Shown piece by piece: positions 1 to 64,000 of a DNA stretch of 64,000 nt. Position numbers and translations under genes: made by a program. Below the pieces are notes generated by a model that saw nothing but the letters and a program-made list of their open reading frames with translations, made no database searches and was not told the origin of the DNA. Numbering within the stretch: position 1 is the first letter of the stretch; each line of letters begins with the position of its first letter. Source of the DNA: an uncultured delta proteobacterium (GTDB taxonomy: Bacteria; Myxococcota; Myxococcia; SLRQ01); NCBI GenBank assembly GCA_963727485.1, contig CAVSGM010000001.1, positions 736,001 to 800,000 on the forward strand, given 5' to 3'.

Positions 1-984
1 GCCCGCCGCCCCAAGCCGGCGATGCCCCTGTGCGGGGAGCCGCCCCTGCGCTTCACCCTGGCGCGGCTCAAGGCTGCCGGGGTCGAAGAGGTGGTCATCA
101 ACACCCACTGGCTCCCCGAGGTCATCGAGCAGGCGGTGGGCAATCCGGCGGCCCTCGGCCTCACCGTGCACTACAGCCACGAGCCGCAAATCCTCGGCAC
201 CGGCGGCGGCCTGAAGAAGGCGGCGGAGCACTTCCAGGACGAGACCTTCTACCTGGTCAACGGGAAGCTGCTCTTCGACGCGGACCTCGAGGGCGCGGTG
301 CGCTTCCACCGGGACCACCAGGCCCTCGCCACCATGGTCCTGCGGCCGTACCCGGAGGGGAGCCGGTACTCGGCCATCGAGATCGACGACGGCGGTCGCA
401 TCCGCCGCTTCGTGGACCAGTTCGAGTGGGCCGGGCCCCTGACCAAGTGCCTGTTCACCGGGGTCCACGTCCTCGAGCCGCGGGTCCTCGAGTACCTGCC
501 CCCGGCCATCGAGGTGTGCATCAACGCCTGGGCCTACCCCCGGATGATCGCCGCCGACGAGGTGGTCTGCGGCTACCTCCAGACCGAGGGCTACTGGGCC
601 GAGCCGTCCACCCCGGCGCGCTACCTCGCCGCGGTCCAGGACCTCCTCGCCGGCCGGGTCGAGCTGGCGCGCTTCCGGGCCGGGGGCGTCGACCCCTTCG
701 CCGGGACCACCGGCGACGACCCGGGGATCCACGTCCACCCGGACGCCAAGGTCGGCGAGTGGGTGCAGCTCGAGCCCCCGTGCTACGTGGGCCCGGGGGT
801 CGAGCTCGGCGCCGGCTGCGAGGTGGGCCCCGGGGCCGCCATCGAGGCCGGCGCGGTCCTGGAGCCCGGGGCGGTGGTCACCCGCTCGGTGGTGTGGCCC
901 GGGACGGTGATCCGCGGCGAGGAGCGCCTGGACAAGGTCATCGCCCTCAAGGGCCACCGGGTGCCCGCGGCCAGCGACGACTGA
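1..984 (+). CDS. NDP-sugar pyrophosphorylase / nucleotidyltransferase (mannose-1-P guanylyltransferase-like), 5'-partial
   Basis: Frame open from base 1 (ARRPKPAMPL...); motifs VINTHWL, EPQILGTGGGL; C-terminal hexapeptide beta-helix repeats. Confidence 0.85.
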   Translation, partial: ARRPKPAMPLCGEPPLRFTLARLKAAGVEEVVINTHWLPEVIEQAVGNPAALGLTVHYSHEPQILGTGGGLKKAAEHFQDETFYLVNGKLLFDADLEGAVRFHRDHQALATMVLRPYPEGSRYSAIEIDDGGRIRRFVDQFEWAGPLTKCLFTGVHVLEPRVLEYLPPAIEVCINAWAYPRMIAADEVVCGYLQTEGYWAEPSTPARYLAAVQDLLAGRVELARFRAGGVDPFAGTTGDDPGIHVHPDAKVGEWVQLEPPCYVGPGVELGAGCEVGPGAAIEAGAVLEPGAVVTRSVVWPGTVIRGEERLDKVIALKGHRVPAASDD

Positions 985-1010
985 AGGCCGGTGCCCGGCG
1001 CTGGGCCGGG

Positions 1011-1778
1011 TCAGGCCTTGCGGTAGCGGGCGAGGACGACGGTGATGTTGTCGGCGCCGCCGGCGGCGTTGGCAGCCTCGATGAGCCGCTGGGTCGCCAG
1101 ATCGAGGTCGTCGCCCGCGCCCTTGAGGATCTCGGTCATCTGCGGGTCGGGGACCATGCCCGAGAGCCCGTCGGAGCACAGGAGGAACACGTCGCCGTCC
1201 TCGGGGGCCTGCTTGGCGACGTCCACCTGGACCGTGTCCTTCATCCCCAGCGCCCGGACGATGACGTTCTTGTGGGGGAAGTTCTCGATCTCCTCGGGGG
1301 TGAGCTTCTTGGCCTTGATGTAGTCGTTGAGCAGGGAGTGGTCCTCGGTGATCTGCTCGAGGACCCCGGCCCGGAAGCGGTAGACCCGGGAGTCGCCCAC
1401 GTGGCCCACGTAGGTGGAGCCGTTGCGGAAGAAGGTGGTGACGATGGTCGTCCCCATCCCCTTGTACTTGGCGTCGTCGAGGGCCGCCTGGAAGATGCGC
1501 TGGTTGGCGAGCATCACCGCGGTGGCGAGGCGGTTCTCGTCATAGTTGCGCTGGCGGTTCATCTTGTAGGGCCAGGTCGCCTCCTCGTCGCGCTCGGTCA
1601 TCCGGAAGAACTCGGCGACCTCGTCGACGGCGATCTTGCTGGCGATCTCCCCGGAGGAGTGCCCGCCCATGCCATCGGCGACGATGAAGAGGTTGGCCTC
1701 GGGAACCAGGAGGAAGTTGTCCTCGTTGTGGTTCCGCTTCATGCCGACGTGGGTCAACCCGGCGTATTCGATCGGCAT
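1011..1778 (-). CDS. pph1: PP2C-family Ser/Thr phosphatase (Stp1/IreP; myxobacterial Pph1-like)
   Basis: [54 protein letters not shown] insert typical of myxobacterial Pph1. Confidence 0.9.
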
Positions 1779-1880
1779 GGCTCCGGTTCCCTGGTCGGCG
1801 ATGGGTCCTGGTGCGGCCCGCCACGGGCAGGCCGGCCTCCTCGATCCAGTTTCGACGCTACAATCATGCGTGATTGAGGG

Positions 1881-2255
1881 TCAAGACGCGTCCGCCTCGG
1901 GGCCATCGGTCAACTGGCCGAAGACCACCTGGTCGCCCTCGTAGGTCCCGGTGGCGGCGAGGGTCCCCGGGGGCAGCTCCACCACGCTCCGGGCCTTGGC
2001 GTACACCCGGGTGAGGCGCCAGGGGGGCAGGGCCGCGAAGGCCCGGACCACCTTCCCGCTCCGGTCGAGGAAGAGGACGTCGATGGTGAAGCGCATGAAG
2101 AAGGTGTGGATGGAGTTGCAGGGGTCGATGTGGATCCCCTCGCCGGCCTCGAGGCCGCTGCGCCCGAGGAGGCCCTTCATCCGCTCCCGGGCCTTCGCGG
2201 CGCGCCAGGCGCGGTCGGCGAGGGTGGTGCCCCGGGTGGCGTTGGTGATGACCAT
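1881..2255 (-). CDS. DUF192 family protein
   Basis: [35 protein letters not shown]. Confidence 0.85.
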
Positions 2256-2274
2256 CGGTTAGGAACGCTACCAG

Positions 2275-2757
2275 ATGGCCCACCTCCAGGCACCCGATCC
2301 GCCCCTCGAGATCGTCCTCCACCAGCCGGAGATCCCCCCGAACACCGGGAACGTGGCCCGGCTCTGCGCCTGCACCGGGAGCCGGCTGCACCTGGTGGCG
2401 CCCCTGGGGTTCTCCCTGGAGGACCGGTACCTCAAGCGTGCGGGCCTCGACTACTGGGACAAGGTCCACGTGGCCACCTGGGAGAGCTTCGAGGCGCTTT
2501 TGGCCACCCGCCCCGGGCAGCGCTTCCACCTGTTCACCGCCCGGGCCGGGCGGAGCCTCTGGGAGGCGGACCTCGCCCCCGGGGACCTCCTGGTCTTCGG
2601 CCGGGAGTCCACCGGGCTCCCCCGCGCGCTCCTCGACGCCTACCCCGACCGTCAGGTGGCCCTGCCGATGCTCCCGGGGCGCCGGAGCCTGAACCTCTCG
2701 TCCACGGTGGCGGTGGCGGTCTACGAGGCCCTGCGCCGGCGTCAGGGTGGGGTGTGA
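2275..2757 (+). CDS. trmL: tRNA (cytidine/uridine(34)-2'-O)-methyltransferase, SPOUT family
   Basis: PEIPPNTGNVARLC, KRAGLDYW, FGRESTGLP, RSLNLS. Confidence 0.95.
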   Translation: MAHLQAPDPPLEIVLHQPEIPPNTGNVARLCACTGSRLHLVAPLGFSLEDRYLKRAGLDYWDKVHVATWESFEALLATRPGQRFHLFTARAGRSLWEADLAPGDLLVFGRESTGLPRALLDAYPDRQVALPMLPGRRSLNLSSTVAVAVYEALRRRQGGV

Positions 2758-2802
2758 TCCCGGCCGCGTCGGGTTCTTGGCGGCGGTGGTAGGATTCGGA
2801 CC

Positions 2803-4600
2803 ATGGCGTCCGCCACTGCCGCCGGGGGGTCCTTGAGCCCCGCCACCCTGGTCCGGGTCCTGGGCCGCTTCTACCGGGAGCGGGCCACCGGCGTCCTGGT
2901 GGTGGAGCATGACGGCGGGCTCTCCCGGGCCTTCTTCCGCAACGGCTTCCCCGCCGGCGCCAACGTCTTCGCGAACTTCAAGCCCCTGGGCCGCTTCCTC
3001 CTCGACATCGGCTGGATTGACTTCGAGACCCTCAACCGCTCCCTCGAGGAGGTGGCGAAGACCAAGCGACCCCAGGGCGAGGTCCTGGTGGAGCTCGGGG
3101 CCCTGACCCGGGAGAAGCTGGCGCTCGGCCTGCGCCGGCAGCTCCTCGCCAACCTCACCGAGCTCTTGCGCCTGGAGGCCGGGAGCTGGCGCTTCGACGC
3201 CGACGGGCTCCCGCCCTGGACCGAGGATCTCGGCGGTGTCCCCCCATGAGGCGGTGCTCCGCTTCCTCCTCAACGGCGAGTCGGCCCCCCGGGTCGCCGC
3301 GCTCCTCGCCAACCTCGGGGACGGGCCCCTGGTCCTCTCCGACGACTTCGACCGCGAGCGCAAGCGCTTCGACCTCGCCAGCGCCGATCAGCAGGCCCTC
3401 GAGGGGTTCCGGTCCCCGGCGACCCTGGCGTCGGTGCTCGGCGGCGCCGGCCTGCCCGCCGGGCGGCTGGAGGCGGTGGTCGCGGCCCTCTCGGTCTTCG
3501 GCCTGGTGATCGGTGCCGGGGGCGACGCCGGGGGCACTGACGACGACGACGCGGGGGGGACGCAGCCCTCCGGGGAGGACGCCGGGGCCGGCGCGGGCGG
3601 CACCGGCGGCGCCTCCAAGCCGGCCTCCGCCTCCGCCGACGTCCGGGCCCGGCGTTCCCGGCTCCTCCGCCGCGCCTTCCAGAACATCCCCGGCGCCCAG
3701 GTCATGAACCAGTCCCGCCGGCAGGCCGGGGGTGGCGCGAGCCCCCAGGCGCCCGCGGCCGGCAACGGCACGCCCCCGGGCACGTCCCCGGGCACGTCCC
3801 CGGCGCCGGACGCCCAGGCGGGCACCTCCACCCGGGACCGCGCGGCCGAGGCCGAGGCCCGGGCCCTCCTCCGGGAGCTCGACACCCGCCACGCCGCCAT
3901 CGCCAAGGAGGACTTCTACCGGCGCCTGGGGCTCGGCACCTCGGCCCCCCTGCCCAAGGTCAAGGCGGCCTACCTGCTCCTGGCGAAGAAGTACCACCCG
4001 GACCGGGTCGGGGTCCTGGGGCTCCCGGCGAGCGCCGGCGCCCAGCTCCGCGCGGTCTTCGAGGCGATCCACGAGGCCTACGAGACCCTGGTCGATCCGA
4101 AGGCCCGCGCCGAGTACGACAGGCTCCTCTCCAACGAGAAGGTCAAGGGCGATAGGGACCAGGCGCGGCGTCTCGCCGAGGCGAACATCCAGTTCAAGAA
4201 GGGCGAGGCCCTGTTCCGCAAGAAGGACTACGCCCAGGCGGTGAGCTACCTGGAGCCGGCGGCCAAGGCCGATCCGGACAACGGCCTCTACCTGGTGAGC
4301 CTCGCCTGGGCCAAGTTCAACGCCGGCCCGGCGCCGAAGGTCAAGGACGAGGTGACCCGGCTCCTCCAGCGGGCCACGCGCCTCGAGGGCGCCAAGGACC
4401 GCGCCTGGTACTACCTCGGGCTCCTGGCACGGACGGACGACCGCATCGACGACGCGGTTCGCTACTTCGAGAGCGCGGTGAGGCTCAACAAGCACCTCAC
4501 CGAGGCGGTGAGCGAGCTGCGGGTGATCCGCCGGCGCCAGGAGAAGCAGGCGGACAGCTCCACCGGCCGCTTCTTCAAGAAGATGCTGGGCAAGGACTAG
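2803..4600 (+). CDS. DUF4388 - J-domain - TPR protein; one frameshift near 3235-3246 joins ORFs 2803-3249 and 3236-4600
   Basis: N-terminal RERATGVLVV...FFRNG...PLGRFL (DUF4388-like); J-domain DFYRRLGL...KKYHPD; C-terminal TPRs. Confidence 0.8.
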
Positions 4601-4624
4601 CGCCGGCCGCCGGCCGGGGCACCG

Positions 4625-4966
4625 TCAGCTGCCCAGGTAGCCGACCAGGGCGTCGCGGTCCGCGTCGGCCAGGCCGATGAACTCGATGCCCATCCCCGCC
4701 GGGCGCTCTCCGTCGGCCCCGCGGGTGACCCAGGCGACGCGGCCCCGGCAGCGGATCGTCCGGTCGGTCGCGGGGAGGGCGAACTCCAGGTCGATCTCCT
4801 CGTCCACCTCGAAGAGGAGCTCGGCCTTGAGGAAGGCGCCGCCGCTGGAGAGGTCGTGGGTGTCGAGGACGATCTCGCCGAGGCCCCAGTCGTCGCCGAG
4901 GCGGAACTCGGTCTCCACCGCCTTGCGCTCGCCGCTGCGCTGCTCGTCGTCGTGCTCGTCCACCAT
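4625..4966 (-). CDS. Stand-alone PilZ-domain protein (myxobacterial type)
   Basis: RSGER (RxxxR), DLSSGG (DxSxxG), GRVAWV, GMGIEF. Confidence 0.85.
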
Positions 4967-5119
4967 GGTGTGACCCGAGTATCCGCTCGCCCCTGGCGGG
5001 GGGTCAAGAACGTGACGACCCGGCGGGCGGGGGCTTCCTTGACTTGGGGCAGGGCCCGGGTGATCATCTCGCGTCTCGCCGGGTGGCCGTTTCCCCTTGC
5101 AACTTCAAGGGACTACACG

Positions 5120-8041
<2,922 letters not shown>

Positions 8042-8099
8042 CCGGCTGGGGCCCTCGCCAGGGTGGCGCCAAGCGCCCGGCCGGTGCTACATGCGTCCG

Positions 8100-9119
8100 A
8101 TGCACGAGGACGCCCGCCTGCTCGCTCTCGAGACCTCCTGCGACGAGACCGCCGCCGCCGTGGTGCGCGGGGGCCGGGAGATCCTCGCCAGCCGGGTCCA
8201 CAGCCAGGTGGACCTCCACCGCGCCTACGGGGGCGTGGTCCCCGAGCTCGCCTCCCGGGACCACCTGGCGCGGATCCTCCCGGTGGTCGACGCCGCCCTC
8301 GAGGACGCCGGGCTCACCGTCGACAATCTCGATGCCATCGCCGTGACCGCCGGCCCGGGGCTGGTGGGGGCGCTCCTCGTGGGCCTCCAGGCGGCCAAGG
8401 GGCTCGCCACCGCGGCGGGCCGACCCCTGGTGGCGGTGAACCACCTCGCCGGGCACCTCGCCGCGGTGAACCTCGAGCCCGATCCCCCCGAGGCGCCCTT
8501 CGTGGGCCTGGTGGTCTCCGGCGGGCACACCAACCTCTACGAGGTGGGCGAGGGGACGCCCTGGCGCTTCCGCCTCCTCGGGCGCACCCGCGACGACGCC
8601 GCCGGCGAGGCCTTCGACAAGGTGGCGCGGCTCCTCAACCTCGGCTACCCCGGTGGCAAGGTCATCGACGATCTCGCCCAGGCCGGCAATCCCAAGGCCG
8701 TGGACTTCCCCCGGGGCCTGCGCCGCCGCAGCGAGCTCGACTTCTCCTTCAGCGGCCTGAAGACGGCGGTGCGCCTCCACGTGGAGAAGCACGGCGTCCC
8801 CGAGGGCCCGGGCCTCGCCGACCTCTGCGCCTCGATGCAGGAGGCGGTGGTCGACAGCCTGGTGACCAAGGCCCTGGCCGCCTGCGAGCAGACCGGGGCG
8901 TCGCGGCTGGTGATCGCCGGCGGCGTGGCCGCCAACAGTCGGCTGCGGGCCGAGGCGGCCAGGCGCGGCGAGGCCGCCGGGGTGCGCGTGTGGATCCCGC
9001 CGCTGCGCCTGTGCACCGACAACGCGGCGATGATCGCCGCCTATGGTCACCAGCGCTTCGTCGCCGGGGAGCTCGCCGGCCCCGACCTCAACGCCGACCC
9101 CGGCTGGCGCCTGGGATGA
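8100..9119 (+). CDS. tsaD: tRNA N6-threonylcarbamoyladenosine transferase TsaD
   Basis: ETSCDETA, GGVVPELASRDH, GPGLVGAL, NHLAGH, SGGHT, DDAAGEAFDK, CTDNAAMIA. Confidence 0.97.
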   Translation: MHEDARLLALETSCDETAAAVVRGGREILASRVHSQVDLHRAYGGVVPELASRDHLARILPVVDAALEDAGLTVDNLDAIAVTAGPGLVGALLVGLQAAKGLATAAGRPLVAVNHLAGHLAAVNLEPDPPEAPFVGLVVSGGHTNLYEVGEGTPWRFRLLGRTRDDAAGEAFDKVARLLNLGYPGGKVIDDLAQAGNPKAVDFPRGLRRRSELDFSFSGLKTAVRLHVEKHGVPEGPGLADLCASMQEAVVDSLVTKALAACEQTGASRLVIAGGVAANSRLRAEAARRGEAAGVRVWIPPLRLCTDNAAMIAAYGHQRFVAGELAGPDLNADPGWRLG

Positions 9120-9979
9120 GATACCCCGGCGTCCGGGAGCTCCTCGATCGGCACCGCCTGGCGCCGAAGAAGGCCTGGGGGCAGAACTTCCTCCGGGAAC
9201 CCCTGGTCCTCGATCGCATCGCCGACGTCGCCGAGGTGGGCGAGGGTGACCGGGTGGTCGAGCTCGGCGCCGGACTCGGCCATCTCACCGCCTGCCTCGC
9301 CGAGACCGGCGCCGACGTCGTCGCCGTGGAGCGTGACCGCGACCTGGTGCCGGTCCTCGAGGAGACCTTCGCCTCGGCGCCCACCGTGCGCGTGGTCGCC
9401 GCCGACGCCAAGACCGTCGACCTCCAGTCGCTCCGGGGCGACGGCCCGCCGCTGGTGGTCGTGGGAAACCTGCCCTACCACCTGACCAGCCCCATCCTCT
9501 TCCACCTCCTCGAGGCGCGGGCCGATCTCGCGCGCATCGTGGTGATGATCCAGAAGGAGGTCGCCGAGCGCCTGGCGGCGGGGCCCGGGACCAAGGCCTA
9601 CGGGGTGCTCTCGGTGCGCTTCCAGCTGTGGGCGGAGGTCGAGCTGGCCTTCGACGTGCCGCCGACCGCCTTCGTGCCCCCGCCCAAGGTCACCAGCACC
9701 GTGGTGCGGATGGACCTGCGGCACGCGCCGCTCGCCGACCCCGGGGACCCGGACGTCTTCCGCCGGGTGGTCGCCGCGGCCTTCGGCCAGCGCCGCAAGA
9801 CCCTGAACAACGCGCTCAAGAGCCTGGTGCCCGACGCCGAGGCGCGGCGGGCGGTGCTGGCGGAGGCGGGGATCGACGCCGGGGCCCGGGCGGAGACGGT
9901 GCCGGTCACGGGGTTCGCGGCGCTGTCGCGGGCGGTGGTGGCGGCGGGGGGCGGCGCGCCAATCACGTCGCCTCGATGA
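9116..9979 (+). CDS. rsmA: 16S rRNA adenine dimethyltransferase RsmA/KsgA
   Basis: ATGA overlap with tsaD; KKAWGQNFL, ELGAGLG, GNLPYHLTSP, MIQKEVAER, FVPPPKV, FGQRRKTL. Confidence 0.96.
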   Translation: MRYPGVRELLDRHRLAPKKAWGQNFLREPLVLDRIADVAEVGEGDRVVELGAGLGHLTACLAETGADVVAVERDRDLVPVLEETFASAPTVRVVAADAKTVDLQSLRGDGPPLVVVGNLPYHLTSPILFHLLEARADLARIVVMIQKEVAERLAAGPGTKAYGVLSVRFQLWAEVELAFDVPPTAFVPPPKVTSTVVRMDLRHAPLADPGDPDVFRRVVAAAFGQRRKTLNNALKSLVPDAEARRAVLAEAGIDAGARAETVPVTGFAALSRAVVAAGGGAPITSPR

Positions 9980-10697
9980 GCCCGTGCCGGCGCCATCCGA
10001 CCCCGAGGAGCCAGGTGTGCGGCCGGGCCACGGGGACCTCCGGCGGCCCGGCCCCCGCGGCACCGCCGCCCGGTCGGGGTGGCCGCTTCCACCCGTCGAA
10101 GACGCGCCCCGACGCGTAGGGATCGAGCGGCGCCTCCGCCTCCCGGCGCCGGCCCCCTGGCCGCGCGCCGAGTCCGGCAGGCCGGGGCGCCCACTGGCCG
10201 GCGTGGTGCCGGTGGTTCCCCAGCACGTAGGCGAGGGCGTTGCGCACCTGCCGCGGGCTCCGGAGGATGCGCGCGTGGTAGCGGTCGGCGAGCACTGGCC
10301 CGCGGGTACCCATGAGCCGGTTGAGACCCCGGGCGATGCGCACGCCGAGGCCCTTCATCGCCCGGCCCAGGGCTACCGCGTCCCGGGCCTCGACCAGCAG
10401 GTGCACGTGGTTGCCCTGCACCGAATAGTGGCAGAGGCGCACCCCGCGGCGCTCCCGTGCGGCGAGGAACGCGGCTCCGAGGACCCGGAGGCAGCGCCGG
10501 GAGCGGAGCTGGTAGACGTGGGGCTGGACCCGGAGCGTGACATGGACCGGATAGCGCGACGCGAAGCGGGGCCGGGACGTGTGGGCGACGCCGGGGCGAT
10601 CCCCAGCGGGCTTGCGACCGGCCCCGGGCCGGGCACCGCCCCAGGTGGGGAGGCGGAGATTTAGCTGGCGCGGTCGCTTCAGGCGTCGTCTGGGCAT
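9963..10697 (-). mobile_element. HUH (Y1) tyrosine transposase, REP-associated (RAYT/TnpA-REP-like)
   Basis: PVHVTLR, HUH motif YSVQGNHVHLLVEA, DRYHARIL, catalytic Tyr in AYVLGN; N-terminal WGGARPGAGRKP; no tnpB nearby. Confidence 0.85.
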
Positions 10698-10773
10698 GGG
10701 AACTCCCGGTGGGGGTGGGGGCCGGCGACGGCCGTGGTGGCGGCGACCCCTTCTCGATCTCGATTCAGCGGAC

Positions 10774-10795
10774 ATTCTAGCCAGGGGGTCTGACA
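10774..10795 (-). promoter_or_regulatory. RecA-NDp/PafBC-like promoter motif TGTCAG-N10-TAGAAT upstream of the transposase
   Basis: Minus strand reads TGTCAGACCCCCTGGCTAGAAT, matching TGTC(A/G)G-N10-TA-N3-T. Confidence 0.55.
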
Positions 10796-10808
10796 CCGGG
10801 CGTGGTCT

Positions 10809-10847
10809 GATGCCAGATGGCGACTGATGAACCTGCCATCTGGCATC
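10809..10847. repeat. Perfect 13-bp inverted repeat with 13-nt loop
   Basis: GATGCCAGATGGC (10809-10821) and GCCATCTGGCATC (10835-10847). Confidence 0.9.
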
Positions 10848-10941
10848 CACCCTGGCCCGGGAGCTTTCCGGCCCGGGTCGCGGCGCGGGCGAGGCGCACC
10901 GGGACCTCGGGGATGGCTGCCTCGGGGAGGCTCTGGACCCT

Positions 10942-10982
10942 GGCGCCCCGGTCGTTGGTCCGGGGCGCCCCGGTCGTTGGTC
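10942..10982. repeat. 19-bp direct repeat pair that also forms a 10-bp hairpin
   Basis: ggcgccccggtcgttggtc at 10942 and 10964; ggcgccccgg pairs with ccggggcgcc (10960-10969). Confidence 0.8.
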
Positions 10983-11120
10983 TGGATCGCCTGGATGGCC
11001 TTGGGGAGCCGGCGGCGATCCAAGGTTCCGTCCCGGGATCCCTGCCGCCGGTGGGGGGCCGCAAACGTGAGGGCGGATCAGGCGTCTCGGGCGAGCGCGG
11101 CGCGGGGACCTCGGGGCCGT

Positions 11121-11167
11121 CCCGGCGTGGGCATCGGCCCCGGCGTGGGCGTCGGCCCCGGCGTGGG
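11121..11167. repeat. 18-bp tandem repeat, about 2.6 copies
   Basis: cccggcgtgggcRtcggc units. Confidence 0.8.
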
Positions 11168-11293
11168 AGCGGGTCGCGGACTGGTGCTGGTCTGGCAACT
11201 CGATTCGGCGGACATTGCGGGGCCCGGTCGGTGCAGCGGACATTCGTATCCGGCAGCCATCACGATCCGGTGGTCGTGGACGGCCCGGCCAGT

Positions 11294-11346
11294 GCCGGCG
11301 ACCCGGCACGGGCGGGCCCGATGGGGGATTCGGGCGCCGAGTGATC
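11294..11346 (+). repeat. Dispersed ~53-bp REP-like repeat, copy 1
   Basis: gccggcgacccggcacgggcgggcc...ggat...ggcgccRag; internal stem gtgccgg-cgac-ccggcac. Confidence 0.85.
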
Positions 11347-11579
11347 TGGCGCTGGAGGCCCGGAGCCCTGCGTCAGCTGGCGCCGGCTTCAGCGCGGGAC
11401 GGCGCCCGCCGTCAGGGCCTGGAGGCCACCGCCGGGTGCTGCACCCCGCCCGACTGGGGCTGCGTGCCGCGCCCCGCCCGGGCCCGCGCCCCCTGGTCGT
11501 CTCGGGATCTCGCGAAGCGACGCAAGGTGACGCGACGGGACGCGACGCGCCCCGAGTCGCGCCGCGTGTCGCAGCGCTG

Positions 11580-12239
11580 CTACTTCCCCGTCGCCGGCTT
11601 CGCGGGCGCCTTGGCCCCCTCGTCGCCGTCGTGGTCGCCATCGGCCTTGGCCGCGCCCGTGGTCGCCGCGTCGCCCGGTGCCGGCACGGTGGCCGCCCCC
11701 GGCTTCGCCTCGTCCTCGCCCCAGACGTGCAGGCCCGAGGCCTCGACCAGCTTCTGGTACTTGCCGTCCTTGAGCTTGGGGAGCTCGCGGATGAAGGCCA
11801 CGATGGCCCGAAGCTCGTGGTCGGAGTGGGTGGGGCCGAAGGCGGGCATCCCGGTCATGCGGATGCCGTTCTTCGCCAGCCAGTAGAGCTGCGCGTCGCT
11901 CATGTCCTGGGAGTCCTCCCAGAGGTGCGGCGGCGGCGGGTTGAGGCCCTTGGCGGCGTCGGTGGGCTTCATCGACGGGGCCAGGTGGCACATCACGCAG
12001 TCCTCGTTGTAGTGCTCGAGGCCGAGCTTGAGGAGCGCCGGGTCGTCGTGGTCGATGGCCTTGATGGCGGTGGCGTGCTTGGCCACCGACTTGTCGCTGG
12101 CGGTGCCGAGGATCCACTCCTCCATCCTGGACGGAGGCGGGATCGCCGAGACGTTCACCGCGCCGCTGTAGACGACGAAGAGTCCGCCCGCCGCTTCGAG
12201 CACCAGCACCACCACCACCGTCCACAAGATACGCTTCAC
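11580..12239 (-). CDS. Membrane-anchored monoheme cytochrome c
   Basis: GTG start after GAGGAGG; N-terminal TM; CVMCH; GLNPPPPHL; KNGIRMTGMPAF. Confidence 0.88.
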   Translation of the reverse strand: MKRILWTVVVVLVLEAAGGLFVVYSGAVNVSAIPPPSRMEEWILGTASDKSVAKHATAIKAIDHDDPALLKLGLEHYNEDCVMCHLAPSMKPTDAAKGLNPPPPHLWEDSQDMSDAQLYWLAKNGIRMTGMPAFGPTHSDHELRAIVAFIRELPKLKDGKYQKLVEASGLHVWGEDEAKPGAATVPAPGDAATTGAAKADGDHDGDEGAKAPAKPATGK

Positions 12240-12388
12240 GTCGGCCTCCTCGGGGATCCCCAGGCACGGGAACGTTGCACACGCGCCCCACCCGGGCAAC
12301 CTTACCAGCCCGCCAAACGCCCGAAACCCCTGGGGACGGAGAGTGGGGCCTGCACGGGGCCCCGGGGATGCGGTAGACCACGGAGGCC

Positions 12389-15880
<3,492 letters not shown>

Positions 15881-15967
15881 GGGGAAGGGCGTCTGGCGGC
15901 GGGGCCGGGCGTTCGGGACGGGCGGCGACCTCGGCGGCCGGCCGCGTGCCGGCGGGTTCCGGAGGTT

Positions 15968-16017
15968 GCCGGCGACGCGGCACGGGCGGGCCTCCTGCGG
16001 GATGCAGGCGCCAAGTG
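15968..16017 (+). repeat. Dispersed REP-like repeat, copy 2 (between convergent dnaE and argS)
   Basis: gccggcgacgcggcacgggcgggcctcctgcgggatgcaggcgccaagtg; 44/50 identical to copy 3 by manual count. Confidence 0.85.
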
Positions 16018-16257
16018 GCACGGAGCCGGTGACCCCTCAGGTCCTGCGCCACTCGGCGCCGGGCTCACCGCTGGTTCGTGCCCGCCGGCGGGTGAACGCA
16101 GGGCAGCAGCGTTCGCGGCGTCTCTTGATTCGCATGCTCGTGAGGTGGCGGTCCTCTTAGCGAGCGCGAGCGAGACATCCCGACTCGGCGGACATCCCGA
16201 CCGGACGCCCCGCTCGACTCGCCAGACGTCCGCCCGCCGCTCCCCTCGCCCGCCCGC

Positions 16258-18107
16258 CTACATCTCCGCCGGCGCCTCGATCCCCAGCAGCGCCAGCGTC
16301 GCCGCCAGGGTCTCGCGCACCTTGTCCACCAGCACCAGCCGCGCCTCCCGCAGCCCGGGCTCGGCCTTGAGCACCTGGGTGTCCGGCTTCCCGTCCGGGC
16401 CGCGGTGGTTGTAGTAGCCGTTCCACGCGGTCGCGAGGTCCAGGGCGTACTGGGCAATCACGTGGGGCGCCAGGTCCCGCGCCGCGAGCGCCCGCATGGC
16501 CCCGAACCGGTCGATGACCTGCGCCAGCCGGACCTCCAGGGGCCCCAGCGTCGAGAGGTCCGCGGCCTCCACCTGCACCCCGGCGGCCTCGGCGGCGCGG
16601 AGGATGCTCGAGGCCCGGGCGTGGGCGTACTGCACGTAGGGCGCGCTGTCCCCGGCGAGCGAGAGGGCCTGCTCCCAGCGGAAGTCGATGATCTTCTTGG
16701 CCTCGCTCTTGAGCATCCCGAAGCGCAGCGCGCCGACGCCCACCTGCCGGGCCACCTCGTCGATGGCGGCGAGCTGCGGGTTCTTCTCCTCGACCACCGC
16801 CCGGGCGCGGCGCTGCGCCTCTTCGACCACCTCGTCGATGGACAGGGTGATGCCCTTGCGGCCGCTCATCGCCTGGCCCTCGAGGGTCACCACCTCGTAG
16901 GCCAGGTGGTGGGAGTGCTCGAAGGCGGTCTTGCCCGCCTCGGTGCCCGAGAGGGCCAGGGCGGTGCGCACCAGGGTCTGGGGGTGGCTCTGGCGCACGT
17001 CGATGACGTTGATGATCTCCTGCCCGTGGGCGAAGGTCCGGCCGTCGGGGTGGGGCTCGCCCGACGGCGCCGAGCTGTAGAGCGCCTTGCCGCTCGGCTG
17101 GTCGTCGGCGAAGCGCTCGAAGGCGAGCCCCTCGAAGATCCCCGCCTTCCAGAACTGGTAGCCGATGTCCTTGGCGACGTACATGGCGTTGCCGCCCGAG
17201 CGCACCAGCACCACCGTGGGCTCCTCGAGGCCCGGGAGGATCTCCGAGACGTCCATCACCAGGGCCCCGGCGTACTTCCCCTCGGTGGGCCGCGAGACGT
17301 AGGGGCTCGCCTCGAGGACCTTCAGGCCCCGCTCCAGGAACCCGCCGCCGACCACGTCGCTCTCCCACACCAGCAGGTCGTACTCGGCGCCGAGGGCGTG
17401 GAAGGTCTGAAGCTGCGAGCGCACCACCTTCGCCACCGCGTCCCGGAGCTCCCCGCCCTCGAGCTGGTGCATCACCGACTGGACGCCGGCCTCGATGCGC
17501 TCCTCGTCCGTCTCGCGGGCCTGGCCGAGGCGCACGTAGAGCTCGCCGAGCCAGTGGTCGTACTTGGGCGTCCCCGGGTACTCGGCCTCGAAGTACCGGG
17601 CGGCGTAGAGGCTCTCGGCGGCCTGGCGACCGGTGTCGTCGATGTAGTTCTGGACCTCGACGTCGTGGCCGGCGGCCCGGAGGATCCGCGCCACCGCGTC
17701 CCCGAGGACGATGTTGCGCAGGTGGCCGACGTGGGCCTCCTTGTTGGGGTTCACCGAGGTGTGCTCGACCACCACCTTGAGGCGCTCGGCGGCCGGCTGC
17801 GGGTCGGCCCGATCACCCCGCCCACGTAGGCGCCCGGGTCCACGTGGAAGTTGAGGTAGGGGCCCACCGCGTCGGCCCGGGCGATGCCCTGGGGCAGCCC
17901 GGCGGCGTTCAGGGCCTCGAGGAGCGCCTGGGCGATCTGCACCGGCGGCCGGCGCAGGACCTTGGCGAGGCTGAAGGCCACCGGGGTCCCGAAGTCCCCG
18001 GGCTTGCCCGGGGGCACCTCCTGGACCTGGACCTGGACGTCCTCGACCCCCAGGGTCTTGAGGGCGGCGGTGACGGCGTGCTCGAGCTGCGGGAGGAGGT
18101 CGGCCAT
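16258..18107 (-). CDS. argS: Arginine--tRNA ligase (Thermus/Deinococcus-like); one frameshift near 17775-17810
   Basis: N-terminal domain GDFGTPVAFSLAK; VEHTSVNPNKEAHVGHLRN; MSGRKG; PYVQYAHARASSIL; LLGIEAPAEM. Confidence 0.95.
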
Positions 18108-18257
18108 GGGCCAGCGCTATACCACAGGGGGCCCGGGAGGCTGGAACGCCCCGTGCAGAGCTCCCCGTCCATCATGGCTCGACCGCTGCCGACCCCCCTC
18201 GCGACGGGCCGTTACGGCCCCACCGCCCGGCGCCACCGTGGCGCTTCGGGCACGGGT

Positions 18258-18932
18258 GTGACCCTGGGACGACACCTCGCCGTCCTGGCGGTGGTGCTCG
18301 TGGCCGCCTTCGCCAGCCGCCCGGCCCGGGCCGACGGCGAGGCCGCCGACGCCTGCGGCACCCTCCTCCAGCTCCTCTACTGGCTCCCGCCGCCGACCAC
18401 CGAGCGGTCGCTGGCCCTGGAGGTCCTCGCCGACAGCGAGTGGGAGTCCGGCACCGGCACCATCCTCACCAGCGGCAACCCCGCGCCCCGCCTGGGCACC
18501 GAGCTGCGCCTGGTCATCGGCATCCCCCACACCGGCTACGAGCTCCTCCTCGACGGGGGCTGGACCGCGCCCGTTCTCGGCAGCCGCGGCGCCTACCGGG
18601 CCGGCTTCGGCTTCGACGCCAGCTGGGACCTGGGGGGGCCGGCGTTCTACCTCCTCGCCACCGACGGCGCCTACGCCACCGCCGACGGCATCCCCGGGGG
18701 CGTGGCGGTGCTCCCCGAGTGGCGCTTCGGCATGGGCTTCCGGATCCCCGCCTTCGGCGGCGCCATCGTCGCCGAGGGCGATCTCTCGGCGCTCGGGTGG
18801 CTCGGCGAGGCCGGCGGGCCCATCGTCGGCCTCCGCCTCGGCTACTCGTTCGGGGGCAGTGGGGCCGCGCCGCTGCCGCCCTGCGTGGGGCCCGACGGGC
18901 TCCCCCACGGCGGCCCCTGCCGCGCCCACTGA
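18258..18932 (+). CDS. Secreted hypothetical protein, possible small outer-membrane beta-barrel
   Basis: Signal peptide ending ARA-D; alternating hydrophobic strands ending GLRLGYSF; alternative ATG at 18174. Confidence 0.55.
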   Translation: MTLGRHLAVLAVVLVAAFASRPARADGEAADACGTLLQLLYWLPPPTTERSLALEVLADSEWESGTGTILTSGNPAPRLGTELRLVIGIPHTGYELLLDGGWTAPVLGSRGAYRAGFGFDASWDLGGPAFYLLATDGAYATADGIPGGVAVLPEWRFGMGFRIPAFGGAIVAEGDLSALGWLGEAGGPIVGLRLGYSFGGSGAAPLPPCVGPDGLPHGGPCRAH

Positions 18933-18960
18933 ACCTGCGCCCGGGCGCCCGCCGGCCTGC

Positions 18961-19194
18961 CTAGGCGCCGGCCTTGTCGTGCCCGGTGACGTGGTAGCCC
19001 TTGGCCTCCACGGCCTGGGCCATCGCCGCCGGATCGACCTCGCCCTCGGTGACCACCTTGGCCTGGCCGCCCTCGTGGGAGGCGTGGCTCTCGACGACCC
19101 CGGGGAGGCCGGTGAGGGCCTTGTCCACGGTCATCTCGCAGTGGTGACAGGTCATCCCCTCGATGGTGAGGGTCCACTCGGTACGCGTGCTCAT
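18961..19194 (-). CDS. Heavy-metal-associated (HMA) chaperone, CopZ-like
   Basis: IEGMTCHHC; AVEAKGY; AAGGAG ribosome-binding site upstream. Confidence 0.9.
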   Translation of the reverse strand: MSTRTEWTLTIEGMTCHHCEMTVDKALTGLPGVVESHASHEGGQAKVVTEGEVDPAAMAQAVEAKGYHVTGHDKAGA

Positions 19195-19295
19195 GGGGGG
19201 TGTCTCCTTCAGCGGGCAAGCATGGGTCCCGATGGGGTCCCAATCAACCCCGCGGCGCCGGCGGCCGGCCGCAGGCGACCGGGCGGCGCCGGGGT

Positions 19296-20315
19296 TCAGC
19301 TCCCGGTGCCGAGCACCGACCCCAGGTCCCCGGCCACCTCGGCGCCGCCCCGCACCGCCACCAGCCCCCGGGTGGCCGTGGCGCGCACGTAGTAGTCCGG
19401 CTGCCCCTTCACCTCGGGGCCCCGGAGCAGGGTCACGGTGGCCTTCGCCGGCCCGTCGGCCCCCGGCGCCGCCTCGAAGACCACCGTCGCCACCGGGTCC
19501 AGGACCTTGGGGGTCTCGGCCTGGGTGAGGTAGTGGCTCGCCCGGAGCCGGAAGACCTTCTGCAGCCAGTTCCCGTAGACCGCGACCTTCTTCTTGGGCG
19601 CGTCGGGGCGGGCCCAGAAGCTCTTGAACCGCTGCGCCCGGTCCGTCTGCACCATGGACACGGTCTTGTCGCCCGCCTTGACCGTGACCTTGGCGATGTC
19701 CGGCTGGGCCAGGCCCACCACGTCCCGGGCCATGAGCTCGACCGGCGCCGAGGAGAGCAGCCGGAAGGGCATCCCCGCGACCAGGTAGACGTCGTGGCCG
19801 CCCTGGCGCACCAGGTACCGGCGCACGCTCCCGTAGCTGGCGCCGCCCACCAGGAAGTGCCAGCTGCAATCGCCCCGGGAGAGGGTGAGCCGGCCCTCGG
19901 GCGGATCGAGGCCCAGGTCCTTCTGGTGGCCGGCGGCCTTCCCCTCGAGGACCCGGTAGGCCTTCAGGGGCGCCAGGGAGGTGATCACGTTGTGGAGCAT
20001 CCGCCCGCCGACGAAGGTCTGCTTCTTCCCCTCGGTCTCGGTCTCGACCTTCCAGTAGTGGCCGGCGGCGTCGGTGGCCGCGGTGAGGGTCACCGTGGTC
20101 TTCACCTTCCTGGTCGTCGGCTTCTTCCCGGCGGGGGCCGGCACCATCTCCTGGTGGGTGCGGGTGTAGACCACCCGGGTGACGTCCGCGGGCTTCACCG
20201 AGACGATCTCGGTCTCGGTGGCCGCCGCCGACACCGGCGGGTGCTGCCAGGTGACGTAGGAGAGCACCAGGGCCACGGCCAGCAGGCCCGAGAGTGTCCA
20301 TGCCGTGCGGCTCAT
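19296..20315 (-). CDS. DUF4340-like periplasmic protein
   Basis: N-terminal TM, LGLDPP motif, last gene of the Gld-like ABC operon, ATGA overlap. Confidence 0.65.
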   Translation of the reverse strand: MSRTAWTLSGLLAVALVLSYVTWQHPPVSAAATETEIVSVKPADVTRVVYTRTHQEMVPAPAGKKPTTRKVKTTVTLTAATDAAGHYWKVETETEGKKQTFVGGRMLHNVITSLAPLKAYRVLEGKAAGHQKDLGLDPPEGRLTLSRGDCSWHFLVGGASYGSVRRYLVRQGGHDVYLVAGMPFRLLSSAPVELMARDVVGLAQPDIAKVTVKAGDKTVSMVQTDRAQRFKSFWARPDAPKKKVAVYGNWLQKVFRLRASHYLTQAETPKVLDPVATVVFEAAPGADGPAKATVTLLRGPEVKGQPDYYVRATATRGLVAVRGGAEVAGDLGSVLGTGS

Positions 20316-22090
20316 GCCGACCGCCTCCTTCGCGACACGCGGAACAGCCCCACCCCCAGGATCAGGAGGGGCACCACGAAGACCGTGCCGTAGAACCAGA
20401 CCTTGTCCCGGGTGCCGGAGAGGCGGATCCGCACGTCCTGCTCGCTCTCCACGGTGCCGGCCAGGGCGTCGTCCCCGGCGAGCCACCGGAAGGTGTCCAT
20501 GGCGTACTGGTAGTTGGCGCGGTTGCGGAGGACCGCGTCGGAGAGGGCCGCCGAGCTGGCCAGCACCGCCACCCGCGCCGGGGTCTTCCCCTCGCCGGCG
20601 CCGGCGAGCGCCAGGGAGAAGGTCTGGCGCTTCTCACCGGGGTCGAAGGCGTTGTTCCCGTTGGCGTCGGCCCAGGTCCCGGGCATCGACCGCACCGTGG
20701 GGTCGAGGTGGAGGTGGCCCTTCCGGGGCTCGAGCCACCCGGCGTAGGGCGTGATCATCACCAGCCGGAAGGACAGGCGCGAGAGGGTCGTCATCGACGC
20801 CTGGGTCCCATAGCGGTTGGTGAGCATCAGGGCGAAGTCCGCCGGGGTGTGGGTGCGGCGGATGAACGCCTTCTCGTTGTGGAGGACGTCGGCGTGGAAG
20901 GTCACCCCGGCCACCGCGTCCAGGGCCGGGTCCACATGGGCGGTGGGATCGAGCATCAGCATCAGGTGGCCCCCGCCGTCGACGTAGCGCTCGAGCGCCG
21001 CGATCTCCTCGGGGAGGAACGCCCGGGTGGGTCCGTCGACGACCACCACCGCGGCGTCGCGGGGGATCTGGTTGCCGAGGCCCTCGTTCACCGAGAGGGT
21101 CTTCACCGTGTAGTTCAGGGCCTCGAGGACCTGCTTGAGCTCGGATATCTTCCGCAGGGGCGAGGCCGTGCCGGTCCACTGGAGCTCGCCGTGGCCCACG
21201 GTGAAGTAGACCACCCGGGCCTCGCGGGTCAGGCGCAGCAGCCGCGTCTGCACCGTCTTGTCGAGCTTCTCCAGCATGCTCCGGGCGCCGTCGAGGTCGG
21301 TGCCGGTGTCGATGCGCTCGACCTTGGTCCCCTCCACCAACGCCACCACCCCGTTGGACGAGACCTTGAGGCGCTTGGAGAGGGCGGGGTCGAGGTCGTG
21401 GTCGGCACGCTCGACGGTGAAGGTCTTGGCCTTGGCCGCCAGCGCCTGGAAGTAGGGCTCGAGGCGCGCCTCGACGTCGCTGGCCGGCGGGTAGAAGAGC
21501 ACCGCCTTCACCGGGTGGTCGAGGCTCTCCACCAGGGCCTGGGTGGAGGTGCCGGGGCTGGTGGTCTTGAGGTAGCGCAGGTCGAAGTGATGGAAGTGCT
21601 TCGCCGCCAGGTAGTTCACCGGGAACGCCAGGCACAGCGCCAGCGCCAGGACCACCCCGGCGTTCTGGGCGTGGGCGGCGCGCCTGGGCTGCATCACCAC
21701 CGGGGACTCGCGGGTCGCCCGGTCGAGGAGGAGCATGGGCACCGTGCCCAGGAGGAACACGATGGGCCACAGGACGCCGAGGACGGTGGTGTAGCGCGTG
21801 GCGGCGGCGTCGGAGAGGTGGAGGGCGTCGGCGACGCCGGGGAGCGACAGGCCGTAGAGCACCAGGCTGGCGCGGCCCACCACCGCGAAGCCCAGGGCCC
21901 GGCGCCGGGCGCCCCGGGCCGCGCCCTCGGCGCCGCGGAGGTCGCGGTAGCGCAGCCACAGGGAGAAGATCAGCAGCGCCAGGGCCGCCGCGTCCACGCC
22001 GAGGCGCGCGCCGGTGACGTCGCCGAGGAGGCGCTCGCCCACGAAGAAGAGCGCCATGCCCAGGAGGTAGAGGATCGCCGGGATGCTCAT
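20312..22090 (-). CDS. GldG-like ABC transporter auxiliary component
   Basis: N-terminal TMs; VVYFTVGHGE; GPTRAFLPEE...YVDGGGHLMLMLDP; C-terminal TM followed by RRRR. Confidence 0.8.
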   Translation of the reverse strand: MSIPAILYLLGMALFFVGERLLGDVTGARLGVDAAALALLIFSLWLRYRDLRGAEGAARGARRRALGFAVVGRASLVLYGLSLPGVADALHLSDAAATRYTTVLGVLWPIVFLLGTVPMLLLDRATRESPVVMQPRRAAHAQNAGVVLALALCLAFPVNYLAAKHFHHFDLRYLKTTSPGTSTQALVESLDHPVKAVLFYPPASDVEARLEPYFQALAAKAKTFTVERADHDLDPALSKRLKVSSNGVVALVEGTKVERIDTGTDLDGARSMLEKLDKTVQTRLLRLTREARVVYFTVGHGELQWTGTASPLRKISELKQVLEALNYTVKTLSVNEGLGNQIPRDAAVVVVDGPTRAFLPEEIAALERYVDGGGHLMLMLDPTAHVDPALDAVAGVTFHADVLHNEKAFIRRTHTPADFALMLTNRYGTQASMTTLSRLSFRLVMITPYAGWLEPRKGHLHLDPTVRSMPGTWADANGNNAFDPGEKRQTFSLALAGAGEGKTPARVAVLASSAALSDAVLRNRANYQYAMDTFRWLAGDDALAGTVESEQDVRIRLSGTRDKVWFYGTVFVVPLLILGVGLFRVSRRRRSA

Positions 22091-22824
22091 CGCCGCCGCC
22101 TCCACGCCAGCACCTGGGTGGTGCCGAAGAGCCCGAGGGCGGTGACCGTGGCGTAGAAGACCAGCGACTCGGTCTCCACGTGGCCGCTCATGAACGGCTT
22201 GAAGTGCCGGTCCCAGAAGCTCACGTACTCGAAGATGGAGGAGAAGGGCGCCTCGGTCACCCGGGCCAGCATCCACATGAGGAGCAGCGCCACCACCAGC
22301 GCCCCGCCGAGGACCCCGGCGACCACCTGGCTCTTGGTGAGGGCCGAGGCGAAGGCGCCCAGGGCCAGCGCCGCGGCGCCCAGCGAGAGCAGCCCCAGGT
22401 ACCCGGCGCAGATCTGCCCGAAGCTCACCTTCCCCAGGAGGAGGACGAGCGCCGGCATGTAGGCGGTGAGCAGCACCATCACCACCAGGAAGGCGAAGGC
22501 CGAGAGGAACTTGCCCACCACCACCGCGCCCTCGGTCAGCGGCGCGCCGTCGAGGAGGGTCATGGTCCCGGTCTGCCGCTCCTCGGCGAAGAGGCGGATG
22601 GTGAGGAGCACCGCGGCGATCATGGTGACGCCCGAGGAGTAGTTGAAGAAGTCGTGGAGCACCTGGCTGGAGAGCTTGGGCGCCGACCCCATGGCGAAGG
22701 CGTTGAAGAACACCCCGTCGATGAGCAGCAGCACCGAGACCACCACGTAGCCCCAGATGGTGTTGAAGTACGCTCCCAGCTCCCGGCGGGCGATGAGGAG
22801 CGTTCCGGAGAGGGTCTCGGCCAT
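22087..22824 (-). CDS. ABC-2 permease (GldF-like)
   Basis: IARRELGAYF, RLFAEERQTGT, VVGKFL, SALTKSQVVA. Confidence 0.9.
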   Translation of the reverse strand: MAETLSGTLLIARRELGAYFNTIWGYVVVSVLLLIDGVFFNAFAMGSAPKLSSQVLHDFFNYSSGVTMIAAVLLTIRLFAEERQTGTMTLLDGAPLTEGAVVVGKFLSAFAFLVVMVLLTAYMPALVLLLGKVSFGQICAGYLGLLSLGAAALALGAFASALTKSQVVAGVLGGALVVALLLMWMLARVTEAPFSSIFEYVSFWDRHFKPFMSGHVETESLVFYATVTALGLFGTTQVLAWRRRR

Positions 22825-23783
22825 CAGGCGGCCTCCTTCTGGGGCGGGGTCTTGCTGCGGGTGAGGTCGAGGAAGACCTGCTCCAGCTCCCCGGCCTCCT
22901 CGGCGACCCGGCGCACCCCGAAGCCGGCGCCCACCAGGGCAGAGACCAGGGCCTCGACGTCGTCGCCCTCGAGGGTGACCCGGGCCTCCAGGCGGCCGTG
23001 GCCGGCGTCCGTGATCCGGTGGGCGCTGACGTCCGAGCGGTCCTGGAGGAACGACTCGAGCCCGGCCTCGGCGCCCCTTACCACCAGGGCGAGGCGGCGG
23101 TTGGCGCCGAGGCGCTCGGTGAGGGCGTCCTCGCTCCCCTCGGCGACCACCCGGCCGTCGTGGATGAGGAGGATGCAATCGCAGGTCTGGGAGATCTCCG
23201 AGAGGATGTGGCTCGACACCAGCACCGTGTGCTTGCCCCGGAGCCCGTCGATGGTCCGGCGCATGTCCACGATCTGCCGGGGGTCGAGGCCGCTGATGGG
23301 CTCGTCGAGGATCACCAGATCGGGGTCGTGGAGGATCGCCTGGGCGATGCCCACCCGCTTCTTGTAGCCGTGGGAGAGCTCGTCGATGACCCGCAGCCTC
23401 GTCTCGGCGTCGAGGCCGGTGGCGTCGCAGACCTCGGGGACGCGCCTCTCCACCTCGGCGGGGCGCATGCCCTTGAGGCGTCCGGTGAAGCGCAGGTAGT
23501 CGGCGACCCGCATCTCCCGGTAGAGCGGCGGCTCCTCGGGGAGGAAGCCGACCTTCCGGCGGGCGGCGGCGGGGGCCTCGAGGACGTCGACGCCCCCGAC
23601 CTTCACCGTGCCCGCCGAGGGCATGAGGAGCCCGGCGAGGATGCGCAGGAGGGTGGACTTCCCGGCGCCATTGAGGCCCAGGATGCCCACGATCTCTCCG
23701 CGTTCGATGGAGAAACCCACTCCGTCCAGCGCTCGACGCCGGCCGTAGTAGCGCACCAGGGAAGCCGCTTCGACCATGGCCAT
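22824..23783 (-). CDS. ABC transporter ATP-binding protein (GldA-like)
   Basis: GLNGAGKST, LSHGYKKRV, ILDEP, SSHIL. Confidence 0.95.
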   Translation of the reverse strand: MAMVEAASLVRYYGRRRALDGVGFSIERGEIVGILGLNGAGKSTLLRILAGLLMPSAGTVKVGGVDVLEAPAAARRKVGFLPEEPPLYREMRVADYLRFTGRLKGMRPAEVERRVPEVCDATGLDAETRLRVIDELSHGYKKRVGIAQAILHDPDLVILDEPISGLDPRQIVDMRRTIDGLRGKHTVLVSSHILSEISQTCDCILLIHDGRVVAEGSEDALTERLGANRRLALVVRGAEAGLESFLQDRSDVSAHRITDAGHGRLEARVTLEGDDVEALVSALVGAGFGVRRVAEEAGELEQVFLDLTRSKTPPQKEAA

Positions 23784-23914
23784 GGTCGCGAATCGAAGGG
23801 CGAATCCGAGGCGCCGTCAAGCCCTTCTCGGCGATTTCTGCGTCACCGGCAGAAAGTGCCCCCGGCTCGGAATTTCACGGCCGGGAACCCGGTTGGACCG
23901 GGATTTGCGCGCCG

Positions 23915-25420
23915 TCAGCCCTGGGGCATGGGCTCGAGCTCGACGGCCTGGCTGCCGCCGCCGGAGACCAGCGCCACGGTGAGATCGAAGTCCTGGCCCA
24001 GGCGCATCTCCAGCTCCACCGGCCCGGGGTTGGCGGCGAGCCACGCCGGGTCGACCTTCACCATCCCCAAGAGCTCCCGGTCGATGCTGGTGGGATCGAT
24101 GGCCTCGTAGACCGCCACCGCCAGGGGCTGTCCCGGAGGCGGCCTGGGATCGAGGGCGATCCGGGCGGTGTGGGGCACCGCGGTGTTCAGGGGGATGACC
24201 TCGCGGCTGCCGACGCCGGGCATCATGATCCCGATGGGCAGGGGGATGACGTCGACCAGCCCCGGGCCCCGGGGGAGGTTCAGGGTGCGGCCGAGGATGG
24301 CGGCGCCGATGGCGACCCCGAGCTCCGGGTGGAGGTGCTTGCGCGGGTCGGAGCGGAAGCGCACCCCGAAGCGGCGCTGGATCGCCGGCATCCGCGTCTG
24401 GCCGCCGACGAAGACGATCTCGGCGACCTGGTCGGCGTTGACCCCGGCGCGGGTCAGGGTGTCGTCGACGATGCCCCCGAGGCGGGCGAGGAGCCCCTCG
24501 GAGATCTGCTCCAGCTCGGCGACCGAGAGGGTGTAGTCGAGGTCGATGAACGACGGCCCCTGCTGGGCCACGAAGGGGACCTTGATCCGGGCCTCGCCCT
24601 CCTTGGAGAGGGCGATCTTGGCGGCCTCGGCGGCGAGCATCAGCCGCTGCATCACCACCTTCTTGCTCCGCAGGTCCACCGCCTGCTCGATGGCGAAGCG
24701 CTCCACCAGGGCGTCGACGATGGCCGAGTCGAAGTCGATGCCCCCGAGGAAGGCGTCGCCCCCGGTCCCCAGCACCCGGACCTCGCGGCGGTCGATCTGG
24801 AGGAGGGTGGCGTCGAAGGTGCCGCCGCCGAGGTCGAAGACCAGCACCCGGCCCCCGGCGTCCTTGTGCTTGGCGTAGTAGAGGGCGGCGGCGGTGGGCT
24901 CGTTGACCATCGCCCGGACCTCGAGGCCGGCCATCTCCGCGGCGGTGCGCACCGCCTTGCGCTGCCCATAGCTGAAGTGGGCGGGGACGGTGAGGACCGT
25001 CTCGTCGAACTCGGTGCCCGCGGCGCCGTTGGCGAGCTCCACGATCCGCCGCACCATCTGGAAGGCGACCTCGGTCATGGAGGTCTTCTCGCCGTAGAGG
25101 TCCACCGCCACCCCGCCGGTGTCGTCCTCCACCAGGGGGTAGACGAAGCGGTCGTGGTTGCGGGTGACGAACTCGGAGCGGAACCGCCGGCCGAGGAAGC
25201 GCTTGGCGCTGTAGACCGTGTGGTCCGGGTCGTCGATGATCTGCTGGCGGGCCACGTGGCCCACGAGGATCCGGTCCTTGCCGCCGTACCAGACCACCGA
25301 GGGCAGGGTGTAGGTCTTGTCCGTCACCGGGACCAGGTGGATCTTGCCGCCGGCGTCGCACCAGGCGGCGGCGGTGTTGGTGGTGCCGAAGTCGATGCCG
25401 AGGACGGGCCGGGATGCCAT
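23915..25420 (-). CDS. Hsp70-family protein with shortened C-terminus
   Basis: GIDFGTTNT, TVPAHF, NEPTAAAL, FDLGGGTFD, LGGIDFD, VGGQTRMP; about 500 aa, no lid. Confidence 0.9.
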   Translation of the reverse strand: MASRPVLGIDFGTTNTAAAWCDAGGKIHLVPVTDKTYTLPSVVWYGGKDRILVGHVARQQIIDDPDHTVYSAKRFLGRRFRSEFVTRNHDRFVYPLVEDDTGGVAVDLYGEKTSMTEVAFQMVRRIVELANGAAGTEFDETVLTVPAHFSYGQRKAVRTAAEMAGLEVRAMVNEPTAAALYYAKHKDAGGRVLVFDLGGGTFDATLLQIDRREVRVLGTGGDAFLGGIDFDSAIVDALVERFAIEQAVDLRSKKVVMQRLMLAAEAAKIALSKEGEARIKVPFVAQQGPSFIDLDYTLSVAELEQISEGLLARLGGIVDDTLTRAGVNADQVAEIVFVGGQTRMPAIQRRFGVRFRSDPRKHLHPELGVAIGAAILGRTLNLPRGPGLVDVIPLPIGIMMPGVGSREVIPLNTAVPHTARIALDPRPPPGQPLAVAVYEAIDPTSIDRELLGMVKVDPAWLAANPGPVELEMRLGQDFDLTVALVSGGGSQAVELEPMPQG

Positions 25421-25604
25421 GGCGGCATTCTGTCGAGGATCGCGTCCCAGGTCGACCCCCGGGCCGGGTAGGGAAACGTAAGACCGGGAAAATAAGGTAG
25501 AAATCAAGAAGTCGCCCCCGGGGCTTTCAGCTTTGACGGGCGGCGGTGTCCATAGGTGCAGGAGGGGGCCGAGCCCCCGTCACCCACGCACGGAGGAGAC
25601 CGTC

Positions 25605-26600
25605 ATGAACCGCCTCATCGCCCCCGCACTCTGCCTCGCCCTCGCCACCGGCTGTGGTGCCGCCGGCGCCGACGCCTTCCGCACCGGCGTTCCCACCACC
25701 AGCAACGTGAACCTCAGCCTGCCGGGCCAGGCCGGCCAGCCCCTCACCGGGGACACCGGCTCCATGTCCGACCCGCTCCAGGGCCAGACCTCGAACTTCT
25801 ACCGCCTCACCCGGGACGTCACCGGCACGGTCAACGGTGGGGTGGTGCTCATCCTCGGCACCGTCCGCGCCGTCACCCGGATCCGGCCGACGTCCCTCTC
25901 GGGCCAGACGGCGGTCTGGGGCCCCTACACCCCCGACCTCTCGCCCATCACCTGGAAGCTCACGGTGACCCACACCGAGGGCCAGACCTACACCTACACC
26001 CTCGAGGGCAAGGCCAAGGGCGATCCCGACACCGCCTACCAGGTGGTCCTCTCCGGGACCCACACCCGGGCCGTGGACGCCAAGGGCAACGCCATCGCCG
26101 ACTACGGCCAGGGCACCTTCCTCCTCGACTGGGACGCCCGGGCCAAGCTCCCCGACGCCAAGGCGAACCTCACCGGCACCGCCGAGGTCGACTACGCCCG
26201 CCCGGCGCCCGGCCAGGACGCCACCATCGACGTGAGCTTCACCGGCGCCACCGACGCCCGGTCCGGGCGCAAGCTGAACGCCAAGTACACCTACCAGCAC
26301 ACCCCCAACGTGGGCGGCAAGTTCACCTTCGTCGCCGACTCGGACGTCGACGGCGACGGCACCAACGAGACCCTGGCCATCGAGAGCCGGTGGCAGCACT
26401 CGGGCACCGGCCGCTCGGACGTGAAGGCCACCGGTGGGGACATGGCTTCCGGCGGCGCGACCATCAACGAGTGCTGGGACGACAACTTCGCCAGCACCTT
26501 CATGGCCGCCTCGTTCTCCACCAATCCCAAGTACAACTACGGCGACGAGGCCAGCGGCTGCGCCTTCGCCAGCGCCGAGTACGCCCCGGCCCAGCCCTAG
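25605..26600 (+). CDS. Beta-rich lipoprotein (paralog A)
   Basis: GGAGGAG RBS; lipobox LATGC; WGP, GQGT, ECWD motifs. Confidence 0.8.
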   Translation: MNRLIAPALCLALATGCGAAGADAFRTGVPTTSNVNLSLPGQAGQPLTGDTGSMSDPLQGQTSNFYRLTRDVTGTVNGGVVLILGTVRAVTRIRPTSLSGQTAVWGPYTPDLSPITWKLTVTHTEGQTYTYTLEGKAKGDPDTAYQVVLSGTHTRAVDAKGNAIADYGQGTFLLDWDARAKLPDAKANLTGTAEVDYARPAPGQDATIDVSFTGATDARSGRKLNAKYTYQHTPNVGGKFTFVADSDVDGDGTNETLAIESRWQHSGTGRSDVKATGGDMASGGATINECWDDNFASTFMAASFSTNPKYNYGDEASGCAFASAEYAPAQP

Positions 26601-26619
26601 CCACCCCGACGCCCGTGCC

Positions 26620-27147
26620 ATGACCGAGCCGAAGCTCCAGGTGATCGCGGGCGGGAAGGGCGCGGAGGATCCCCAGCAGATCCTCCGCGCCTTCTACGAG
26701 CAGTACGCGCCCAGCGTCTACGGGCGCTGTCTCTACCTGCTCAAGGGCCGGGAGGACGCCGAGGACGCCATGCAGGAGGTCTTCGCCCGGGCCCTGTCGA
26801 ACCTCGAACGCTTCCGCGGGGAAGCCTCGCCCCTGACCTGGCTGATGACCATCGCCACCCACCACTGCCTCAACCAGATCCGCGGCCGGAAGGCCGGCTG
26901 GCGCGAGCGCTTCCGCCGCACCGAGGAGGCGCGGCCCCGGTCCCACGGAGGGCCGAAGCTCATGGAGGCGCGAGACCAGGTCCACCGGCTGCTCCACCGC
27001 TTCGACCTCGAGACCCAGCGGGCGGTGGTCCACTACCATGTCGACGGCATGACCCTCGAGGAGGTCGGCGCCACCCTGGGGCGGTCGGTGCCCACGGTCC
27101 GCAAGCGCCTCGCCCGCTTCGCCGCGGCCCTGGAAGAGGAGGAATGA
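26620..27147 (+). CDS. ECF RNA polymerase sigma factor
   Basis: DAEDAMQEVF, FRGEASPLTWL...IATHHCLN, region-4 HTH GMTLEEVGATLGRSVPTVRKRL. Confidence 0.92.
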   Translation: MTEPKLQVIAGGKGAEDPQQILRAFYEQYAPSVYGRCLYLLKGREDAEDAMQEVFARALSNLERFRGEASPLTWLMTIATHHCLNQIRGRKAGWRERFRRTEEARPRSHGGPKLMEARDQVHRLLHRFDLETQRAVVHYHVDGMTLEEVGATLGRSVPTVRKRLARFAAALEEEE

Positions 27148-27148
27148 G

Positions 27149-27919
27149 ATGAACGCCGAGCACCATGGAGAGCTGGAGCTCCGGCGCTTCCGCATCGGGG
27201 AGCTGCCCCCGGAGCGGTCCCGGGAGATCGCCGACCACGTCCCCGGCTGCGACGCCTGCCAGGCGCGGCTGGCGGCCATCGACGCCGAGGCCGCCCGGTT
27301 CCGCGAGTCGATCTCCTTCGAGCGCTTCGCCGCCGGGGTCGCCTCCGCCGGGCGCACCGCCCGCCGCCGGCCCCGCATCCCCCGGTGGGTGCCGCCAGCC
27401 ATGGCGCTGGCCGCCGCCGCCGGGGTGGTGCTCGCCCTCTCGGTGCGTCCGGCGACGGTCACGGGCCCGGCGCCCGCCGGGGCCAACCGGGTCAAGGGCG
27501 GCGGCGCCGCGGTGGACTTCTACGTCGGGGGCGAGGGCACCCCGCGCCTCGCCGGGGCCGCCGAGCGCCTCGCCGCCGGGGAGCGCGTCCGCATCGGCTA
27601 CCACCCCGGGCCCTATCGCTACCTCGCGGTGGTCTCGGTGGACGACGGCGGCGAGGTGAGCCGTCTCTATCCCACGGGCGGCGAGAGCCTCCCGGTGACC
27701 CGCGGCCGGGGCGCCGAGACCCTGCTCCCGAGCTCGGTGGCCTTCTCCGGCCACGGCCCCGAGCGGGTGGTCGTGGTCCTCACCCGGCGCCCGGTGCCGG
27801 TCAGCCGGGTGGCCAGGAAGGTGAAGGCCGCCTGGCGCGCCGCCGGCGGCGACGTCACCCACCTCGGGCCCCTGGACCTCCCGGGCGCCCACTTCCACCG
27901 GGTCTTCCTCAAGCCCTGA
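27149..27919 (+). CDS. Zinc-finger (ZAS) anti-sigma factor with TM helix and periplasmic DUF4384-like domain
   Basis: HVPGCDAC (HxxxCxxC); TM; RVKG, GERVRI, YLAVVSVDDGGEVSRLYP, GPERVVVV. Confidence 0.8.
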   Translation: MNAEHHGELELRRFRIGELPPERSREIADHVPGCDACQARLAAIDAEAARFRESISFERFAAGVASAGRTARRRPRIPRWVPPAMALAAAAGVVLALSVRPATVTGPAPAGANRVKGGGAAVDFYVGGEGTPRLAGAAERLAAGERVRIGYHPGPYRYLAVVSVDDGGEVSRLYPTGGESLPVTRGRGAETLLPSSVAFSGHGPERVVVVLTRRPVPVSRVARKVKAAWRAAGGDVTHLGPLDLPGAHFHRVFLKP

Positions 27920-27923
27920 CGCC

Positions 27924-29528
27924 ATGGCCCCCCGTCGTCACCGCCTCCGGGTCCTGGTCCCGGCGCTCCTCTGCCTGTTGGCGGGCACCGCCCGGGCCGG
28001 GGAGACCCGGCGCTTCGCGCTGCTCGTCGGCGACGACGACGGGGGTCCCGGGACCGAGCACCTCTACTACGCCCACGACGACGCCCGGCGGATCCGCGAC
28101 ATCCTGGTGCGCCTCGGGGGCGTGCGCGCCGGCGACGCCACCCTCCTCCTCGACGCCAGCCGCGCCCGCTTCCTCGACGCCCTCAAGCGCATCGACCGGC
28201 GCATCGCCGCCGCCCGGGCGAAGGGCGAGCGGACCATCCTGGTGGTCTACTACTCGGGGCACGCGGTGAACGGGGCCCTGCGCCTCGGGGGCACCGACCT
28301 GAAGCTCTCGGCCCTCAAGGCGCACCTCGCCGACTCACCGGCCGACGTGCGCATCGGGATCCTCGACTCGTGCCGCTCCGGGCTCATCGACCGGACCAAG
28401 GGAGCGCGGTTGGCCCCGGCGTTCCAGGTGGACACCGGCCAGGCGAGCGAGGCGAAGGGCCTGGTGCTCCTCACCTCCTCGAGCGCCAACGAGGACAGCC
28501 AGGAGTCCGATCGCATCGGCGGCAGCTACTTCACCTACAACCTCGCCAGCGGGCTCCTGGGCAACGCCGACCGCTCCGGGGACGGGCGGGTGACCCTCTC
28601 GGAGGCCTACGCCTACGCCTACGATCGCACCGTCGCCGCCACCGCCGGCACCGCGGCCGGCCCCCAGCACCCGACCTTCGCCTACGACCTCGCCGGCAAC
28701 GGGGACGTGGTCCTCACCGATGTGGCGAGCCGCCGGGAGGGCCTGCGGCTGCCCGCCTCGGCGCCGGCGGGGACGTACTTCCTGGTCCACGACGACGGGC
28801 GCATCGCCGCCGAGGTGGACAAGCCCGCGGGGGTGGCCCGGCGCATCGCCCTCGCCCCCGGGGACTACAAGGTCAAGCGCCGCCTCGCCGGCCACCTGCG
28901 CATCGGCGACCTCGAGGTCCCCGCCGGGCGGGTGGTGACCCTCGATCCGGCGACGCTCCACGACGCGCCCTTCTCCGACGACCCGGTGAAGGGGCTCGGC
29001 CGCCTCGGGCCCCCGCGCTACGCGGCCTGGAAGCTGGGCCTCGCCTGGCAGGGCTTCTTCGCCGCCCCCGACCTCTTCCCCTCGGGGCCGGTGGCCTCGT
29101 TGTCCCTCGCCATCCCCGGGGTCTTCGGCCCCGGCTGGCGCCTGGGCGTCGACCTCGACGTCGGGGGCACCACCGCCACCCTGGTGGCCCCTGGGCTCGC
29201 CAGCGTGCCGTACCAGACGGTGGAGCTCGGCGGCGGTCTCTCGGTGGAGCGCGAGGTGGACCTGGGCCCGGTGGTCCTCTCCGCCGGCGGGCGCCTCGCC
29301 TACCTCTACCTGGCCCGGCACTTCGACCCCGCCACCGCCCTGCCGTCCCAGTACTTCGCCACCTTCACCCCGGGTGTCACCGCCGGGGCCCGCCTGCGCC
29401 TCGGCGCCGGCTTCAGCCTCGCCGTCTCCGGCCGGGTCCACTACCTGTACTACAACGTCGACGGCGACCGCTCCCTGGGCTACGCCGAGCTCGGGGCGCA
29501 GATCGTGTACCAGAAGGAGCCCCGGTGA
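27924..29528 (+). CDS. Secreted caspase-like (peptidase C14) protein with C-terminal beta-barrel-like region
   Basis: Signal peptide ending ARA-G; RRFALLVG, LYYAHDDA, catalytic dyad YYSGHA and ILDSCRSG, SQESDRIGGSYFT, AGPQHP; amphipathic strands at the C-terminus. Confidence 0.88.
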   Translation: MAPRRHRLRVLVPALLCLLAGTARAGETRRFALLVGDDDGGPGTEHLYYAHDDARRIRDILVRLGGVRAGDATLLLDASRARFLDALKRIDRRIAAARAKGERTILVVYYSGHAVNGALRLGGTDLKLSALKAHLADSPADVRIGILDSCRSGLIDRTKGARLAPAFQVDTGQASEAKGLVLLTSSSANEDSQESDRIGGSYFTYNLASGLLGNADRSGDGRVTLSEAYAYAYDRTVAATAGTAAGPQHPTFAYDLAGNGDVVLTDVASRREGLRLPASAPAGTYFLVHDDGRIAAEVDKPAGVARRIALAPGDYKVKRRLAGHLRIGDLEVPAGRVVTLDPATLHDAPFSDDPVKGLGRLGPPRYAAWKLGLAWQGFFAAPDLFPSGPVASLSLAIPGVFGPGWRLGVDLDVGGTTATLVAPGLASVPYQTVELGGGLSVEREVDLGPVVLSAGGRLAYLYLARHFDPATALPSQYFATFTPGVTAGARLRLGAGFSLAVSGRVHYLYYNVDGDRSLGYAELGAQIVYQKEPR

Positions 29529-30493
29529 TGCGCCGCGCCACCTCCCTCGTCCTCGCCCTCGCCACCGTCCTCGCCGGGACCGCGTGCGGGAACTGGTCCA
29601 ACCAGGACCTGGTCTTCCTCGCGGCCCTCCCGGACCGGACCCAGCTCTCGAGCAAGCTCGCCGGGACCCAGGTCGCCTCGTCGTCCTCGGGGCTCCAGCA
29701 GGCCCTCCTCGGCGACGTCGCCGACGGCTACACCTTCTCCCAGGACGCCTCCAAGGCCTTCAACGGCGGCCTCTACGCCACCCTCGATCTCCTGGAGCAC
29801 GTGCGCACCGTGCCCCCGACCACCCGCCACACCGACGAGCGCATCTGGGGACCGTTCCGGGACCCGGCCTCCCTCACCCACTTCGTGCAGGTGGTGATCG
29901 ACCGGACCGGCTGCAGCCTCGGCGCCGACGGGGTGCGGCGCTGCGCCACCTACAGCTACCACCTCGACCTGCGTCAGGGGCAGACCGGGCCCTGGGCGAC
30001 CTACCTCTCGGGGACCTGGCAGGTCACCGGCACGGTCCGGGAGGGGCAGGGCACCCTGGCCCTCGACGCCGACGCCGCCCGCTCGGTGGGCATCGACCCG
30101 GTGTCCCTGCAGAAGATCGCCAACATCAGCGTGACCTACCAGACCGCGCCGTTCCCCATCCAGGTGGCCATGACCGTCAGCGGCACCGGCGGCACGGTCA
30201 TCGACTACGCCTACCGGGAGCTCGCCACCGGCAGCGGGGGGATGCACTTCCACACCCAGGCCAACGTCATCGCCGGCGCCGCCGTCGAGGACGTGGACAT
30301 CCGGGCCGGGTGGCGCCCGGACTCGGTGGGCACGGCGACCCTGGTCATCAGCGGCGGCGACGCCGGCAGCGGCGCCACCAAGGTCGAGTGCTGGGACACC
30401 GCCGGCCGGCTCACCTATGACACCGAGAGCTGGAGCGGGAACGTCGAGGGGGATCCCAAGGCGTGCCCCACGGCGGTGCCGACCTTCCCGTGA
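29528..30493 (+). CDS. Beta-rich lipoprotein (paralog B)
   Basis: TGATG overlap with the caspase gene; lipobox GTAC; WGP, GQGT, ECWD motifs. Confidence 0.8.
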   Translation: MRRATSLVLALATVLAGTACGNWSNQDLVFLAALPDRTQLSSKLAGTQVASSSSGLQQALLGDVADGYTFSQDASKAFNGGLYATLDLLEHVRTVPPTTRHTDERIWGPFRDPASLTHFVQVVIDRTGCSLGADGVRRCATYSYHLDLRQGQTGPWATYLSGTWQVTGTVREGQGTLALDADAARSVGIDPVSLQKIANISVTYQTAPFPIQVAMTVSGTGGTVIDYAYRELATGSGGMHFHTQANVIAGAAVEDVDIRAGWRPDSVGTATLVISGGDAGSGATKVECWDTAGRLTYDTESWSGNVEGDPKACPTAVPTFP

Positions 30494-30537
30494 GCGCGGG
30501 GGCGCCGGCGCCGGCGCCGGCGAATCCGGCGAACGAA

Positions 30538-30590
30538 GCCGGCGACCCGGCACGGGCGGGCCGGCTGCAGGATGCCGGCGCCAAGCGATC
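30538..30590 (+). repeat. Dispersed REP-like repeat, copy 3, flanked by GCCGGC and CGGAGC microrepeats
   Basis: First 25 nt identical to copy 1; 45/53 overall by manual count. Confidence 0.85.
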
Positions 30591-30705
30591 CGGAGCCGGA
30601 GCCGGAGCCGGAGAAGTCGATTGGCCCTGCGCCACCCGGGGCCGGCCTCACCGCCGGTTCGCGCCCGCCGGCTGGCGCCCCTGTGGCATCATGCGACCTG
30701 ACGCC

Positions 30706-31204
30706 ATGGCCGCCCGCCTCCTCGCCGTCGTCCTCCTCGTCGATGCCCGCCGCCGCCCGGGCCGACTCGCCGATCCGCGAGGGGGGCACCGGCCGGCCCT
30801 TCTCCCTGACCCTCGACGCCGGGGCCGCGGTCCCGGCCACGGCGGCCACCCGGACCGGCTCGCACCCGGCGCTCGCCGCGGAGCTCTCGGCCACCTGGTG
30901 GGTCACCGAGACCTGGCAGGCGGCGGCGTCGTTCGGGTGGCAGGGACCCGGCCGCGGTTACGAGGCCCTGGTGGGCCCGGTGGCGAGGAGCGGCTTCTAC
31001 CCCATGAGCGTGAGCCTCGGCCTCCAGGTCGGGGCTTTGGTGGTGCCCGGGGCCGCGCCGCGGCCGGTGCTCACCCCGCGCCTCGGCGCCGACCTCCGCC
31101 TCGGGCCCCACGCCCTGGTGGGGATGGGCTACGCCCTGGACCTGCGCCTCGACACCTTCGAGGTGGTCCACCGGGTCTACCTTGATCTGGGTTGGCGCTT
31201 CTGA
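30706..31204 (+). CDS. Secreted small beta-barrel-like protein; probable frameshift in the signal peptide (~30740)
   Basis: MAARLLAVVLLV in one frame continues as PAAARADSP in another; ends YLDLGWRF (OMP-like C-terminus). Confidence 0.55.
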
Positions 31205-31226
31205 CCGGGGGCCCTACACTCCGGGG

Positions 31227-31625
31227 GTGATGGGACCTCATGTCCTCATCGTAGATGACGATCCCGAGTATGCCGCGCTGCTGGCGGCTCGGGTGAGCCG
31301 CCGGCAGCCAGGCAGCCAGTGCCAGGTCTGCACCGCCCCCCGGGACGCCCTCGATCGCTGCTGCCAGGCGGACCTGGTCATCGTCGACCTGGAGATGCCC
31401 GACCTCGACGGCATGGGCTTCCTTCGGGAGGCGGTGCGCCGGGGGCTCGACCCGGACCGGGTGGTGATCAACAGCACCCACGGCGCGGCCGAGCTCCACC
31501 GGCGCTTCCACCTCGGCGAGTGCCTCGCGGTCCTCGACAAGCTCGACGCCGCCCAGCAGCACGTCCTCGACCTCATCGTCGACGGGGTCGCCGCCCGGCG
31601 GGCCCGGACCGCCGCCGCCAGCTGA
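31227..31625 (+). CDS. Single-domain response regulator
   Basis: VLIVDDD, DLVIVDLEMPDLDG, VLDK. Confidence 0.85.
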   Translation: MMGPHVLIVDDDPEYAALLAARVSRRQPGSQCQVCTAPRDALDRCCQADLVIVDLEMPDLDGMGFLREAVRRGLDPDRVVINSTHGAAELHRRFHLGECLAVLDKLDAAQQHVLDLIVDGVAARRARTAAAS

Positions 31626-31665
31626 CCGCCCGGGTCCCACCGGATCCCGGCCCCGGCTTCGCCCC

Positions 31666-31687
31666 TGACGGAGGCCGGGCGTAAGCT
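31666..31687 (+). promoter_or_regulatory. RecA-NDp-like motif TGACGG-N10-TAAGCT; probable leaderless promoter of the radical SAM gene
   Basis: One mismatch to TGTCGG-N10-TA-N3-T; GTG start 6 nt after the -10 hexamer. Confidence 0.4.
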
Positions 31688-31693
31688 GCCGCT

Positions 31694-32725
31694 GTGCCCC
31701 GCCCGGTCGACAACCCCCCGAACCCCTGGCACAGCCGCGAGGTCGAGCTCCTCGAGCCGGCGCCGCCCGCGGCCCTCGAGATCTTCGAGGAGCGGGCCCG
31801 GACCATCGTCGCTTCGAACGACAGCCCCGACGTCCCCTTCACCTACAGCGTGAACCCCTACCGGGGCTGCTTCCACGGCTGCGCCTACTGCTACGCCCGC
31901 CCGGGCCACCAGTACCTCGACTGGGGCGCCGGCACCGACTTCGAGCGGCGCATCGTGGTCAAGGTCAACGCCCCCGAGCGCCTCCGGGCAGCGTTCCTGA
32001 AGCCTTCGTGGCAGGGCGAGGCGGTGGCCTTCTCCGGGGTCACCGACTGCTACCAGCCCCTGGAGGCGAGCTACCAGCTCACCCGCCGCTGCCTCGAGGT
32101 CTGCCTCGAGTTCAAGAACCCCGTGGGCGTGATCACCAAGGGGGCCCTGATCCAGCGCGACGCCGACCTCCTCGGGCGGCTGGCCCGGGAGGCCCGGGCC
32201 AAGGTCTTCGTCTCCATCCCCTTCGCCGACGACGCCACCGGCCGGGCCCTCGAGCCCTACGCCGCCACCATCGGCCGGCGCTTCGAGACCGTGCGGGTGC
32301 TCGCCGACGCCGGGGTGCCGGTGGGGGTCGCCATCGCCCCGGTGATCCCCGGCCTCAACGACAGCCACATCCCCGAGATCCTCGAGCGCGCCAAGGCCGC
32401 CGGCGCCACCCGGGCCTTCCGCATCCTCCTCCGGCTCCCCGCCGAGGTCCGCCCGGTCTTCGAGGCGCGCCTCCGCGAGGCCTTCCCCCTGCGCGCCGAG
32501 AAGGTCCTCAACGGCCTCCGGGAGATGAAGGGCGGGGCGCTGAACCGCACCGCCTTCGGCGCCCGGATGGTCGGCGAGGGTCCCCGCTGGCTGGCCGTCA
32601 CCGCCCTCTTCGACGCCCACGCCAAACGCCTCGGCCTCGACGGCCGCGAGGAGATCGACGTGATCCCCGAGGGCACCACCTTTCGCCGGCCCACCCGCCA
32701 GCGCAGCCTCTTCGACGACGACTGA
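31694..32725 (+). CDS. Radical SAM protein, PA0069 / spore-photoproduct-lyase-like family
   Basis: NDSPDVPF, SVNPYRGCFHGCAYCYAR, GTDFERRI, TDCYQPLE, APVIPGLND. Confidence 0.92.
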   Translation: MPRPVDNPPNPWHSREVELLEPAPPAALEIFEERARTIVASNDSPDVPFTYSVNPYRGCFHGCAYCYARPGHQYLDWGAGTDFERRIVVKVNAPERLRAAFLKPSWQGEAVAFSGVTDCYQPLEASYQLTRRCLEVCLEFKNPVGVITKGALIQRDADLLGRLAREARAKVFVSIPFADDATGRALEPYAATIGRRFETVRVLADAGVPVGVAIAPVIPGLNDSHIPEILERAKAAGATRAFRILLRLPAEVRPVFEARLREAFPLRAEKVLNGLREMKGGALNRTAFGARMVGEGPRWLAVTALFDAHAKRLGLDGREEIDVIPEGTTFRRPTRQRSLFDDD

Positions 32726-32751
32726 CGCGCCCCCCGAGCCCGGGAGCCCCC

Positions 32752-33523
32752 ATGCAAGACGCCTGGCGTCCCGACCAGTACCACCGCTTCGCCCGCCAGC
32801 GCCGGGGGCCCTTCTTCGATCTCCTCCGGGGTGTCGACCGCCGCCCGGGGATGCGGGTGCTCGACCTCGGGTGCGGCACCGGCGAGCTCACCGCGGTGCT
32901 GGCCCGGGTGCTCCCCGACAGCGAGGTGGTGGGCGTCGACCGGTCGGCGCGGATGCTCGAGCGCGCCGTTCGACACGCCGGCCCCCGGCTGACCTTCCGC
33001 CAGGGGGACATCGAGGCGGCCCTCGGCGATCTCGGCGACGCCGACCTGGTGTTCTCCAACGCCGCCCTCCAGTGGGTCGACGACCACGCGCGCTTCTTCC
33101 CGGCGCTCCTCGCCGCCCTGAAGCCCGGGGCGCAGCTGGCGGTGCAGATGCCCGACAACCACGACCACCCCTCCCACCGGCTGGCCCGGGACCTCGCCCG
33201 GGAGGCGCCCTTCGCCGCGGCCCTCGGCGGCTACGTCCGTCAGACCCAGGTGCTGCGCCTCGAGCGCTACGCCGAGCTCCTCGAGGCCGCGGGCCTGACG
33301 CGGCTGGACTGCCTGGTGCGCGTCTACGGCCACCGGCTGCCGAGCACCCGCTCGGTGGTGGAGTGGACCCGGGGCACCACCCTGGTGCCCTACCTGGCCC
33401 GCCTCGATCCCGAGGCGGCCGAGGCCTTCCTCGCCGCCTACGACGCCCGGCTCCTGGCGGAGCTCGGGGACCGGGCGCCGTACTACTACCCCTTCCGGCG
33501 GATGCTGCTCTGGGGCCGGCGGC

Positions 33524-33537
<14 letters not shown>
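32752..33537 (+). CDS. tam: Trans-aconitate 2-methyltransferase
   Basis: WRPDQYHRF, LDLGCGTGELT, SNAALQWV, LAVQMPDN, YPFRR. Confidence 0.85.
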
Positions 33538-34474
<937 letters not shown>

Positions 34475-34566
34475 GGCCGCGGGAGACTGCCGCGTCGGTG
34501 CCGGTCTTGCAAGGGGCATGGGGACGGCCGCCGGATTCCGCCGGACCGGGGCGCACCCGGGGCCCG

Positions 34567-35811
34567 TCAGGCGGCCTGGCGCTCCACCTCCGGGGCCACC
34601 GCCTTGCCCCGGGTGAGCCGCGAGAGCACCAGCCCCAGGGCCATGGCCCCCGCCGCCACCCAGGCCCAGGTCGCCAGGAACATGTGGGTGATGAGCACGC
34701 CGGCGAGGAGCGGCGCCGAGATCTGGGCCACCGAGTTGAGGGACTGGGTGAGGCCGAGGACCACACCCTGCTCGTGGCGGCCCACGTTCTGGGTCACCAG
34801 GCTGGTGATCGCCGGGCGCAGGACCCCGGTGCCGAAGGAGGCGAGGGTGGTCACCACCAGAAGCGAGGCGATCCCCGCCGAGAGGCCGAGGCCGAAGTAG
34901 GCCACCGCCGCCGAGAGGAAGGCGGCGGTGATGAGCTTTCGCTCCCCGAAGCGGGCCACCAGCCGCCCGATGAGCCCGCCCTGGAGGATGATCCCGAGCA
35001 GGCCGGCGTAGGCGAAGATGTAGCCGACCTCCTTGGGGCCGAAGGGCTGGCCGTGCCACAGGAAGCGCCGCTCGGCGAAGAGGGCGAAGCCGGCGGTGAA
35101 GGTGGCGAAGGCGAAGGAGAAGCAGAAGAACTCCCCGAGGAGGCCCCGGAGCACCGGCTGCTTGAAGTACTGGAGGTAGGCGCCCCAGGACAGGATCGAG
35201 AGGCGCTTGCCGCCGGGGGCCGCCTCGCCGCTCTCGGCGATGGAGTGCTCCACCTCCACCTGCGACGCCCGGGGGAGCAGGGTGGCGGTGGCGATGATGC
35301 TGGTGAGCGAGAGGCCGGCGGCCACGTAGATGGGGTAGGTGTAGCTGTACTGGGCCAGCCACCCGGAGAGGCCCGGGCCCACCAGGAACCCAAGCCCGAA
35401 GGCGATGCCGATGAGGGCGAAGCTCTTGGCCCGGTCCTTCGCCTCGGTGACGTCGGAGATGTACGCCTGGGCCAGCGAGAGGTTCCCGGCGGTGGCGCCG
35501 TCGATGACCCGGGAGACGAAGATGACCCACAGGGCCGTGGCCTGGGAGAGCAGGAGGAAGCCGAGCAGGGTGCCGATCTGGCTGACGATGAGCAGCGGCT
35601 TTCGGCCCATCCGGTCCGAGAGCTGGCCCAGGATGGGACCCGACACCAGCTGGCAGAGGGCGTAGGTGCCGATGAGCAGGCCCACCACCGTGGGGCTGGC
35701 GCCGTACTTCTCCGCGTAGAACGGCAGGAGCGGGAGGATGATCGTCAGGCCGAGGACATCGACCACGACGATGAGGAAGATCGGGAGCAGGGGGGAGCGG
35801 GTGCGCGACAC
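34567..35811 (-). CDS. MFS transporter (TetA/DHA1-like)
   Basis: GQLSDRMGRKP, GFLVGPGLSG, about 12 TMs. Confidence 0.92.
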   Translation of the reverse strand: MSRTRSPLLPIFLIVVVDVLGLTIILPLLPFYAEKYGASPTVVGLLIGTYALCQLVSGPILGQLSDRMGRKPLLIVSQIGTLLGFLLLSQATALWVIFVSRVIDGATAGNLSLAQAYISDVTEAKDRAKSFALIGIAFGLGFLVGPGLSGWLAQYSYTYPIYVAAGLSLTSIIATATLLPRASQVEVEHSIAESGEAAPGGKRLSILSWGAYLQYFKQPVLRGLLGEFFCFSFAFATFTAGFALFAERRFLWHGQPFGPKEVGYIFAYAGLLGIILQGGLIGRLVARFGERKLITAAFLSAAVAYFGLGLSAGIASLLVVTTLASFGTGVLRPAITSLVTQNVGRHEQGVVLGLTQSLNSVAQISAPLLAGVLITHMFLATWAWVAAGAMALGLVLSRLTRGKAVAPEVERQAA

Positions 35812-35896
35812 GATGAAGCCCCAGGTTGGCGTGGGGGCAAAGCCTAGGCCCGGCCGGGTCTAGCACCAGCGCCGGCGCCGGCGCCAGGGCCAGGGC

Positions 35897-36484
35897 CTAC
35901 TCCGCCGAGCCGTAGTGCTCGTCGGGACCGCGGTTGTAGAAGCGCACCGACCGCTCGGCGATCTTGAGGACCGCCTCGGCGCCCTCCCGGGGGACCACCG
36001 CGTACTCGATGGCGTGGGGCAGGGGGTGCTCGATGATCGCCAGCTCCCCGGTCCCCAGCTTCGCCTCGACCTCCTCGGAGACCAGCATCCGCTTGATGCG
36101 CCCCTTGCGGTCCTGGAAGAAGAAGACCTTCGCGCCGGCGGCCTCGAGGCCCAGGGCGTCGGCGACCCGGCGGACGTCCTCGGCCTTCTGGCGCTCCTCG
36201 GCGGCGCGGCGGCGGTTCTCGGCGCGCTCCCGGTCGAGGGCCGCCTGCTTCTCCTTCTCGGCGCGCTTCGCCTCGGCGGCGGCGAGCTCCTCTGGGGTCA
36301 GGCGCTCCTCGGCGGGCTTCGGCGGCCCGCCCGGGCCCCGGCCCCCCCGGCCCTTGGCCTTGCCCTTGCCCTTGCCCCGGGCCTGGCGGTCGCGCCGGGC
36401 CGCGTCGGCCTCGGCCTGCTTCACCTGGTCCTCGTTGACGAGGCCGGCTTGGAGGAGCTTGTCCCGGAGGTTGTTGATGGCCAT
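35897..36484 (-). CDS. DUF2058 (YaiL-like) protein
   Basis: NLRDKLLQAGLV, coiled coil, KIKRML-like motif, VVPREGAE. Confidence 0.7.
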   Translation of the reverse strand: MAINNLRDKLLQAGLVNEDQVKQAEADAARRDRQARGKGKGKAKGRGGRGPGGPPKPAEERLTPEELAAAEAKRAEKEKQAALDRERAENRRRAAEERQKAEDVRRVADALGLEAAGAKVFFFQDRKGRIKRMLVSEEVEAKLGTGELAIIEHPLPHAIEYAVVPREGAEAVLKIAERSVRFYNRGPDEHYGSAE

Positions 36485-36574
36485 GGCGCCTCCCATCGCG
36501 TCGGGGCCGTGACGCGCACCCGCGCCTCGTCCTAACCTCTACGACACCGGCGCCCTCGCGTCACCCCCACCCCC

Positions 36575-37453
36575 ATGCCCCCCACCGCCGACATCGACGC
36601 CCTCTGCCACCGCCTGGGGATCCCCGGGGTGGTCGACGCCCACTGCCACTTCATGCCCGAGGCGGTGCTCCGGAAGGTGTGGCGCTGGTTCGACGAGGGC
36701 GCGCCCTACCCCTGGCCCATCCAGTACCGGGAGGACGAGTCCACGCGGCGCGCCGCCCTCGAGGCGCTCGGGGTCACCCGCTACACCAGCCTCAACTACG
36801 CCCACAAGCCGGGGATGGCGGCCTGGCTCAACGACTGGACCCTGGGGCTGCTGGACCGTGACCCCAGGGTCATCGGCACCGGCACCTTCTTCCCCGAGCC
36901 CGAGGCCCCACGCTACCTCGACCGGCTCCTCGCCGACGGCCGCATCCGGGGGTTCAAGCTCCACCTCCAGGTGGGCGGGTTCCACCCGGACGATCCCCGG
37001 CTCCACCCCGGCTACGCCCGGCTCCAGGAGGCGGGGCTGCCGGTGGTGATCCACTGCGGGACGGCGCCGGTGGCCGGACCCCACACGGCGGCCGGGGAGA
37101 TGGACGCCCTGCTCGCGCACTTCCCCGACCTGAAGGTCATCGTGGCCCACATGGGTGCCTACGAGTACGGCCACTACCTCCGGCTCGCCGAGCAGCGGCC
37201 CTCGGTCTTCCTCGACACCACCATGATCTTCGTCCCGTTCCTCCCCGGGCCGCCGTTCCCCGAGGCGCTCCTCCCGCGCCTCGAGGCCCTCGGGGACAAG
37301 GTCCTCTTCGGCTCGGACTTCCCCAACATCCCCTACCCCTACGGGGCGGCGGTGCAGGGCCTGGTGGACCTGGGGTTCGGGGACGGGTGGCTCCGGGGCG
37401 TCCTCCACGACAACGCCCTGCGGGTCTTCGGCGTCGACGACCTGCCCGCGTGA
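36575..37453 (+). CDS. Amidohydrolase-2 family protein
   Basis: DAHCHF, GFKLH, VIHCG, VAHMG, LFGSDFP. Confidence 0.9.
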   Translation: MPPTADIDALCHRLGIPGVVDAHCHFMPEAVLRKVWRWFDEGAPYPWPIQYREDESTRRAALEALGVTRYTSLNYAHKPGMAAWLNDWTLGLLDRDPRVIGTGTFFPEPEAPRYLDRLLADGRIRGFKLHLQVGGFHPDDPRLHPGYARLQEAGLPVVIHCGTAPVAGPHTAAGEMDALLAHFPDLKVIVAHMGAYEYGHYLRLAEQRPSVFLDTTMIFVPFLPGPPFPEALLPRLEALGDKVLFGSDFPNIPYPYGAAVQGLVDLGFGDGWLRGVLHDNALRVFGVDDLPA

Positions 37454-37491
37454 GCGCCGCGCCGAGGGTCACCGGACCCACGCGGCGCCGG

Positions 37492-38497
37492 TCACTCGGG
37501 CCGGTCGACCCGGCCGCCGGGGTGGCGGGCGAAGCGCCCGGCGTCCCGGGGGTGCACCGGCCCCGGTCCCTTGAAGGGCCAGCCGCCGAAGCCGGTGGCC
37601 TGGTAGTCGAGGAACGCCTGCTTGAGGTCGCCCTCGGTGGCCAGCACGAAGGGACCGTACTGGACCACCGGCTCGCGGATGGGCCGGCCCTGGAGCACCA
37701 AGAGGTCGGCGCCGTCGTCTCCGGCGGCCAGCGGCACCTCGGCGGTGGGCACCACCTCCACCCGGGCGCCCTCGGGGACCGGCTGGCCGTCGACGGCGAG
37801 GCCCGCGCCCCGGTAGGCGTAGAGGGCCCGGCGCACGGTGTCGGAATCCGGCGGGGAGGGTGAAGCGCGCCCCGGGCTCGAGGTGCACGTGCCAGATGGC
37901 GACCTGGGCGTCGTCCCGGGCGGCCCAGGACTCGGGGGGCGGCGGCGGGGGCACCCGGTCGCCGAAGGCGCCGGCGACCACGTCGACCACCACGCCCTCG
38001 GCCTCGAGGCGCGGGAGCTGCTCCCGCCAGAGCATGGAGAAGTGGGGCTCGACCATCTTGGCGGCCCGGGGGAGGTTCAGCCAGATCTGGAAGAGCTCGA
38101 GGGGGTTCGGGCCCGCGTCGTCGAGGAGGGGGAACATCTCGCTGTGGACGATGCCCGCCCCGGCGGTGACCCACTGCACGTCCCCGGCGCCGAAGCGCGC
38201 GGTGGCGCCGAGGGAGTCCGAGTGGTCGATGAAGCCCCGGCGGATGAAGGTCACCGTTTCGAAGCCCCGGTGGGGGTGGGCGGGGAAGCCGGGGATGGTC
38301 TCGCCGTGGTACATCCGCCAGCCCTCGCGCCCCTCGAAGTCCATCCCCAGGTTCCGGCCCGCCAGCGACGCCGCCGGCCCCAGGTCCGCGTTCCCCGCCG
38401 GGTAGGCGTCGAGGTGGTGCATGCAGAAGAGGAACGGGTCGAAGGTCTCCCAGGGCGTGCCCTGGGGATCGATGCGGACGACGACGTCGTGGCTCAT
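37492..38497 (-). CDS. Pirin family protein; one frameshift near 37840
   Basis: DPFLFCMHH, GFPAHPHRGFETVT, AGAGIVHSEM, QIWLNLP, PIREPVVQYGPFV. Confidence 0.9.
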
Positions 38498-38593
38498 GGC
38501 GGCTGGCTCTCGGGTCGGGTTCACGGGAGGGACCTTGGGCCGCAGCGGCGCCCGGCGCCAGCCCGGACCGGGGCAACACCGTCGAGCCCCCCT

Positions 38594-39358
38594 TTAGAGC
38601 CGGGGCATCAGGCCCTCGAAGGCGGGCACGGCCGGGAGCGGGAGGTGGACCGAGACCACCGGCGTCACCTCGGTGCGCTCGGGGTTCACCTCCACCGTGG
38701 GAACGCCCCCGCGGGCGGCCTCGACCACCGGCCCGGCGATGTAGGGGAAGAGGCTGGTGGTGCCCACCGAGAACACCACGTCGAAGCCGGCGGCGAGCTC
38801 GGCCTCGAGGCGCAGCACCTTCTTCAGGGGCAGCATCTCCCCGAAGAGGATCACGTCGGGGCGGAGCACCGCGCCGCACTCGCCGCAGCGGGGCAGGGGG
38901 CCCAGGCCCTCGTAGCTCGAGACCCGGCGCCGCGCCTCGCAGCCGGTGCAGCGGATCACGTGGGCGTCGCCGTGGATGTCGATGATCTGCCGGGAGCCGG
39001 CGGCGTGGTGGAGGCCGTCGACGTTCTGGGTGAGGACCACCAGGCGGGGGATGCGCGCCTGGAGCTCGGCGATGGCCCGGTGGGCGGCGTTGGGCTCGGC
39101 GTGGAGGCGGGCCTCGGAGACCTGGTGGAGGTACTTCCAGGTGACCTCCGGGTGCGCGGCGAAGTACTCGCCGCTCATCACCACCTCGATGGGGACGCCC
39201 TCCTCGGGGTGGCGGCCGGTGTAGAGGCCCGCGGGGCCGCGGTAGGTGGGCAGGCCGCTCTCGGCGCTCACCCCGGCGCCGGTGATGAACAGGGCGCTCC
39301 GGGCCTCGCGGAGGAGGGCGGCGGCGACGTCGAGGCGGGTGTCGAGCTCGGCTACCAT
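38594..39358 (-). CDS. cobB: NAD-dependent protein deacylase (sirtuin)
   Basis: [27 protein letters not shown], two Cxx[16 protein letters not shown]. Confidence 0.93.
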
Positions 39359-39400
39359 GGACGGGTTCCTTCCGGAGGCGCCTCGGGTATCGTAGCCGCG

Positions 39401-40498
39401 ATGCGGCCTCCGTCCATCTGCTTCGCCATGGCGGCCCCGGGCCTCGAGGGGGTGCTCGCCGACGAGTGCCGGCAGCTCGGCTTCCGGGGCCTCGAGCCGG
39501 TGACCGGCGGGGTGGAGTTCGAGGGGGGCCTGGCCGAGGGGATGCGCGCCTGCCTCTGGCTGCGCACCGCGACCACCGTGCGCCTGCGCCTGGGGACGGT
39601 GCCGGCGGCGAGCGCCTCGGCCCTGGAGCGGGCCCTGGGCCGGCTCCCGGTGGCGCCCTACCTCCCGGCGACCGGGCCGGTGCCGGTGCAGGCGGTGAGC
39701 CGCCGCTCGCGCCTCAAGCACACCGGGCGCCTGGTGGAGATCGTGGGCCGGAGCCTCCCGGGGGTGGAGATCGCCGGGGGCGCCGGGGGCCTGCACCTGC
39801 GGGTGGAGTCCGAGCGCGCGACCCTCTCGGTGGACCTCGCCGGGGACCGGCTCCACCAGCGGGGGTGGCGCCTCGAGGGCGGGCCGGCGCCGCTCCGGGA
39901 GACCTTGGCGGCGGGGCTCCTCAAGCTCATGGGCCATGCCGGCGACGCGCCCTTCGTGGATCCCATGTGCGGCTCCGGGACCCTGGTGATCGAGGCGGCG
40001 CTGGCGGCCACCGGCCGGGCCCCGGGCCTCGGGCGGCGCTTCGCCTTCGAGGCGTTCCCGGCCTTCGAGCCCGCGCGGCTGAAGGCCCTGCGCCGGGCCG
40101 CCGAGCAGGCCATCCACCCGGCGGCGGCACCGGTCCTCGGCTCCGACCGCCACCGGGGCGCGGTGGGCTCGGCGACCCGGAACGCCGAGCGCGCCGGGGT
40201 CGCCGAGGCGGTCACCGTGCGCCTCGCCGACGTCCGCGAGACCGAGCCCCCCGCCGGACCCCCGGGGCTGGTGGTCACCAATCCGCCCTACGGGGCCCGG
40301 CTGCCGGTGGCCGACCTCGCCGGTCTCTACCGGGACCTGGGGCGGGCGCTCTCGGCCCGCTTCCCCGGGTGGCGCCTGGGCCTCCTGGCCCCCGAGGCGC
40401 GCCTCGCCGAGGCCACCGGGATCCCCTTCGACGACTCGGTGGCGCTCCCCAACGGGGGGCTGCGGGTGCGTCTGTGGCGGGGGCGCGTCCCCGGCTGA
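39401..40498 (+). CDS. THUMP-domain SAM-dependent RNA methyltransferase (RlmL-like)
   Basis: [39 protein letters not shown]. Confidence 0.9.
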
Positions 40499-40689
40499 GC
40501 GCCGACGCCGCTCATGACCCTTGGCCTTCCGTCGGTGAAGGACTAAGGTGCGCCCGTACCGCGCTGGCGACCAGGCGCGCGGCGCTCCCGGCGTCGCGCA
40601 GGGGCGCACCCCTCGACGCGGCCCATCCGATCCGCCAGGAAGCATCGCCCCATGGGCGCAGCCTTCCTGCCATCACCTGGGAGCGTGGA

Positions 40690-43398
<2,709 letters not shown>

Positions 43399-43461
43399 CC
43401 GGGGCCACCGCCCGGCCGTCGAGCGAGGCGTCGTCCCCTGGGGGCGGCGCCTCGCGTCGTC

Positions 43462-43803
43462 TTAGCGCGCGTCCGCCGCCCCGGTGCGCCACCAGGCGAG
43501 GCTGGTGAGGATGGTCACCGCGCCCAGGGCGAGCCCCTGGTGCATCAGGCTGGGGCCCAGGGTCGCGAGGTGGAGGCTCCTGGTGAGGAGCACCGCCTTG
43601 GCGTCGGGGCCCCGGGCGTTGCCGGCGAGGGTGAGGAGCGCGGCGGCGTGGCCCAGGGCGCTTCCGGCCCCCTCGAGGACGAGGGCCCCCAGGGCGCCGA
43701 AGCACAGGGGCAGGAGCGAGAGGCTGGGCCGGAAAAGCTGGGCCAGGGCGGCGAGGACGCCCGCGGCGACGGCCGCCCAGGTGATCACCAGGCCCAGGCT
43801 CAT
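43462..43803 (-). CDS. Small membrane protein (paralog of the upstream gene)
   Basis: About three hydrophobic segments; ATGA overlap with 43800-44162. Confidence 0.55.
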   Translation of the reverse strand: MSLGLVITWAAVAAGVLAALAQLFRPSLSLLPLCFGALGALVLEGAGSALGHAAALLTLAGNARGPDAKAVLLTRSLHLATLGPSLMHQGLALGAVTILTSLAWWRTGAADAR

Positions 43804-44162
43804 GACCGGCGCTCCGCCCGGAGCGTCCGGTCCAGGGCCGCCCCGGCGCCCCACAGCAGGGCCACCAGGCCGCCGCCGAGGCAGGCCACCTGGGTGGGGA
43901 TGATCGAGATCGACAGGGAGGCGTCGGTGAGGGGGCCGTGGGGGCCGGTGATGGTGGCCATGGCGCGCATGGTCTGGAGGACCCCGAGGCCGGTGCCGGT
44001 GACGCCCACGGCGAGGGAGACGCCGAGGGCGCCGAGGACCAGGGGCGCCAGGCGCACCCGGCCGGCGAGTAGGAGCTGGAGCACGGCGGCCACGAGGCCC
44101 ACCACGGTGAGCGCGGCGGTGCCCAGGGCGAAGAGGCCGCCGTCTTGGAGGAGGTGGAGCAT
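43800..44162 (-). CDS. Small membrane protein, weakly MotA/TolQ/ExbB-like
   Basis: LLQDGG start, GVTGTGLG, SISIIPT. Confidence 0.6.
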   Translation of the reverse strand: MLHLLQDGGLFALGTAALTVVGLVAAVLQLLLAGRVRLAPLVLGALGVSLAVGVTGTGLGVLQTMRAMATITGPHGPLTDASLSISIIPTQVACLGGGLVALLWGAGAALDRTLRAERRS

Positions 44163-44207
44163 GGCGGCACCCTACGAGGGGTGCTCGCCGGCGTCCAGCC
44201 GCCTGAC

Positions 44208-44939
44208 CTAGAGCGCGATCGAGACCAGGCGGCCGACCAGGGCGGTGATCGCCATGGCGGCGCCGCCGCCCACCAGGACCCGCACGGCGCCCCGGAGGCG
44301 CGGGGCGGCGCCGAGATGCGCGCCCAGGGCGCCGAGGCCCGCGAGAAGGACCAGCGTGGTCGCGACCACCACCGGCGCCGCCAGGGCCGCCGGCGCCAGG
44401 AGCATGGCGAGGATGGGCAGCACCGCGCCGAGGGCGAAGCTCGCCGCCGAGGTGGCGGCGGCCTGGACCGGGCGGGCGAGGGCGGAGACGTCGAGGCCCA
44501 GCTCCTCCCGGGCGTGGACCGCCAGGCGGTCGTCGCCGGCCATCAGCTCCCGGGCGACCTCGGACGCCAGCTCTGGCGAGAGCCCCTTCTTGCGGTAGAG
44601 GCCCGCGAGCTCCCGCTCCTCGGCCTCGGGGAAGCGCTCGAGCTCGTCGCGCTCCCGCTCGAGGTCGGCGCGCTCGGTGTCCCGCTGGCTGGCCACCGAC
44701 ACGTACTCGCCGGCGGCCATGGACAGGGCCCCGGCGGTGAGGCCCGCGAGCCCGGCGGTGAGCACCGCCAGGCGATCGGGGCTGGCGGCGGCCACCCCCA
44801 TCATCAGGCTGGCGGTGGACACCAGCCCGTCGTTGGCGCCGAGGACCGCCGCCCGGAGCCACCCGGTCCGATCGGACCGGTGGCGCTCCACCATGTGTAC
44901 CTGGTGTACCTGGGTGTGGGCCCGCCCCTGGGTCGCCAT
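44208..44939 (-). CDS. VIT1/CCC1 family iron/manganese transporter
   Basis: WLRAAVLGANDGLVST, AGALSMAAGEYVSV, HAREELG. Confidence 0.93.
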   Translation of the reverse strand: MATQGRAHTQVHQVHMVERHRSDRTGWLRAAVLGANDGLVSTASLMMGVAAASPDRLAVLTAGLAGLTAGALSMAAGEYVSVASQRDTERADLERERDELERFPEAEERELAGLYRKKGLSPELASEVARELMAGDDRLAVHAREELGLDVSALARPVQAAATSAASFALGAVLPILAMLLAPAALAAPVVVATTLVLLAGLGALGAHLGAAPRLRGAVRVLVGGGAAMAITALVGRLVSIAL

Positions 44940-45021
44940 CTGCGCCTCCCGGCCCGCGCGGGGCCTACCGGTGAAGGTGGGCCTCCCGGGGCCGGGAGCA
45001 ACGTCCGGGGCGCCGGTGGCG

Positions 45022-45574
45022 CTAGATGCCGCAGATCTGGCCGCTGTAGTCGCCGGTGGTGACCCCGGTGGCCTGGTCGAGGTTCCCTCGGAGCAGGAGG
45101 TAGCCGTGGGCGCCCTGGAGCCCGTCGGCCCCGTCGGTGATGGTGACCATGGCCGCCTGCTTGCCGTTGCCGCCGAGGTCGATGACCCCGTTGTCGGTGC
45201 CCACCAGCGAGCCGCCCCAGACCGGCTGCACCAGGCTGGAGCCCGTGTAGTAGATGACGCCCGGCGTGGTGGCCTGGGGGCTGGGCATCAGGGAGTCCAT
45301 CACGAAGGAGTAGTCTCCTCGCAGCGAACCGGTGAGCTTGCCGGCGGTGCAGAAGCCCACCGCCGAGCTGCACTGGGCGGCCGGTACCGGCACCGACCGG
45401 TAGTGGCCGTAGACGTGACGGCAGTCGGGGTGGTGGGCGTCCTCGTCGCGGTCGCCGTGGGCGGTGGCCGGCACGGTGAGCGCCAGGGCGCCGACACAGG
45501 CCACCACAGCGCCGAATCCAGCGCCCCCACCGCACACGTTTCCCGTTCACCCGTTCAGGGATCTGGCTTCTCAT
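45022..45574 (-). CDS. Secreted beta-barrel-like hypothetical protein (dirigent/AOC-like strands); probable frameshift near 45520
   Basis: GAGGAGG RBS before ATG 45574; signal ending ATAHG in the other frame; CSSAVGFCTAG, ITDGADGLQGAHGYL, YSGQIC. Confidence 0.55.
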
Positions 45575-45789
45575 TTCGGCCTCCTCGGTTGGTTGGGGAT
45601 CGATTTCCCCTCTCGAACACGAGGCCGGGCGAGGTTGATGAGACACCTCGCTGCACGTTTCCGTTTCGGCAGCCTCCAGGCTCCGGCCCACCCACGGGGG
45701 TCATCGGAGTCCGCTTGGCATTGCTCGCCCACCGTCACCAGTGGGTTCACCCTTTCGCTCGGCCACGTATCGGGTTCTGCTGAAGCCTT

Positions 45790-46299
45790 TCAGATCGTTG
45801 CGCTGCGGCCTCCGCCCATCTCGGCGAGCTGACGCCGGATGTCCGCCACCGCCTCCGCCAGCTCCCTGGGGCTGGTGGCGCCATCGGGCATGCTCGGAGC
45901 CATCCAGGACGAAGCGGCGTTTACCGTGGCGAAGACCTTGTGCGGGAAGGGCTGCTTGGCCACGAGGCTGATGCCGGTGACCACGCTGCGCACCGCAGCG
46001 GCGCGGAAGCCCGCCCCCTCGAAGACCACGCCGGAGGCCTTGATCAGGTCCCCGAACTCGCGGAGCGTCCGGGAAAGCTCGTCACGGACTTCGCCGGGCG
46101 GCATGCTCGCGTTGGGCTCGATGATGCTGAGCACCGCGCAGCCGTTGGGGTGACTCGCCTGTAGGTCCTGGAGGCCTTGACGACAGGCGTCGATGCCTTT
46201 GCGCGTGGTGTCGTGCCGCCAGATGACGACCGACAGCTCACGCCAGGACCCGGTGCAGAAGTCTTCGTCGTTGAGAAGAACGCTCGGTGATGTCAGCAT
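45790..46299 (-). CDS. STAS/SEC14-like myxobacterial small-ligand-binding protein
   Basis: PPGEVR, VVFEGAGFRAAAVRSVVTGI, PHKVFATVNAASSW. Confidence 0.65.
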   Translation of the reverse strand: MLTSPSVLLNDEDFCTGSWRELSVVIWRHDTTRKGIDACRQGLQDLQASHPNGCAVLSIIEPNASMPPGEVRDELSRTLREFGDLIKASGVVFEGAGFRAAAVRSVVTGISLVAKQPFPHKVFATVNAASSWMAPSMPDGATSPRELAEAVADIRRQLAEMGGGRSATI

Positions 46300-46383
46300 C
46301 CAGAAGCTCGGCGCCCCGCCGCAGGCTTACAATAGGACACGCCCCCCACACAGATCAAGTCGGGCGCGGCCCGGGGCGAGGAT

Positions 46384-48190
46384 TTACGAGGTCAAGCCGA
46401 GGCGACGCATCTTGCGTCCGAGGGTCGCCGGGCTCACCCCCAGGGCCTTGGCGGCCCGCCGCACCACGCCGCCGTGGCGGGCGAGGGCCTCGAGGATGGC
46501 GGCCCGCTCGGCGTGGGCCACCCGAGCACGCAAGGTGCCCCCACGGGCCTCCAGTGCCGAGGCTCCGGGCGCTTGGCGCAGGCTGCCCGGCAGCTGCTCC
46601 GCGCCGATGGGGGCGCCGGGCTGGGCCAGGAGCACCGCCCGCTCCACCACGTTCCGGAGCTCGCGGACGTTCCCCGGCCAGCGGTAGGCTCGGAGGAGCC
46701 GTTCGACCTCCGGTGAGAAGCCGTTGGCCTGGACCCCGAGGCTCTCGTTGGCCTCCTCGAGAAAGTGCCGGGCCAGCACCAGGACGTCCTCGTCCCGGTC
46801 CCGCAAGGGCGGGATATCGATGACGAAGGTGCACAGCCGATAGAAGAGGTCCTCGCGGAACCGGCCCGCGGCCACCTCGCTGCGCAGGTCCCGGTTGCTC
46901 GCGGCCACCACGCGCACGTCCACCTGGTGGGGGCGGGTGCCGCCGACCGGGCGCACGGTCCCGGTCTCCAGGACCCGCAGCAGCCGCGACTGCACCTTGG
47001 GGGAGGTGTTCTCGACCTCGTCGAGGAAGAGCGTGCCCCCGTCGGCCAGGCGGAACAGACCCAGGTGGTCGGCGGTGGCCCCGGTGAACGCACCCTTCAC
47101 GTGGCCGAAGAGCTCGCTCTCGAGGATGCCCTCGGGGAGGGCGCCGCAATCCTGGATGACGAAGCCATCCTCGGCCCTGGGAGAGAGCTCGTGGAGGAGC
47201 CGCGCGAGGATCTCCTTACCGGTGCCCGTCTCGCCCTGGAGGAGCACGGGCATCCGGTGCGGGGCGACCCGACGCACGAGCTCTACCACGTGGCCCATCG
47301 CCGGGGCCTGGTGGACCAGGCGTGAATCGACCGCACCTGGCGCCGTGCACGGGGGTGCTGGGCGGCCCGCTCGCGGAGCAGGCCGCGCTCGAGCGCCTGG
47401 GCGAGGCGACGCTGCTCGCTGCGGAGGCCGTAGTCGGCGCAGCCCTCGAGGACGAGGTCGCGGAGGGCCGTGGCGCTCACCGGTGGGGCCGCGCTGCGGA
47501 AGAGCTTGCCCGCGTTGAAGCCCTTCACCATGGCGCCGGGGGGACCGGTCCGACGGGGATGAGCCGCGGCGCCCGGTCCCGGGTGATGCCGACGAGGCGC
47601 GGATCCCGGGCGTCGAAGAGCGCATGGGTCGCGGCGATCACAGCCTCGAGGTCCGCCTCCGTCGCGGCGAAGGCCACCACCGCGGCGACGTCGCCCCGCT
47701 CGACGACCCGAGCCAGGGCCGCCGCCGAGGCGGCGAAGTGGAGCTGGGTACGCGAGGCCAGGGCGCGCTCGGCGGGTCGGCGCTCCGGGCCGCCGGCGAG
47801 GGCCACGGCTACGTGGAAGCGGTAGTCCTCCAGGTAGCGCGCCAGGCTCGCCTGGTCTCCGACCGGCATGGAGACGAACTGCAGCCCCAGTCCCACGCCA
47901 AGTTCTCCGCCGGGAGACGCCGGGGGATCGTGGCGCCAGCGGACCTCCGCCCGGGCCCGGATCTCCGCGCCCGAGTCCGGGAGGGCAAACTCCAGTCGAC
48001 GTCGCCCTCGGCCGGGAGCTGGTGCCGGCTCGGGGGGCCGTCCGGCCACCAGCCCGAGGCCGGTGCTGCTGATGTCCACGGTCCAGCAGTCGTGGATCCG
48101 GGGCCGGGTGGGCACTGGACGAAGAGCGGCAGCCGCGCGGGGCGCTGGGGGGCGGTGCTCTGTTTCAATTCTGATACACGCGTCATCCAT
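46384..48190 (-). CDS. PilZ - degenerate receiver - sigma54 AAA+ - Fis HTH enhancer-binding protein; several frameshifts (ORFs 47525-48190, 47283-47531, 46384-~47330)
   Basis: DISSTGLGL, AEVRW, GLGLQF; FNAGKLFR; GETGTGKE, ESELFGHVKGAFTGA, LFLDEV, RFREDLFYRL, WPGNVREL, AAKALGVSPATLGRKM. Confidence 0.85.
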
Positions 48191-48196
48191 GAAATC

Positions 48197-48219
48197 CTGA
48201 TTTGAATACGTGAAATCAG
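48197..48219. promoter_or_regulatory. Dyad CTGATTT-N9-AAATCAG, candidate upstream activator sequence
   Basis: Perfect 7-bp inverted repeat in AT-rich DNA, 80-100 bp upstream of the -24 GG. Confidence 0.5.
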
Positions 48220-48296
48220 AGTTTAAGTAAACCCAGGACCGAAACGTTCGGAGATGACAGTCGAGTCTTGTCACGGAAAGTCAGCCGCTTACGCTG

Positions 48297-48313
48297 CTGG
48301 CATATGTCATGCT
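48297..48313 (+). promoter_or_regulatory. Sigma54 -24/-12 promoter
   Basis: CTGGCATATGTCATGCT: GG-N10-GC with TGGCA and TGCT, divergent from a bEBP gene. Confidence 0.75.
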
Positions 48314-48577
48314 TGCACCATCCTGGGGCGAAGAATCCACAGGACTAGTGACCGGCAACACGAAACGATATTCCCCCGTTGCACACGTGGGCCAAGGGCT
48401 CGTTTGGGAGCCCCGGGGGCTGACAATCGAGCCCTTGGTGGCGGACCCCGGTGTGGCCCGGGCACCCTCCGGCGCAGGCGCGCCGAGGCGGGGCCCGCGG
48501 GCCTGGTGGTGGCCACCGAGATAGCCCGGGTCGGCCCGTCGGTGCGCCTCGTCGACGCCGGTGATCCGGACACGGGA

Positions 48578-49631
48578 ATGGCGTCCCTCGGTGGCAGGGG
48601 CACGGACGTGCTGCGCTACCTGGTCCTCGCCCCGGCCCTCGAGGCCGAGGGCGCCGTTCCTCGCACGGGCCTGCGGATCCAGGGCAGCGACCGCCGGGCA
48701 GGGCTACGCCTCGCCTCTCCCCGCGCTGGCGTCCGCCGCCCGCGGTCGCGGCTGCGGACCGACTCCTGGCCCGGGTGCCATCGACGCCGCGGGGCCCAGG
48801 CGTTCCTCCTCGTCGGCGGGGGCGGCGGGTGGCCGGCGTTCCCGGTGCTGGTCTTGGCCAGCGTCCCGGCGCTAGGGCTGACCCCCCACGGTCGTTGCTG
48901 GGGCGGCGCGGTGGTGGGGCCCGAGCTGCGATCCTCGCTGTCTCCGGCACCCTGACGGGCGTGGCCGCTCGCGGCTCCTCGGCCAGGCGCCAACCGCCGA
49001 GCGCCACAAGACCGAGGAGTTCGCCTCGGCCCGGGAGGCGCTTCTCGCCGAGGTGGAGGTGGCCCAAGAGGTACAGACCCTCCTCCTCTGGAGATGGAGG
49101 TCGCCCAGCGGATCCAGACCTTGCTCCTGCCCCGGACTCCCCCGGGTCCCCGACCACGAGGTGGTGGGGCGGATGATCACCGCCAGCGAGGTGGGTGGCG
49201 ACGACTACGACGTCCTGGAGGCTCGGCGCCCGCTGCCTCAACCGTGCCATGGGCCGGAACCTGCCGATGCTGATCGGCGCCGCGCCACCGCCGCCCTCGA
49301 GGAGGTGGAGCTGGAGGCGATGTGGCGCGGGGTCCTCGACGACCTCGAGCCCGAGCAGCTCCCGGCGGCCCGCTTCCGCCTCGGCGCCGGGGACCTGCTC
49401 TTCCGCTACACCGACGGGGTCGTCGAGCAGTTCGCCGACGACGAGATATCCGGCTTCGAGCGCATCAAGGACGTAATCGGCGAAACGCCCTGCCGGGGCG
49501 GCGGTCCGCGTGGACGAGGGGCTCCGGAGCCTCGAGGACTTCTCTTCGGAGCAGGAGGACGACATCCATGCTCGTCCTCGACCATGCCGGAGACGGCGCC
49601 GTGGTGGGGGCCAACGAGGAGGTCGCGATGA
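48578..49631 (+). pseudogene. Membrane-linked SpoIIE/RsbU-type PP2C phosphatase, multiply frameshifted or incomplete
   Basis: EMEVAQRIQTLLLP, ASEVGGDDYDV, GDLLFRYTDGVVE, GFERI, EQEDDI; central DVxGHG segment not found; start uncertain. Confidence 0.6.
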
Positions 49632-51683
49632 GCGAGCGCACCGTGAATCTGGACGGCGGCGTCGCGACGCCGGAGGGGGCCCCAGCGTCGGGGCGTCGCG
49701 GTGGCTGCCGGCTCCGACGCGGCGCCGGCGTGTTCGTCGAGGTGGACGGCCTCGGCTCCGGGTGGACGCCCTGGACCCCGAGGGCGTGGAGGTGCGCCTC
49801 GCCCACGGGGAGGTGATCGCACGACCGGGTCCACGAGGTGCACCTCCTGGGATGAGATGCGGGTGGGCCCCCTGTCGGCCGAGGTCCGGGGCCACCCCGG
49901 GACGCCGGCCACGTCGGGGCCCTCACCCTCGGCTTCGTCACCCGAGCCCTCCATGGGCCGGGTGCTCCTCGGGGTGGTGGGCGCCCTCGCCGGCCGGGGC
50001 CTCGTCCAGGGTCCGGGTCGAGGACACCAGTGCCCGCGGAGATCATCGTTAATCCGGCGCGGAATCGGACGCCTGATACAGGGCTTCGCCGCGGGCCTCA
50101 CCGGGGCCCAGCTCCGCCAACCGGGGCAGCGCAGCCGGGTGGAGGGGTGGCTGGTGGGCCTGTCGCCGGATCCGGCGCGGCCCCTGCTCTGGGTGCTCGA
50201 CGGAACGCCCCGGAGGCGCCCCTGGAGATACGGGTGGCGGGCTACAGCTCGGCCTCGTGTTCCGCGTCGACCAGGCGCGTCGACGGGGGGCCTACCTCGG
50301 ACCCCCGAGCCCGAGGAGGTGGTCCGGCTCCGGACCCGGCGACATCAGCGGGCCCCCGCCCCCCTCGGGGCCTGGATCTCCTTCACCCACCCCCTGTGGC
50401 CCGGGGATCGGGTGCGCCGGCCCCTGCACGACGTGTCCTACGCCGGCCTCGGGTTCGCCACCGAGGCCTTCCGGGACGTGATGTGGCCGGGGCTGTCGCT
50501 CCCGCGGGTGGAGGTGCGTGCCCGGCGGCCAGCCCCTCAAGGTCGATGCGGTGGTGCGCCACGTGTCCCGGCGAGGCCGGGAGCACGGGGAATCTGCGGC
50601 GTGGAGCTGGGCGGCGACCTGGCCCGGTGGCACGCCACGGTGGAGCGCACCTCTACCCCACGACCCGCACCGCCTCCGACGAGGGCCTCTGGGACCTCTA
50701 CGTCGACTCGGGATACTTCAACATCTCGGGCAAGGCGGAGACCGGCTTCAGGCCGCGTCCGCCAGGCCTTCTCACCACCGACCAGGCCATGGGGCGCGCC
50801 CCGGCGGTCGCTGCCTGCGTGTGGCCCTCGTCCCGGGGCGTCGAGGCGGGCATGACCATGGCCCGGCCCTATCTGGGGAGCTGGGTGGCCTACCAGCTCG
50901 CCCGACGCCAGGACGAGGCGCCGGTCCCCGGAGCGCCAAGCGTGCTCCGGGAGACCCTGCTCCACAGCCTGGAGCACGCCTGGCGCGACCCGGGGTTCCG
51001 GTGGTTCATCACCTGGGTGCAGCACGCGGCTTCCCCTACCTGCTCCACGACCTCACCCAGCGGTGGATCGGCGAGACCGCGCTGGCCGCGATCGTGCCCT
51101 TCCACGCCTTCGAGGGGACGCGGCTGCCCTCCCCGGCATCGAGGTGGAGCTCGAGCTGGGGCCACCGTCGGCGAAGGAGCGGCAGCGGTTCCTGGCGCAC
51201 CTCGCCGCCACCCGCCGTGAGCCCTTCGTGGAGGCCCACGACCTCGTCGCCGAGCACCTCGACCTCGCCGACGCCCGGCGCGCCTGGACCGCCGCCGGGC
51301 TCACCGGGACGCGCATCCCCGTGTCGCCCGGCACGGGCGCCCGGTGGCCATGGCGGTGGCCGAGCTCGCCGAGGAGGGCGTCCACCTCTTCGCCCTCTTC
51401 CACGCCGTGCGGCTCCTCGCCCTGGAGGGGGCGCCGAGCCGCCTTCCCACGCTCCTGGAGGACGCGCGCGACTGGTACCAGGGGCTGGGCAAGGAGAAGT
51501 TCGTCCTCTTCCTCGAGGACCCCTGGCCGGGGGTCGCCGACACCGGCCTCGTCGATCTCGGGGCCGCCGACACCACCGTGCTCTCGGCCGATCTCCTCCC
51601 CGACCAGCTGGAGCACATCTGGGAGATCACCGCACCCCGGGCGCCGCCCCGGCCCCGTCGCCCCCGAGGACGGAGACCGATGA
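49628..51683 (+). CDS. PilZ-containing protein with putative C-terminal acyltransferase-like (GNAT/FeeM-like) region; many frameshifts
   Basis: GAGGAGG RBS and ATGA overlap; RRHQR and DVSYAG PilZ motifs (~50335-50450); downstream LWDLYVDSGYFNISGK, SWVAYQLARR; acyltransferase identity is inferred. Confidence 0.55.
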
Positions 51684-53959
51684 CCGACCTCGCAGAGCGC
51701 CTCGACCTGATGAGCCGCGCCACCGGCGACTCCGACGTCTGGCACCCCGAGCTCCTCGACGCCGCCGCCGTGAGAGCTGGCGTGATTGAGCGCCTCCTCG
51801 ACGCCGAGCTGGTCCAGGCGGTCCACGACACCCTGGAGGACCAGCTCTGTGAGCTGATGGAGATCCGTAATCCCACCGAGGAGGACCCCGAGGCGCCTTC
51901 CTGGAGGAGGGCCCTGGCGTTCCTGCCCCTGGAGGCGCGGCGAGCTACGGGATCTGGGTCTACTACCCGTGGTCCCTGCAGCTGGTCCACTGCTCCTGCC
52001 GAAGGAGCCTACCGCGAGGTCCGGCTCTCCCGGAACCGCAACAAGATCACCCCGCGAGAGCAGGCCCGCCTGGGCACGCTGACCATCGGCGTCGCCGGGC
52101 TCTCGGTGGGCCAGGCCTCGGCCATCGCCCTGGCCATGGAGGGCATCGGTGGGCCTTCCGCCTCGCGGACTTCGACCGCCTCTCGCTCTCCAACCTCAAC
52201 CGGCTCCGCGGTGGGGTCGCGCGACCTGGGGGTCAACAAGGCGCGGCTCGCGGCCCGGGCCCTCTTCGAGATCGACCCGTACCTCGAGGTGGAGATCTTC
52301 CCCGAGGGCATCACCGCGGAGAACTACGAGGGCTTCCTCGACGGTCTCGACCTCCTCATCGAGGAGTGCGACGACCTCTACATGAAGCTCCGCCTCCGCG
52401 AGGGGGCCCGGGCCCGGCGGATCCCGGTGGTGATGGACACCAACGACCGGGGGCTCCTCGACGTCGAGCGCTTCGACCTCGAGCCGGAGCGGCCCATCCT
52501 CCATGGCCTGGTGGGCGACCTCGAGGCCGCACCCTCGAGCGGGCTGTCCACCGAGGACAAGGTGCCCTACGTCCTCGACATCGTCGGGGGGGCCGACGCG
52601 GTGTCCCCGCGCCTCGCCGCCTCGATGGTGGAGATCGGCAACACCCTGAACACCTGGCCCCAGCTCGCCTCCGACGTGCTCCTCGGGCGGCGCCTCTGCG
52701 CCGACGTCGCCCGGCGCATCGCCCTCGGGGGGATCTCGCGACTCGGGGCGCTTCTGCGTCGAGCTCGAGCAGCTGGTCGCCGACGGCCAGAGCGATCGAT
52801 GACTCCCGCCGAACCCGAGGCCGGCGCCCGTGACCGAGGTCCCCGACGGCGCCGGCGGTGGCGCCGGCGAGCGGCGCGAGCTCGCCCGGGAGCTCTCGCG
52901 GCCCTGGCCGGCTGCGGCGTCCTGGCGCCGTCCGGGGGGCAACTGCCAGCCTTGGCGGCTCGAGGCCCGGGGCGACCGGATCCGCTGCCATCCACGACGT
53001 GGCCCGCTCCGAGAGCTTCCTCGACTTCCAGCACCGCGCCAGCTACCTGGCCTTCGGGGCCCTGGCGGAGAACCTGCGCCATCGCCGCCTCCCAGCATGG
53101 GGCTGGCGGTGGAGGTCGAGCGCCTTCCCGCGAGGCCGGGGATCCCACCGTGGTCTGCGACCTCGAGCTCCAGCCGCGGAGGCCGGGGTGCGCGCCCGAT
53201 CCCCTCTTGAGCGTCCTCGCCGATCGCGCCACCAACCGGCGCCTGGGGACGCGTGTCCCTCTGGAGCCGGCGGCCCGCGGCGGCGCTCCGGAGGCCGCCG
53301 CGGCCCGCGGGCGGTACGCCTCCACCTCCTCGAGGAGCCGGAGGCGATGCGGCGGATGAGCGCCATCCTCGAGCGCGGGCGATCGCCTCCGCTTCCTCTC
53401 GCCGATCATGCACCGGGAGATGATGTGCGAGGTGCGATGGACCACCCGAGGAGGCCCTCCGCACCCGGGACGGGCTGGACGTCGGCACCCTGGAGCTCAG
53501 CCCCGCCGACCGCGCGGGGATGCAGGTGACCCGTGCTTTCCGGGTCATGGAGCTGGTGGGGCGCTTCGGCGGGGGCCAGGCCCTGGGCAAGCCCACGCGC
53601 AAGGCGGTGGAGGCGTCGTCGGCCCTGGGGCTGGTCACCTTCCCGGGCACGGGCGCCCGGCGACGCCTTCGCCGGTGGCCGGGCCCTGGAGCGGGTGTGG
53701 CTCACCGCCACCGCCCAGGGCCTCGCCTTCCAGCCCCTCACCGCCATCGTCTACCTCTTCAACCGCCTCGAGGCCGGCGGCGAGGGCCTGACCGAGGCGG
53801 AGCGCGCCGAGCTGACCGAGCTGCGGGCCGCGTGGCGCGAGCTGCTCCCCACCCCCGAGGGCCACTCGGAGATGATGCTCTTCCGGCTCGCCCAGGCGCC
53901 GCCGCCCACGGTCCGCGCCCTGCGCCGGCCCGGTGGAGGACGTGCTCAGCTTCGCGTGA
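51680..53959 (+). CDS. ThiF-nitroreductase di-domain enzyme (Rv1355c/MoeY, OxzB-like); many frameshifts
   Basis: WVYYPW, RNRNKIT...IGVAGLSVG, LADFDRLSLSNLNRL, IEECDD, DRGLLDVERFDLEP, TWPQLASDV; then LAPSGGNCQPW, RATNRR, GGRALERVWLTATAQGLAFQP. Confidence 0.85.
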
Positions 53960-54676
53960 CCCGGCCCCCGAGCTCGTCCTCCCAGAGGGCGATGCCCCCG
54001 AGGATGCCCAGGTCGTTGGAGACGGTCTGGACGTCCTCGGGGAGCTCGAAGTCGAGGTGCTCGGCGTTGCCGCCGCCGATGTAGAGGCGGTCGAAGTTCA
54101 CCAGGCTCCGGAGGATCCGAAGGACCTTCTCCACCCGGTGGTTCCACTTCTCGTTGCCCTTCTTCTTCCGGGCGTGGTCGCCGAGGTAGTCGTTGTAGGT
54201 CTTGCTTCTTGTGGACCGGGTGGTGGGCGAGCTCGAGGTGGGGCATGAGCTCGCCGTCCCGGAAGAGCGCCGAGCCGAAGCCGGTGCCCAGGGTGATCGA
54301 CCATCTCCAGGCCCTCGCCCTTCACCGCGGCGAGGCCCTGCATGTCGGCGTCGTTGAGGATCCGGGTGGGGCGGTCGAGGCGCGCCTTCAGCGCCCCGGC
54401 GAGATCGAAGCCGGCCCAGACCTCGTTGCCGAAGTGGGGGGCGGTGACGACGGTGCCGCCGCGCACCACCCCGGGGAAGCCCACGGAGATGCGCCCGTAG
54501 TCCGGGAGGCCGTCGACGAGCCCCACCAGGGCGTCCACCAGGACCTTCGGGGGGCAGGGGTAGGGCGTCTTCACCCGGACCCGGTCGTGGAGCATCTTCC
54601 CTTCGGCGTCGAGGACCGAGGCCTTGAGGCCGGTGCCGCCGACGTCGATGGCGAGGGTGGGGCGGGGGTCAGGCAT
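53946..54676 (-). CDS. ROK family kinase (polyphosphate glucokinase-like); frameshifts near 54300 and 54210
   Basis: AIDVGGTGLK, VGFPGVV, LNDADMQG, LGTGFGSAL, PHLELAHHP, LYIGGGN. Confidence 0.88.
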
Positions 54677-54688
54677 CGGCTCATGGTA

Positions 54689-56578
54689 TCAGTCCCGGGG
54701 CCGGTCGAGGCGGTCCTCGGGGCGCTCGGGGAAGGTGGCGGTGAGCCGGTAGACCCCCTCCTCGAGCTGGGAGCGGATCTTGAGGCCGCTCTCGTGGAAC
54801 ACCCCGAGCATCAGCCGGTTGTCGGCGAGCACGTCGGCGGTGAACCCGCGCAGGCCCCGGTCCCGGGCGATCTCCGAGAGCCGGCGCAACAGCAGGCTGC
54901 CGATGCGCTTGTTCTGCCAGTCGTCGCGGACCACGAAGGCGATGTCGGCGAGCCGCGTCGCCGGGTCCACGTCGTAGCGGGCCACGGCGATGATCTCCCG
55001 GTCCTCCTTGCCCTCGGGGGTGACCACCAGCGCCATGTTGCTCTCGAAGTCGAGGTCGACGAGGTGCTGGAGCTCCTCGTGGGGGTGGCGCGCCTTGAAG
55101 CTCATGAACCGCCGGTAGGTGCTCTCGTCGGAGAGGCGGTAGAAGAGGTCCTGGAGCGGCTCCTCGTCGGTGATCCGCGCCGGACGGACCATGATCTTCT
55201 CGCCGCCGGGGAGGGTGGCGGTGCTTGCGCCTCCTCCCAGGGGTAGCTCGCCCGGGGGACGACCTGGTCGGGGAAGACGTAGCGCCGGTGCTTGGCCCGG
55301 GCGAGGAGCTCGGCCCGGTGATCGGGGTGGGCGATCTCGATGAGGGCCATGGCCCGCTGGCGGATGTTCTTCCCCCAGAGGTCGGCGATGCCGTACTCGG
55401 TGACCACGTAGTGGACGTCGCCGCGGCTGGTGACCACCCCGGCGCCCTCCTCGAGGGCCGCCTGGATGCGGCTGACCTCGCCGTCCTTGGCGGTGGAGGG
55501 CAGGGCGACGATGGCCTTGCCCCCGTGGCTCCGCGCGGCGCCGCGGATGAAGTCGACCTGGCCGCCGATGCCCGAGAAGAACCGCCCCATGAGGGTGTCG
55601 GCGGCGACCTGGCCGGTGAGGTCCACGGCGAGCGCCGAGTTGATGGCGACGAAGCAGTCGTGGCGGGCGATGTTGAAGGGGTCGTTGGTGAAGTTCGAGG
55701 GCCGCATCTCCACCGCCGGGTTGTCGTCGACCCAGTCGTAGAGCTTGCGGGTCCCCATGACGAAGGAGGTGACCATCTTCCCCGGCAGGAGCTTCTTCTT
55801 CTTCCCGGTGATGACCCCGGCCTCGTAGAGGTCCATGACCCCGTCGGAGAGCATCTCGGTGTGGACGCCCGAGGTGGTGGCGGTCGGTGAGGGCCTCCAT
55901 CACCGCGTCGGGGATGCCGCCGATGCCCGTCTGCAGCGTGGCGCCGTCGGGGATGAGGCTCGCCACGTGGCCGCCGATGGCCCGGGTCACCTCGTCGAGC
56001 TCGCCGTGCTTGAGCTCCGGCAGCGGGCTGTCCACCGGGACCAGGTGGTCGATGTGGTCCACGTGGAGGAAGGCGTCGCCCAGGGTCCGGGGCATCTGCG
56101 GGTTGACCTCGGCGATGATGAGGTCGGCGGCCTGCACCCCGGCGCGGACCACGTCCACCGAGACCCCGAGGCTCACGTAGCCGTGGCGGTCCGGGGGCGA
56201 GACCTGGATCAGCGCCACGTCGATGCGCATCCGCCGGCTGCGGATGAGCTCGGGGATCTCCGAGAGGAAGACGGGCATGAAGTCGGCCCGGCCCTCCTGC
56301 ACCGCCTCCCGGACGTTGGCGCCGATGAAGAACGCGGTGTGCCGGAAGCGCCGCTCCAGCCCCGGGGCCACGTAGGGCGCCGGCCCCAGGGTGAGGAGGT
56401 GGACGATCTCGTTGTCGGAGAGGTGGCCCCCGAAGGTGACCAGGCCCTCCACCAGGCTCCCGGGCACCGCGGCCCCGGAGCCGATGAGGATCCGCCGCCC
56501 CCGGGGCACGGCCTTGATGGCCTGCTCCACCGAGCAGATCTTCGAGGCAAAGGCTTGCTGCCAGGCGGCGTCGGCCAT
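54689..56578 (-). CDS. Acetyl-CoA hydrolase/transferase fused to a C-terminal GNAT domain; two compensating frameshifts (~55870, ~55225)
   Basis: SPPDRHGYVSLG, GATLQTGIGGIP, HTEMLSDG, SGIGGQVDFIRGA, VVTEYG; GNAT YRRF...VARY...AFVVRDDWQNKRIG. Confidence 0.9.
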   Translation of the reverse strand: MADAAWQQAFASKICSVEQAIKAVPRGRRILIGSGAAVPGSLVEGLVTFGGHLSDNEIVHLLTLGPAPYVAPGLERRFRHTAFFIGANVREAVQEGRADFMPVFLSEIPELIRSRRMRIDVALIQVSPPDRHGYVSLGVSVDVVRAGVQAADLIIAEVNPQMPRTLGDAFLHVDHIDHLVPVDSPLPELKHGELDEVTRAIGGHVASLIPDGATLQTGIGGIPDAVMEALTDRHHLGRPHRDALRRGHGPLRGRGHHREEEEAPAGEDGHLLRHGDPQALRLGRRQPGGGDAALELHQRPLQHRPPRLLRRHQLGARRGPHRPGRRRHPHGAVLLGHRRPGRLHPRRRAEPRGQGHRRPALHRQGRRGQPHPGGPRGGRRGGHQPRRRPLRGHRVRHRRPLGEEHPPAGHGPHRDRPPRSPGRAPRPGQAPALRLPRPGRPPGELPLGGGASTATLPGGEKIMVRPARITDEEPLQDLFYRLSDESTYRRFMSFKARHPHEELQHLVDLDFESNMALVVTPEGKEDREIIAVARYDVDPATRLADIAFVVRDDWQNKRIGSLLLRRLSEIARDRGLRGFTADVLADNRLMLGVFHESGLKIRSQLEEGVYRLTATFPERPEDRLDRPRD

Positions 56579-56585
56579 GTCGCTC

Positions 56586-58250
56586 CTAGGGGTTCCGGGT
56601 GAGGGTCTCGAGACGCTCGAGGTAGGCGGCGTCCCGGTCGGCGGGGGGCCCCAGGCGCCGGTCGAGGAAGTGGTCGAGGGTGGCCGCGTCGGTGCCGTCC
56701 GCGTGCATCGCCGCCGCCCAGGTGATCCAGGCCATCCGGTCGCCGATGGGCCGCATGCGCAAGGTAGCCACTGCCTCGTCGGCGGCCAGCACCTCCTCCA
56801 GCTCCTTCATCGTCTCCTCCACCGCCGACCTGAGCCGCTTGTGGTCCTTCACCATCGACTCGAGGTGGCTGAAGAAGCCCTCGTGGACCCGGAGGCGCTT
56901 GCAGTCCCGGAGGACCTGCACCAGCAGCACGTTGTGGGTGCCCTCCCAGTTCTCGAAGACCACGTTGTCGCGCAGGAGGCGCGGGAGCACCGAGAAGGTC
57001 TCGATGGCGCCGTTGCCCCCGAGGATCTCGATGGCCGAGAGCACCACCTCGTGGGAGCTCTGGGCCGAGCGGGTCTTGTTGAGGTTGAGGGCCACCCGGA
57101 AGAAGGCGCGCTCGGTGTCGGTGGCCTCGCCGGCCTCCATCCGGTCCATGAGCTGCACCAGGTAGAAGGTGCCCGAGAGGGTGCCCAGGGTCTCGGCGCG
57201 CATGTCCGCCAGGGTCTCCTTGACCATCGGGTACTGGAGGATGCTGCCGCCGAAGGCCTGGCGGTGGCGGGCGTAGCTGTGGGCCACGTAGGAGGCGCGC
57301 CGGGCGATGGCGGTGGTCCCCACGGCGTTGAAGATCCGCGAGGTGTTGATGACGTAGGTCATCATGTTCTTGAACCCGTCGGCGACCGGCCCGAGGTTCC
57401 AGGCGAGCGCCCCCTCGAAGTCGATCTCGCCGGAGGCCATGGTCCGGGTCCCCAGCTTCTCCTTGAGCCGGCGGATCTTGTAGCTGTTGTAGGCGCCGTC
57501 GGGGAGGTGCCGGGGCACCAGGAACAGCGCCAGGCCCCGGGTCCCCTCGCCGCTCCCCTCGGGGCGGGCGGTCATGAGGATGAGGTCGGCGGTGGCGTTG
57601 GAGCAGAACCACTTCTCGCCGGTGATCCGCCAGGTCCCGGGCACGCCCTTGACCGGCTCGGCGCGCACCGCGTTGGCGCCGACGTCGGAGCCGCCCTGGA
57701 CCTCGGTGAGGAACTGGGCCCCGTGGGCCAGGTGGTCGTAGTCGGTGGACAAGAGCCGCCCGAGGAAGCGCTCCTTCATGTCGGGGGTGGCCAGCGCCAG
57801 CATCGACTTGATGATCCCCGCGGTGCAGGCGATGGGGCAGTTGTGCCCCGCCTCGCCGTTGAGGGACGAGAGGAAGCCGAAGGCCTGGGACTCGAGGTTG
57901 TGGGCGGGCCGGCCCAGCCGCGCCAGCACCCCCGACCCGTAGATGTAGCGCCCGGCCTCGTGGTAGGCGGGGTGGAACTCCACGGCCTCCTGCCGGCTCC
58001 CGTAGGGGCCCCAGCGGTCGAGGCGCGGGAGGTTGTGGGGCAGGTCGTTGACCCGGATCGCCGCGTCCACCGGGCCCGCGGCCTCGGCCCCGAAGCGCTC
58101 GAGGTCGGGGGTGAGCTCGGCGAGGCGCTCGGCGCCCATCCAGCGGCCCACCACCCGCCGGAGCTCGGCGTCGAAGGTCCAGTAGTTTGCCGGCTGGTCC
58201 TCGCCGAAGGCGATGAGGTCGGCGCGTCCTTGATTGTTGTCGTAGCTCAC
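56586..58250 (-). CDS. Acyl-CoA dehydrogenase, AidB-like
   Basis: VEFHPAYH, TEVQGGSDV, ITGEKWFCS, RLKEKLGTR, GGNG, WEGTHNV. Confidence 0.9.
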   Translation of the reverse strand: MSYDNNQGRADLIAFGEDQPANYWTFDAELRRVVGRWMGAERLAELTPDLERFGAEAAGPVDAAIRVNDLPHNLPRLDRWGPYGSRQEAVEFHPAYHEAGRYIYGSGVLARLGRPAHNLESQAFGFLSSLNGEAGHNCPIACTAGIIKSMLALATPDMKERFLGRLLSTDYDHLAHGAQFLTEVQGGSDVGANAVRAEPVKGVPGTWRITGEKWFCSNATADLILMTARPEGSGEGTRGLALFLVPRHLPDGAYNSYKIRRLKEKLGTRTMASGEIDFEGALAWNLGPVADGFKNMMTYVINTSRIFNAVGTTAIARRASYVAHSYARHRQAFGGSILQYPMVKETLADMRAETLGTLSGTFYLVQLMDRMEAGEATDTERAFFRVALNLNKTRSAQSSHEVVLSAIEILGGNGAIETFSVLPRLLRDNVVFENWEGTHNVLLVQVLRDCKRLRVHEGFFSHLESMVKDHKRLRSAVEETMKELEEVLAADEAVATLRMRPIGDRMAWITWAAAMHADGTDAATLDHFLDRRLGPPADRDAAYLERLETLTRNP

Positions 58251-59950
58251 TTGAGCATCCCCTGGTGGGCCTCGGCGAGGGCGTCGAGGGCGGTTCGGGC
58301 CCGGGCGGCGGCGTCGGCGAAGGGCTCGCCCTCGGCCACCGGCTCGCGGACCTCATAGTACGACTTCAGCTTGGGCTCGGTCCCCGAGGGCCGCAGGATC
58401 ACCCGGCGGTCGCCCTCGAGGCGGTAGATGAGGACGTCGGAGGGGGGCAGCCCCATCGCGCCCTCGGCGAGGTCCTGGTAGTCGACCACCGCGTAGCCGC
58501 CGATGGCCCGGGGCGGGTCGGCGCGGAAGCGGGCGAGGAGGGCCTTCATGGTCTCGAGGCCCTCGGCGCCGGGGAGGACCCGGCTGCGCTGCTCGGTGAG
58601 GTAGAAGCCGAAGCGCCGGTAGACGTCCTCCAGGAGCCCGGACACGGTGCGATCCTGGCGCTTCAGCCAGGCGGCGAGCTCGGCGAAGAGGGTGACGGCG
58701 CTGATGCCGTCCTTGTCCCGGACCAGCTCGCCCACGCAGTAGCCCAGCGCCTCCTCGTAGCCGAACACGAAGCGGCTCCCGTGGTCGCGGGAGTGGTCCA
58801 TGGCGGCGTTGGCGATCCACTTGAAGCCGGTGAGGGTCGTCAGGCAGGTGACCCCCAGGGCCTCGGCCATCCGCCCCAAGAGCTGGCTCGACACCAGGCT
58901 CGAGGCCACGGTGCGGGTGCCCTCGCCGGCGCCCTCGGTGACGAGGTAGTAGGCCAGCAGCGTCCCCACCTGGTCGCCGGTGAGCAGCTTCCACCCGCCC
59001 GGGCCCGGGAGCGCCACCGCCAGGCGGTCGGCGTCGGGGTCGTTGGCGCAGGCGAGGTCGGCGCCCACCTCCTCGGCGAGCGCCAGGACCAGATCCATGG
59101 CGCCCTCCTCCTCGGGGTTGGGGAAGCGCACGGTGGGGAAGGCGGCGTCGGGCTCGCGCTGGGCGGCGACGGTGTGGACCTGGGTGTACCCCGCGCGCTT
59201 CAGGGCCGCCTCGGCGAGCTCGGCGCCGACCCCGTGCATCGGGGTGTAGGCGACCGTGAGGTCGGTGCCGTCCGCGGCCTCGGGGTGGACCCGGAGCGCC
59301 ATCACCCCGTCGAGGTAGCGCTGCTTCATCTCCTCGCCGAGGTCGATGAGGCGCCCGTCGGCCCGGGCGGCCTCGAGGTCGCCGAGGGGGATGTCGGCCA
59401 CCGCCTCGATGGCCGCGGCGATGCCGGTGTCCTGGGGCGGGATGATCTGGGCGCCGTTGGGGGCGTAGACCTTGTAGCCGTTGTACTCGGGGGGGTTGTG
59501 GCTGGCGGTGACCATCACCCCGCAGGCGGCGCCGAGATCCCGGGTGGCGAAGGCGGTGAGGGGGGTGGGGACGGTGCCGGTGGCGAGGTGCACCTGGTAG
59601 CCGAGGCCCAGGAACACCCGGGCGGTGTCCTCGGCGAACACCCGGCTCCCGGTGCGGCCGTCGTAGCCGATGACCACCCCGCGGGCCCGGGCGTCGTCGA
59701 GCGAGGCGGCGTAGTAGGCGCCGACCCCGGCGCTCACCTGCCGGACCATCAGGCGGTTCATCCTCTGGGGGCCGGCCCCCAGGGTGCCGCGGATCCCCGC
59801 GGTGCCAAACGCCAGCCGCCCCTCGAACCGGGCGCGGAGGACGGCCTCGTCGCCGGCCTCGAGGAGGGCCTCGGCCTCGGCGCGGGTCTCGGGATTGGGG
59901 TCGGCGTCACGCCAGGCGCGGACGCGGTCGAAGAGCTCGTCGCGGGTCAT
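58247..59950 (-). CDS. Phospho-sugar mutase (PGM/PMM)
   Basis: FGTAGIRG, TASHNP, DPDADR, GYEEALG, RPSGTEPKLK. Confidence 0.95.
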   Translation of the reverse strand: MTRDELFDRVRAWRDADPNPETRAEAEALLEAGDEAVLRARFEGRLAFGTAGIRGTLGAGPQRMNRLMVRQVSAGVGAYYAASLDDARARGVVIGYDGRTGSRVFAEDTARVFLGLGYQVHLATGTVPTPLTAFATRDLGAACGVMVTASHNPPEYNGYKVYAPNGAQIIPPQDTGIAAAIEAVADIPLGDLEAARADGRLIDLGEEMKQRYLDGVMALRVHPEAADGTDLTVAYTPMHGVGAELAEAALKRAGYTQVHTVAAQREPDAAFPTVRFPNPEEEGAMDLVLALAEEVGADLACANDPDADRLAVALPGPGGWKLLTGDQVGTLLAYYLVTEGAGEGTRTVASSLVSSQLLGRMAEALGVTCLTTLTGFKWIANAAMDHSRDHGSRFVFGYEEALGYCVGELVRDKDGISAVTLFAELAAWLKRQDRTVSGLLEDVYRRFGFYLTEQRSRVLPGAEGLETMKALLARFRADPPRAIGGYAVVDYQDLAEGAMGLPPSDVLIYRLEGDRRVILRPSGTEPKLKSYYEVREPVAEGEPFADAAARARTALDALAEAHQGMLK

Positions 59951-59996
59951 GCGGGGGACCATAGCCAGAGGTCCGGGCGGTGGCTAGACTTGGGCC

Positions 59997-60239
59997 ATGG
60001 GAACCATCATCACCCCGTCCGAGACCATGAAGCGTGCGGTGCGGTGGATCTCCGAGCAGCGCCGGGGGCGCCCGGGGGCCAGGCTCTTCGACCTGGTGTC
60101 CGAGGCCGGGACCCGCTTCGATCTCTCCCCCAGCGAGGAGGAGGGGCTCTTCGCCTTCCTCAAGGCCGGCGACGTGCCCAAGCCGTCCGAGGCGGCGCCA
60201 CCGTCCGCCCCCACGCTCAAGGACCAGCCCAAGCGCTGA
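59997..60239 (+). CDS. Small hypothetical protein
   Basis: KRAVRWISE...EAGTRFDLSPSEE; GC3-rich codons; -10 hexamer just upstream. Confidence 0.7.
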   Translation: MGTIITPSETMKRAVRWISEQRRGRPGARLFDLVSEAGTRFDLSPSEEEGLFAFLKAGDVPKPSEAAPPSAPTLKDQPKR

Positions 60240-60292
60240 CCCACCACGCCGGCATGGCCCTGGCGACGCCGGTGGTCTAGGATGCCGCCACC

Positions 60293-60706
60293 ATGGCCCA
60301 CTGGCTGGTGAAACAGGAGCCGACCGCCTACGCCTTCGCGCAGCTGGTCGCGGACAAGAAGACCTGCTGGGACGGGGTCCGCAACTACCAGGCGCGCAAC
60401 AACCTGGCGTCCATGCACAAGGGCGACCGGGTCCTCTACTACCACTCGGTCAACGAGAAGCAGGTGGTGGGGGTCGCCCAGGTGGTGAAGGAGGCCTACC
60501 CCGATCCCACCACCGAGGACGACCGGTGGGTGGCCGTGGATCTCAAGGCGGTCAAGGCCCTGAAGACCCCGGTGACCCTCGACGACATCAAGGGCGATCC
60601 GAAGCTCGAGGACATCGCCCTGGTGCGCCAGAGCCGGCTGTCGGTGATGCCGCTGACCGAGGCCGAGTACCTGCGGATCCTCGAGCTCGGGGGCACCCGG
60701 GCCTAG
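60293..60706 (+). CDS. EVE domain protein
   Basis: WLVKQEP, WDGVRNYQARN, GDRVLYYHS, AYPDPT, RLSVMP. Confidence 0.93.
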   Translation: MAHWLVKQEPTAYAFAQLVADKKTCWDGVRNYQARNNLASMHKGDRVLYYHSVNEKQVVGVAQVVKEAYPDPTTEDDRWVAVDLKAVKALKTPVTLDDIKGDPKLEDIALVRQSRLSVMPLTEAEYLRILELGGTRA

Positions 60707-60719
60707 CCCGCGGTCCCGG

Positions 60720-61655
<936 letters not shown>

Positions 61656-61708
61656 GCCGCCAACCATAGGGCCCGCCCTCGCGCGCGAGAGGTCCCCACC
61701 CCCCGGCA

Positions 61709-61790
61709 TGACCGAAGCATGACCACCCCGGACAGGGCGGCTGACCGAACCGTGACCGCGTCCCCGGTTGACCCTGACCGAACCGTGACA
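61709..61790. promoter_or_regulatory. Three TGACC-N6-TGAC boxes at exact 33-bp period upstream of the desaturase
   Basis: TGACCGAAGCATGACC (61709), TGACCGAACCGTGACC (61742), TGACCGAACCGTGACA (61775). Confidence 0.7.
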
Positions 61791-61827
61791 ATCGCCCCGG
61801 CGACGGCCAGCGCGGGGTCCCGCCGGC

Positions 61828-63249
61828 CTACTCCACGGTGATCCCGTTGGTGACCACCCAGGGGAAGGCGTGGAGGTAGGGATCCGGGTCCGGGCCCATC
61901 CACTTCTCGAGGTGGGTGGGCGTGAGGTCCACCTCCTCGTAGTACATCCCCGGGCCCGGGACCTTCACCGTGAGGTCGCCGTGGCCTTTGGCCAGGGTCG
62001 TGGCCACCGGGGCGTCGGCGGTCCCGGTCACCCGGTAGACGGTCACCGTGACCTTGGGCGCCGGCCCGCCCTGGGCGAAGCCCCCGAGGCAGGTGGGCCG
62101 GGCCGCGTGGAGGGTGAGGCCGGTGGCGCCCTGGACCACGTCGCCGATGCCGAAGGTGTCGCCACCCCGGGTCAGGGAGAGGTCGACGCCGCTCGGGGTC
62201 CCGAAGACCTCGAAGGCGAGGTAGGCGCGCCGGGCCCGGAGCGCCCGGTCGAGGGTCACCGGCGAGAGGGCCCCGCGGATCCAGAGGTGGTTGGAGAACC
62301 ACCGCATCAGGCGCCGGTAGCTGTCCCCCCGCTCTCCGTCGGCGAGGACCTGGGGGATGATGTTCTCGTGGGCGTCGGTGGCGGCGTAGCCCAGGGTGGG
62401 GCGGTCCATCGACACCGCGTACCAGCGGTCGACCTCGGCGTCGAAGAGGCGGAAGAAGCCGAGGAAGGCGAGGTCGGGGATGCCGGCCTTCTTGGGGGTG
62501 AGCACGAAGGGCGCCAGGGCGGTGAGGGCCCCGGTGCTGCTCACGCCCAGGTAGTCCTTGCGGATGTTCGGATCGACGTTGGCGTGGAGGTTGTAGATCT
62601 CGGTGGCGTCGAGCTTCAGGGCCCGGATGCTCTCCACCGAGTGCTCCTCGGGGTGGCTCTGGGCCACCAGGCCACCGGCGACGCGGATCCGGGAGGCCAG
62701 GTAGGGGTCGTGGCCGTCGTAGACGCCGGTGTTCGCCGAGGGGGCGGCGGCAAGGGGGTGGTGGAGGGCGAAGCCGATGAGCGCGCCCTCGAAGCCCGCC
62801 TCCACCAGGATCCGGTGCCCGGAAGGACAAATCCACCAGGCGGCGTGGTCGCCGGCGGGGACGTCGTGGCCACGCATGAGCAACAGGCTCCCGAAGGGCT
62901 GGCTGGCCATCCACGACGGGTGGTCGGTGAGGAGCAGGAAGTCCTGCTTCGTCTCGCAGGCCCCGTCCCGGAGATCCTGGAGGCAGGCCTCGTCGATCTT
63001 GCCGTCGCCGAGGTAGCCCTTCTTGTCGCAGGCGTCGTGGGAGTAGGGGCTGTGCAGGTGCATGATGCCCCGGACCTCGTGCCGGCCCCGCAGGGTCGGG
63101 AGCGCGTCGGTGGACGGGAGGCCCGGGTTCCAGGTCGTGGGCCCCGAGGGCGTGGCGCCATCGCTGCCGCCGTCGACCGGGCCGGTGGCGGCGCGGGTGC
63201 AGCCGGTGACGGCGACGAGGAAGAGGGCGGCGAGGCAGGAAGGGCGCAT
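61828..63249 (-). CDS. Lipoprotein with PHP-like metallohydrolase domain
   Basis: Lipobox [33 protein letters not shown]. Confidence 0.75.
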
Positions 63250-63290
63250 GGCCCTGGAACATAGCAGGACCCTGGCCTACCTTGCCGCAC

Positions 63291-64000
63291 ATGTCCCGAC
63301 TCCCCCCCGGCGCCTCCGCCCGCGACGACGAACTCCAGGCCCGCCTCGACGCCGCCACCGGCGCCGCCCCGGCCCGCACCCGCCACCTCGACGACGCCGG
63401 CCGCCCGGTCTTCGTCAACCGCCTGGTCGAGGCCCAGAGCCCCTACCTGCTCCAGCACGCCCACAACCCGGTGGACTGGTGGCCCTGGGGCGACGCCGCC
63501 TTCGCCGAGGCGAGGCGCCGGGACGTCCCGGTCTTCCTCTCGGTGGGCTACGCCACCTGCCACTGGTGCCACGTCATGGAGCACGAGAGCTTCGAGGACC
63601 TGGCGGTGGCAGAGAGGCTCAACGCCGGCTTCGTCCCGGTGAAGGTCGACCGGGAGGCGCGTCCGGACGTGGACTCGGTCTACATGATGGCGGTGCAGGC
63701 GCTGACCGGGCAGGGGGGGTGGCCCATGAGCGTGTGGCTCGACCCCGCGAGCCGGGAGCCCTTCTTTGCGGGCACCTACTTCCCCCCCGACGACCGCTGG
63801 GGGCGGCCGGGCTTCCCCACGCTGCTGGCGCGGATCACCGAGCTGTGGGCGGGCGACCGGGAGAAGGTCCTGGCCCAGGGCCGGGAGCTCGCCCAGGCGG
63901 TGCGCGCCGAGCTCTCGCTCCCCTCGGCGGACATGCCGGTGCGCCCGGACGTCTCGGCCCTCGACGCCGCCGCCGCCTACTACCACCACGCCTTCGATCC
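63291..64000 (+). CDS. Thioredoxin-domain protein YyaL/DUF255 (SPATA20-like), 3'-partial; absent from the ORF track
   Basis: Manual translation: [58 protein letters not shown]. Confidence 0.95.

Follow-up and report, generated by a model that had tools for sequence, protein, structure and literature searches.

The window, a 64,000-nucleotide stretch of DNA from an uncultured delta proteobacterium (genome G000), contains a forward-strand operon in which a composite first gene is followed by genes for a PilZ-tandem-GNAT protein and a ThiF-nitroreductase fusion (Table 1). The first-pass annotation described three genes joined by ATGA overlaps; the gene order and the ATGA sequences at 49628 and 51680 stand, although no gene is intact as assembled. 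At each overlap the C-terminus of the upstream gene reads in frame into the next ATG, and one more indel is therefore needed per overlap; the second overlap is genuine in genome G003, which contains an intact syntenic cluster matching the locus. Intact orthologous clusters do exist, that of G003 among them, and the earlier reservation that these might be pseudogenes everywhere does not apply. The PilZ-GNAT and ThiF-nitroreductase genes also occur together elsewhere, at 21 distinct (paired) loci, in 10 of which the PilZ-GNAT gene lies directly upstream of the ThiF-nitroreductase gene on the same strand.

Table 1. Features of the PilZ-tandem-GNAT/ThiF-nitroreductase locus and its flank, in window coordinates.
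Feature	Position	Strand	Basis
171-aa probably secreted protein, recurring cluster companion	45022..45537	-	G003 homology
169-aa recurring companion	45790..46299	-	family recurrence at paired loci
PilZ-sigma54 enhancer-binding protein, divergent from operon	46384..48186	-	Pfam PilZ + Sigma54_activat
sigma54-like -24/-12 site TGGCAT-N5-ATGCT, 2 mismatches	48298..48313	+	motif scan
Flavin-dependent oxidoreductase, N-terminal piece (first operon gene in G003)	48488..48700	+	HMM
Membrane SpoIIE/PP2C phosphatase, C-terminal piece, incomplete as assembled	48800..49631	+	Pfam SpoIIE E 3.7e-5
PilZ-tandem-GNAT protein (PixB-related)	49628..51683	+	ortholog alignment; ortholog folds
RxxxR motif (RRHQR)	50337..50351	+	read in window frame
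DxSxxG motif (DVSYAG)	50430..50447	+	read in window frame
ThiF-nitroreductase fusion, Rv1355c/TrzS family	51680..53959	+	NF005901 score of ortholog; conserved columns

Relative to G003 the PilZ gene has 14 frameshifts, the ThiF-nitroreductase gene 17 and the SpoIIE part 6, with no in-frame stops, and these frameshifts look like assembly errors. The operon lies in the five-kb bin with the most frame switches among 560 (30, compared with a median of 3.5-4), and the first gene is about 3.8 kb shorter than its G003 counterpart, with the missing genes not found elsewhere in G000; both features would be expected if the window copy were a true decaying pseudogene cluster, whatever its intact relatives do. 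We nonetheless consider decay very unlikely, given the lack of in-frame stops, the retention of 122 of 124 conserved columns in the ThiF-nitroreductase copy together with a GC3 of 0.95, and the presence of similar frameshift runs in the alanyl-tRNA synthetase (10 switches) and Lon (14 switches) genes of the same assembly, both recognised by name from their translations.

The first gene was initially annotated as a plain SpoIIE gene and is instead an oxidoreductase/SpoIIE hybrid. Its start matches, in a search of three frames, an HMM of flavin oxidoreductases (E 5.7e-6) and aligns to its best homolog with a score of 94 against a shuffled maximum of 57, and is without significance in pairwise BLAST against the G003 oxidoreductase alone. 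The SpoIIE piece shares 129/243 residues with G003 and as assembled lacks two blocks of 29 residues, and with them the GDVSGHG motif that is present in G003. A sigma54 promoter was also proposed upstream, and here the motif on its own is no commoner than chance predicts (11 matches in the window versus 13.7 expected), but a comparable site occupies the equivalent position in G003, and in both genomes a divergent gene for a sigma54 activator lies beside it. This activator, which probably drives the operon, is one gene split by 3 frameshifts, in which the first Arg of RxxxR is replaced, and is identical at 324/584 positions to an intact 596-aa G003 gene; a scan for sigma70 promoters found none. 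Beyond it lie two small companions. The 171-aa protein is related (79/148 identical, 0 frameshifts) to the product of the gene just upstream of the G003 PilZ-GNAT, and its family is found at 7/21 PilZ-GNAT/ThiF loci versus 1/153 other ThiF loci; the 169-aa protein has no Pfam or NCBIfam match, and its family occurs at 8/21 and 0/153 of these loci respectively.

The last operon gene is, from its sequence, an Rv1355c/TrzS-family ThiF-nitroreductase. The fusion of a ThiF domain to a nitroreductase domain was called correctly at the outset and is borne out by Pfam, NF005901 and ortholog alignment: the window gene matches Pfam ThiF (E 5e-7), its first piece matches the Rv1355c family (E 5e-106), and frameshift-aware alignment gives 413/728 identities with the G003 ortholog, which has Pfam ThiF and Nitroreductase matches with ThiF N-terminal to an Acg-like nitroreductase domain. 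NF005901 (the Rv1355c family, cut-off 476 bits) scores 786 for the G003 ortholog, 779 for a second homolog (L138) and 355 for the broken window piece. Matches in the PDB include Acg (2ymv, E 3e-16) and also MoeB, TcdA and ThiF. Residues D238, R574 and Q689 do not vary among 10 orthologs, the window copy has them too, and their offsets fit the catalytic residues D217, R540 and Q651 of TrzS, which is itself outside the alignment.

The preceding gene encodes what is by sequence a distant relative of PixB (MXAN_2604) of Myxococcus xanthus, which has PilZ and a C-terminal GNAT (PMC8316039). Frameshift-aware alignment with the ortholog gives 248/560 identities over residues 103-692, and the domain order is an N-terminal beta domain, a YcgR/MrkH-like PilZN-PilZ pair, and a tandem GNAT from about 50650. 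The RRHQR and DVSYAG motifs, noted as intact by the first-pass annotation, are indeed so and share one reading frame; among 126 homologs RxxxR is kept in 123, DxSxxG in 106 and both in 104. The N-terminal model of the ortholog matches c-di-GMP-bound MrkH (5kgo; TM by target 0.79, rmsd 3.3, E 2e-10) and YcgR (5y6f; E 2e-9). The motifs, and the behaviour of PixB, suggest that the PilZ module very probably binds c-di-GMP; G000 contains 23 GGDEF matches.

The C-terminal half was expected to have an acyltransferase fold, and comparison of the predicted structure (Z about 16) shows a tandem GNAT. The model of the ortholog (pLDDT 92.9) matches 3ddd (Z 15.9, rmsd 4.9, 241 aligned), 3tt2 (Z 15.7, rmsd 4.6 over 270) and the histidine acetyltransferase 9emd (Z 15.7, rmsd 4.1 over 272), and the Foldseek matches also include glycine N-acyltransferase and N-myristoyltransferases; the tandem GNAT matches mix protein acylases and small-molecule enzymes, with tied Z scores. 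Atlas comparison with Acetyltransf_1 clusters gives TM values of 0.60-0.67, and the C-terminal profile has chance-level matches only to PDB sequences. The suggested likeness to FeeM or OxzA did not hold, the domain being PixB-like, tandem and 347 aa long. FeeM (PF21926) does not match the 692-aa ortholog or 11 homologs, although the same profile does match two neighbours (L092, E 8e-34; L214, E 4e-20), and FeeM, including 2G0B, is absent among the structural matches listed for the model. The canonical Q/RxxGxG/A CoA pyrophosphate loop, as defined in PMC13060382, is present in the first GNAT of 12/126 homologs and the second GNAT of 3/126.

A survey of 179 ThiF-nitroreductase loci identifies a single GNAT/FeeM partner in 118, a PilZ-GNAT in 26, neither in 35 and both in none; merging at 95% identity leaves 159 distinct loci, with 109, 21, 29 and 0 respectively. 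In a supported 17-row ThiF clade that includes the G003 enzyme there are 6 loci with PilZ-GNAT, 6 with a single GNAT or FeeM, and 5 at which none was found. No further GNAT/FeeM matches are present among 87 other neighbour ORFs at 19 paired loci, and no FeeM scores over cut-off in any of five paired genomes. Because the PilZ-GNAT and ordinary acyltransferase partners are mutually exclusive, with 0/179 loci having both, the data support the earlier proposal that the PilZ fusion takes the place of OxzA, and the sequence pattern fits its standing in place of OxzA/TrzA. The exclusion is partly confounded by phylum. The single-domain partner family in Bacteroidota has a weak GNAT assignment (Acetyltransf_1 E 0.007 in 1/4 scanned; 1vhs E 0.68), is linked by profile to a protein (L128) that is itself a weak GNAT match, and has no profile similarity to the tandem GNAT (hhalign probability 0.1); its profile has no match in the five paired genomes, in a search without a positive control. 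An adjacent partner is not obligatory, since 29/159 loci have no detected acyltransferase, 11 of these with flanks of at least 3 kb. One genus (g12) in which the ThiF-nitroreductase appeared to stand alone was rejected as such, as a single-GNAT gene was found in its loci.

The PilZ-GNAT family at large (1491 clusters at 50% identity) must have other jobs, as in family f2 it is present in 77/115 genomes but the ThiF fusion in 0/115; the majority of members have no ThiF enzyme and have other partners. Most of these neighbours act in small-molecule tailoring (haem-oxygenase-like oxidase, methyltransferase, B12 radical SAM, FAD oxidase and Trp halogenase), and one paralog group stands without partners. 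Conceivably, the tandem GNAT acylates protein lysines under the control of c-di-GMP, or is a catalytically dead regulator, and in this way controls the adjacent enzyme or signalling proteins, with the N-acyl amino acid coming from elsewhere. The fold matches include VipF and NMT, the canonical CoA loop is missing, and the partnerless paralogs and the wide range of adjoining enzymes and kinases are in keeping with such a role. A regulator is not expected to exclude an ordinary acyltransferase, however, and the 0/179 co-occurrence, the lack of FeeM over cut-off in the five paired genomes and the tailoring character of most partners make this improbable. Gene context instead points to the tandem GNAT as the probable acyl donor enzyme.

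We lean towards a scheme in which the PilZ-tandem-GNAT would attach a fatty acyl group to an aromatic amino acid, its Rv1355c-family neighbour would turn the product, by cyclisation and desaturation, into an N-acyl oxazolone, and c-di-GMP on the PilZ module would tune the acyl-transfer step. By analogy with TrzS and OxzB biochemistry, ring closure is quite likely ATP-dependent and followed by FMN/O2-dependent desaturation. A signalling role for the oxazolone is probable, given that sensor kinases or PP2C/STAS modules are repeatedly found next to the PilZ-GNAT/ThiF pair. That c-di-GMP binding alters catalysis is suggested, by a narrow preference, by the motifs and PixB, and a boost is more likely than an on/off switch. 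Direct control of synthesis by c-di-GMP, as first put forward, is overstated: the PixB acetyltransferase domain is both required and enough for motility in growing cells, working without the PilZ domains (PMC8316039), so strict gating is doubtful. The pair might then make the oxazolone with c-di-GMP not gating catalysis, the PilZ module localising or stabilising the enzyme or mattering only in special conditions. PixB RxxxR mutants complement motility in the same source, homologs of about 370 aa without PilZ exist, and regulation of Nas343/354 by c-di-GMP is a proposal (PMC4897644). We nevertheless judge this unlikely, as both motifs are kept across the homologs in the numbers given above, PixB R331A fails in development (PMC8316039), and the predicted N-terminal model is closer to ligand-bound MrkH/YcgR than to the apo forms, although this last is weak evidence.

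A broader and more speculative possibility, which we offer tentatively, is that PixB-type PilZ-tandem-GNATs are N-acyl amino acid synthases of a new class, activated by c-di-GMP, and that myxobacteria combine them with sensor kinases and with exchangeable tailoring enzymes in order to produce lipid signals. The tailoring partners concerned are oxazolone synthetase, haem-oxygenase-like oxidase, methyltransferase, B12 radical SAM and halogenase. If this is true, M. xanthus PixB would act on an amino acid to yield a developmental signal. The locus supplies a concrete substrate guess for an unannotated family, and both acyl transfer and its control by c-di-GMP are assayable in cultured Polyangium and Minicystis. 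Polyangium fumosum has an intact pair (WP_136930824.1 and WP_136930823.1), and Minicystis rosea likewise has the pair.

In a literature search without most subscription papers and supplements, we found no published pairing of a PilZ-tandem-GNAT with an oxazolone enzyme and no myxobacterial acyl-oxazolones. The closest system is TrzA/TrzS (Rv1356c/Rv1355c; N-acyl tryptazolone, PMC12856293), which has the same NCBIfam ThiF-flavin oxidase fusion preceded by an acyltransferase-fold gene. TrzA is a small single acyltransferase, whereas the partner here is a 690-aa PilZ-tandem-GNAT with the c-di-GMP sensor inside the enzyme. The placement of Rv1355c among c-di-GMP turnover genes, stated in the first-pass annotation, is in print: trzAS is flanked by rv1354c and rv1357c, a link to c-di-GMP (PMC12856293). 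The logic of N-acyltransferase, ThiF and nitroreductase is shared with OxzA/OxzB (bioRxiv 10.1101/2020.06.11.147165) and TyzA/B/C (PMC10404671), but TyzA is FeeM/AHL-synthase-like (PMC10404671), and FeeM finds no match here; in the grouping of Kleetz et al. OxzB/TyzB and TrzS fall into different subclusters, and OxzB has been reported from alpha-, beta- and gammaproteobacteria. PilZ-fused N-acyl amino acid synthases, Nas343 and Nas354, were described in 2016 (PMC4897644), with c-di-GMP control proposed as here, and NasP is activated by cAMP (cited in PMC4897644). These have FeeM first and PilZ last in about 394 aa, with neither an operon nor an oxazolone enzyme, whereas here PilZ is first and the tandem GNAT last.

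The absence of any characterised myxobacterial system of this kind was likewise overstated, since PixB has been characterised and binds c-di-GMP in vitro (PMC8316039). The C-terminal profile (A1) matches a putative PixB ortholog in another genome (G024; E 6e-29, positions 13-342) whose RxxxR motifs contain Arg121 and Arg331, in agreement with that paper. The window protein belongs to a separate, distant clade and is not orthologous to PixB; the PixB motifs lack the Ser and both motifs are intact here, and the genes that follow pixB encode a methyltransferase and a histidine kinase rather than a ThiF-nitroreductase. By placing a relative of PixB where an oxazolone pathway has its acyltransferase, the locus joins two questions, the physiological role of N-acyl oxazolones (PMC12856293) and the substrate of PixB (PMC8316039).

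The window (G000:C1:736001-800000) has a GC content of ~73%, and its named phylum-level relatives are Myxococcota. A long intact reading frame is absent from 48.3-54.0 kb, and the operon was compared with a syntenic, intact cluster in G003, a member of the same family as G000 (41 related genomes searched). Frameshift-aware alignment, a check proposed in the first-pass annotation, maps the operon onto this cluster, and none of the window genes so aligned contains an in-frame stop. The first gene, annotated as SpoIIE-like, is instead a hybrid of a flavin oxidoreductase start and a SpoIIE end. Approximately 3.8 kb of the G003 cluster is absent from the window operon and tblastn finds no copy of these genes elsewhere in G000; the shortfall may be either a real deletion or a mis-assembly. 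The proposed sigma54 motif occurs at chance level in the window, but G003 has TGGCAG-N5-ATGCA at the equivalent position. In its degenerate RxxxR motif the PilZ-sigma54 activator of the window resembles MXAN_2902 as described.

Coordinates of features, with the gene order of the G003 cluster and frameshifts of the window genes relative to it
Feature	Coordinates	Place in G003	Frameshifts	Remarks
PilZ-sigma54 activator	window 46384-48186	first, divergent	3	RxxxR degenerate in window
Flavin oxidoreductase	window 48488-48700	next		match to gene start
Type III PKS-like gene		next		weak, E 1e-4
STAS-like gene		next		
HATPase-like gene		next		
Second STAS-like gene		next		
Membrane SpoIIE	window 48800-49600	next	6	gene end; two 29-residue gaps, GDVSGHG thereby lost
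Secreted-type protein, 182 aa		next		
PilZ fusion, 692 aa		next	14	residues 103-692 aligned
ThiF-nitroreductase, 763 aa		last	17	joined by ATGA to PilZ fusion
ROK-type kinase + acetyl-CoA hydrolase/GNAT-like fusion	window 53956-56578 (-)			~two frameshifts in each
Dense run, 10 switches	C1:418740-421364			
Dense run, 14 switches	C1:1052681-1055140			
Putative pixB, SAM methyltransferase and large kinase-type gene	L104:6183-12276 (G024)			in this order

The window ThiF gene retains 122 of 124 columns that are at least 90% conserved among 67 homologs, and its GC3 is 0.95. A frame-tracking model gave a median of 3.5 switches per 5-kb bin in 140 bins and 4 in 420 more, with the operon bin the highest of all (30 switches). 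Dense runs also occur elsewhere in G000, one of 10 switches in a gene that we take from its translation to be alanyl-tRNA synthetase and one of 14 in a gene likewise taken to be Lon. We read the operon frameshifts as probable patchy assembly error, and the pseudogene look of genes in this assembly is to be distrusted given such runs in those two genes.

The C-terminal 347 residues of the PilZ fusion have no Pfam or NCBIfam match, and the suggestion that this region is acyltransferase-like is borne out by a predicted model (24 sequences, pLDDT 92.9) with a tandem GNAT fold. The top four fold matches, a histidine acetyltransferase among them, are tied (Z 15.9, 15.7, 15.7 and 15.5). The N-terminal model (pLDDT 90.1) resembles c-di-GMP-bound MrkH and YcgR. 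Among the 126 homologs that reach 520 aa (from 155), RxxxR is kept in 123 and D/NxSxxG in 106; the canonical CoA loop is mostly missing. A profile search returned 1,491 clusters at 50% identity.

In a survey of 301 phylum genomes, with few candidates scored in each, 98 gave a match to the C-terminal domain and 17 gave one to the ThiF fusion; the corresponding counts in one family (f2) are 77 and 0 of 115. ThiF-nitroreductase matches were found in 179 loci (the best 80 of at least 585 genome loci, the best 80 of at least 440 metagenome loci, and handle loci). The partner profiles were themselves built from this set of loci. By these profiles 118 loci show a single-GNAT-like or FeeM partner, 26 PilZ-GNAT, 35 neither and none both; the largest partner group, 86 loci that are Bacteroidota wherever they carry a name, is one whose GNAT nature is weakly shown. 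When seven loci with an incomplete ThiF part are dropped and the rest are merged at 95% identity, the first, second and third of these counts become 109, 21 and 29 of 159. The exclusion is partly a phylum effect; it is also seen within one supported clade of 17 enzymes including that of G003. Among the 21 merged paired loci (five duplicates dropped), the PilZ-GNAT gene lies directly upstream in 10, upstream with genes between in four, downstream in two and on the opposite strand in five. Cultured named carriers are Polyangium fumosum, P. jinanense, Polyangium sp. 15x6 and Minicystis rosea. Pfam gave no other GNAT among 87 neighbouring ORFs of 120-480 aa (104 listed from 19 loci; nine more scanned separately).

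Two loci (L151, E 4e-133, and L217) encode a tryptophan halogenase between the ThiF-nitroreductase and PilZ-GNAT genes, and this position hints that tryptophan is the acceptor there; halogenated tryptazolones are possible products. Six actinomycete loci (L156, L169, L185, L196, L198 and L202) have ORFs of 596-657 aa that combine GNAT-like sequence with a ThiF domain in a single frame and may be fusions; a KAS III gene lies downstream of some of them.

At loci without the ThiF-nitroreductase, PilZ-GNAT genes stand alone or precede a haem-oxygenase-like oxidase, methyltransferase, B12 radical SAM enzyme or FAD oxidase, often with a histidine kinase nearby. Of eight oxidase neighbours, two score over cut-off, two weakly and four have no match; the f2 oxidase-linked and stand-alone groups nest within ThiF-linked rows of a midpoint-rooted tree. 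PilZ-tandem-GNAT paralogs lie directly 5' of a 250-aa haem-oxygenase-like diiron oxidase at L061, L063, L065-L067, L105, L114 and L115, a pair common in f2 and apparently an uncharacterised two-gene pathway. At L106, L108, L110 and L118 a B12-binding radical SAM enzyme follows, with a hybrid kinase next in two. By eye, L017, L083, L094 and L107 share a multi-helix membrane region, fused to SpoIIE or histidine kinases encoded next to the genes discussed here, as a candidate receptor for the product.

The profile also matches an 804-aa protein of G024 (E 6e-29) with RxxxR arginines at 121 and 331 (numbered from a Met with a ribosome-binding site), second motifs both lacking Ser, and two genes downstream. 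Its 90% cluster contains M. xanthus proteins (strain DK1622 is absent from the 15 members listed out of 21), and it fits PixB as published, a c-di-GMP binder whose acetyltransferase domain is essential (PMC8316039). Because a methyltransferase and a kinase-type gene follow putative pixB, a layout recurring at five other loci, the arrangement suggests a small-molecule product for PixB. The G003-type fusion differs in occupying a separate clade (55 rows, four duplicates dropped).

The G003 ThiF-nitroreductase scores above the curated cut-off for the family of Rv1355c (TrzS), which is reported to cyclise and desaturate N-acyl tryptophan supplied by TrzA (PMC12856293); the main text of that paper mentions neither PilZ nor myxobacteria. 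Oxazolone or related chemistry is also described for OxzAB (bioRxiv 10.1101/2020.06.11.147165), TyzACB (PMC10404671), in a ThiF review (PMC12596934) and for stieleriacines (PMC12479983). From the folds, motifs and gene context observed for the PilZ/ThiF pair we infer every chemical step: the tandem GNAT would most likely form an N-acyl aromatic amino acid, the ThiF-nitroreductase would convert this to an oxazolone, and c-di-GMP would modulate the first step, amino acid acylation. PixB genetics, as reported, argue for a modulator rather than a strict gate. Control by c-di-GMP has been proposed for the FeeM-PilZ fusions Nas343/354, and NasP is cited in the same paper as activated by cAMP (PMC4897644). 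Whereas Nas343/354 carry FeeM fused to PilZ, the fusion here carries a tandem GNAT, and what is new is this acyltransferase class, together with the bridge to PixB.
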